Shown here in pieces: positions 1 through 24,000 of a DNA stretch of 24,000 nt. Numbering within the stretch: position 1 is the stretch's first letter; every line of letters starts with the position of its first letter. This DNA is from Pyrinomonadaceae bacterium. Lineage in GTDB: Bacteria > Acidobacteriota > Blastocatellia > Pyrinomonadales > Pyrinomonadaceae. Where the stretch lies: NCBI GenBank assembly GCA_041747435.1, contig JBGTFE010000074.1, positions 21,824 through 45,823 of the forward strand. Direction: 5' to 3'. The notes under the pieces are model-generated. The model worked only from the letters and a program-made list of their open reading frames with translations, was not told the DNA's origin and did no database searches. A program made the translations under genes and the position numbers.

Positions 1-815
1 ATCACATCGATATAGAGATTTGGCTTTAGTCCGCTGGCTTCTTGATAGATGATGTTTCGCGTGTTCCGGTTTAGGGTCTGCAAAATTCGCGCGGCTGCGA
101 CCGACGGTGCTTCGGGAAACTTCCAGACCGTATTTGCTGCGGGTTTTACGGTGGTCACGATGTTCAGCGTCGCATTGGAAATTCCGGGCAGGTCGTCGCA
201 AGGCGGGGCGTTTTTGTTTTGCTTTGCCTGCTTGGATTTATTTTTCGGCAGATCCGACTTCGCTTTATTCTTTGCCAGATCGGCGGCGGCATAATACTTC
301 GGTATTACATAGAATGCGACATAACAGGAGTTAGTATTTGGGTCTTGACAATAATAGGTCACCCGCACCGGATGGCTAGTAGCGAGCGTATGCCCGAAAT
401 CGCGCGGTGCGCCCATGTAGTCCTTATATCCGGACGGCGGAGAAATATCGTCCTTGAACTTCCATCCCGGCATCGCCAACGGCAAGGCGGCTTTGATTTC
501 GTCAAATAATCTTTGCGCCTGAGCTGCGGATTGATCAAAGAGAGCACAGGAATAAGAAAGATCCGTAAAATCATCAAGACGGCAGTTTGTCGAATCGATG
601 CCGGGAATGCCCACCTTTGCTTTCGCCTTTGTTCCGCCATATGTCGCCGGTTCCCATTTGCCGTCACGCAGCTTCTCAAATTTATCCGGACCGGCATTTA
701 TAATCTTCTCCAATGCCTTTGCCATATCGCTGTTCTGTCCGAACAGGCTGCCTGGACCCGTACTAAGCGCCAGTATAAGCCCCAAAAACATAAGGTTCAA
801 TCTTTGCTTCCGCAT
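1..815 (-). CDS. Secreted hypothetical protein. The N-terminal ~271 codons are present; the ORF runs off the left edge, so it is absent from the ORF track.
   Basis: ATG (rc of 813-815) is preceded by GGAGGAG (rc of 819-825). Hand translation MRKQRLNLMFLGLILALSTGPGSLFGQNSD... shows a basic N-terminus plus hydrophobic core, typical of a signal peptide. I checked the frame for stops in 3-122 and 243-362 and read through the rest without seeing one. The + strand track ORFs here are short and R/F/C-rich. Confidence 0.7.
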   Translation of the reverse strand, partial: MRKQRLNLMFLGLILALSTGPGSLFGQNSDMAKALEKIINAGPDKFEKLRDGKWEPATYGGTKAKAKVGIPGIDSTNCRLDDFTDLSYSCALFDQSAAQAQRLFDEIKAALPLAMPGWKFKDDISPPSGYKDYMGAPRDFGHTLATSHPVRVTYYCQDPNTNSCYVAFYVIPKYYAAADLAKNKAKSDLPKNKSKQAKQNKNAPPCDDLPGISNATLNIVTTVKPAANTVWKFPEAPSVAAARILQTLNRNTRNIIYQEASGLKPNLYIDV

Positions 816-892
816 AATCTCCTCCAATTATTTGTCAGATTTTTTCAGTAAATAATACTGCGAATGGCGCGAATGAGCAAGCAAAAATAATA

Positions 893-1088
893 GTTCGCGG
901 AGCGAACGGCAGATCGTAGCCACAGGCGTAAGCCTGTGGTACGGCGTCCATCAAATCGCGAAGCCCGCGTAGCGGGCGGCAGAAATAAATCACACGTTTC
1001 TGTCACCCGCTAATGCGGGCTTTGTATCGTTGGCGCGCGTTTCCCCACGTTTCACGTGGGGCTATTATCTTTCACTCGCTTCGCGAGT
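893..1088. repeat. Cluster of six short GC-rich stem-loops (mini-hairpin forest)
   Basis: Hairpins: gttcgc-gga-gcgaac 893-907; ccacaggc-gtaa-gcctgtgg 920-939; gcccgc-gta-gcgggc 963-977; cccgc-taat-gcggg 1006-1019; ccccacgt-ttc-acgtgggg 1043-1061; actcgc-ttc-gcgagt 1074-1088. Stems are 5-8 bp and loops 3-4 nt. Confidence 0.8.
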
Positions 1089-2453
1089 TATTCTCACCGC
1101 GCGGCTACCGTTCGCAGACGGGTTGGTTTCGGTATTGGAGAGCCTTCCGACGCAAAGGAGCAAACCCATCAAAACCCATAGATGACGCGTGTCTTCGAAT
1201 GAGCCGGTCAAACCTTGAAAGACGAACGCCGATAAAAATGCCAGGCTCAGCGCCGAATAAGCCGTCGACGGCAAATCGCGCGCGGTTTTTAGCCGGAATG
1301 AATTGCGGAGGAAGTAAATTGCGATCGCCGTGAGCGAAAGCAGTCCGAAAATGCCGTTTTGCGCGGCGGCGCTGAGATACGTGTTGTGCGCATCGGTCAA
1401 AAGACTGACCGTGCCGTCGGTGTTTTGAAACAAAACGCGGCACACGGGCAAGCCCAAACCGTTTCCGAAGAAAAAGTTTCCGGCAAAGGTTTTCAACGCT
1501 TCGGTCCATACGAGAATTCGCGGCGAAGGATACAAAACGACGTCGAACAAGGGAAGCGAAAAGGAATACGGCGCGCTGGAATACGGAGCGAGCGCAATGC
1601 TGTTCAGCACGCAAAAGCAAATTGCGGCGGCGATCGCGCCGGCAAGACTCACCCGCGCGGCGAGTTTGTTTGAATCACGAAAAACGAACCAATACCATAT
1701 ACCGACGAAAAGCAGAAACCCGCCGAGGCTCGACGAGATCGTGAAAAACGCGCAGAGCGCGATCAAAAAATAAAGGAACGAAAACAAAACTTTTCCGATC
1801 AGTTTTGCTCTTTCGGCAACAAAAAGCAGCGCCAGACTGACGGTGAGATAATTGCAAAACATACTCGCTGAAACGAAAGTCGACTGCAGGCGCGGGTAGT
1901 TGCCGACCGGAACGGCGCCGAAATCGTCAAGGGTGTAGCGAAGGAGCGAGGTTTGCGGCTCGACGTAAAAAAGAAGGATCGATACCGCGGCGATCGCGGC
2001 TGTTACGCAGGTTCCGGCAAGCCAGGCGAGAATTACGCGCTTGAAATCCTTTTCGTCCCGCACGAGGTTAAATGTCAAAACCGCAAGCCCGATCAAATAA
2101 GCACCGCCTGAAAGTTTCACCGCGCTCGTTTGAAATTCGGGCGAAAAAATTGTCGAGAAAAACATCGCCGCAAAATAAAAGATCAAAAGCCAATAAAAAC
2201 GGTGCCACCGGAATTTGAAATATCCGAGCAAAAGCCCGACAAACCAAAGCCCGGAAACCGCAACGAAAAGAATATCCGTCGCCGCGATTCGTTGAGATTT
2301 TATATAGATCTGAAGTGAAACGAAGGAAAGTGAAAAAACAAGTAGGAGAAAACCGAGCCAAACGACTCGCGTCAGCAAAAAAGAAAGACCGGACGATCGC
2401 TCGTGGTTCGCCTGCCGCCCGGCTTTTTCGGAAATTGTTTCAGTTTCGCCCAT
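1065..2453 (-). CDS. O-antigen ligase / Wzy_C-like polytopic membrane protein
   Basis: 462 aa with many hydrophobic segments. TDAHNTYLSAAAQNGIFGLL matches the H-N-x-x-L...G-x-x-G signature I associate with O-antigen ligase (Wzy_C) domains. A 13-nt gap after yqeY suggests co-transcription. The last 7 codons are encoded by hairpin 1074-1088. Confidence 0.65.
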   Translation of the reverse strand: MGETETISEKAGRQANHERSSGLSFLLTRVVWLGFLLLVFSLSFVSLQIYIKSQRIAATDILFVAVSGLWFVGLLLGYFKFRWHRFYWLLIFYFAAMFFSTIFSPEFQTSAVKLSGGAYLIGLAVLTFNLVRDEKDFKRVILAWLAGTCVTAAIAAVSILLFYVEPQTSLLRYTLDDFGAVPVGNYPRLQSTFVSASMFCNYLTVSLALLFVAERAKLIGKVLFSFLYFLIALCAFFTISSSLGGFLLFVGIWYWFVFRDSNKLAARVSLAGAIAAAICFCVLNSIALAPYSSAPYSFSLPLFDVVLYPSPRILVWTEALKTFAGNFFFGNGLGLPVCRVLFQNTDGTVSLLTDAHNTYLSAAAQNGIFGLLSLTAIAIYFLRNSFRLKTARDLPSTAYSALSLAFLSAFVFQGLTGSFEDTRHLWVLMGLLLCVGRLSNTETNPSANGSRAVRITREASER

Positions 2454-2466
2454 TTTATAGGCTCGA

Positions 2467-2913
2467 TCATTGCAGCTTTGATCTTACCGCGTCGCTCACC
2501 GCTTTTCCGTCAACGGCTTTGCCCTGCAGTTTTGCCATGGCGGCTTTCATCACCGCGCCCATTTCCTTCATCGAGCTTGCTCCGGTTTCGGCGATCGCGT
2601 CCGCAACGGCTTTTCCGATCTCGTCCGCGCTTGCGCCTTGCGGTAAATAATCTTCGAGCACTGCGATCTCCGCCTGTTCTTTGTCGGCAAGCTCTGTGCG
2701 ACCCGCATTTGTGTATTGCTCGATCGAATCGCGCCGCTGTTTGACGAGCGACTGCAGCGCTTTTGCGATCTCTTCGTCGGTGAGTTCCGCGCCTTTTTCG
2801 ATCTGGCGATTCATCAGATTTGCTTTTACCATACGCAACGTCGAAAGGCGGTTTGCGTCTTTCGCCTTCATCGCGGCGGTCAGATCGGCGACAATTTTAT
2901 CTTTCATGCTCAT
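2467..2913 (-). CDS. yqeY: GatB/YqeY domain-containing protein
   Basis: 148 aa. IVADLTAAMKAKD..RLSTLRMVKANL...EEIAKALQSLVKQRRDSIEQY...LEDYLP...MGAVMKAAMAKLQGKAVDGKAVSDAV is the full-length YqeY pattern. Confidence 0.9.
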   Translation of the reverse strand: MSMKDKIVADLTAAMKAKDANRLSTLRMVKANLMNRQIEKGAELTDEEIAKALQSLVKQRRDSIEQYTNAGRTELADKEQAEIAVLEDYLPQGASADEIGKAVADAIAETGASSMKEMGAVMKAAMAKLQGKAVDGKAVSDAVRSKLQ

Positions 2914-2917
2914 GGGT

Positions 2918-2952
2918 AAAGTCTAAAGTCTGGAGTCCTAAGTCTCAAGTCA
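2918..2952. repeat. Five tandem heptamers, NAAGTCT on the + strand (GACT-type on the yqeY sense strand)
   Basis: aaagtct aaagtct ggagtcc taagtct caagtca, in exact 7-nt register, starting 4 nt from the yqeY start codon. Confidence 0.85.
2920..2948 (-). promoter_or_regulatory. Putative promoter abutting the yqeY start (TTGAGA-17-TAGACT-6-ATG)
   Basis: On the minus strand: TTGAGA (rc 2943-2948), a 17-nt spacer, TAGACT (rc 2920-2925), 6 nt, then ATG 2913. No Shine-Dalgarno sequence. Both hexamers are 4/6 matches and lie inside the heptamer array. Confidence 0.3.
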
Positions 2953-3015
2953 AAAGCGGCGCCGGAGTTTTTCGCATCGGCGTTTTTCTGTGCTAATCTG
3001 TGGTTTCTTTTGTCT

Positions 3016-3043
3016 CGATTCTTGACTCAAGACTTTCGACTAT
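3016..3043. repeat. Four tandem heptamers NGACTNT, an inverted partner of 2918-2952
   Basis: cgattct tgactca agacttt cgactat. The last unit overlaps ATG 3042. The GACT core has the same sense relative to its downstream gene as the left array has relative to yqeY. Confidence 0.75.
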
Positions 3044-4835
3044 GAAGTTGAATTGGAAATTAGGCATTCTCACCGCGATCTTTCTGACGATTTGGACGCT
3101 CTATCCGCAATTTAAGATGTGGCATCTCCGCGGCGACCAGTGGCAGGGACATTACGCGTACAACGACATTGACGAAGTTGCATACGCTTCATACGTTCGC
3201 GCGCTGATCGATGGCAGACCGCGCAAAAACGATCCTTACACCGGGCGCGATGAATCGCCCGAAACACCACAGCCCGAATCGCTTTTTTCGATACAGTTTG
3301 CCGCTCCATACACGGTTGCGATTCCGGCGCGGATATTCGGCGTCGGTGCTCCGTGGGCAATGACTCTGGCGGGCGCGTTTGCCGGATTTTTCGCTGCGCT
3401 CGCAGCTTTTTGGGTGATCGGAAGAATTACCGGAAATTCGTGGTTCGCTATGACGGGAACGCTTCTTATGATGGCTGGCGGCGCGCTCGCGGCGGGCGAA
3501 GGAGCTATTGGCGAAATTCTGGAGATCGGGCAAACGTACCCGTATTTTCCCGCATTTCGAAGGTATATTCCCGCGGTTCCGTTCCCGTTTTTTATCGCGC
3601 TGCTTGGTCTGGTTTGGCTTTTGGTAAAGACTGAGGACGTCCGGAAACGGTTCATTTACGCTTTTCTGGCTGCATTTTGTTTTGCGTTTACGGTCTTCTC
3701 ATATTTTTACACGTGGACGACCGCGGCGGCTTGGCTCGGCAGCGTAGCGGTTTTATGGCTGGTCGCGCGTCCTGAAGGCTTTCGGAAGGATCTTAGGAGT
3801 TTTGCGTTCGTGGGCGCAGGATGTTTGGCGGCGATTATTCCGTACGGGATTTTGCTTTCAAGACGCTCGGAAACGATGGATAACGTGCAGCTTCTCGTTA
3901 ATTCCCACGCGCCGGATCTTACACGATTTCCAGTTTTTATCAGCATCGCAGTTTTGATAATTTTGATCGCGGGCATTTTGCTGAAAGTGATCGAATTCAG
4001 AGACCGCGCGACTTTATTCGCGTTGTCGTTCGCGCTTGTTCCGCTCATCGTTTTTAATCAGCAGATAATTACAGGGCGCTCGCTCCAGCCGATCCATTAT
4101 CAGGTCTTCATCGGAAATTACGTTGCCGCGCTCGCGTTGGTCGTGACGCTCGGACTACTTTTCCGAAACGCCGCAATTAAAAAACCGCTTTTATCAAAGG
4201 CAGCGTGCGCATTTCTGGCTGTGGTCGCGATCGTTTGGGGTTTTGTTGAATGTCATTACACGGTTCGCGTGCTCGACGAAGTGAATATCGGGCGCGATCA
4301 GGCGCTTCCGGTCGCAAAGCGTCTCGAAGAATTGGCAAAGAACGACGCCGATCCGTTTAGATCGACGGTTTTGTATTACGGATATGCAGAAGCGGACGAT
4401 TTTCCGAGCGTCGCGCCGCAAAACGTCCTTTGGGCGCGACATCAGCACGTATTTGCCGGGCTTTCGTGGCAGGAAAGCAAGGAGCGATATTATCAGTTTT
4501 TGTATTACAACAATGTGGATGAGAACGCGCTGGCATATTCGATTCGCGAAGGCGATTTTGTTTCAATGATCGCGCTTTTTGGCTGGGGAAAGCATACTTC
4601 GCGTCTGAGCAGCGCGGCGTCGCCGTTGACCTACGGCGAAATCGCTGAAGAAGCTGAACGTTACGGCGAATATTACAAAAACTTCAGCGTAAAAGAGGCG
4701 ACGAACCCGCTGATTTCATACGTCGTTGTGCCGGACTATTTTCAAACCGATCTTATAAATCTCGATAGATGGTATGAACGCGACGCCGGCGAAAAAATCG
4801 GCGACTACACACTTTATCGCGTCAAACTCAAGTAG
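3042..4835 (+). CDS. Large polytopic membrane protein with a soluble C-terminal domain; possibly GT-C-like glycosyltransferase (weak)
   Basis: The track ORF starts at GTG 3000. I prefer ATG 3042 (MKLNWKLGILTAIFL...). There are many hydrophobic segments through about aa 400, then a hydrophilic tail. An acidic DIDE motif in the first loop resembles GT-C enzymes, but this is inference only. Confidence 0.6.
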   Translation: MKLNWKLGILTAIFLTIWTLYPQFKMWHLRGDQWQGHYAYNDIDEVAYASYVRALIDGRPRKNDPYTGRDESPETPQPESLFSIQFAAPYTVAIPARIFGVGAPWAMTLAGAFAGFFAALAAFWVIGRITGNSWFAMTGTLLMMAGGALAAGEGAIGEILEIGQTYPYFPAFRRYIPAVPFPFFIALLGLVWLLVKTEDVRKRFIYAFLAAFCFAFTVFSYFYTWTTAAAWLGSVAVLWLVARPEGFRKDLRSFAFVGAGCLAAIIPYGILLSRRSETMDNVQLLVNSHAPDLTRFPVFISIAVLIILIAGILLKVIEFRDRATLFALSFALVPLIVFNQQIITGRSLQPIHYQVFIGNYVAALALVVTLGLLFRNAAIKKPLLSKAACAFLAVVAIVWGFVECHYTVRVLDEVNIGRDQALPVAKRLEELAKNDADPFRSTVLYYGYAEADDFPSVAPQNVLWARHQHVFAGLSWQESKERYYQFLYYNNVDENALAYSIREGDFVSMIALFGWGKHTSRLSSAASPLTYGEIAEEAERYGEYYKNFSVKEATNPLISYVVVPDYFQTDLINLDRWYERDAGEKIGDYTLYRVKLK

Positions 4836-4853
4836 CAAAATTAGACAAAAAAA

Positions 4854-4874
4854 GACCGCCAAATAACGGCGGTC
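4854..4874 (-). terminator. Rho-independent terminator for the 83-aa gene (possibly bidirectional)
   Basis: gaccgcc-aaataac-ggcggtc is a perfect 7-bp stem. The A7 run at 4847-4853 gives a T-run on the minus strand. Confidence 0.65.
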
Positions 4875-4901
4875 GTTATAGTATTGCCAATATAAAACTA
4901 C

Positions 4902-5153
4902 TTAAGCGGCGAGAAGATCATTTGACGTTTCCGCAAAAACTCGTCTGCCGTTCAATGCATCATCAATAATTTCGCGAACGGCTGAAGCATCAGGATTAAC
5001 ATCCATACGAGCACATGCCCGAAGATGTCTGATGATTCCTTCCGTCGCAATTTCCAAAGCCGCACCGTTCAATTTCGTGAAACGGCGAGCCTGTATATGG
5101 TCGATCTGCAGGATCCTATCCTGCAATGTCATAGGTTTAGCTGCTGCTACCAC
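4902..5153 (-). CDS. Hypothetical small protein (83 aa)
   Basis: GTG start at 5153 with GAAGGAGA (rc 5161-5168) 7 nt upstream, and a terminator downstream. I recognise no motif. Confidence 0.55.
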   Translation of the reverse strand: MVAAAKPMTLQDRILQIDHIQARRFTKLNGAALEIATEGIIRHLRACARMDVNPDASAVREIIDDALNGRRVFAETSNDLLAA

Positions 5154-5414
5154 TTTTTATTCTCCTTCGTTGTTGTTAAAAATACGTTGTTCTTGTGAAA
5201 ATTGTCTCAAAACGATCAAATTCTCCTCGAAGCCGTTAAATCCATATTCTTCCTATAATAAGTTGAAATTGCCAACCGAATAGTTGCTGAAAAATTTAGA
5301 TCGTTTAATACCTTCCCCAACGTATATAAGGATGGTAACAAAAAAAATAGCATTTGTCACGATTTTTTTTCAGGCGCCTGTAGCATCTTCAGCTGAACCT
5401 TGGGAAACAAAAAA

Positions 5415-5442
5415 GACCGCCAACTCTTACGAATCAACGGTC
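5415..5442 (-). terminator. Probable terminator of the HU gene
   Basis: The minus strand reads GACCGTT...(loop)...GGCGGTC followed by TTTTTTG. The stem is 5 bp plus two G-U pairs and the loop is long, so this is weaker than 4854-4874. Confidence 0.45.
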
Positions 5443-5465
5443 CTAAACTGTTAAAAAAAAAGCTA

Positions 5466-5747
5466 TTAGCCTACAGAATCTTTCATAGCTTTGCCCAAAC
5501 GGAACTTAACGGTTGTTTTGGCTGGAATTTGAATGGGCTTGCCTGTCGCCGGATTGCGACCTTCGCGCGCTTTACGCGTGGCTTTAACCAATTTTCCGAA
5601 TCCCGGAAGCGTGAATTCTCCATTTTTCTTCACTTCGCTAGCCGCAAGGCTTGCCAAAGCATTGAAGAAATCCTTCGCTTGCGCCTTTTTCAATCCCGTA
5701 CTATCAGCCAAATTGCTGATGATTTCTGTTTGTGTTAAACGAGCCAT
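5466..5747 (-). CDS. hup: HU family DNA-binding protein
   Basis: 93 aa. The sequence ...GEFTLPGFGKLVKATRKAREGRNPATGKPIQIPAKTTVKFRLGKAMKD contains the canonical HU/IHF arm (R-N-P-x-T-G). GGAGGT lies upstream. Confidence 0.93.
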   Translation of the reverse strand: MARLTQTEIISNLADSTGLKKAQAKDFFNALASLAASEVKKNGEFTLPGFGKLVKATRKAREGRNPATGKPIQIPAKTTVKFRLGKAMKDSVG

Positions 5748-5854
5748 AATTTTATAGTAACCTCCAAAAGTATTTAGTAAATCTCAATTGCTTAATTACA
5801 TTTTTTTGTTTGCAAGACGCAAACATTGCCGAAAGCCTCTCAATCGGAAAAAAT

Positions 5855-5931
5855 TGGTCGGGGCGAGATGATTCGAACATCCGACCTCACGGTCCCAAAC
5901 CGTGCGCACTACCAGGCTGTGCTACGCCCCG
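5855..5931 (-). tRNA. tRNA-Pro (anticodon UGG)
   Basis: The rc reads CGGGGCG TA GCAC AGCCTGGTA GTGC G CACGG TTTGGGA CCGTG AGGTC GGATG TTCGAAT CATCT CGCCCCG A CCA. This is 77 nt and folds as a full cloverleaf, with anticodon TGG, G37, a T-loop TTCGAAT and an encoded CCA. Confidence 0.93.
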
Positions 5932-6001
5932 CGCCCGCGGACCTCGTTTCATTCAAGAAACGCTTTCAAGTGCCGAATTTTACAGGCGAAAAACGCAATA
6001 G

Positions 6002-6616
6002 TCAAACGCAAGTATCGTAAAAACGGCGTAAATATTGAATTATTTTTTTCGATGCCAGCGCGCGATGACTAATTTTTTGTTTGATTTCCGCGGAAAGTTC
6101 GGCGAAAGTCTCATCAAAACCATTCGGAATAAATATCGGATCGTAGCCGAAACCGCTTGTGCCGCTTGGTTTTACGGCGATTTTTCCTTCGCAGATTCCG
6201 GTTGAATGATGTGTTATCGTTCCGGTATCGTCCGATATCGCAATCGAACAAACAAATCGTGCTCGGCGGTCGGTTTTTTTGGAAAGATTTTTTAATAATT
6301 TCGCGATATTGTCGCTATCGCACGCATTTTTGCCCGCGTATCGCGCCGAAAAAACGCCCGGCGCGCCGCCCAATTCAGCGACTTCCAAACCCGAATCGTC
6401 TGCCAAGGTCGGAATTCTTGTCTGATTTGCATAGCCTTTTGCCTTTAAGATCGCGTTTTCTCGAAACGTCTCGCCGGTTTCCTGAATCTTGGAAACATTC
6501 GGAAAATCTTGCAAGCCGAGCAGCGTAAGCGGCAGATCGGCGAGCAGCTCTTTGAATTCGCCAAGTTTTCCCGCGTTGCCGGTCGCTATCAGAAGTTCGA
6601 TTTTGTTTCTAACCAT
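6002..6616 (-). CDS. rdgB: RdgB/HAM1 non-canonical purine NTP pyrophosphatase
   Basis: 204 aa. Motifs: ATGNAGKLGEF, ADDSGLEV..LGGAPGVFSARYAG, GFGYDPIF, ISHRALA. Confidence 0.92.
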   Translation of the reverse strand: MVRNKIELLIATGNAGKLGEFKELLADLPLTLLGLQDFPNVSKIQETGETFRENAILKAKGYANQTRIPTLADDSGLEVAELGGAPGVFSARYAGKNACDSDNIAKLLKNLSKKTDRRARFVCSIAISDDTGTITHHSTGICEGKIAVKPSGTSGFGYDPIFIPNGFDETFAELSAEIKQKISHRALASKKIIQYLRRFYDTCV

Positions 6617-6692
6617 CGTTTGTCCAACGTTGATTTTCCGCGATGCCGTCCAAAATCACAAATCTTTTTTGTTGCCAAAATACGTATTTTCA

Positions 6693-8090
6693 ATGTATAA
6701 AAGATATAGCGACTTTTCCCGCGCTCGCCTGCTAAGATCACAATCTTGTGAGAGGAATTTTATTTTGGATGTTGCGGTAATCGAAACTCCGGTTGTTAAT
6801 CCGACCAATTTGCCCGCGGCGAACATCGCCGAGGAAAATCCGGCGCCGGTTTTGCCCGCGATCGATATCGGCGAGCTTACCTTCGAGCTCGGCTTTTGGC
6901 TGTCGGGACTGGAGAGCTTTTTGAATATTCGAAATCATTCGTTTGCGGATGAATCGCGCACAAAAGCAACGTCGCGCGATTGGGTGAAAGAGTTTCACCT
7001 CACGCATTCGACACTTTTGCGCTGTTCGAGATTGACTTTTCAGCTTGAAAAATACCTCAAACAAAGTGAAGAATGCGATATTTTCTGGCTAAAACCTGAC
7101 GAGCTTTTTGAATTTTCAGCGCTTTTGAAAGACTCCGTTTTGCTAAATGAAGCGCTTTTACGCGCCGCGCCGCTCCGGTTTGGCGAATGGACGGCATGGA
7201 GCAAAACGCTTTCGGATAAATTCGCAAAAAGCGAAGTGATACAAAAACTCGTCAGATCGGCTGAGCAAACCGGCGAGAGCTTTTTGCCCGAGATTCTTCG
7301 CGCATCGCTCGAAGCAAAATCGCTTTCCTTTGCGACGGCGAGCGATCTGCGGCTCGTTTTGCCGCGATTCGCCAAGGTCTTGAAATGGCTCGGCGTGATC
7401 GAAAAAATGTTGAAAAACGACGAACCGCTGAAACCCACGCTTTTGATCTTTTCGCGCATTTACGAACAAATTCGCGAACTGATGAACTACATAAACAACC
7501 GACTTTTGCGATTTTCCGACGAAGAAGATCAGCTATTCGGAATTCTCGACGGCGCGAGCTACGCCGCTTCGATCGAGCTCCGAAAGGTTTATAATTACGA
7601 GCTCGCCGGACTCGCCGAAATTCGTCAATCGCCGATGATCCATGCCAAGATCGAAACTGCGTTTTCACTTCTAAACGATAGTTTTCAGCTCACTTTGGTC
7701 AATTTTGCGCAAATGATCGAACCGACGATCGATCCTTTCGATGTCTTTCCCTCGCTGAAGGCAAAGTTCGAACGCTCTCTGAATCTGCGCGGTGATCTGT
7801 GGAAAGTTTTGTCGGAAGTCAGAAAGGCGGAAGAAGACGCCGAAAAATATCCGCTGGGAAAATTAAATGCGCAATTGACCGAATTTGGCGAAGGCAGCAT
7901 GCAGTTTTTATTTTATAAGGATCGGGAAACGGTGGAAAGATTTATCGAAGAGGTTTTGATTACGCCGCACAAAACCGATCTTGTGCCGATACTTCATCGT
8001 TTCGGCGCTTATCTGGAAACGCTTTTTGGACAAATAAATATGCGCGTCGTTTTAGCAAATCATCCGTTTGAATATCCGCAGAATCGCTGA
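6693..8090 (+). CDS. Hypothetical, predominantly helical protein (about 465 aa)
   Basis: This is a long open frame. The track start at 6489 overlaps rdgB by 128 nt, so I use ATG 6693. An alternative is TTG 6765, preceded by GAGAGGA. I recognise no motif. Confidence 0.55.
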   Translation: MYKRYSDFSRARLLRSQSCERNFILDVAVIETPVVNPTNLPAANIAEENPAPVLPAIDIGELTFELGFWLSGLESFLNIRNHSFADESRTKATSRDWVKEFHLTHSTLLRCSRLTFQLEKYLKQSEECDIFWLKPDELFEFSALLKDSVLLNEALLRAAPLRFGEWTAWSKTLSDKFAKSEVIQKLVRSAEQTGESFLPEILRASLEAKSLSFATASDLRLVLPRFAKVLKWLGVIEKMLKNDEPLKPTLLIFSRIYEQIRELMNYINNRLLRFSDEEDQLFGILDGASYAASIELRKVYNYELAGLAEIRQSPMIHAKIETAFSLLNDSFQLTLVNFAQMIEPTIDPFDVFPSLKAKFERSLNLRGDLWKVLSEVRKAEEDAEKYPLGKLNAQLTEFGEGSMQFLFYKDRETVERFIEEVLITPHKTDLVPILHRFGAYLETLFGQINMRVVLANHPFEYPQNR

Positions 8091-10613
8091 TTATTGAGGG
8101 CGCAAAGTCGCGAGCGGTTTTCGAAACAGTACGTCAAAGCTTGCGATCGCGCCAACCAAAGTTACGAGCGCAGCCGTAATTAAGACGCCGAAAACCGTCA
8201 ATCCAAAATCGAATTCCCAATCAATATCAAAAATATATTTCGCGACCGAATAGGAAAGCGCGGTCGCAAACCCGGCGCCGATCATTCCAGCTAAAATGCC
8301 GAGAAGTCCGTATTCGGCGAAAAGTATCGCGCCCAATGTCAGCCGTTTTGCGCCGAGGGTTTTCAGGATCGCGTTTTCATAAATTCGCTGCGATTTGGTC
8401 AGCGCGATCGAGCCGATCAGGATCAAAATTCCGCTCAAAATAACAAAACTTCCGACAAACGAAATAGCAAGAACAAAATTATTTATCAACTTTTGAACGG
8501 CGGCGACGATATCGGCGATGTCAAAGATCTGTATGTTCGGGAATTTATCAATGATGCCGCGCTGCAGCCTTTGCCGATCCGTTTCGGGAATTCTTGTAAG
8601 AACATTCGCCGCGTAAGTTTGCGGCGCTCGTTCGAGCACATCGGGACGAAAAACGAAAATAAAAGCGGTGCGCGTGTTTCGTAAGTCGAGCTTGCGAATA
8701 CTGGCAATTTGCGCGGTTAATTTTCTGCCCGAAATATCAAACGTTATTGAATCGCCGGCAGAAACTTTCAAGCGCGTCGCCATATCTTCTTCGACCGAAA
8801 CCTGCGGAACATCCAGGTTTTCGCTCCACCATTCGCCGGCGATGACGCTCTCGTTCTTATCAAGATTCGCGCGATATGTGACGGCAAATTCGCGCCCGAT
8901 CTGTCCTTGCTGTTGGCGTGTTTCGCGATTTCCAAAGTCAAACGGCTCGCCGTTTATAAACGCGATCCGCGCGCGAACGGTAGGGACGATCTCCGCCGCT
9001 TCGCCGGTTTTTTCTTCGAGAATTTTTCGAACTTCATCAACCTGGCTGCGCTGAATATCGACCATAAAAAGGCTCGGCAGCGTTTGATTGCGCGTGAAAT
9101 CAAACTCGCGAACGAGATTCGCCTGCAGCGACTGAACCGCCAAAACAACGAACGCGCCAAGCCCGACGGCGAGAAGAATTATCCGCGTTTGATTGCCCGG
9201 ACGATACAGCGAATTAACCGCTTGCTTGACGGAAAACGAGCTGAAAGTTTTGATCTTTTTCAGCAGCCACGTCAAAAGAATCGCCGCAAGATACAAGATC
9301 AAAGATGTCGCGCCAAGCCCGACGAGAAAAAACGCGCCGACTTTCAGCGAGCCAGCCTGCCATGCCGAAAGCGCGAGCAATCCGCCGACGGTTACGATAG
9401 TAAAAAGCGACTTTGTCCAATCGAGCCGCCGCATTTTCTCGCCGCCTGCATCGTGCAGCAAAAGGCGTGGTTTTATATTGCGCACCTGCAAAAGCGGCAG
9501 CGCGGAAAACAAAAGCGAGATCAAAACGCCAAGCAAAATGCCTTGCCAAACGGACGAAAACTGCACTGTGTATTGCATCGAAGCCGGAAGCGCATCGGCA
9601 AATCTATATTGCGCAAACCACAAGAAACATTGCGCCAAAAAAACGCCGAAAAAACTTCCCGCCAAGCCGAGCGTCAATATTTGCAAAAGATAAACCGTAA
9701 TGATTCGCGTCCCGCTGGCACCGAGACATTTTAAAACCGCGACCGATTTTCGCTTTTGCTCGACAAAAACTCTTGCCACATTCCAAACGCCGACGCCGCC
9801 GAGAACGAGAATCAGCAAGCCCGTCAAAGAAAGATAATTTTCCGTCCGCTCAAACTGCTCGCTCACGTTTTCCTGCGTTTCGCGATAAGACTGGACGCGC
9901 ACAATTGTGTCCTTTAGATTTTCGCGCAGATCTTTTACTAATTCAGTTGGATTATCCGACGTGCGGTAAAGAATTCTGCGCCGAATCCGGCTCGCATTGC
10001 GCGTTATCTCGGCTTCGTCAAAAGCTTTTTTCTCTATAAAAACTCGCGGACCGAGGCGAAAACCGCCGGTTCCGCCCGGTTCTTCATCAAAAGTCGCACG
10101 AACCTGGAATTCTGCTTCGCCGATACGGATCTTATCGCCGATCTTTATCTTTAGATCTTCCAACAACAACGGCGAAACGACCGCGCCTCGATTTTCAAGC
10201 AGTTTGAAATCGAAAGGCGCGCCGCCGGAAATCGTAAATTCGCCGACAAGCGGAAAAGGCGGCTCGATGCCCTTTAGCTCGGAGAACGAAAGCGTTTGAT
10301 TTGCTTCATCGACCGGACGCGCCATTGCCGCCGTCGTGATCGTTTCGTTTCGCGCTTCAACGATATTTGACCTGTTTATTGCTTCTTCGATCTTTGCGAT
10401 CTCGCTTGGTGAAAAATCGTTGGTCGAGCTTATTTCGATATCCGCCGTCATAAGCGCGCGCGCGTCACCGCCGACAGTTCTGCTCAAATTTTGAATTAGC
10501 GAGCGAAGTGCGACGATCGACCCGACGCCGATCGCAATGCACAGAAAGAAAAACAAGAGCCTGCGCCACGACGAGCGAATTTCACGAAATGTCAGGTTGA
10601 AAATAAAATTCAT
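8091..10613 (-). CDS. ybbP: ABC transporter permease with two FtsX-type domains (YbbP-like)
   Basis: 840 aa. Two blocks of four TM segments are each preceded by a large extracytoplasmic domain (MacB/FtsX layout). It lies directly downstream of the ATPase gene. Confidence 0.8.
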   Translation of the reverse strand: MNFIFNLTFREIRSSWRRLLFFFLCIAIGVGSIVALRSLIQNLSRTVGGDARALMTADIEISSTNDFSPSEIAKIEEAINRSNIVEARNETITTAAMARPVDEANQTLSFSELKGIEPPFPLVGEFTISGGAPFDFKLLENRGAVVSPLLLEDLKIKIGDKIRIGEAEFQVRATFDEEPGGTGGFRLGPRVFIEKKAFDEAEITRNASRIRRRILYRTSDNPTELVKDLRENLKDTIVRVQSYRETQENVSEQFERTENYLSLTGLLILVLGGVGVWNVARVFVEQKRKSVAVLKCLGASGTRIITVYLLQILTLGLAGSFFGVFLAQCFLWFAQYRFADALPASMQYTVQFSSVWQGILLGVLISLLFSALPLLQVRNIKPRLLLHDAGGEKMRRLDWTKSLFTIVTVGGLLALSAWQAGSLKVGAFFLVGLGATSLILYLAAILLTWLLKKIKTFSSFSVKQAVNSLYRPGNQTRIILLAVGLGAFVVLAVQSLQANLVREFDFTRNQTLPSLFMVDIQRSQVDEVRKILEEKTGEAAEIVPTVRARIAFINGEPFDFGNRETRQQQGQIGREFAVTYRANLDKNESVIAGEWWSENLDVPQVSVEEDMATRLKVSAGDSITFDISGRKLTAQIASIRKLDLRNTRTAFIFVFRPDVLERAPQTYAANVLTRIPETDRQRLQRGIIDKFPNIQIFDIADIVAAVQKLINNFVLAISFVGSFVILSGILILIGSIALTKSQRIYENAILKTLGAKRLTLGAILFAEYGLLGILAGMIGAGFATALSYSVAKYIFDIDWEFDFGLTVFGVLITAALVTLVGAIASFDVLFRKPLATLRPQ

Positions 10614-10620
10614 AAAACAT

Positions 10621-10698
10621 TTAGCCGCAAGAATTCACAAAAAATCGCAAAAAATAAAATACATAATTTTTGAGTATTTTGTGCATCTTTGCGGCTAA
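10621..10698. repeat. Imperfect 22-nt inverted repeat spanning the ybbA stop and the ybbP start region
   Basis: ttagccgcaagaattcacaaaa (10621-10642) pairs with ttttgtgcatctttgcggctaa (10677-10698). The outer 10 bp are perfect. The loop holds A-tracts in 10-nt phase (cacaaaaaat cgcaaaaaat). The ybbA stop codon (10695-10697) lies inside the right arm. Confidence 0.75.
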
Positions 10699-11366
10699 TT
10701 TCTTTCATCGGACACGACTTTTCCGTCCTTCAAAATGATCTGCCGCTGCGCTTGTCCGGCGAGTGTCGCGTCGTGCGAAACAAGGATCAAAGTCACGTTA
10801 TTCTGAAGATGGAGTTCGGTCATCAAATCGAAAATATGCTGCCCGTTTTTTGAATCGAGATTGCCGGTTGGTTCGTCGGCGAGCAAAATTTTCGGATGAT
10901 TCGCAAACGCGCGGGCGATGGCGACGCGCTGCTGCTCGCCGCCTGAAAGCTCGGTCGGATAATGATGCCCGCGGTTTGTCAGATCGACGTCGATCATCAA
11001 TTTGTCGGCGCGCGTTTTTACGTCTTCAAGCCCGAGAATTTCCATCGGGATCAAAACATTTTCATACGCGGTGAGCGAAGGAATCAGATGAAACGACTGA
11101 AAAACAAAACCAATCTTTTCGCTGCGGATCGCGGCGAGCGCGTCTTCGCTCATTTTGGTAATATCTTCGCCGTCGATCGAAATTGTGCCCGAAGTCGGCG
11201 CGTCCAAGCCGGCGATCAAACCGAGCAGCGTAGATTTTCCGCTGCCCGAAGCGCCCGTTACCGCGACAAATTCCCCGTCGGGAATTTCCAGTGAAACGTC
11301 GTCGAGGATCGTCAAATCTTCCGCGCCGGAGCGCACTGTTTTGGTTACGTTTTGAAGAACAATCAT
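10695..11366 (-). CDS. ybbA: ABC transporter ATP-binding protein (YbbA/LolD-like)
   Basis: 223 aa. Walker A GASGSGKST, signature LSGGEQQRVAIARA, Walker B ILLADEPTGNLD. Confidence 0.9.
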   Translation of the reverse strand: MIVLQNVTKTVRSGAEDLTILDDVSLEIPDGEFVAVTGASGSGKSTLLGLIAGLDAPTSGTISIDGEDITKMSEDALAAIRSEKIGFVFQSFHLIPSLTAYENVLIPMEILGLEDVKTRADKLMIDVDLTNRGHHYPTELSGGEQQRVAIARAFANHPKILLADEPTGNLDSKNGQHIFDLMTELHLQNNVTLILVSHDATLAGQAQRQIILKDGKVVSDERN

Positions 11367-11370
11367 ATTT

Positions 11371-11405
11371 CGTTAATAGTAAATCGTGAATCTCGAATCG
11401 TAAAA
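11371..11405. repeat. Five tandem heptamers, CGTNAAT on the + strand (ATTNACG on the ybbA sense strand)
   Basis: cgttaat agtaaat cgtgaat ctcgaat cgtaaaa, starting 4 nt from the ybbA start. The array contains TTTACG-17-TACTAT-9-ATG on the minus strand (rc of 11399-11404 and 11376-11381). Confidence 0.85.
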
Positions 11406-11434
11406 TAGTCTGCGCTATACTTGAAAAGTTTTCT

Positions 11435-11469
11435 ATTCACGATTTACGATTCACGATTGACGAATAAAC
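11435..11469. repeat. Five tandem heptamers ATTNACG, an inverted partner of 11371-11405
   Basis: attcacg atttacg attcacg attgacg aataaac. The arrays are separated by a 29-nt spacer. The array includes TTGACG at 11457-11462. Confidence 0.85.
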
Positions 11470-11512
11470 TGCATCTTATTAACGCATCTTTGCGTAAGAA
11501 AGTTTGCCTGAT

Positions 11513-12187
11513 ATGAAAAAGCTTTTTTTCCTGAGCCTGGTTTTTGTTTTCACCGCCTGCGGCGCTTCTACAGTTGAACAGCGCACCGATCAAAATTTAA
11601 ACAAACCGCTGATCACCCCAAAGATAAAGACTGATAAACCGAAGATCGTTGCTTTTGGCGACAGTCTTACCGCTGGTTTCGGTTTGGCGGAAAAAGAATC
11701 TTACCCGTATCTTTTGCAGCAAAAATTAACATCGGACGGATTTGATTATGAAGTTTTGAATGCCGGCGTTTCAGGCGAAACATCGCTCGGCGGATTGGAA
11801 CGCGTCGATTGGGTTTTGGAAATGGAAAACGTCGAGATCTTGATTTTGGAGCTCGGCGCAAACGATCTTCTACGGGGTTTGCCGGTCGCAAAAATGAAGG
11901 AAAATCTCGCCCGGATAATAGAAAAAGCAAAAGCGAAAAAGGTAAAAGTTTTGCTTTGCGGAATGCTCGCGCCGCCATCGGTCGGAGCGCAATACGAGCG
12001 CGAATACACAAACGCCTTTCCCGATCTCGCCAGCGAACACAAAGTCGCTTTTTTGGCTTTTCTGCTCGAAAACGTCGCGCTCAACAAAGACCTCAACCAA
12101 GCCGACGGCATTCATCCGAACGCAAAAGGCGCCGTCGTAATGACCGAAAATATTTACAAAGCTCTGCAGCCGATGCTGAAGAAATAA
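11513..12187 (+). CDS. tesA: SGNH/GDSL arylesterase / thioesterase I / lysophospholipase L1-like, exported
   Basis: MKKLFFLSLVFVFTACG is a signal peptide with a possible lipobox. Block I is FGDSLTAG, block III is GANDLL, block V is DGIHPN. The gene is divergent from ybbA-ybbP, as in E. coli. The track start at TTG 11504 is less likely than ATG 11513. Confidence 0.85.
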   Translation: MKKLFFLSLVFVFTACGASTVEQRTDQNLNKPLITPKIKTDKPKIVAFGDSLTAGFGLAEKESYPYLLQQKLTSDGFDYEVLNAGVSGETSLGGLERVDWVLEMENVEILILELGANDLLRGLPVAKMKENLARIIEKAKAKKVKVLLCGMLAPPSVGAQYEREYTNAFPDLASEHKVAFLAFLLENVALNKDLNQADGIHPNAKGAVVMTENIYKALQPMLKK

Positions 12188-12228
12188 TGTAGTGACGCGC
12201 CCGATCAGCGAAGCGAAAAAGATTCAAC

Positions 12229-12300
12229 CACGAATTAACACGAAACAACACGAAAATGGATTTTTCTTGTTTGGTGTTTTTTCGTGTCATTTGGTGTTTA
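12229..12300. repeat. Inverted arrays with 10-nt phasing (3x CACGAA facing 3x TTSGTG)
   Basis: CACGAA at 12229, 12239 and 12249. TTGGTG, TTCGTG and TTGGTG at 12271, 12281 and 12291. The arms aacacgaaacaacacgaaaa and rc aacaccaaatgacacgaaaa match at about 16/20. Confidence 0.7.
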
Positions 12301-12322
12301 TTTTTATTCCGGTTTATTTGAA

Positions 12323-12410
12323 GTCTGCGTAGCAGACGAAAGCAAATAGCCCGCTTGAAACGTGGGGTAAGATTCGGATTCGAATCGCAAGCCCGCTTTA
12401 GCGCGCCGAC
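12323..12410. repeat. Second cluster of mini-hairpins related to 893-1088
   Basis: gtctgc-gta-gcagac 12323-12337; gattcg-gatt-cgaatc 12371-12386. Degenerate pieces agcccgc / acgtgggg / gcccgc-ttta-gcgcgc share strings with the first cluster. Confidence 0.6.
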
Positions 12411-12430
12411 GGAAATTGTTTCAAGATCAT

Positions 12431-12563
12431 GTCAGAACCGGGAGCGGTAGCGACCGGTTGAAGTCTAGCATTTTGGTCGCTTGAATTTTTTGAATTGCCT
12501 TCGGCTAAACCAGCGTTTCGAGCCGGCTGTATTAAACCCGTCGCTACCGCTCCCGGTTCTGAC
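12431..12563. repeat. 133-bp element bounded by perfect 24-bp inverted repeats
   Basis: gtcagaaccgggagcggtagcgac (12431-12454) is the exact reverse complement of gtcgctaccgctcccggttctgac (12540-12563). The interior is 85 nt. No flanking direct repeat is seen. Confidence 0.85.
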
Positions 12564-12636
12564 CCGCAATTCGTAATTTTTCGTTGTTGTTCGTCGCGAA
12601 TTCGATTAAAATTTGCGTGGCGGCGCGTGATCATAA

Positions 12637-13308
12637 ATGGATGAAGAAAAAAAATTGCTTATTTCAGTTGGATTAATTCTTTTCGGTTGGTTTCTGGGGC
12701 AAGGTACGGAACTTTTCCGAAAATGGTCAATGAATCGCCGGCTGAAAGTCGCGTTATATGAAGAACTTCAAGATTTAGCCAGTATTCTCAATGCATTGCG
12801 AATCTACTTCCTTCACCGTCTTGAAGGGCATTCGGTCGGTTTCTTAGAGACCAGCGAACCTTTACCACTCAATAATCAAATTTATACGAACAAATACACT
12901 GATATTAGCTTAAAATTAAATCGCAACCAGAGATTATCTTATGAAACAATTCATGGTTTCATCAATGCCTTTAATAAACGCTTGGATCCAATAGCGCACT
13001 TAACAATACGTGCGATTGAAACTCACGACTCAGAAATTTTTGACAAGCTGGGTGATATGCTCAAAGCTCAATACTTAAATATCGAGATGTTACGTTCGCG
13101 AATTGGCTATCATTTGAGAAATCCTAGGAGACCGGCATTTGGAACTAATGACGAAGGAGTCTCGGAAATTCTAAAAGCCCAAAAAATCTGCATTGAGCAA
13201 ATTGAATCCCTAATAGAAAAATGGCAATCGGGTACGTTGGAAGACTATTTAGCCCAAAAAGAATTTCGGTATCAAATTCTTACGATGCCTTCCTCCGAAG
13301 ATAAATGA
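12637..13308 (+). CDS. Hypothetical protein with one N-terminal TM helix and a helical body; AT-rich
   Basis: 223 aa. LLISVGLILFGWFLGQG is a TM segment. Spot GC is 17/60 at 12901-12960. I recognise no motif. Confidence 0.55.
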   Translation: MDEEKKLLISVGLILFGWFLGQGTELFRKWSMNRRLKVALYEELQDLASILNALRIYFLHRLEGHSVGFLETSEPLPLNNQIYTNKYTDISLKLNRNQRLSYETIHGFINAFNKRLDPIAHLTIRAIETHDSEIFDKLGDMLKAQYLNIEMLRSRIGYHLRNPRRPAFGTNDEGVSEILKAQKICIEQIESLIEKWQSGTLEDYLAQKEFRYQILTMPSSEDK

Positions 13309-13406
13309 ATTGTCAACTGACGTAAATCTTGGACAAAATCCCCAATTTTTGTTAGGCTTTACCTTGCTTTTTCGGCATCCAATACAAAATTTTTATTTAA
13401 TAAGAG

Positions 13407-13412
13407 TATAAT
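13407..13412 (+). promoter_or_regulatory. Consensus -10 hexamer TATAAT, 8 nt upstream of ATG 13421 (possible leaderless start)
   Basis: TATAAT is seen directly. There is no Shine-Dalgarno sequence between it and the ATG, and the upstream region is AT-rich. Confidence 0.35.
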
Positions 13413-13420
13413 AAAACAAT

Positions 13421-15376
13421 ATGTTTAGTGATAATTTCAGACGCGGCGAAGGGAAAGGTAAGGGAAAAACCGGCTCGAAAGCCGCTTCGAAACTTGCCGA
13501 TTTGGGTTGGAAAGCCTTTCAAGCCGTTAATAAATCTTTGCCCGAAGGCGAATCAATTACGCCGAATTGGGCGGCGGAACCGCTTTTGAAATCGTATGAG
13601 CGCACCGCGCCGCCGCTCGGTTTTCCGCGTGAGACGGATTCGCTTTGCCCGACGTGCGTGAAGAATGTGCGGAACGGTGTGATTGACAAATCTATTCCGC
13701 TCGAAATTTTGATGAATTCGCATCCGGGCGAGATCAAGGCGCAGATCGTCGAAGAAAACGGACAAGTTTTGATGAAGAAAACTTGCGCGACGCACGGCGA
13801 ATTTGTGGACGTTTTGGCGACCGATCCGGCATTTTTGGAACGCATCGAGAGTTTATTTTACGGGCGCGATTTTAAAGCGGCGGAAGACACGCACGTTCAT
13901 CATCACGGAACTTCGGACATCAAATTCGGACGCGGCGCGGTTTTGACGGTTGATTTGACAAACCGCTGCAATATGATGTGCAACCCGTGTTTTATGGACG
14001 CGAATCAGGTCGGCTATGTCCACGAACCGACGTTTGAAGACACGAAACAAATTCTTGACAACGCCGTTTCATTCAAACCGCGCCGACAGATCATCATTCT
14101 TTTTTCGGGCGGCGAACCGACGATTGCGCCGCACTTTTTGGAGTCGGTCGCGTATGCGAAAAAGGTCGGCTTTTACAGAATTTTAGCGGCGACGAATGGC
14201 ATTCGCTACGCCGAAGACATCGAGTTTTGCAAAGCCGCTAAAGAAGCCGGACAACACGGCGTTTATTTGCAATTCGACGGAACGAGCGAAGAAAAAAACA
14301 AACATCGTGGCGTGGGAAATCTCTTTGACGTGAAACTCAAAGCGATTGAAAATCTCGCGTCGGTCGGCATCAAAGTTACGCTTGTAACGACGATTGTTAA
14401 TACGATCAATAACGATGCCATCGGCGACATCGTCAGATTTGCGGCGGAAAATATTGATAAAGTTCAGACGATTGCTTTTCAGCCGGTTTCATTTACCGGA
14501 CGCGATGAAGATATTTCCGACAAAGACCGCATCGAGCAACGCTACACGCTGGCGGGAATGACGCACGATTTGAAAGATCAACTCGACGGCAACCTCGCGC
14601 TCGAACCACTTCGTGATTGGTTTCCGCTTTCTTCATATTCGGCGTTCACTTCCGTGATGGATATGCTGCAAGGCGCGGACGCGCCGTGGGGCTGGTCGTC
14701 GTGCAACTGTCATCCGAATTGCGGAATTTTTACGCTCGTCGTCGTTAATAAAAAGACGAACGAAATGCGTTCGCTGTTTGAGTTTTTCAATTATGAACAA
14801 TTTATGCAGGACGTGGCGACGATCACCGACACGGCTCGCGGCAAGAAATTGACGATGGCTCAACTCGGAATGGCGATTATGCGAAATTACAACGCATCGA
14901 ACGCGCCGGAAGGTTTTCCGATCTCGCAAATTTTGAATCTTTTCAAACCGTCGTCCGCCGATTCAAATTCAGACCGCAATGACCGGATGAAAACGCGCGA
15001 AGAAGAAGACGTTTGGCGCGTTCTCTGTGTCGAGGGAATGTGGTTTCAGGATTTGTTCACATACGATTTTCGCCGCACGGAAATGTGTGTTATCCCTTAT
15101 GGAACACAGGACGGCGAAATTTCATTCTGCGCTTACAACACCGGAGTCGGCTGGCGGCAAATCGTCGAAGAAATGAACAAAACCGCGTCTTTGAGTGAAT
15201 GGTATAAAGAAAACGGTCGCCACGCCGTCTATGCGAAAGGCAAGGAAGTTCCGAATATCGAAAAAACGCGCAGTTTGAGTCTTCCGATAATTGCAAAAGT
15301 CTTGCAGGAAGATTTGGACAAACCGACCGCAACGCCTTATCTTGTTGAAGAAGAATCCGAAACGGTCTCAATATAG
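13421..15376 (+). CDS. Radical SAM protein, COG1964/MJ0619-like (tetraether lipid synthase Tes / GDGT-MAS family homologue)
   Basis: 651 aa. Radical SAM motif C183-x3-C187-x2-C190 (CNMMCNPC). Upstream knuckle: SLC76PTC79 ... IKAQIVEENGQVLMKKTC122ATH125GEF. Later Cys clusters: SSCNCHPNCG and MCVIPYG...ISFCAYN. The radical SAM call is firm; the family assignment is from memory of the MJ0619-type layout. Confidence 0.75.
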   Translation: MFSDNFRRGEGKGKGKTGSKAASKLADLGWKAFQAVNKSLPEGESITPNWAAEPLLKSYERTAPPLGFPRETDSLCPTCVKNVRNGVIDKSIPLEILMNSHPGEIKAQIVEENGQVLMKKTCATHGEFVDVLATDPAFLERIESLFYGRDFKAAEDTHVHHHGTSDIKFGRGAVLTVDLTNRCNMMCNPCFMDANQVGYVHEPTFEDTKQILDNAVSFKPRRQIIILFSGGEPTIAPHFLESVAYAKKVGFYRILAATNGIRYAEDIEFCKAAKEAGQHGVYLQFDGTSEEKNKHRGVGNLFDVKLKAIENLASVGIKVTLVTTIVNTINNDAIGDIVRFAAENIDKVQTIAFQPVSFTGRDEDISDKDRIEQRYTLAGMTHDLKDQLDGNLALEPLRDWFPLSSYSAFTSVMDMLQGADAPWGWSSCNCHPNCGIFTLVVVNKKTNEMRSLFEFFNYEQFMQDVATITDTARGKKLTMAQLGMAIMRNYNASNAPEGFPISQILNLFKPSSADSNSDRNDRMKTREEEDVWRVLCVEGMWFQDLFTYDFRRTEMCVIPYGTQDGEISFCAYNTGVGWRQIVEEMNKTASLSEWYKENGRHAVYAKGKEVPNIEKTRSLSLPIIAKVLQEDLDKPTATPYLVEEESETVSI

Positions 15377-15378
15377 AA

Positions 15379-16290
15379 ATGAAAGTCGCCAAAACGTTAA
15401 AAAATCTTGGCGGGCTTGCCAAGCTGATGGTGTTTGGCATGCCGGACAATGCCGTCGGTTCGATTGACGTTACAAAACGCTGTAATCTGCGCTGTGAACA
15501 TTGTTATTTTTTCGCCGAAGAACACAAAGAGCGCGAACTGACGATCGAAGAATGGACGGAAAAATTCGAGGCGATGAAGGCGGCGGGCGATCCGATGTTG
15601 CTTTGCACATGGGTTGGCGGCGAACCGATGGTTCGCAAACCTTTGATCGACATTGGGCGGAAATATTTCAAACACAATACGGTTGTTACGAACGGCACGA
15701 TGGAATTGCCTGATTGGACGGATGTAACCTGGGTGATCTCGATTGACGGCACGGAAGAAGCGTTTGAAAAAATGCGTGCGCCGGGAATTTATAACAAAAT
15801 CAAGGACAATATAAAACGTCATCCAACTTTACGAATCCAGATTTCGTGTGTCATTACGAGTCTGACAAAAGACTGCATCGAAGATTTGGTCGAGGAATGG
15901 AAAGACCTCGCAAGCGGCGGAATTATTTTCGATTTCTTTACGCCGGTTAATAAATTGGACGAATCTCTGTGGCTCGATTGGGACGAGCGCGACGCGATGA
16001 TTGATAGAATCTTTGAACTCAAAAAGAAATATCCGGGCAAAATAAATATGCTCGATTCGACGCTCGATCTGATGCGTTCAAACAATTCAAAGAAAGTTAC
16101 GGATAATTGCTTATTTAAAGAAAAAGCTTTCACGCTCGGCGCGGACGGCAAAGACAAAGGCAAATGTATGATGGGCAACAACGCCGATTGCGACAAATGC
16201 GGTTGCGTCGTGCCGTTTTATATGGCGACGATGAATTCGCCAAAACTTCTCGTAAAAGAAGCCTTGAAAAAAGCCGTCGGCAGAAACTGA
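15379..16290 (+). CDS. Second, smaller radical SAM protein with a C-terminal Cys-rich (SPASM/twitch-like) motif
   Basis: 303 aa. C35-x3-C39-x2-C42 (CNLRCEHC), GGEP motif, and C-terminal CMMGNNADCDKCGC. It starts 2 nt after the stop of the upstream gene. Confidence 0.8.
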   Translation: MKVAKTLKNLGGLAKLMVFGMPDNAVGSIDVTKRCNLRCEHCYFFAEEHKERELTIEEWTEKFEAMKAAGDPMLLCTWVGGEPMVRKPLIDIGRKYFKHNTVVTNGTMELPDWTDVTWVISIDGTEEAFEKMRAPGIYNKIKDNIKRHPTLRIQISCVITSLTKDCIEDLVEEWKDLASGGIIFDFFTPVNKLDESLWLDWDERDAMIDRIFELKKKYPGKINMLDSTLDLMRSNNSKKVTDNCLFKEKAFTLGADGKDKGKCMMGNNADCDKCGCVVPFYMATMNSPKLLVKEALKKAVGRN

Positions 16291-16292
16291 TC

Positions 16293-17978
16293 TTAATCCA
16301 GATTCTCTAACAAGATTTCCAAACCTCTTTTCACGTCCGCGCCGAGATGCACACGCAAAGCGCGGCGTTTTCTATCCAATAAAACCTGAAAATCTCCGCG
16401 AGCCTGAGCAGATTTCACTACCCCGAATGTAAATTTTTGTTCGGGAACGGCGAAATCTTCCGCGTCGTCCGATGTGATTTGCAAAAACACGCCATTGTTT
16501 GCGCCGCCTTTGTAGGCTTGTCCGGTTGAATGAAGAAATCTTGGACCAAAACCGAGGCAGGTCGCGCAATTGTATTTCTTTAAGATCTTTTTCCGTATGG
16601 CTTGCAATAGTTCTTCGTTTTCCCGGTTCATTTCCACATATGCGAGCAGCGCAAAATAATCATTTTTCTTGACGCGTTCTAAATGCGTGGCGAGATAACC
16701 GGCGAGCGTTTTTTCGCGAACTCGCGCGCTGATGTCGGCGACATTGTCACCATCGGAAAAAAACTTGATTTCGTCTTCGAAAAATGCGTTTTCCGCGGGC
16801 AGCGAACCTTTTTCTTCGTATTCTTCGGTCAATTTTTTGGCTTCGATCTTTGCCGCTTCAACATCGGGCTGATTAAACGGATTGATTTTCATAATCGCGC
16901 CCGCGATAGCCGTCGCAAACTCCCAACGGAAAAATTCCTGTCCGAGATCCATCTTGTCTTCTAAAACGATTTTCACAAGCGGCAAACCCGAATTTTCCAA
17001 CAAAGCGATCCTTTCATCAAGAGAATTCTCGCGCGAATCTTTCAATTGTAAATAAGCAAAAACACGGTCGTCGCCATAATCTTCAAAGTCGAGCAGCGGT
17101 TCACGGTCAACGGGAATTATCGAAACGCCTTGTTTTCCGGTGCTCTCGGCAATAAGTTGTTCCATCCACGCGCCGACATCGTAAATCTCTGGCGATGTAA
17201 AAATCGTTAATTTATCGCGTTTGTTTTGATGGCAAACGCCTAGGATAATTCCGAGGATCGCACCCGTGTTTTCTCTTGGATCTTCAATTCTGCAATTTTC
17301 GACCATTTCCGAAGCGCGCTTCAAAAAATCTTCAACATCGATCTGCATAGCCGCCGCCGCTGTCATTCCGAAAGGCGAAAGCGCGGAAAATCTGCCGCCG
17401 ATCTCGGGATCGCCGAAAAGGATTTTCCGAAAATTGTCGTTTTCGGCGATCTGCTGCATTTTCGAGTCAGGATCGGTGATCGCGACAAACTGCTTTCCGG
17501 CGTTTTTGGCGCCGACAAATCCCGACACACGCTCGAAAAAATATTGTTTGAAACAATTCGGCTCGAGTGTCGAACCTGATTTGCTGGCGACAATAAAAAG
17601 CGTGTCGGCGAGATCCAATTTGCTTTCGAGCGTTTTGATCTGCGCCGGAACGGTCGAATCGAGGACGTGAAAATTCTTTTTGCCGAAGGTTATCGAAAAA
17701 ACTTCGGGACAAAGCGAACTGCCGCCCATTCCGAGCAAAACTATGTCTTTGAAATTTTTTGCGTCCGCCGCAAAATCGCGATATTTCTGCAAATCGTTCA
17801 AGTCCGCTTCAACGACGCCGAGCCAGCCGAGCCATTTCGCCTCGTCGTCACCGGTCCAAACGCTCGCGTCTTTTTGCCATATGCGCGCGATCTTATTTTC
17901 ATTTTGCCATTTATCCATTTCGGCGCGAACGGCTTTTCCCAAATCGTCCGGCAGCGAAAAAGTTAAAGAATTAAGCAT
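16293..17978 (-). CDS. pgi: Glucose-6-phosphate isomerase (the type found alone or fused to transaldolase)
   Basis: 561 aa. IWQKDASVWTGDDEAKWLGWLGV, LLGMGGSSLCPEV and ASKSGSTLEP are PGI/SIS-domain signatures. Confidence 0.82.
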   Translation of the reverse strand: MLNSLTFSLPDDLGKAVRAEMDKWQNENKIARIWQKDASVWTGDDEAKWLGWLGVVEADLNDLQKYRDFAADAKNFKDIVLLGMGGSSLCPEVFSITFGKKNFHVLDSTVPAQIKTLESKLDLADTLFIVASKSGSTLEPNCFKQYFFERVSGFVGAKNAGKQFVAITDPDSKMQQIAENDNFRKILFGDPEIGGRFSALSPFGMTAAAAMQIDVEDFLKRASEMVENCRIEDPRENTGAILGIILGVCHQNKRDKLTIFTSPEIYDVGAWMEQLIAESTGKQGVSIIPVDREPLLDFEDYGDDRVFAYLQLKDSRENSLDERIALLENSGLPLVKIVLEDKMDLGQEFFRWEFATAIAGAIMKINPFNQPDVEAAKIEAKKLTEEYEEKGSLPAENAFFEDEIKFFSDGDNVADISARVREKTLAGYLATHLERVKKNDYFALLAYVEMNRENEELLQAIRKKILKKYNCATCLGFGPRFLHSTGQAYKGGANNGVFLQITSDDAEDFAVPEQKFTFGVVKSAQARGDFQVLLDRKRRALRVHLGADVKRGLEILLENLD

Positions 17979-17985
17979 AGAAACA

Positions 17986-17991
17986 ATTTAT
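17986..17991 (-). promoter_or_regulatory. -10-like ATAAAT, 7 nt upstream of the pgi ATG
   Basis: The minus strand reads TGTGATAAAT-tgtttct-ATG. No Shine-Dalgarno sequence. Confidence 0.3.
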
Positions 17992-18046
17992 CACAATGCA
18001 GAAACGCCGCACTAAGTAAGGGTGTCTTTCGCGCTTCGTGCTTATA

Positions 18047-18064
18047 GCAAGCAAGGTTGCTTGC
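18047..18064. repeat. Perfect palindromic hairpin gcaagcaa-ggttgcttgc
   Basis: gcaagcaa and ttgcttgc are exact complements and directly adjacent, in the pgi/ada divergent region. Confidence 0.6.
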
Positions 18065-18076
18065 GCTCCAGTTAAA

Positions 18077-18095
18077 AAAATTGCAGCGCAATTTT
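18077..18095 (+). promoter_or_regulatory. Candidate Ada box / operator (palindrome aaaattgc-agc-gcaatttt)
   Basis: It contains AAT-N6-GCAA (18079-18091), which matches the E. coli Ada A-box/B-box spacing. The site is 45-57 nt upstream of the ada ATG. AAAATTGCA recurs at 18124-18132. Confidence 0.4.
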
Positions 18096-18122
18096 CGGAT
18101 AGATTTCGTGTTTTGCATCGAA

Positions 18123-18128
18123 TAAAAT
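18123..18128 (+). promoter_or_regulatory. -10-like TAAAAT, 7 nt upstream of the ada ATG
   Basis: TAAAAT-tgcaaac-ATG. No Shine-Dalgarno sequence. Confidence 0.3.
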
Positions 18129-18135
18129 TGCAAAC

Positions 18136-19167
18136 ATGGAAACGGAAATTTTTTGGAAAGCAATTCAAAAGAGCGATGCGAGATTTAATGGCGCATTTGT
18201 TTACGGCGTAAATTCGACGCACATTTACTGCAAACCGTCGTGCGCATCGAAACTGCCGAAACGCGAGAATGTCGAATTTTTCGAAGACTTTAATAAAGCT
18301 GAACGAAAAGGCTTTCGCGCGTGTCTGCGATGCTGCCCGAAGTCTGAAAAAGCTGATCCGCAAATCGAAAGCGTGTTGCGCGCCGTGGATATTCTTGCGT
18401 CCGGCGAGCAAATTTCGCTCGAAAATTTGAGCGCGGAATTAAATTTGAGCGCGGCGCATTTGCAGAAGGTTTTCAAGGAAATTATCGGCGTTTCGCCAAA
18501 GAAATTTGCGGAAATAAAACGTCTGGAACAATTTAAAAATGAGGTCAGAAAGGGAAGCGATGTAACCAGCGCGATGTATGATGCAGGTTTTGGTTCGTCG
18601 AGTCGCTTGTATGAAAACGTTTCCGCAAAACTCGGCATGACGCCGAAAACTTACGCCAAAAAAGGCGAAAATATGAGAATTGATTACACGATAACCGAAT
18701 GTAGTTTAGGAAAATTGCTGGTTGCGCGCACCGAAAAAGGCGTTTGCGCCGTCGCATTCGGAGACGATGAGCCGACATTGGCGGAAAATTTCTTTAATGA
18801 ATATAAAAACGCGGAGATCTCGGCAAACAGAAAAAATCTGAAAGATTTTGTTCGCGCGGTTATCGCAAACCTTGAGGGAAAAAACAAATCGCTGGATTTG
18901 CCACTCGATCTGCAGGGAAGCGCTTTTCAGATGCGCGTCTGGGACGCCTTGCGCAAAATTCCATATGGCGAAACGGTATCTTACTCGGACATCGCGGAAA
19001 AGATCGGCAATAATAACGCGGTTCGCGCCGTCGCGACGGCTTGCGCATCAAATCGCACGGCGCTAGTCGTTCCCTGTCATCGCGTCGTCGGAAAAAACGG
19101 AAATTTAAGTGGTTATCGCTGGGGAATCGAACGGAAACAGAAGCTTCTCGAAAAAGAAAGACGATAG
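18136..19167 (+). CDS. ada: Bifunctional Ada: methylphosphotriester-DNA methyltransferase / AraC-type regulator / O6-methylguanine-DNA methyltransferase
   Basis: 343 aa. The N-terminal Zn domain reads FVYGVNSTHIYCKPSC...GFRACLRCCP, followed by an AraC helix-turn-helix. The C-terminal MGMT domain has the VPCHRVV active site. Confidence 0.9.
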   Translation: METEIFWKAIQKSDARFNGAFVYGVNSTHIYCKPSCASKLPKRENVEFFEDFNKAERKGFRACLRCCPKSEKADPQIESVLRAVDILASGEQISLENLSAELNLSAAHLQKVFKEIIGVSPKKFAEIKRLEQFKNEVRKGSDVTSAMYDAGFGSSSRLYENVSAKLGMTPKTYAKKGENMRIDYTITECSLGKLLVARTEKGVCAVAFGDDEPTLAENFFNEYKNAEISANRKNLKDFVRAVIANLEGKNKSLDLPLDLQGSAFQMRVWDALRKIPYGETVSYSDIAEKIGNNNAVRAVATACASNRTALVVPCHRVVGKNGNLSGYRWGIERKQKLLEKERR

Positions 19168-19192
19168 ACTTTCAAATTCCTCGAATGGCTTG

Positions 19193-19198
19193 TAAAAT
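19193..19198 (+). promoter_or_regulatory. -10-like TAAAAT, 6 nt upstream of ATG 19205
   Basis: TGTAAAAT-cggcgt-ATG. No Shine-Dalgarno sequence. Confidence 0.3.
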
Positions 19199-19204
19199 CG
19201 GCGT

Positions 19205-20608
19205 ATGAAAATATTGCCGGTCTTTATTTTGCTTTTGGCTTTGAGTTCGGGTTGTTTTGCGCAAAATTGTCTCGAAATGGCGAAGGAAGTTAAGCCGACG
19301 CTTACCGACGCGACGCGGAAAACTTACGAAACAAAGCTTACCGAAGCCAAAGCCGATCTTGAAAAAAAGCCTAACAATGCCGACGCGATAATATGGTTCG
19401 GACGGCGGTCGGCTTATCTCGGAAATTACAAGGAAGCAATTGGAATTTTCGGCAAAGGTATCGAAAAATTTTCGAAAGATGCAAGATTTTATCGTCATCG
19501 CGGACATCGTTTTATCACGATTCGCTGTTTTGACGATGCCGTCAAAGATTTTGAAATGGCGGCAAAATTAGTAAAAAACAAAAAAGATGAGATCGAACCC
19601 GACGGCTTGCCGAATGCGCGAAACATCCCGACTTCGACGCTTCAATCAAACATTTTTTATCATCTCGGCTTGGCTTATTTTCTCAAAAAGGATTATAAAA
19701 ACGCCTTGAAAGCCTATAAAAATGCCGAAAAAGTTTCCAAAAATCCCGATATGCTCGTGGCGACAAAACATTGGCTTTATATGACTTTGCGGCGATTAAA
19801 TAAACTAAAAGAAGCTGAAAAATCGATTGCCAAAATTGCGGACAATCTCGACATAATCGAAAACGACGATTACTACAAATTAGTAAAACTCTATCAGGGA
19901 AAACTCAAAGCCGAAGATTTGATGACGCAGGACGCAAACTCTTTGAGCAATGCCTCACTCGGTTTCGGCATTGGAAATTGGTTTTTATACAACGGCGAAA
20001 ATGAAAAAGCCGAAAAGATATTTCGCCAAATCACATCGGGAAATCAATGGGCGAGTTTCGGTTTTATCGCGGCGGAAGCGGAATTGAAAAATTTTCAAAT
20101 AAATCAAAGCGCGATCTTTTGGATGGAACTCGAAAAATTATGCGGCAAAGCATTTGAAGGAACAGTGGCGAATGCGCCTCCCGACGACACGACTTTTAAA
20201 GATAAAAAACTCGTGATGCACGTTCGCGCATGCGAAAAAGACCGCATCAGAATCCCGTTTTTTGTCGGCGAAGACCGTTCGCGGACGTGGGTTTTGACGC
20301 GCCGCGCCGACCGCATTCTGCTCAAACACGATCATCGCCACGAAGACGGCACGCCCGACAAAACGACGATGTATGGCGGCTGGACGACGAGCGGCGGCGC
20401 GGCAAACCGCCAGATGTTTCCCGCCGATCAGGAAACCGCCGACCTGATTCCCGCCGCCGCCGCAAATGTCTGGTGGATAGATTTAACGCCGAACGAATCT
20501 TTCTCTTACAATCTGCGCCGGATGGGAACGGACAGATTTTTCAGCATCAAATTCGATCTGAAAAAAGAAATTCCCGCACCGACTGCGCCGTGGGGCTGGA
20601 AAGATTAA
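19205..20608 (+). CDS. Exported TPR-repeat protein with an unrelated GC-rich C-terminal domain
   Basis: 467 aa. MKILPVFILLLALSSGCFAQ is a signal peptide. TPR-like A/Y/L spacing runs through about aa 290. The C-terminal ~160 aa have a different character and composition. Confidence 0.65.
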   Translation: MKILPVFILLLALSSGCFAQNCLEMAKEVKPTLTDATRKTYETKLTEAKADLEKKPNNADAIIWFGRRSAYLGNYKEAIGIFGKGIEKFSKDARFYRHRGHRFITIRCFDDAVKDFEMAAKLVKNKKDEIEPDGLPNARNIPTSTLQSNIFYHLGLAYFLKKDYKNALKAYKNAEKVSKNPDMLVATKHWLYMTLRRLNKLKEAEKSIAKIADNLDIIENDDYYKLVKLYQGKLKAEDLMTQDANSLSNASLGFGIGNWFLYNGENEKAEKIFRQITSGNQWASFGFIAAEAELKNFQINQSAIFWMELEKLCGKAFEGTVANAPPDDTTFKDKKLVMHVRACEKDRIRIPFFVGEDRSRTWVLTRRADRILLKHDHRHEDGTPDKTTMYGGWTTSGGAANRQMFPADQETADLIPAAAANVWWIDLTPNESFSYNLRRMGTDRFFSIKFDLKKEIPAPTAPWGWKD

Positions 20609-20615
20609 AAAATCT

Positions 20616-21563
20616 ATGGACAATCTAAAAATCGGACTCGCACAGTTTGCGCCCGTTTGGATGAATCGTCAAAAGACGCTCGAAAAGGCTGTTCGTTTTG
20701 CGGAAGACGCGGCAAATCAGAATTGCGAACTCGTCGTTCTCGGCGGCGAAGCATGCGTCGGCGGTTATCCTTACTGGCTCGAACTGACGGGCGGCGCGGT
20801 TTTCAATTCACAAATTCAAAAGGAATTTTTCGCCGAATATTCCAACCAAGCTGTCGTCATCGAACGCGGCGATTTACAAATAATCTGCGATCTGGCGCGT
20901 GAAAAGAGCATTGCAATTTACATCGGCATCGTCGAAAAGCCGTCTGACCGGGGCGAAAGCCTTTTTGCCGCGCTCGTTTTTATTGATCGAAACGGCGAGA
21001 TAAAATCGGTTCAGCGCAAACTCGTGCCGACCTACGAAGAAAGATTAGTTTGGGCAAACGGCGACGGCAACGGTCTGCGCGTTCACAATGTCGGCGCGTT
21101 CACCGTCGGCGGTCTGAACTGCTGGGAAAACTGGAATCCCTTGGCACGCGCCGCGCTCTACGGGCAAGGCGAAGATTTTCACATCTGCGTTTTTCCCGGC
21201 GGCATTCACAACACGCACGACATCACGCGCTTCATCGCCAAAGAATCACGCTCATTCGTCGCGTCCGTTTCCTGCGTGATGAAAAAAGAAGATTTTCCCG
21301 AAAACACGATTTATCTCGACAAAATCCTAGAAAACGCACCCGACATATTATCAAACGGCGGAACATGCCTCGCCGCGCCCGACGGCGAATGGATCATCGA
21401 ACCTTTTACAACGGAAGAAAAACTCGTCGTCGCCGAAATCAACCACCAAAAAGTGTGCGAAGAACGCCAGAATTTAGACGTTGCCGGACATTATTCACGC
21501 CCTGACGTTTTGCAGTTGATGGTCAACAGAACGCGGCAGAAAATAATCAAATTCGATGAATAA
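20616..21563 (+). CDS. Nitrilase-family carbon-nitrogen hydrolase
   Basis: 315 aa. The catalytic triad context is present: LGGEACVGGYPYW (E), QRKLVPTYEERLVWANGDG (K), GGLNCWENWNPL (C). Confidence 0.88.
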   Translation: MDNLKIGLAQFAPVWMNRQKTLEKAVRFAEDAANQNCELVVLGGEACVGGYPYWLELTGGAVFNSQIQKEFFAEYSNQAVVIERGDLQIICDLAREKSIAIYIGIVEKPSDRGESLFAALVFIDRNGEIKSVQRKLVPTYEERLVWANGDGNGLRVHNVGAFTVGGLNCWENWNPLARAALYGQGEDFHICVFPGGIHNTHDITRFIAKESRSFVASVSCVMKKEDFPENTIYLDKILENAPDILSNGGTCLAAPDGEWIIEPFTTEEKLVVAEINHQKVCEERQNLDVAGHYSRPDVLQLMVNRTRQKIIKFDE

Positions 21564-21594
21564 TAAAAATTCTTTACGAGTATGTATAAATCTG

Positions 21595-21600
21595 TATAAT
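21595..21600 (+). promoter_or_regulatory. Consensus -10 TATAAT, 7 nt upstream of the brnT GTG, with TTTACG 16 nt further upstream
   Basis: TTTACG (21573-21578), 16 nt, TATAAT, tgagtct, GTG 21608. An in-frame stop at 21587-21589 precludes an earlier start. Confidence 0.4.
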
Positions 21601-21607
21601 TGAGTCT

Positions 21608-21895
21608 GTGAATTACACTTGGCACGAAGAAAAAGCTGAAGGAGTCCACCGCAAACACGCGATTGAGTTTGCGAAAATTACGGAAATTTTCAGCGATCCT
21701 TATGCCGTCGAATTCATAGACGAACAACATTCTACAGATGAAGAAACGCGCTACGCGATAATCGGCGCAACCCGTTACGGCGTGGTTTATCTGGTTTTTA
21801 CCGAAATAAGTGAAGACGAACTGCATTTTATCACGGCGCGTTTGGCAGAAAATTGGATGGTCAAAGAGTATGAAAAAAACAGGAAAAGATCTTGA
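21608..21895 (+). CDS. brnT: BrnT family (DUF497) toxin
   Basis: 95 aa. The pattern W-x3-K-x5-K-H-x-I-x-F...IFSDPYA...D..HS..E.R....G......LVFT......FITAR.A is the BrnT pattern. Confidence 0.85.
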   Translation: MNYTWHEEKAEGVHRKHAIEFAKITEIFSDPYAVEFIDEQHSTDEETRYAIIGATRYGVVYLVFTEISEDELHFITARLAENWMVKEYEKNRKRS

Positions 21896-22211
21896 AATGG
21901 AAACAAGTAAAGAAGCAAAAAAAGCGGGTTTAAAACGCATCGAACGCAGACATTTTGCCGAAAAAGACGAAGTGAAATTATCCGACTGCAAGGTGAAAAT
22001 CACGATAAATCTGGACGCGGACATTCTCGAATATTTCAAACAACGCGCCGCGCCGGCGCATTCCGCGCCGTATCAAACGCAAATCAACAACGAACTGCGC
22101 CGAACTATGGAAAATGACGATTCGCACAATGATTTGAGCAAAACCGCGCAGGAGCTTTTACAGGACGATAATTTTATCGGCGCGCTGAAAGATAAATTGA
22201 AAGCGGCTTGA
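21870..22211 (+). CDS. brnA: BrnA family antitoxin
   Basis: Starts at ATG 21870 (MKKTGKDLEM...) and overlaps the brnT 3' end by 26 nt. ITINLDADILEYFKQRA....PYQTQINNELRR matches the BrnA ribbon-helix-helix-like signature. The track start at 21810 lies inside brnT. Confidence 0.8.
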   Translation: MKKTGKDLEMETSKEAKKAGLKRIERRHFAEKDEVKLSDCKVKITINLDADILEYFKQRAAPAHSAPYQTQINNELRRTMENDDSHNDLSKTAQELLQDDNFIGALKDKLKAA

Positions 22212-22216
22212 AAGAT

Positions 22217-22245
22217 TTGATTGATATTAATTCCAGCGTTAAAGT
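22217..22245 (+). promoter_or_regulatory. Putative promoter TTGATT-17-TAAAGT, 6 nt upstream of GTG 22252
   Basis: The hexamers and spacing are seen directly. No Shine-Dalgarno sequence. Confidence 0.3.
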
Positions 22246-22251
22246 TCTATT

Positions 22252-22491
22252 GTGATAAATCTCGACAATCATGAAATTGAATTAACCTGCCCAAGTTGTG
22301 AGTTTTATTGTTATGTAACATTGAAGCAAGTCCGACTAAAAGACCCAGTAATATGTCGTGGGTGCAGAGCTACAATTAATTTCGATGATCACATGAATAC
22401 AACTCGAAAAACTCTGCGGTCTATAAATAGAGCAATGCGTGATTTAGAAGAAACTCTAAGAAATTTTGGAAATGTAACAACTAAATTATAA
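22252..22491 (+). CDS. Small zinc-ribbon protein (79 aa), hypothetical
   Basis: C13-x2-C16 ... C35-x2-C38 (CPSC ... CRGC) followed by a basic, helical tail. Very AT-rich. The only in-frame start is GTG. Confidence 0.55.
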   Translation: MINLDNHEIELTCPSCEFYCYVTLKQVRLKDPVICRGCRATINFDDHMNTTRKTLRSINRAMRDLEETLRNFGNVTTKL

Positions 22492-22494
22492 AAT

Positions 22495-23493
22495 ATGGAT
22501 GCTCAAATAATTCAAAATCTACGTTATAAACTCCAAAAAAGAATTCGTCGACTCAATTCAGCGAATACGGAAGTCTTCGCACCCGTCCTACAACAGTTCT
22601 GGGCTTTTTTTGATAACCAACAAACGCTGGACGGCATTATCAGAAGTGTCGTTTCCGCCTATCCCAGAGCTTCTGAAATTGTTGATAATATTTTTGAAGG
22701 AACGGTGTCTTGGGGCGCGACGGAAGAAGAAGCAGCAGTCATCGGATATGAAATTTTGAGACGGATTAAAGATGAGGAGTCGATGCGTAACACCTTACAC
22801 GCAGTGAGTAATGCTCAGATAACTTATGATTCTAACTACGAGGAAATTCTAAATACATTTAGAGACGTTTTTCTTGAGCCTTTTTATGAATATATTGACG
22901 AGCAACTTGACGACCAAAGAGCAATTTTGAGTTTACTATATCGGTACAAGCATCGAATCGAATGGTTTAATCGGGAACGACTTTCGCAACTTTATCAAAA
23001 TAATACAACTAAAGGCGAAAAATTATTAGCTTTGGATTTATATTCTTATTTACATGACCAAGGATTTAATTTTTCGATTGAGCCATCTTCCATTGATGGT
23101 TCAATTGATTTAATTTCAATTCAAGATTCAGATGACCCGTTACTAGCAGATGCGAAAATTTTCGATGGCGATAGTAGAGGAAAAACTTATCTTTGTAAAG
23201 GTTTTAATCAAATCTACACCTATACTCAACAATATAATGAGCCTTTTGGATATTTAGTAATTTTCAAAGTAACTGACAGAGATTTAAGATTTTCTCTTGC
23301 AACTGATTCTAGAAATGTTCCTGTTGTGACTTACAATCACAAAACAATTTTCTTGATAACCATTGATATTTATCCCCATCCAAAACCCGTTTCACAACGC
23401 AATCCGATAAATGCTATTGAAATCAAAGAGGAAGATTTAGTTCGTTCTGTCGAAGGTGGAAATCCTGAATCAATTACCGAGCCAATCAAATAG
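22495..23493 (+). CDS. Hypothetical protein: N-terminal helical domain plus C-terminal PD-(D/E)xK nuclease-like core
   Basis: 332 aa, starting 3 nt after the zinc-ribbon gene stop. Core elements: GE175KLLALDLYSYL (helix), FNFSIEP (strand), GSID205LISI, LLAD219AK221IF, NQIYTYTQQY (helix), FGYLVIFKV (strand). Spot GC is 18/60 at 22501-22560. Confidence 0.6.
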   Translation: MDAQIIQNLRYKLQKRIRRLNSANTEVFAPVLQQFWAFFDNQQTLDGIIRSVVSAYPRASEIVDNIFEGTVSWGATEEEAAVIGYEILRRIKDEESMRNTLHAVSNAQITYDSNYEEILNTFRDVFLEPFYEYIDEQLDDQRAILSLLYRYKHRIEWFNRERLSQLYQNNTTKGEKLLALDLYSYLHDQGFNFSIEPSSIDGSIDLISIQDSDDPLLADAKIFDGDSRGKTYLCKGFNQIYTYTQQYNEPFGYLVIFKVTDRDLRFSLATDSRNVPVVTYNHKTIFLITIDIYPHPKPVSQRNPINAIEIKEEDLVRSVEGGNPESITEPIK

Positions 23494-24000
23494 CATCTTT
23501 TCCTGCCGGAAAAGCGCGTGCTCCGGTTTCTCGTTTCTTGTCATCGGAAGCTTGAAGAATACGGAAAGCTGTTCCTGGATTCCTTTTTCGCCGCGGCGTT
23601 TTGCTAAATCTAAGAGTCGCGCGATCTCGATCGCGAGCGGCGCGGCGAGGATCGAATCTTTGCAAAGAAAATTAACCTTTATCTGCATCGATTGTCCCAA
23701 AAAACCGACGACGTCGATGTTGTCCCACGCTTCTTTGTTGTCGCCGCGCGGACGATAATAGCGAATGTCGACGAGATGATCTTCGACTTCGTAACCTAGA
23801 ATATCTTCGAGAACCGAGCTTTTCGTTTTGACCTTTGAAGCGAGCGAATCTTCGTTTGAAAGCGCGAGCCCGTCGCGGTTTCCTAAAATATTGGTTGAAT
23901 ACCAACCTTCGACCTTTAATGCGCGTGTTTTGAACGCGGGCGCGAGAACGCTTTTGATCATTGTCTGTCCGGTTTTGCCGTCTTTTCCGGCGATCGGAAC
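23470..24000 (-). CDS. ino1: Inositol-3-phosphate (myo-inositol-1-phosphate) synthase, C-terminal part; the ORF continues past the right edge
   Basis: The sequence ...VPIAGKDGKTGQTMIKSVLAPAFKTRALKVEGWYSTNILGNRDG...SKVKTKSSVLEDILGY...YYRPRGDNKEAWDNID..GFLG..MQIKVNFLCKDSILAAPL matches the MIPS C-terminal pattern. The frame is open from 23961 to 24000. Confidence 0.85.
   Translation of the reverse strand, partial: VPIAGKDGKTGQTMIKSVLAPAFKTRALKVEGWYSTNILGNRDGLALSNEDSLASKVKTKSSVLEDILGYEVEDHLVDIRYYRPRGDNKEAWDNIDVVGFLGQSMQIKVNFLCKDSILAAPLAIEIARLLDLAKRRGEKGIQEQLSVFFKLPMTRNEKPEHALFRQEKMLFDWLGN

What the first reader, a model, noticed from the sequence alone, without database searches (positions are those of the whole stretch)
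13407..16290. Tes/GDGT-MAS-like radical-SAM enzyme coupled to a second small radical-SAM protein: candidate bacterial membrane-spanning-lipid module
Seen in the sequence:
- ORF 13421-15376 has a CPxC...C-x2-H knuckle followed by IKAQIVEENGQVLMKKTCATHGEF.
- It then has CNMMCNPC (C-x3-C-x2-C) and further Cys clusters (SSCNCHPNCG; MCVIPYG..FCAYN).
- A second radical-SAM ORF (CNLRCEHC; C-terminal C-x8-C-x2-C-x-C) starts 2 nt after its stop.

Established knowledge: this N-terminal layout is what I recognise from the COG1964/MJ0619 family. Archaeal members of that family are the tetraether lipid synthase (Tes, also called GDGT-MAS), which joins two lipid tails by a C(sp3)-C(sp3) bond. Bacterial homologues have been proposed as the source of branched GDGTs and iso-diabolic acid. 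To my knowledge the bacterial chemistry and any partner proteins are not biochemically settled.

Inference: this pair could be a bacterial tail-to-tail lipid-coupling system, and the dedicated second radical-SAM partner is not part of the archaeal paradigm. A RiPP-maturase explanation seems less likely, because no short precursor ORF lies next to the genes.
Basis: partly seen in the sequence, partly recalled or inferred. Interest (0 to 1): 0.75.

Follow-up and report, generated by a model that had tools for sequence, protein, structure and literature searches.

The report
Acidobacterial Tes-like enzyme plus optional radical-SAM partner
A soil acidobacterium (Pyrinomonadaceae) carries a clear relative of the archaeal enzyme that welds two lipid tails into a membrane-spanning lipid, followed by a small, uncharacterised radical-SAM gene that only about one in ten related species keep, so the second gene is probably an optional lipid-tailoring enzyme rather than a required partner.

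Summary
ORF A (13421-15376, 651 aa) and ORF B (15379-16290, 303 aa) exist, carry the quoted motifs and lie 2 nt apart.

**ORF A** is a true homologue of tetraether synthase Tes/GDGT-MAS:
- PDB 7TOL gives E 5e-69.
- The NCBIfam Tes model scores 319 bits, below its 450-bit equivalog cut-off.
- The Pfam HMPTM zinc ribbon is present.

A keeps the rubredoxin-like site, the radical-SAM cluster and the C-terminal cluster with its Met and Tyr. It lacks the three cysteines of the N-terminal [4Fe-4S] cluster, and an invariant His-rich stretch sits there instead. The host is a Pyrinomonadaceae bacterium (Acidobacteria subdivision 4). Per the literature, this class has iso-C15:0 as its main fatty acid and contains iso-diabolic acid.

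**ORF B** is a Twitch-like radical-SAM protein of an uncharacterised family. It is not the published Gms.
- Only 7 of 71 related A loci have a B-type gene.
- Where B occurs in this family, it usually lies just downstream of A and co-diverges with it (r 0.95).
- Distant B homologues sit in envelope-lipid gene clusters.

Best reading: A couples lipid tails (inferred, untested), and B is a dispensable tailoring enzyme of unknown chemistry. Both the Tes-homologue hypothesis and tes clustered with a second radical-SAM gene in Acidobacteria are already published. This is a new variant of a known kind, of moderate interest.

The parts
13421..15376 (+). ORF A, 651 aa: Tes/GDGT-MAS-family radical-SAM enzyme of a bacterial subfamily that lacks the N-terminal auxiliary cluster
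   Evidence: NCBIfam NF045702 Tes 319 bits (cut-off 450), full-length match. PDB 7TOL E 5e-69. Pfam Radical_SAM plus PF23545. Foldseek top hit 7TOM, E 9e-24, from a low-confidence model.
13646..13795 (+). Rubredoxin-like metal site: C76-x2-C79 ... C122-x2-H125, with a roughly 22-residue insertion relative to M. jannaschii Tes (C9x2C12x20C33x2H36)
   Evidence: PF23545 Zn_ribbon_HMPTM, 52 bits against a cut-off of 27. Alignment with representatives. Ligand pattern taken from PMC9433317.
13886..13909 (+). Invariant His-rich stretch D156-T-H158-V-H160-H161-H162-G163, at the position of the missing [4Fe-4S]N ligands (H158 and H162 align with MjTes C73 and C77)
   Evidence: MAFFT alignment. Invariant or nearly invariant in 23 close homologues. 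Any metal binding is inference.
13967..13990 (+). Radical-SAM cluster motif C183-x3-C187-x2-C190
14696..15139 (+). Elements of the C-terminal auxiliary [4Fe-4S] cluster: C434 (in SSCNCHPNCG), M540 (= MjTes Met439), C556, Y560 (= Tyr459) and C570
   Evidence: Residue-by-residue alignment to 7TOL and column conservation across 25 representatives. Roles of Met439 and Tyr459 from PMC9433317.
15379..16290 (+). ORF B, 303 aa: Twitch-like radical-SAM protein of an uncharacterised, envelope-lipid-associated family; an accessory gene
   Evidence: Pfam Radical_SAM only, and all NCBIfam hits far below their cut-offs. AF2 model pLDDT 85; Foldseek best hits SkfB, anSME, SuiB, BlsE, MoaA. Genomic contexts.
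15481..15504 (+). B radical-SAM motif C35-x3-C39-x2-C42
   Evidence: Invariant in 22 homologues.
16108..16206 (+). B putative auxiliary-cluster cysteines: C244 and C263-x7-C271-x2-C274-x-C276
   Evidence: Invariant columns in alignment A1. Twitch/SPASM-type fold matches. Cluster binding is inferred.
13309..13420 (+). AT-rich spacer upstream of A containing one weak promoter-like match (13310-13339)
   Evidence: Consensus scan only, so this is weak. No terminator-like site on the + strand lies between A and B, which fits co-transcription.

Best explanation
ORF A is a Blastocatellia-type member of the Tes/GDGT-MAS radical-SAM family.

**Proposed mechanism for A (inferred)**
1. A binds two phospholipids.
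2. It uses 5'-deoxyadenosyl radicals from its CX3CX2C cluster to abstract hydrogen from the terminal methyl carbons of iso-C15 chains.
3. It parks the first substrate radical on the C-terminal [4Fe-4S] cluster (C434, C556, C570, labile M540).
4. It then forms a C(sp3)-C(sp3) bond. This gives the iso-diabolic-acid-type membrane-spanning lipids that this class of Acidobacteria is known to make.

Unlike the archaeal enzyme, A works without the N-terminal auxiliary [4Fe-4S] cluster.

**Proposed role for B**
ORF B is co-transcribed and probably translationally coupled here. It is not a subunit or a required partner. It is an optional Twitch-type radical-SAM tailoring enzyme that acts on the same envelope lipids, either on the coupled chains or on their head groups. 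It was paired with A early in Pyrinomonadaceae and has since been lost from most lineages.

**Shown:** family membership, ligand conservation and loss, gene order, distribution and co-divergence.
**Inferred:** the substrates and both chemistries.
For: **A belongs to the Tes family**
- Best profile hit is Tes, full length.
- GDGT-MAS 7TOL gives E 5e-69, while the next solved structure scores 2e-7.
- 7TOM is the Foldseek top hit by 17 orders of magnitude.

**A's catalytic elements**
- The rubredoxin-like site, radical-SAM motif, C-cluster cysteines, Met439 equivalent and Tyr459 equivalent are all conserved.

**Host and its lipids**
- The host is Pyrinomonadaceae/Blastocatellia.
- In that class iso-C15:0 is the main fatty acid and iso-diabolic acid is present (PMC12816986).
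- Searching for Tes homologues led to the brGDGT producer Solibacter usitatus. Its authors named subdivision 4 and 6 Tes-bearing acidobacteria as the next targets.

**B is linked to A but dispensable**
- B lies on the same strand downstream of A in 12 distinct loci, with gaps from 2 nt to about 1 kb.
- A and B identities co-vary across 55 locus pairs (Pearson 0.95, Spearman 0.90).
- A second B subtype (44% identical) sits 41 nt after A in L014.
- Only 7 of 71 A loci have a B-type gene, and no B remnants remain in the A-PGI spacers.
- B-positive loci are scattered over the A tree.
- The families differ greatly in size: at least 8000 hits for A against 476 for B.

**B is associated with envelope lipids**
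- Homologues about 49% identical lie in clusters with PagL, an LpxL/PIM-acyltransferase-like gene, ACP, FabD-like, B12 radical-SAM and Gms-like genes.
- Others lie beside OmpA-like, TolC-like and MlaC/HpnM-like genes. One of these loci also has HpnN/BstA-like RND, flippase-like, PIP-synthase-like and inositol-dehydrogenase-like genes.
Against: - No bacterial Tes homologue has been shown to make membrane-spanning lipids (PMC11868695).
- The Thermoanaerobacter ethanolicus Tes homologue gave none when expressed in E. coli.
- Tes homologues were found in only 3 of 14 acidobacteria that make iso-diabolic acid, so that lipid does not generally require this family.
- A scores below the NCBIfam Tes equivalog cut-off and lacks the N-terminal cluster. 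Its relative in Terriglobus roseus lacks the C-cluster cysteines as well. The subfamily may therefore have drifted to other chemistry.
- Nothing else in this window is lipid-specific.
- For B, no characterised relative was found.
- Gene neighbourhoods point to both tail and head-group chemistry.
- One B clade (L096, L098) is not next to A.
Confidence: 0.5

Rival explanations
1. A and B form an obligate two-component lipid-coupling system. On this view B supplies a function A needs, for example replacing the lost N-terminal cluster or carrying out the second C-C bond.
For: - The genes are 2 nt apart in the window.
- B follows A in 12 loci and co-diverges with it.
- A lacks the [4Fe-4S]N ligands.
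Against: - 64 of 71 A loci have no B-type gene nearby.
- All 22 close A homologues examined lack the N-cluster cysteines, although most A loci of this group have no B.
- L045 (no B) and L058 (with B) have A proteins 97.8% identical.
- The B family is at least 15 times smaller than the A family.
- B has its own complete radical-SAM motif and is found without any Tes gene in other phyla.
Confidence: 0.04
2. B is a functional analogue of archaeal Gms. It would cross-link the two alkyl chains of the membrane-spanning lipid made by A, giving H-shaped (brGMGT-like) lipids.
For: - Gms is a SPASM/Twitch-class radical-SAM enzyme, and bacterial gms genes cluster with tes or mss in Acidobacteria and Planctomycetes (PMC11214058).
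- B belongs to the same broad class, has an auxiliary-cluster motif and follows a tes-like gene.
- Its patchy distribution would suit an optional modification.
Against: - B fails the published Gms criteria. It is 303 aa rather than at least 400, has no N-terminal COG4001-type extension (its radical-SAM motif starts at residue 35), scores only 37.5 bits on the AhbD model, and has no SPASM Pfam match even at E <= 1.
- B shares only 26% identity, over the radical-SAM core alone, with the Gms-like protein of L081.
- In L081/L082 a Gms-like gene and a B-like gene coexist, which argues for different roles.
Confidence: 0.12
3. B modifies a polar head group (a cyclitol or sugar) of envelope lipids rather than the hydrocarbon chains. 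Its position next to A would then reflect only shared membership in envelope-lipid metabolism.
For: - In L097 the B-like gene directly follows genes resembling PIP synthase and inositol dehydrogenase.
- In L081/L082 it precedes genes for a polysaccharide deacetylase and a GT2 polyprenyl-phospho-sugar synthase-like enzyme.
- Fold matches include the sugar- and cyclitol-modifying enzymes BlsE, DesII and SpeY.
- A myo-inositol-1-phosphate synthase gene lies at the end of the window.
Against: - Fold matches to peptide and cofactor enzymes are equally good or better.
- L106 keeps the B-like, TolC-like and MlaC-like genes without the head-group genes.
- In Pyrinomonadaceae the only recurrent neighbour of B is the Tes-like gene.
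Confidence: 0.17
4. A is a Tes-family enzyme with a different, non-coupling or non-lipid function, and B is an unrelated radical-SAM gene that happens to sit in a variable spot next to it.
For: - A scores below the equivalog cut-off and has lost the N-cluster.
- Subfamily members also lose the C-cluster cysteines (P0244, P0248, P0268).
- Tes homologues are absent from most iso-diabolic-acid-producing acidobacteria, and the T. ethanolicus homologue was inactive.
- The A-B spacer holds mobile-type genes in some relatives: Uma2 and an antitoxin-family gene.
Against: - A itself keeps every residue tied to coupling chemistry in the archaeal enzyme that could be checked.
- The A-B link recurs with co-divergence, and a second B subtype occupies the same position.
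- B relatives elsewhere lie in lipid clusters.
Confidence: 0.25
5. The pair is a RiPP or other peptide-maturase system.
For: - B's nearest solved structures include the peptide maturases SkfB, SuiB, CteB and EpeE.
- Weak NCBIfam hits to ranthipeptide and sactipeptide maturases.
Against: - All those hits are far below family cut-offs (about 40-50 bits against 300-650).
- There is no room for a precursor gene. A and B are 2 nt apart, and B's stop lies 2 nt from the stop of the convergent PGI-like gene.
- No peptidase or exporter lies beside the pair.
- No conserved small ORF lies beside the pair in related loci.
- A's best hit is Tes.
Confidence: 0.02

Closest known systems
Tetraether synthase Tes / GDGT-MAS (M. 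jannaschii MJ0619, PDB 7TOL/7TOM; NCBIfam NF045702; InterPro IPR034474)
   Same: - Full-length homology (about 30% identity).
- Rubredoxin-like CX2C...CX2H site.
- CX3CX2C radical-SAM cluster.
- C-terminal cluster cysteines, with the labile Met and the conserved Tyr.
   Different: - Bacterial rather than archaeal.
- Scores 319 bits, below the 450-bit equivalog cut-off.
- About 65 extra N-terminal residues.
- About 22-residue insertion in the rubredoxin-like domain.
- The [4Fe-4S]N ligands C73, C77 and C80 are absent, replaced by an invariant His-rich stretch.
- The presumed substrate is an iso-branched acyl or alkyl chain rather than phytanyl.
- Activity is untested.
Bacterial Tes homologues proposed for brGDGT synthesis (Koribacter versatilis, Solibacter usitatus, Edaphobacter aggregans; Zeng 2022 PMC8941075, Chen 2022 preprint)
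   Same: An acidobacterial Tes-family gene proposed to couple iso-C15 chains. The hypothesis is the same as the one made for A.
   Different: - Those proteins are 40-42% identical to M. acetivorans Tes.
- A belongs to a more divergent branch. Its six intact full-length representatives (37-48% identical to A) all lack the CPxxCGxCxxH motif, which 15 of 17 MjTes-like representatives keep.
- Whether the Koribacter and Solibacter proteins themselves keep the motif was not checked here.
gms-tes / gms-mss gene clusters in Acidobacteria, Planctomycetes and candidate phyla (Garcia 2024, PMC11214058); Gms (GMGT synthase)
   Same: A SPASM/Twitch-class radical-SAM gene clustered with a membrane-spanning-lipid synthase gene in Acidobacteria, and proposed to tailor the product.
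   Different: - B is not a Gms: it is 303 aa and has no COG4001-type N-domain, no full SPASM domain, and only generic similarity to AhbD.
- A Gms-like gene and a B-like gene coexist in L081/L082.
Mss, the bacterial membrane-spanning lipid synthase (Thermotoga maritima, Thermoanaerobacter ethanolicus; PMC13159169)
   Same: A radical-SAM enzyme that couples two fatty-acid tails. This is the only experimentally confirmed bacterial route to diabolic and iso-diabolic acids.
   Different: - Per that paper, Mss is a different family from Tes, and no mss homologues were found in the acidobacterial genomes examined.
- Neither A nor B could be compared with Mss sequences here.
Twitch/SPASM radical-SAM enzymes with solved structures (SkfB 6EFN, anSME 4K39, BlsE 7VOB, MoaA 1TV7)
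   Same: B shares the partial TIM barrel and a C-terminal Cys-rich auxiliary-cluster region (Foldseek E down to 5e-13, TM 0.66).
   Different: - Sequence identity is 14-23%.
- B's cysteine pattern (C-x7-C-x2-C-x-C plus C244) and its lipid-cluster contexts match none of them.

Membership tests
Tes / GDGT-MAS family (broad: IPR034474, COG1964) | Full-length sequence homology to the solved GDGT-MAS | tested here: met
   7TOL E 5e-69, query 105-596 against chain 36-513. Tes HMM covers positions 2-482 of 486. Foldseek top hit 7TOM E 9e-24, TM 0.55 normalised to the target, from a low-confidence model.
Tes (NCBIfam NF045702 equivalog) | Score at or above the curated cut-off of 450 bits | tested here: not met
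   319.2 bits.
Tes / GDGT-MAS | Rubredoxin-like mononuclear site, CX2C...CX2H | tested here: met
   C76, C79, C122, H125. PF23545 scores 52 bits against a cut-off of 27. The spacer is 42 residues rather than 20.
Tes / GDGT-MAS | N-terminal auxiliary [4Fe-4S] cluster (MjTes C73, C77, C80 plus His) | tested here: not met
   No Cys between residues 122 and 183. The aligned residues are H158, H162, S165 and K168. The motif is also absent in all 22 close homologues.
Tes / GDGT-MAS | Radical-SAM CX3CX2C cluster | tested here: met
   C183, C187, C190.
Tes / GDGT-MAS | C-terminal [4Fe-4S] cluster with labile Met439, and conserved Tyr459 | tested here: met
   C434, C556, C570, M540 and Y560 align with the conserved columns. 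The exact Cys ligand assignment is inferred, because the source text names only Met439.
Tes / GDGT-MAS | Catalyses tail-to-tail C(sp3)-C(sp3) coupling of membrane lipids | not testable with these tools
   Needs expression and lipid analysis. No bacterial homologue is confirmed in the literature read.
Tes / GDGT-MAS | Host produces membrane-spanning lipids | not tested
   The window comes from an uncultured relative. Class-level literature reports iso-diabolic acid in Blastocatellia.
Gms (GMGT synthase), tested for ORF B | At least 400 aa, with a roughly 100-aa N-terminal COG4001 lipid-binding domain | tested here: not met
   B is 303 aa and its radical-SAM motif begins at residue 35. Criteria from PMC11214058.
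Gms (GMGT synthase), tested for ORF B | AhbD-like core with a full SPASM domain (two auxiliary clusters) | tested here: not met
   AhbD model 37.5 bits against a cut-off of 500. No PF13186 hit at E <= 1. One Cys cluster only.
Gms (GMGT synthase), tested for ORF B | Gene clustered with tes or mss | tested here: met
   Downstream of the tes-like gene in 12 loci.
Twitch/SPASM class of radical-SAM enzymes, tested for ORF B | Radical-SAM core plus a C-terminal Cys-rich auxiliary-cluster extension | tested here: met
   Invariant C244, C263, C271, C274 and C276. Best folds are SkfB, anSME, SuiB and BlsE. Cluster binding itself was not tested.
Mss (bacterial membrane-spanning lipid synthase) | Sequence homology to Tmari_0825 / T. 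ethanolicus Mss | not testable with these tools
RiPP radical-SAM maturase system | Adjacent precursor peptide gene, usually with a peptidase or exporter | tested here: not met
   No space or ORF for a precursor between or after the genes. No conserved small ORF in related loci.

The most novel reading that the evidence does not exclude
The B family is a previously unrecognised class of small Twitch-type radical-SAM enzymes that tailor bacterial envelope or membrane-spanning lipids. In Pyrinomonadaceae it would modify the product of the Tes-like enzyme, for example by a bridge, ring, desaturation or other C-H functionalisation. Its presence or absence between near-identical species would then create strain-level differences in the branched tetraether or iso-diabolic-acid lipids that are used as palaeoclimate proxies. 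In parallel, the A subfamily would show that Tes chemistry runs without the N-terminal [4Fe-4S] cluster.
Probability: 0.2. Interest if true: 0.75.

Novelty: new variant of a known kind. Interest (0 to 1): 0.45.

Why it matters
Branched GDGTs and iso-diabolic-acid lipids from soil bacteria underpin widely used temperature and pH proxies. Yet the acidobacterial enzymes that make and modify them are still unproven. Subdivision 4 acidobacteria from neutral to alkaline soils have been named explicitly as the place to look.

This locus gives a concrete, testable gene pair from that group.
- **The synthase candidate.** It is a natural variant lacking one of the three clusters of the archaeal enzyme, which makes it useful for working out what that cluster does.
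- **The optional second gene.** Its on/off pattern between sister species offers a natural experiment for linking a gene to a lipid modification.

If A proves inactive, that would strengthen the published suspicion that acidobacteria use a different, still unknown route.

Tried and rejected
- **afdb50 fold search for B:** the library was not installed, so no annotated AlphaFold neighbours could be seen.
- **Metagenome scan with B:** it returned only 9 loci. The homologues about 33% identical had uninformative neighbours such as CTP synthase, NAD kinase and KaiC-like genes.
- **Structure prediction of A:** only homologues at least 86% identical were allowed in the alignment, so the model was poor (pLDDT 46.7). 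It could not be used to inspect cluster geometry. Only the identity of the top fold hit was taken from it.
- **Supplementary table S21 of PMC13159169:** this table lists which acidobacteria have Tes homologues, but it is not held.
- **Conserved operon partner of A:** clustering the neighbours of A across 80 loci found none. LpxA/LpxD/LpxB/LptD adjacency occurs in one clade only, and threonine-synthase-like, FtsX-like and PGI-like genes occur in others.
- **B as compensation for A's lost N-cluster:** rejected, because A proteins without B also lack that cluster.
- **B as a Gms:** rejected on length, domain and profile scores.
- **B as a cobalamin-dependent methylase:** rejected, because B has no B12-binding domain.
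- **B as calditol-synthase-like:** the top NCBIfam hit is the archaeal PTO1314 family at 52 bits against a cut-off of 306, which is too weak to use.
- **B pseudogene remnants:** none were found in the A-PGI spacers of B-negative relatives.

Full report
**1. Observation**

The two ORFs are real and positioned as described. ORF A is 13421-15376 (+), 651 aa. ORF B is 15379-16290 (+), 303 aa. A ends with TAG at 15374-15376 and B starts with ATG at 15379, 2 nt later. B's stop lies 2 nt from the stop of a convergent PGI-like gene at 16293-17978.

Every quoted motif is present. There are two corrections:
- B's C-terminal motif is C263-x7-C271-x2-C274-x-C276, not x8.
- A has no cysteine between C122 and C183. 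This matters for the cluster count discussed below.

**2. What ORF A is**

- Pfam finds Radical_SAM (1e-21) and the HMPTM/MJ0619 N-terminal zinc ribbon PF23545 (52 bits, cut-off 27).
- The best NCBIfam model is 'tetraether lipid synthase Tes' (NF045702). It scores 319 bits over model positions 2-482 of 486, but falls below the 450-bit equivalog cut-off. The next hit is TrsS at 211 bits. Heme, PQQ and peptide-maturase models score below 100 bits.
- Among solved structures, GDGT-MAS (7TOL/7TOM) matches at E 5e-69, against 2e-7 for the next hit, SkfB.
- An AlphaFold model of A was poor (pLDDT 46.7), because only near-identical homologues could be supplied. Even so, its best fold match is 7TOM (E 9e-24, TM 0.55 on the target), with MoaA next at 1e-6.

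Family membership in the broad sense is therefore secure. Orthology to archaeal Tes is not.

**3. Cofactor sites in A**

The GDGT-MAS paper (PMC9433317) and a 2026 review define four metal sites:
- a rubredoxin-like Fe (C9x2C12x20C33x2H36);
- [4Fe-4S]N (C73, C77, C80 plus His);
- the radical-SAM cluster;
- [4Fe-4S]C (three Cys plus labile Met439), with Tyr459 conserved in archaea.

I compared A with these sites using the HMMER alignment to 7TOL (chain numbering = native + 20) and a MAFFT alignment with 25 representatives from the 50%-identity library.

| Site in MjTes | Equivalent in ORF A | Status |
|---|---|---|
| Rubredoxin-like Fe | C76, C79, C122, H125, with a ~22-residue insertion | kept |
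| Radical-SAM cluster | C183, C187, C190 | kept |
| [4Fe-4S]C, Met439, Tyr459 | C434, C556, C570, M540, Y560 | kept |
| [4Fe-4S]N (C73, C77, C80, His) | H158, H162, S165, K168 at the aligned positions | absent |

The stretch D156-x-H158-x-H160-H161-H162-G163 is invariant or nearly so in 23 close homologues.

The six intact full-length representatives closest to A (37-48% identity) all lack the CPxxCGxCxxH motif. In contrast, 15 of 17 MjTes-like representatives of about 500 aa (30-38% identity) have it.

One subfamily member is from Terriglobus roseus (WP_014786616). It has also lost the three C-cluster cysteines. So A belongs to a distinct bacterial branch of the family with a reduced and variable cluster complement. 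A itself retains everything tied to the proposed coupling chemistry.

**4. Host and lipid background**

The 80 best genome loci encoding A homologues (78-95% identity) are all Pyrinomonadaceae, Pyrinomonadales, Blastocatellia or 'Chloracidobacterium' MAGs. The closest relative found, L103, has 94% nucleotide identity across A.

From the literature:
- Blastocatellia have iso-C15:0 as their main fatty acid and contain iso-diabolic acid (PMC12816986).
- Zeng et al. proposed bacterial Tes homologues as brGDGT synthases.
- Chen et al. found the brGDGT producer Solibacter usitatus by searching for Tes homologues. They suggested looking next at Tes-bearing subdivision 4 and 6 acidobacteria.

Against the hypothesis:
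- Only 3 of 14 acidobacteria that produce iso-diabolic acid had Tes homologues.
- The T. ethanolicus homologue made no membrane-spanning lipid in E. coli.
- As of 2025, activity of bacterial homologues was still unconfirmed.

**5. What ORF B is**

- B matches only PF04055 in Pfam. All NCBIfam hits are generic, at most 52 bits against cut-offs of 300-650.
- An AlphaFold model (pLDDT 85) matches Twitch/SPASM-type enzymes best: SkfB (E 5e-13, TM 0.66), anSME, SuiB, BlsE and MoaA.
- In 22 homologues the invariant cysteines are C35/C39/C42, C76, C244, C263, C271, C274 and C276. This fits one auxiliary cluster.
- B is not the published GMGT synthase Gms. Gms is at least 400 aa, AhbD-like (36% identity to AhbD), and has a roughly 100-aa N-terminal COG4001 domain and a full SPASM domain. 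B is 303 aa, has its radical-SAM motif at residue 35, scores 37.5 bits on AhbD and has no SPASM hit.

**6. Linkage of A and B**

Starting from A:
- Of 71 species-level loci with at least 1.2 kb downstream of A, 7 have a B-type gene there.
- In 34 loci the PGI-like gene lies downstream of A with no B between them. In about half of these the spacer is under 450 nt (down to 36 nt). No spacer under 1.6 kb contains a B remnant.
- B-positive loci are scattered over the A tree. For example, L058 (with B) and L045 (without B) have A proteins 97.8% identical.
- The family sizes agree with this pattern: at least 8000 hits for A against 476 for B.

Starting from B:
- Within Pyrinomonadaceae, B lies downstream of A on the same strand in the window and in L018, L042, L053, L058, L070, L079/L094, L083, L093, L101 and L103.
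- Spacers run from 2 nt to about 1 kb. Some contain mobile-type small genes such as Uma2 or an antitoxin-family gene.
- One clade with a 320-aa B (L096, L098) is not near A.
- Pairwise identities of A and B co-vary (Pearson 0.95 over 55 pairs). B is the faster-evolving of the two, with mean identity 77% against 84% for A.
- A different B subtype (44% identical to B, 49% to the outgroup clade) sits 41 nt after A in L014.

The simplest reading is an old A-B pairing with frequent clean loss of B. B is therefore an accessory gene, not an obligate partner.

**7. B relatives elsewhere**

B homologues about 49% identical occur without any Tes gene, in envelope-lipid settings:
- **Desulfuromonadaceae-type clusters (L081, L082).** These carry PagL, an LpxL/PIM-acyltransferase-like gene and ACP. 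L081 also shows a FabD-like gene, a 4HBT thioesterase and up to five B12-binding radical-SAM genes; L082 ends earlier and shows three. Both have a deacetylase and a GT2 gene. Both also have a 459-aa AhbD-like SPASM protein whose N-terminal extension makes it look Gms-like.
- **Loci with OmpA-like, B-like, TolC-like and MlaC/HpnM-like genes in that order (L097, L106).** L097 additionally has HpnN/BstA-like RND, flippase-like, PIP-synthase-like and inositol-dehydrogenase-like genes.
- **One locus (L104) is uninformative**.

These contexts support a lipid-related role. They do not separate chain chemistry from head-group chemistry.

**8. Verdict**

- The 'dedicated partner' idea is not supported from A to B, and only partly supported from B to A.
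- The concept of a tes-like gene clustered with a second SPASM/Twitch radical-SAM gene in Acidobacteria is already published for Gms (PMC11214058).
- New here: A's branch lacks the N-terminal cluster, and B is a different, uncharacterised family with an on/off distribution among close relatives.
- I rate the coupling function of A at roughly 0.55, a lipid-tailoring role of B at roughly 0.55, and the combined explanation at 0.5.
- Novelty: new variant of a known kind. Interest: 0.45.

Noticed in passing
window 8091-12187: A GDSL esterase gene (11504-12187, +) lies divergent from an ABC ATPase (10695-11366, -) and an 840-aa FtsX-type permease (8091-10613, -). From memory, this matches the E. coli tesA-ybbA-ybbP arrangement. 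The thioesterase TesA is unrelated to tetraether synthase Tes despite the similar name.
   Followed up: partly
window 12637-13308 (+): A 223-aa ORF directly upstream of A has no Pfam or NCBIfam hit. It has no counterpart next to A in any of the 80 related loci, so it looks strain-specific.
   Followed up: partly
L083, L094/L095, L101/L102 and the ~80%-identity clade L061-L080: In one Pyrinomonadaceae clade the Tes-like gene is divergently adjacent to the lipid A genes lpxA-lpxD, with lpxB and lptD nearby. This is not so in the window. It could be plain synteny or a hint of an outer-membrane lipid link.
   Followed up: partly
L081 5719-16969 and L082 5036-15620: A Desulfuromonadaceae-type lipid cluster contains PagL, three to five B12-binding radical-SAM genes, a B-like gene, an XrtA-type deacetylase, GT2, a Gms-like AhbD/SPASM protein with an N-terminal extension, an LpxL/PIM-acyltransferase-like gene and ACP; the longer locus L081 also shows a FabD-like gene and a thioesterase. 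I know of no description of its product.
   Followed up: partly
L097 2597-11056 and L106 1575-6796: A B-like radical-SAM gene recurs between an OmpA-like gene and TolC-like plus MlaC/HpnM-like genes. In L097 it is joined by HpnN/BstA-like RND, flippase-like, PIP-synthase-like and inositol-dehydrogenase-like genes. This looks like an envelope-lipid synthesis and export module.
   Followed up: partly
P0244 (Terriglobus roseus WP_014786616), alignment: This subdivision 1 acidobacterial relative of A (44% identity) lacks both the N-cluster and all three C-cluster cysteines, while keeping the radical-SAM motif. If it is functional, it cannot use the cluster-assisted coupling mechanism proposed for Tes.
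   Followed up: no
L093 5034-7662; L103 1766-3458; L098 7211-7700: Small mobile-type or toxin-antitoxin genes (Uma2, Unstab_antitox, BrnT) sit between or beside A and B in relatives. The A-B-PGI interval therefore behaves as a variable spot.
   Followed up: no
window 23470-23961 (-): The C-terminal part of a myo-inositol-1-phosphate synthase gene lies at the window edge. This points to inositol-containing lipids or solutes in this organism, which is relevant to the head-group hypothesis for B.
   Followed up: no
window 18136-19167 (+): A 343-aa ORF looks by eye like an Ada-type fusion: an AraC-type HTH plus an O6-methylguanine methyltransferase domain with a PCHRV motif. It was not run against any library.
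   Followed up: no
window 8668-10299 (+ strand, inside the permease gene): Several long ORFs (up to 275 aa) lie antisense to the 840-aa permease gene. They have Arg/Lys-rich, low-complexity translations and are most likely spurious shadow ORFs.
   Followed up: no

Follow-up and report, generated by a model that had tools for sequence, protein, structure and literature searches.

Nucleases with the PD-(D/E)xK fold include Hjc, RecB, NucS, and Vsr, and in Mrr- and MspJI-type enzymes an N-terminal reader is followed by a C-terminal PD-(D/E)xK domain. Shedu has been linked to BREX-type loci (PMC12839542, NAR 2026); the section of that work on embedded nuclease effectors describes no zinc-ribbon partner, and the phrase "zinc ribbon" is absent from the whole paper. 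PDC-M14 is a phage defense candidate of PADLOC-DB v2 that was chosen for its embedding in BREX, DISARM, or type I restriction–modification (RM) loci (Payne et al. 2024, bioRxiv 10.1101/2024.01.29.577857), and it is absent from the candidates tested in PMC12881386.

Here we describe a two-gene cassette in a 24,000-nt stretch of DNA from a Pyrinomonadaceae bacterium (the whole analyzed stretch is called the window), in which a small gene, A, for a putative zinc-ribbon protein precedes a larger gene, B, for a predicted PD-(D/E)xK nuclease. Literature searches on PDC-M14 and on zinc-ribbon plus PD-(D/E)xK defense pairs turned up no account of this pair, and we regard the cassette as a credible new candidate for an anti-phage or anti-plasmid module.

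Results

A foreign segment inserted between brnTA and ino1

The features of the locus are as follows.

21608–22211, plus strand: brnT (21608–21895) and brnA (21870–22211), a type II toxin–antitoxin pair; neighbor, outside the cassette
22214–23469, no strand assigned: inserted segment of foreign composition with the A–B cassette, bounded by the stop codons of brnA and ino1
22217–22245, plus strand: promoter-like TTGATT-17-TAAAGT, a weak candidate agreeing with the sigma-70 consensus at 8 of 12 positions, under the scan threshold
22252–22491, plus strand: gene A, open reading frame with a GTG start, for a predicted zinc-ribbon protein of 79 aa
22495–23493, plus strand: gene B, for a protein of 332 aa
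23470–24000, minus strand: 3′ part of ino1 (myo-inositol-1-phosphate synthase; Pfam Inos-1-P_synth, E 9.3e-33), a core gene; neighbor, outside the cassette
23497–23514, no strand assigned: 7-bp hairpin CTTTTCC-TGCC-GGAAAAG, beginning 4 nt past the B stop and within the ino1 coding sequence

A preliminary description of this DNA had placed the cassette directly beside brnTA, its two open reading frames 3 nt apart, as if dropped into a core locus, and the present analysis bears this out. Both BrnT (BrnT_toxin, 58.3 bits against a cut-off of 34.5, E 9.9e-16) and BrnA (BrnA_antitoxin, 37.8 bits against 26.1, E 2.5e-9) score above their Pfam cut-offs, and their genes overlap by 26 nt. A and B are real genes separated by the 3 nt described, and the convergent overlap of the B and ino1 3′ ends is indeed 24 nt long (23470–23493). 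In related loci ino1 lies next to the nitrilase gene, with 78–83% identity.

The insertion is 1.26 kb long with the A–B cassette inside it. The cassette has a GC content of 0.351 against a window median of 0.47, and of all 1258-nt stretches in the window, the one lowest in GC starts at 22185 and is the cassette itself. GC at third codon positions is 0.225 in A and 0.276 in B, compared with 0.57 in the nitrilase gene, 0.56 in ino1, and 0.50–0.57 across the flanking genes; brnTA, at 0.44–0.47, is unlike the cassette. The earlier claim that this is the most AT-rich part of the window stands, as does the count of 18/60 GC at 22501–22560, but the 36/60 quoted for the nitrilase gene is on the high side (60-mers average 30.8/60, range 20–39).

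A related metagenome locus, L087, provides an empty-site relative in which brnTA is followed directly by ino1 without A or B, and the cassette is therefore strain-variable. Nucleotide homology to this locus stops at 22213 and restarts at 23591; in place of the cassette it has 322 nt of non-coding filler, and the ino1 protein is conserved up to its stop at 23470. Two further related loci (L083 and L085) have neither the cassette nor brnTA. The cassette is thus a horizontally acquired, strain-variable insertion.

The insertion is compact (1.26 kb), has a foreign GC content, contains neither an integrase nor a transposase, and occupies an intergenic hotspot. These features would suit a selfish mobile element propagated by B acting as a homing-type endonuclease. 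However, a repeat scan found no direct or inverted repeats flanking the segment, the cassette has neither terminal repeats nor a target duplication, insertion sites are unrelated between genomes, and the cassette does not sit in introns or inteins. No viral relatives were found by tblastn against a phage collection or by a scan of IMG/VR, and we consider homing very improbable. Neither an integration mechanism nor an RNA element was indicated by the Rfam, repeat, promoter, and terminator scans.

The cassette had been credited with its own promoter-like sequence and with no terminator at its 3′ end. The TTGATT-17-TAAAGT sequence is present, but a promoter is not supported beyond chance, as promoter-like sites in the region number 7 compared with 5.8 ± 2.2 in shuffles. 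Its −10 element ends 6 nt ahead of the GTG start, and a transcript initiated there would be leaderless. The statement on the terminator is nearly right: the 7-bp hairpin directly after the B stop was reported by the terminator scan on the minus strand and has no T-run on the plus strand, and it may act weakly as a terminator in both directions or have arisen by chance.

Gene B encodes a two-domain protein with a PD-(D/E)xK signature

Within gene B the following elements can be placed.

22495–23004, plus strand: all-helical N-domain, residues 1–170, putative regulatory or partner-binding module common to PADLOC PDC-M14B
23005–23454, plus strand: predicted PD-(D/E)xK nuclease domain, residues 171–320, from motif and AlphaFold topology
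23017–23019, 23107–23109, 23149–23151, and 23155–23157, plus strand: codons of the predicted catalytic residues E175, D205, D219, and K221, from the alignment
23209–23223, plus strand: QxxxY motif, Q239/Y243, from the alignment
23455–23493, plus strand: non-conserved C-terminal tail, running into the convergent ino1 at its 3′ end

The AlphaFold model of full-length B has a pLDDT of 91.3, and that of the nuclease domain alone has 81.7. Helices span residues 3–188 and are followed by the strand and helix order of restriction endonucleases. The N-domain helices (3–22, 28–40, 43–55, 59–67, 77–90, 94–106, 115–158, and 160–169) have pLDDT values mostly above 90, and the core elements are a helix at 174–188, strands at about 195–207, a strand at 217–223, a helix at 230–246, and a strand at 251–258. 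This is the alpha-beta-beta-beta-alpha-beta order of the PD-(D/E)xK fold, and the acidic residue of the first helix, the D of strand 2, and the (D/E)xK of strand 3 all fall on the expected elements.

Across 76 B homologues of 29–63% identity, E175, G202, D205, K221, and S300 never vary, position 219 is always acidic (D or E), and Q239 and Y243, which make up the QxxxY motif of Cas4 and RecB, are kept in at least 90%. The model and alignment agree with the preliminary description, which had read from the letters a helical N-terminal portion of ~170 aa in the 332-aa product, a restriction-endonuclease-like order of elements after it, and E175, D205, D219, and K221 in the expected places. The homologues stop near residue 320, and the tail of B beyond that point has low pLDDT.

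A comparison with solved PD-(D/E)xK structures, which had been suggested as a check, gave nucleases as the best matches, but none was significant. The closest structure to the B domain model is the nuclease domain of DdmD (E 0.015, probability 0.90), and the PDB searches gave further weak and individually non-significant matches to BamHI, PaqCI, Bse634I, SwaI, MUS81, McrC, and Avs4. Many of the better-ranked matches in the three Foldseek searches (full-length B against the PDB, the domain against the PDB, and BFVD) are PD-(D/E)xK nucleases, and none of these searches returned a match at E ≤ 0.001; the nuclease assignment therefore draws together motif, topology, and consistent weak matches.

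Sequence searches give a similar picture. Pfam gives B no match at E ≤ 1, its NCBIfam matches are all at chance level and well under the cut-offs, a PHROGs search returned no meaningful family, and a PDB sequence-profile search with the 76 homologues gave only a spurious match to a natriuretic peptide receptor. In hhalign comparisons the B profile showed nothing (probability <4%) against either a PDDEXK_GAPS4 protein or the C-terminal 252 residues of the helicase at one locus, L079, a stretch chosen to take in its NOV_C region. Some homologues have weak Pfam matches to PDDEXK_9, Vsr, UPF0102, McrBC, Hjc, and Tox-REase-9, and these cluster in the PD-(D/E)xK clan. The B alignment contains no conserved cysteines. 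Taken together, sequence and model point to a PD-(D/E)xK nuclease, predicted to cleave in a metal-dependent manner.

In a Foldseek search against the PDB, the N-domain of B has no fold match to any solved structure. In two homologues, P0194 and P0204, a charged stretch is inserted where the domains meet.

With this architecture, which parallels that of the Mrr- and MspJI-type enzymes, B might be a solitary type IV or modification-dependent restriction enzyme whose N-domain reads a DNA feature and whose C-domain cuts directly, with A as an accessory DNA-binding or specificity subunit and with neither an abortive nor a sensing step. At most loci the cassette lacks an adjoining cognate methyltransferase, cyanobacteria have solo B genes, and the weak homologue matches include the Vsr and McrBC families, all of which would fit such an enzyme. 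However, no modification-reader domain (SRA, YTH, winged helix, or similar) was detected in B, and no Mrr or McrB partner was found. In addition, the N-domain is shared with PDC-M14B, and the matches to that candidate never reach into the nuclease domain of B, as would be expected of a regulatory module or adaptor more than of a domain that reads DNA. We judge a restriction enzyme of this kind to be unlikely.

Gene A encodes a small predicted zinc-ribbon protein

The two CxxC knuckles that had been noted in the 79-aa product (C13/C16, codons at 22288–22299, and C35/C38, codons at 22354–22365) are present and conserved. Across 32 A homologues from many phyla, C13, C16, C35, G37, and C38 are invariant, and the one extra cysteine, C20, is not conserved. 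Two conserved CxxC knuckles about 18 residues apart are the pattern of a zinc ribbon, and A is predicted to be one and to bind zinc. Stand-alone A homologues number 108 and are 63–93 aa long.

No family could be assigned to A, which has only weak, generic zinc-ribbon matches; the weak profile matches involve the zinc ribbons of MCM4 and RadD as well as the YnfU and ECs_2282 families. The C-terminal half of A is probably helical, as suggested by weak coiled-coil and helical-bundle profile matches over residues 43–78. A PDB sequence-profile search with the 32 homologues gave only generic zinc-ribbon and coiled-coil noise. Gene A was left uncalled by the NCBI annotation in both cases seen, one being the locus L006 and the other the genome of the window itself.

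A and B are co-inherited across at least 13 phyla

The B family, which has no name, comprises 759 matches at 90% clustering and 876 clusters at 50%, and it spans at least 13 phyla, archaea included. In the tree the B of the window stands apart from those of other Acidobacteriota. A lies directly upstream of B in 49 of the 62 genome loci that could be assessed, and the spacing is in most cases −4 to +27 nt. The family occurs in four plasmid records, with A upstream of B on both of the plasmids examined, and the pair is also found in further metagenome loci. Two divergent A proteins (L080 and L081) each have a B-family partner. Distances between A proteins and between B proteins are correlated (Pearson 0.73; 0 of 2000 Mantel permutations as high), a correlation that would also be expected for any two genes sharing a host phylogeny. 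Co-inheritance of the two genes, which the preliminary description had proposed to check, is thus borne out.

There is a single natural fusion of A and B (L051), in a metagenome-assembled genome (MAG) that we take to be nanopore-derived. Since the two frames are one indel apart in such a MAG, the fusion may be an indel artifact, and we down-weight it as Rosetta-stone evidence.

B is also kept without A. At least 12 loci in which A is missing or broken retain a full-length B with all catalytic residues; at one of them, L046, a stop lies inside the second knuckle of A and B is intact. The A-less B genes, among them the solo genes of cyanobacteria, occur at no fewer than six separate places in the tree, which corresponds to at least six independent losses of A.

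These losses bear on the possibility that the cassette is a type II toxin–antitoxin (TA) addiction module, in which B would be a nuclease toxin and A a labile zinc-ribbon antitoxin, together stabilizing the DNA that carries them. A small gene precedes a larger nuclease gene and lies close to it or overlaps it, the pair occurs on plasmids, more than one divergent copy per genome is possible (two such copies, L035 and L041, lie on one contig), and the cassette occupies a hotspot beside brnTA here and has VapBC-like or MazEF-like neighbors in cyanobacteria. However, a classical toxin is not kept without its antitoxin, and B is kept without a functional A in at least 12 loci after at least six losses, with no inactivation of B. 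A is therefore not a strictly required antitoxin, which argues against an addiction module, and no known antitoxin family matches A. The suggestion of an addiction module, made as an alternative in the preliminary description, is weakened accordingly, and we regard it as improbable.

The same distribution can be set against a housekeeping function, in which B, resembling a resolvase or NucS, would serve in DNA repair or recombination and A would be its zinc-ribbon cofactor. A few homologues with weak Hjc or Vsr matches would be in keeping with such a role, but the family has a patchy, transfer-driven distribution and foreign composition, close relatives lack the cassette at the same locus, some copies are pseudogenized or truncated (L018, L048, and L065), and there is no association with repair genes. 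A housekeeping role is, in our estimation, highly unlikely.

Some cassettes lie inside or beside defense loci

At L079 and at L006/L007, which are BREX-related loci, the cassette has the Swi2/Snf2 helicase-nuclease on one side and the DUF1156 methyltransferase on the other, and L006/L007 also have an OLD-family nuclease. The locus type was assigned after the description of Type-1 BR in PMC12839542. At L081, the cassette follows a type IIG RM enzyme by 28 nt. Elsewhere it adjoins TA pairs: brnTA in the window and VapBC-like or MazEF-like pairs in cyanobacteria. The neighbor sets include PARIS/Old/Gabija-like ATPases, BrxHII, BrxC/D, type I RM, AbiEi, and DISARM genes.

Near neighbors matched 157 PADLOC models and far neighbors 77, a semi-quantitative comparison that counts models rather than proteins and has defense genes in its control set. 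Because one protein can match many models, these counts are not an enrichment statistic. Housekeeping surroundings are common, as at L077, at L078, and, apart from brnTA, in the window. The expectation that the genes would be found near known defense genes is therefore answered in part: some cassettes are embedded in or adjoin defense loci (L079, L006/L007, and L081), but many contexts are housekeeping.

Discussion

With our confidence about evenly divided, we put forward the reading that the cassette is a nuclease-effector defense module that is modulated by its zinc-ribbon partner. At the core of this horizontally acquired two-gene module would be B, acting as a metal-dependent PD-(D/E)xK DNA endonuclease, with catalysis by E175 in the first core helix, D205 in strand 2, and D/E219-x-K221 in strand 3, together with a RecB/Cas4-style Q239xxxY243 helix. 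A, which the 3-nt gap suggests is translationally coupled to B, would most likely bind B and modulate or trigger the nuclease, and B would be kept in check, probably by its own N-domain. Infection would be sensed by A or by the N-domain, and the nuclease would then be released or directed to its target and would cut foreign or host DNA. The role would most likely be defense against phages or other invading DNA. The cautious wording of the preliminary description, a candidate nucleic-acid-sensing or -cleaving module, has held in each part that could be tested here, namely the architecture, the catalytic signature, co-inheritance, insertion, and some of the defense contexts.

A broader proposal, which we offer tentatively, is that the cassette is the most abundant member of a modular immune class in which the ~170-residue helical adaptor, common to PDC-M14B, couples a zinc-ribbon sensor to interchangeable effectors, the sensor being dispensable in some hosts, notably cyanobacteria. 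Such a class would bring a new sensing or gating mechanism and a new domain fold, beyond another nuclease system.

If the cassette is a defense system, it is a widespread one, found in at least 13 phyla that include archaea and many poorly studied environmental lineages, and its family is missed by Pfam and NCBIfam. Its 79- and 332-aa proteins would make a compact two-protein model for zinc-ribbon control of a nuclease, and the repeated retention of an intact B without A is a natural experiment. A defense role would also give a functional meaning to one class of stand-alone nucleases in BREX-related loci. The cassette would be of modest interest if it proved to be simply a restriction enzyme or a selfish element of the TA kind.

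The preliminary description could match the pair to no named system, and this is borne out. The LmuA model of Lamassu is matched by only 3 of the 76 B homologues (best E 5.7e-6), and no SMC-like gene that could be LmuB stands beside the cassette in the annotated loci, so we do not place the cassette in Lamassu. Type II TA systems with a nuclease toxin, BrnTA included, resemble the cassette in gene sizes, order, spacing, hotspot, and plasmid occurrence, but the putative antitoxin A is repeatedly lost with B intact, and no TA family matches A or B. The nucleases RecB, Cas4, and AddB and the nuclease domain of DdmD, the best structural match, share with B the motif order E, D, (D/E)xK, QxxxY. Unlike them, B lacks both the Fe-S cysteine cluster of Cas4 and a helicase domain, and its sequence is not significantly similar to that of any solved structure; with no Pfam, NCBIfam, PADLOC, or PDB sequence match to the Cas4/RecB family and no conserved cysteines, it is not assigned there.

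At L079 and L006/L007, the position of the cassette is the one described for stand-alone REases among the embedded PD-(D/E)xK effectors of BREX and BR loci (PMC12839542), but most instances of the family, including that in the window, lie outside such loci. With Shedu (SduA, DUF4263) the cassette has in common a C-terminal PD-(D/E)xK nuclease preceded by an N-terminal domain that varies, as well as linkage to BREX-type loci, and autoinhibition by the N-domain is plausibly a logic common to both. Shedu is a single gene, whereas B usually has a zinc-ribbon partner, and neither the B of the window nor any of the 76 homologues matches DUF4263 in Pfam or SduA in PADLOC; the resemblance, called loose in the preliminary description, is architectural only.

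A PADLOC scan, also suggested there, gave a weak and partial match of B to PDC-M14B and nothing relevant for A. The PDC-M14B models are matched by 29 of the 76 B homologues in their N-terminal half (best E 6.8e-12, residues 14–130) and by the B of the window at E 3e-4 over residues 9–138 only; the matches span residues ~7–141, with none in the nuclease domain. On the model side they cover positions ~10–143 of ~265 and never the C-terminal half, and the PDC-M14B profiles fall short of the length of B by ~60 positions. The A of the window has no match to PDC-M14A at E ≤ 1, and 1 of the 32 A homologues has one (E 0.005). With a partial match for B and none to PDC-M14A, PADLOC would therefore not call the cassette PDC-M14. 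The two nevertheless resemble each other as two-gene cassettes with an N-terminal helical module in the second protein, both being candidates only, and in their embedding, PDC-M14 in BREX, DISARM, or type I RM loci and this cassette in BREX-related ones. If the cassette acts in defense, the N-terminal module of PDC-M14B would gain a functional meaning as well.

Composition and flanks of the cassette

The two open reading frames recognized in the preliminary description, 3 nt apart, were recovered both in the ORF listing and in the raw sequence, and they lie among their neighbors as follows.

20616-21563, nitrilase (CN_hydrolase, Pfam)
21608-21895, BrnT (Pfam, above gathering score)
21870-22211, BrnA (Pfam, above gathering score)
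22252-22491, gene A, GTG start, 79-aa zinc-ribbon protein
22495-23493, gene B, ATG start, 332-aa PD-(D/E)xK nuclease-like protein
from 23470, ino1 (Pfam), convergent with B

The brnTA toxin-antitoxin pair is thus directly beside the cassette, and the 3′ ends of B and ino1 do overlap by 24 nt. As had been proposed, no part of the window is richer in AT: the segment has 18 G+C in 22501-22560, and the lowest-GC 1258-nt stretch of the 24 kb begins at 22185. GC content is 0.338 in A and 0.359 in B versus 0.505 in the nitrilase gene and 0.492 in ino1, and GC3 is 0.225 and 0.276 versus 0.57 and 0.56. The proposed promoter, TTGATT-17-TAAAGT, is present at 22217-22245, but it matches the consensus at just 8 of 12 positions, and promoter-like sites in the region do not exceed the shuffle expectation. 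The supposed lack of a terminator is nearly right: a 7-bp hairpin at 23497-23514 directly follows the B stop codon, but it has no T-run. An Rfam scan of the region returned no family at gathering score, and a search for flanking repeats around the cassette found none.

Two other features of the window were seen. A 14-bp imperfect hairpin inside B (23074-23108, + strand) was flagged as terminator-like and gave a sub-threshold Rfam miRNA match (E 0.86); it falls in the codons of the catalytic-strand region, IEPSSIDGSIDL, and is probably a coincidence. A second AT-rich islet (12501-13500, GC 0.38-0.41) holds a 223-aa ORF at 12637-13308 (+ strand) whose N-terminal segment is hydrophobic; it has no obvious function and may be another foreign gene.

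The cassette is a strain-variable insertion

We compared the locus with 19 related loci on metagenome contigs anchored on the nitrilase gene. In L087, whose nitrilase is 83% identical, the order is nitrilase, brnT, brnA, 322 nt of AT-rich non-coding DNA, and ino1, which is the order of the window without A-B and bears out the earlier impression of a cassette dropped into a core locus. Nucleotide homology between the window and L087 ends at 22213 and restarts at 23591, and because the ino1 protein is conserved up to its stop codon, we place the insert at about 22214-23469; the last ~12 residues of B, which are not conserved, read into ino1. The cassette is a foreign, strain-variable insertion. 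Neither brnTA nor the cassette is present in two of the related loci (L083 and L085), and another (L086) retains just a fragment of brnA. Because brnTA (21608-22211) is also variable among these relatives and has a GC3 of 0.44-0.47, between that of the core genes and that of the cassette, the nitrilase-ino1 interval is a hotspot, filled on at least two occasions.

A Pyrinomonadaceae MAG contig, L063, carries TPR and nitrilase proteins 74-78% identical to those of the window, whose host is accordingly a probable Pyrinomonadaceae-like acidobacterium. At 9110-10876 it has a different B (35% identical) without A, starting 3 nt after a TPR homologue that covers residues 1-302 of the 467 in the window TPR gene, and the contig ends just after B. 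The L063 TPR gene looks as if it was truncated by insertion, and the different B that follows it is a separate acquisition. B of the window clusters in the tree with Chloroflexota, Planctomycetota, and cyanobacterial sequences, not with other Acidobacteriota, and the family is spread over at least 13 phyla as well as plasmids. No relatives were found in a phage collection or in IMG/VR. Two divergent cassette copies occur in one genome in two cases (L035 and L041 on contig CAVPPL010000004.1; L053 and L058 in one MAG), which is typical of defence or toxin-antitoxin-like accessory modules.

A and B form a conserved module

The expectation that the two genes would be found together elsewhere was borne out. 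Among 67 loci drawn from one-genome-per-species contigs, 49 have an A homologue immediately 5′ of B in the same orientation, most of them at a spacing of -4 to +27 nt, 5 are ended by a contig edge, and 13 have no A. The same arrangement is found in L005, L006/L007, and L079, on the Polaromonas plasmid pPNAP03, although its gene table omits A, and on a Streptomyces plasmid, where the annotation includes A as a CDS of 76 aa that shares 4 nt with B. Both CxxC knuckles described for A are present (C13/C16 and C35/C38), and C13, C16, C35, G37, and C38 are invariant in 32 A sequences. A profile search found 108 A homologues of 63-93 aa, all stand-alone, and two divergent ones are each paired with a protein that clearly belongs to the B family (hhalign probability 100%). 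For 44 loci, the pairwise distances of A and B are correlated (Spearman 0.70, Pearson 0.73), at a level reached by 0 of 2000 Mantel permutations; shared host phylogeny would contribute to such a correlation. We conclude that A-B is almost certainly a real, conserved two-gene module.

NCBI gene calls lack A in both cases seen, namely L006 (A at 7734-7991) and the window's own genome, where A is recorded from Logan assemblies only, so surveys that rely on deposited annotation may score the system as a single gene. Two loci have unusual arrangements. In L072, A (8132-8359) and a partial B (10001-10615) are ~1.6 kb apart rather than a few bases, suggesting that DNA was inserted between the two. 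In L051 (9710-11050), A runs directly into B in one in-frame ORF with no linker, whereas the two are separate in its close relative L052; the L051 MAG is presumably nanopore-derived, so we put little weight on this fusion, which is possibly an indel artefact.

B has the features of a PD-(D/E)xK nuclease

A search with B of a 90%-clustered database gave 759 matches, the best 120 of which cover 92-100% of the query at 52-64% identity and carry no function name, and an exhaustive HMMER scan of 50%-identity representatives gave 876 clusters, 258 of them at E ≤ 1e-30. In an alignment of 76 sequences with identity down to 29%, E175, G202, D205, K221, and S300 are invariant, and Q239, Y243, E196, K283, D291, and R302 are at least 90% conserved. 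The residues singled out earlier (E175, D205, D219, and K221) are located as claimed. RecB/Cas4-type PD-(D/E)xK nucleases have the motif order E...D...(D/E)xK...QxxxY, and B has the same order.

An AlphaFold model made with this alignment (pLDDT 91.3, pTM 0.85) is helical over residues 3-188, followed by a strand (217-223), a helix (230-246), a strand (251-258), and more strands, and the order of elements is unchanged in a model of residues 168-332 only (pLDDT 81.7). This topology and the invariant E175, D205, and K221 agree with the predicted helical N-terminal ~170 aa followed by a PD-(D/E)xK core. Foldseek gave no significant match with the B models. The domain model matches the DdmD nuclease domain best (E 0.015, probability 0.90), and its top 50 include BamHI, PaqCI, Bse634I, SwaI, MUS81, and the Avs4 nuclease domain; the better-ranked matches of the full-length model include PspGI, McrC, DdmD, OkrAI, and Can2, and the viral library gave a RecB-family nuclease at E 0.058. 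Weak Pfam matches among family members are to PDDEXK_9 (4), Vsr (3), UPF0102 (2), McrBC, Hjc, PDDEXK_3, and Tox-REase-9. Based on the motif, the topology, and these consistent weak matches rather than one significant match, B is very probably a PD-(D/E)xK nuclease.

PDC-M14B is the only match, by structure or by sequence, to the N-domain (residues 1-170), whose boundary is marked by a charged insertion that homologues P0194 and P0204 carry. A third homologue, P0140 (651 aa), is a complete B with a ~330-residue C-terminal extension of unknown nature that could be a fusion with a downstream gene.

B is retained where A is lost

If A-B were a toxin-antitoxin pair, the addiction alternative raised at the outset, A would be needed wherever B is intact. 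A is absent from all 8 assessable cyanobacterial loci and Allocoleopsis, and from one locus each in Verrucomicrobiota, Pseudomonadota, an archaeon, and Chloroflexia. At least 12 of the loci with A missing or defective have a full-length B that keeps every conserved catalytic residue, including L046, where a stop codon interrupts the second knuckle of A; the Chloroflexia locus (L073) has a B-like ORF that failed to align in the residue test and is outside the 12. In a neighbor-joining tree, A-less B genes occupy at least 6 separate positions; two of these are different clades of cyanobacteria, and another is a Verrucomicrobium surrounded by relatives that have A. Such losses would be impossible for an antitoxin that B strictly requires, which weighs against the toxin-antitoxin reading and weakens the addiction alternative, and A is better seen as an accessory modulator or sensor.

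Cyanobacterial solo B genes lie repeatedly directly downstream of, or beside, small toxin-antitoxin-like pairs. Visual inspection gives a small upstream ORF with a PIN-like gene (L012 9250-9968, L014 9242-9884, L048 9603-10576) and a MazF-like gene with an RHH partner (L017 461-1086), and Pfam gives XisH/XisI (L003 7281-7771). They parallel brnTA beside the window cassette, through functional coupling or shared hotspots. In L048, a chimeric ORF (9878-10576) consists of the first ~40 residues of the PIN-like gene followed by B from about residue 143 on, and it looks like a decaying copy, a deletion derivative of an L012-like arrangement.

Genomic context and proposed mechanism

The cassettes of L079 and L006/L007 are flanked on one side by a Swi2/Snf2 helicase bearing NOV_C at its C terminus and on the other by a DUF1156 methyltransferase, with a DUF499 gene further along in L079, and the gene composition of these loci is that of the 'Type-1 BREX-related system' of PMC12839542. 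Stand-alone PD-(D/E)xK nucleases embedded in such loci are regarded there as auxiliary or backup effectors, and the phrase 'zinc ribbon' does not occur in that paper. An OLD-family ATPase-TOPRIM gene adjoins B in L006, and the cassette of L081 begins 28 nt after a 1027-aa MmeI-like type IIG enzyme. Frequent neighbors are Fic genes, IS elements, XisH/XisI, and VapBC-like or MazEF-like pairs. Other cassettes sit in ordinary metabolism, and the window context, from a reading of the translations, is housekeeping except for brnTA. Pooled neighbor scans show the same mixture: PLDc_2, AAA_15/AAA_21, ResIII, BrxC/D, and HsdM occur near the cassette (≤ 3.5 kb), but so do RecA, a tRNA synthetase, and the like, and type I REases, DISARM, and type IIG enzymes are also present farther out (6.5-10 kb). 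Payne et al. give this pattern, frequently solo and at times embedded, for their candidates (bioRxiv 10.1101/2024.01.29.577857). On a Streptomyces plasmid (L076 5596-7444), the cassette is ~0.9 kb upstream of 'three-Cys-motif partner protein TcmP' and 'phage Gp37/Gp68 family' genes, and the plasmid also has DUF2971 and TniB genes.

The reading of the pair as a nucleic-acid-cleaving candidate defence system holds, given the nuclease fold, the co-inheritance, and the insertion. B would be the effector, a putative metal-dependent DNA endonuclease by its fold. Its helical N-domain may be a regulatory or partner-binding module, because it is common to PDC-M14B independently of the nuclease, packs confidently onto the nuclease domain in the model (pTM 0.85), and has no homology to DNA readers. 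A would be made in a fixed ratio with B by translational coupling and, from the tight linkage and co-evolution, probably binds B and adjusts how B is activated or targeted; because A is dispensable, it would not be an obligate inhibitor. Mobility, strain variability, embedding in BREX-related and restriction-modification loci, and the PDC-M14 link make defence against phage or plasmid DNA the most likely role, and we give this mechanism an even chance of being correct.

Relation to known systems

The pair had been left without a named counterpart, and the only PADLOC lead is a partial one, PDC-M14B. Shedu, to which B had been loosely compared, is not the match, since membership fails on the tested features; the tested features of Lamassu, Cas4, and Mrr/McrBC fail as well. 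PDC-M14 is one of 145 'guilt-by-embedding' candidates, the cassette FAM_02625>>FAM_00494 with a count of 247 (bioRxiv 10.1101/2024.01.29.577857), and lies outside the candidates tested in a later study (PMC12881386). B of the window matches PDC-M14B over residues 9-138 (E 3e-4), as do 29 of 76 B homologues (best E 6.8e-12), but the match always stays within profile positions ~10-143 of ~265, short of the nuclease domain of B, and PDC-M14A is touched by only 1 of 32 A proteins (E 0.005). From the partial match of B and the mismatch of A, we conclude that the cassette shares a module with PDC-M14 and is not a member of it. Many candidate nuclease-effector defence cassettes exist, and judged from its sequence this one is an uncatalogued candidate of that familiar kind, which would be of more interest if the shared helical module and the zinc-ribbon partner prove to be a modular sensing mechanism.
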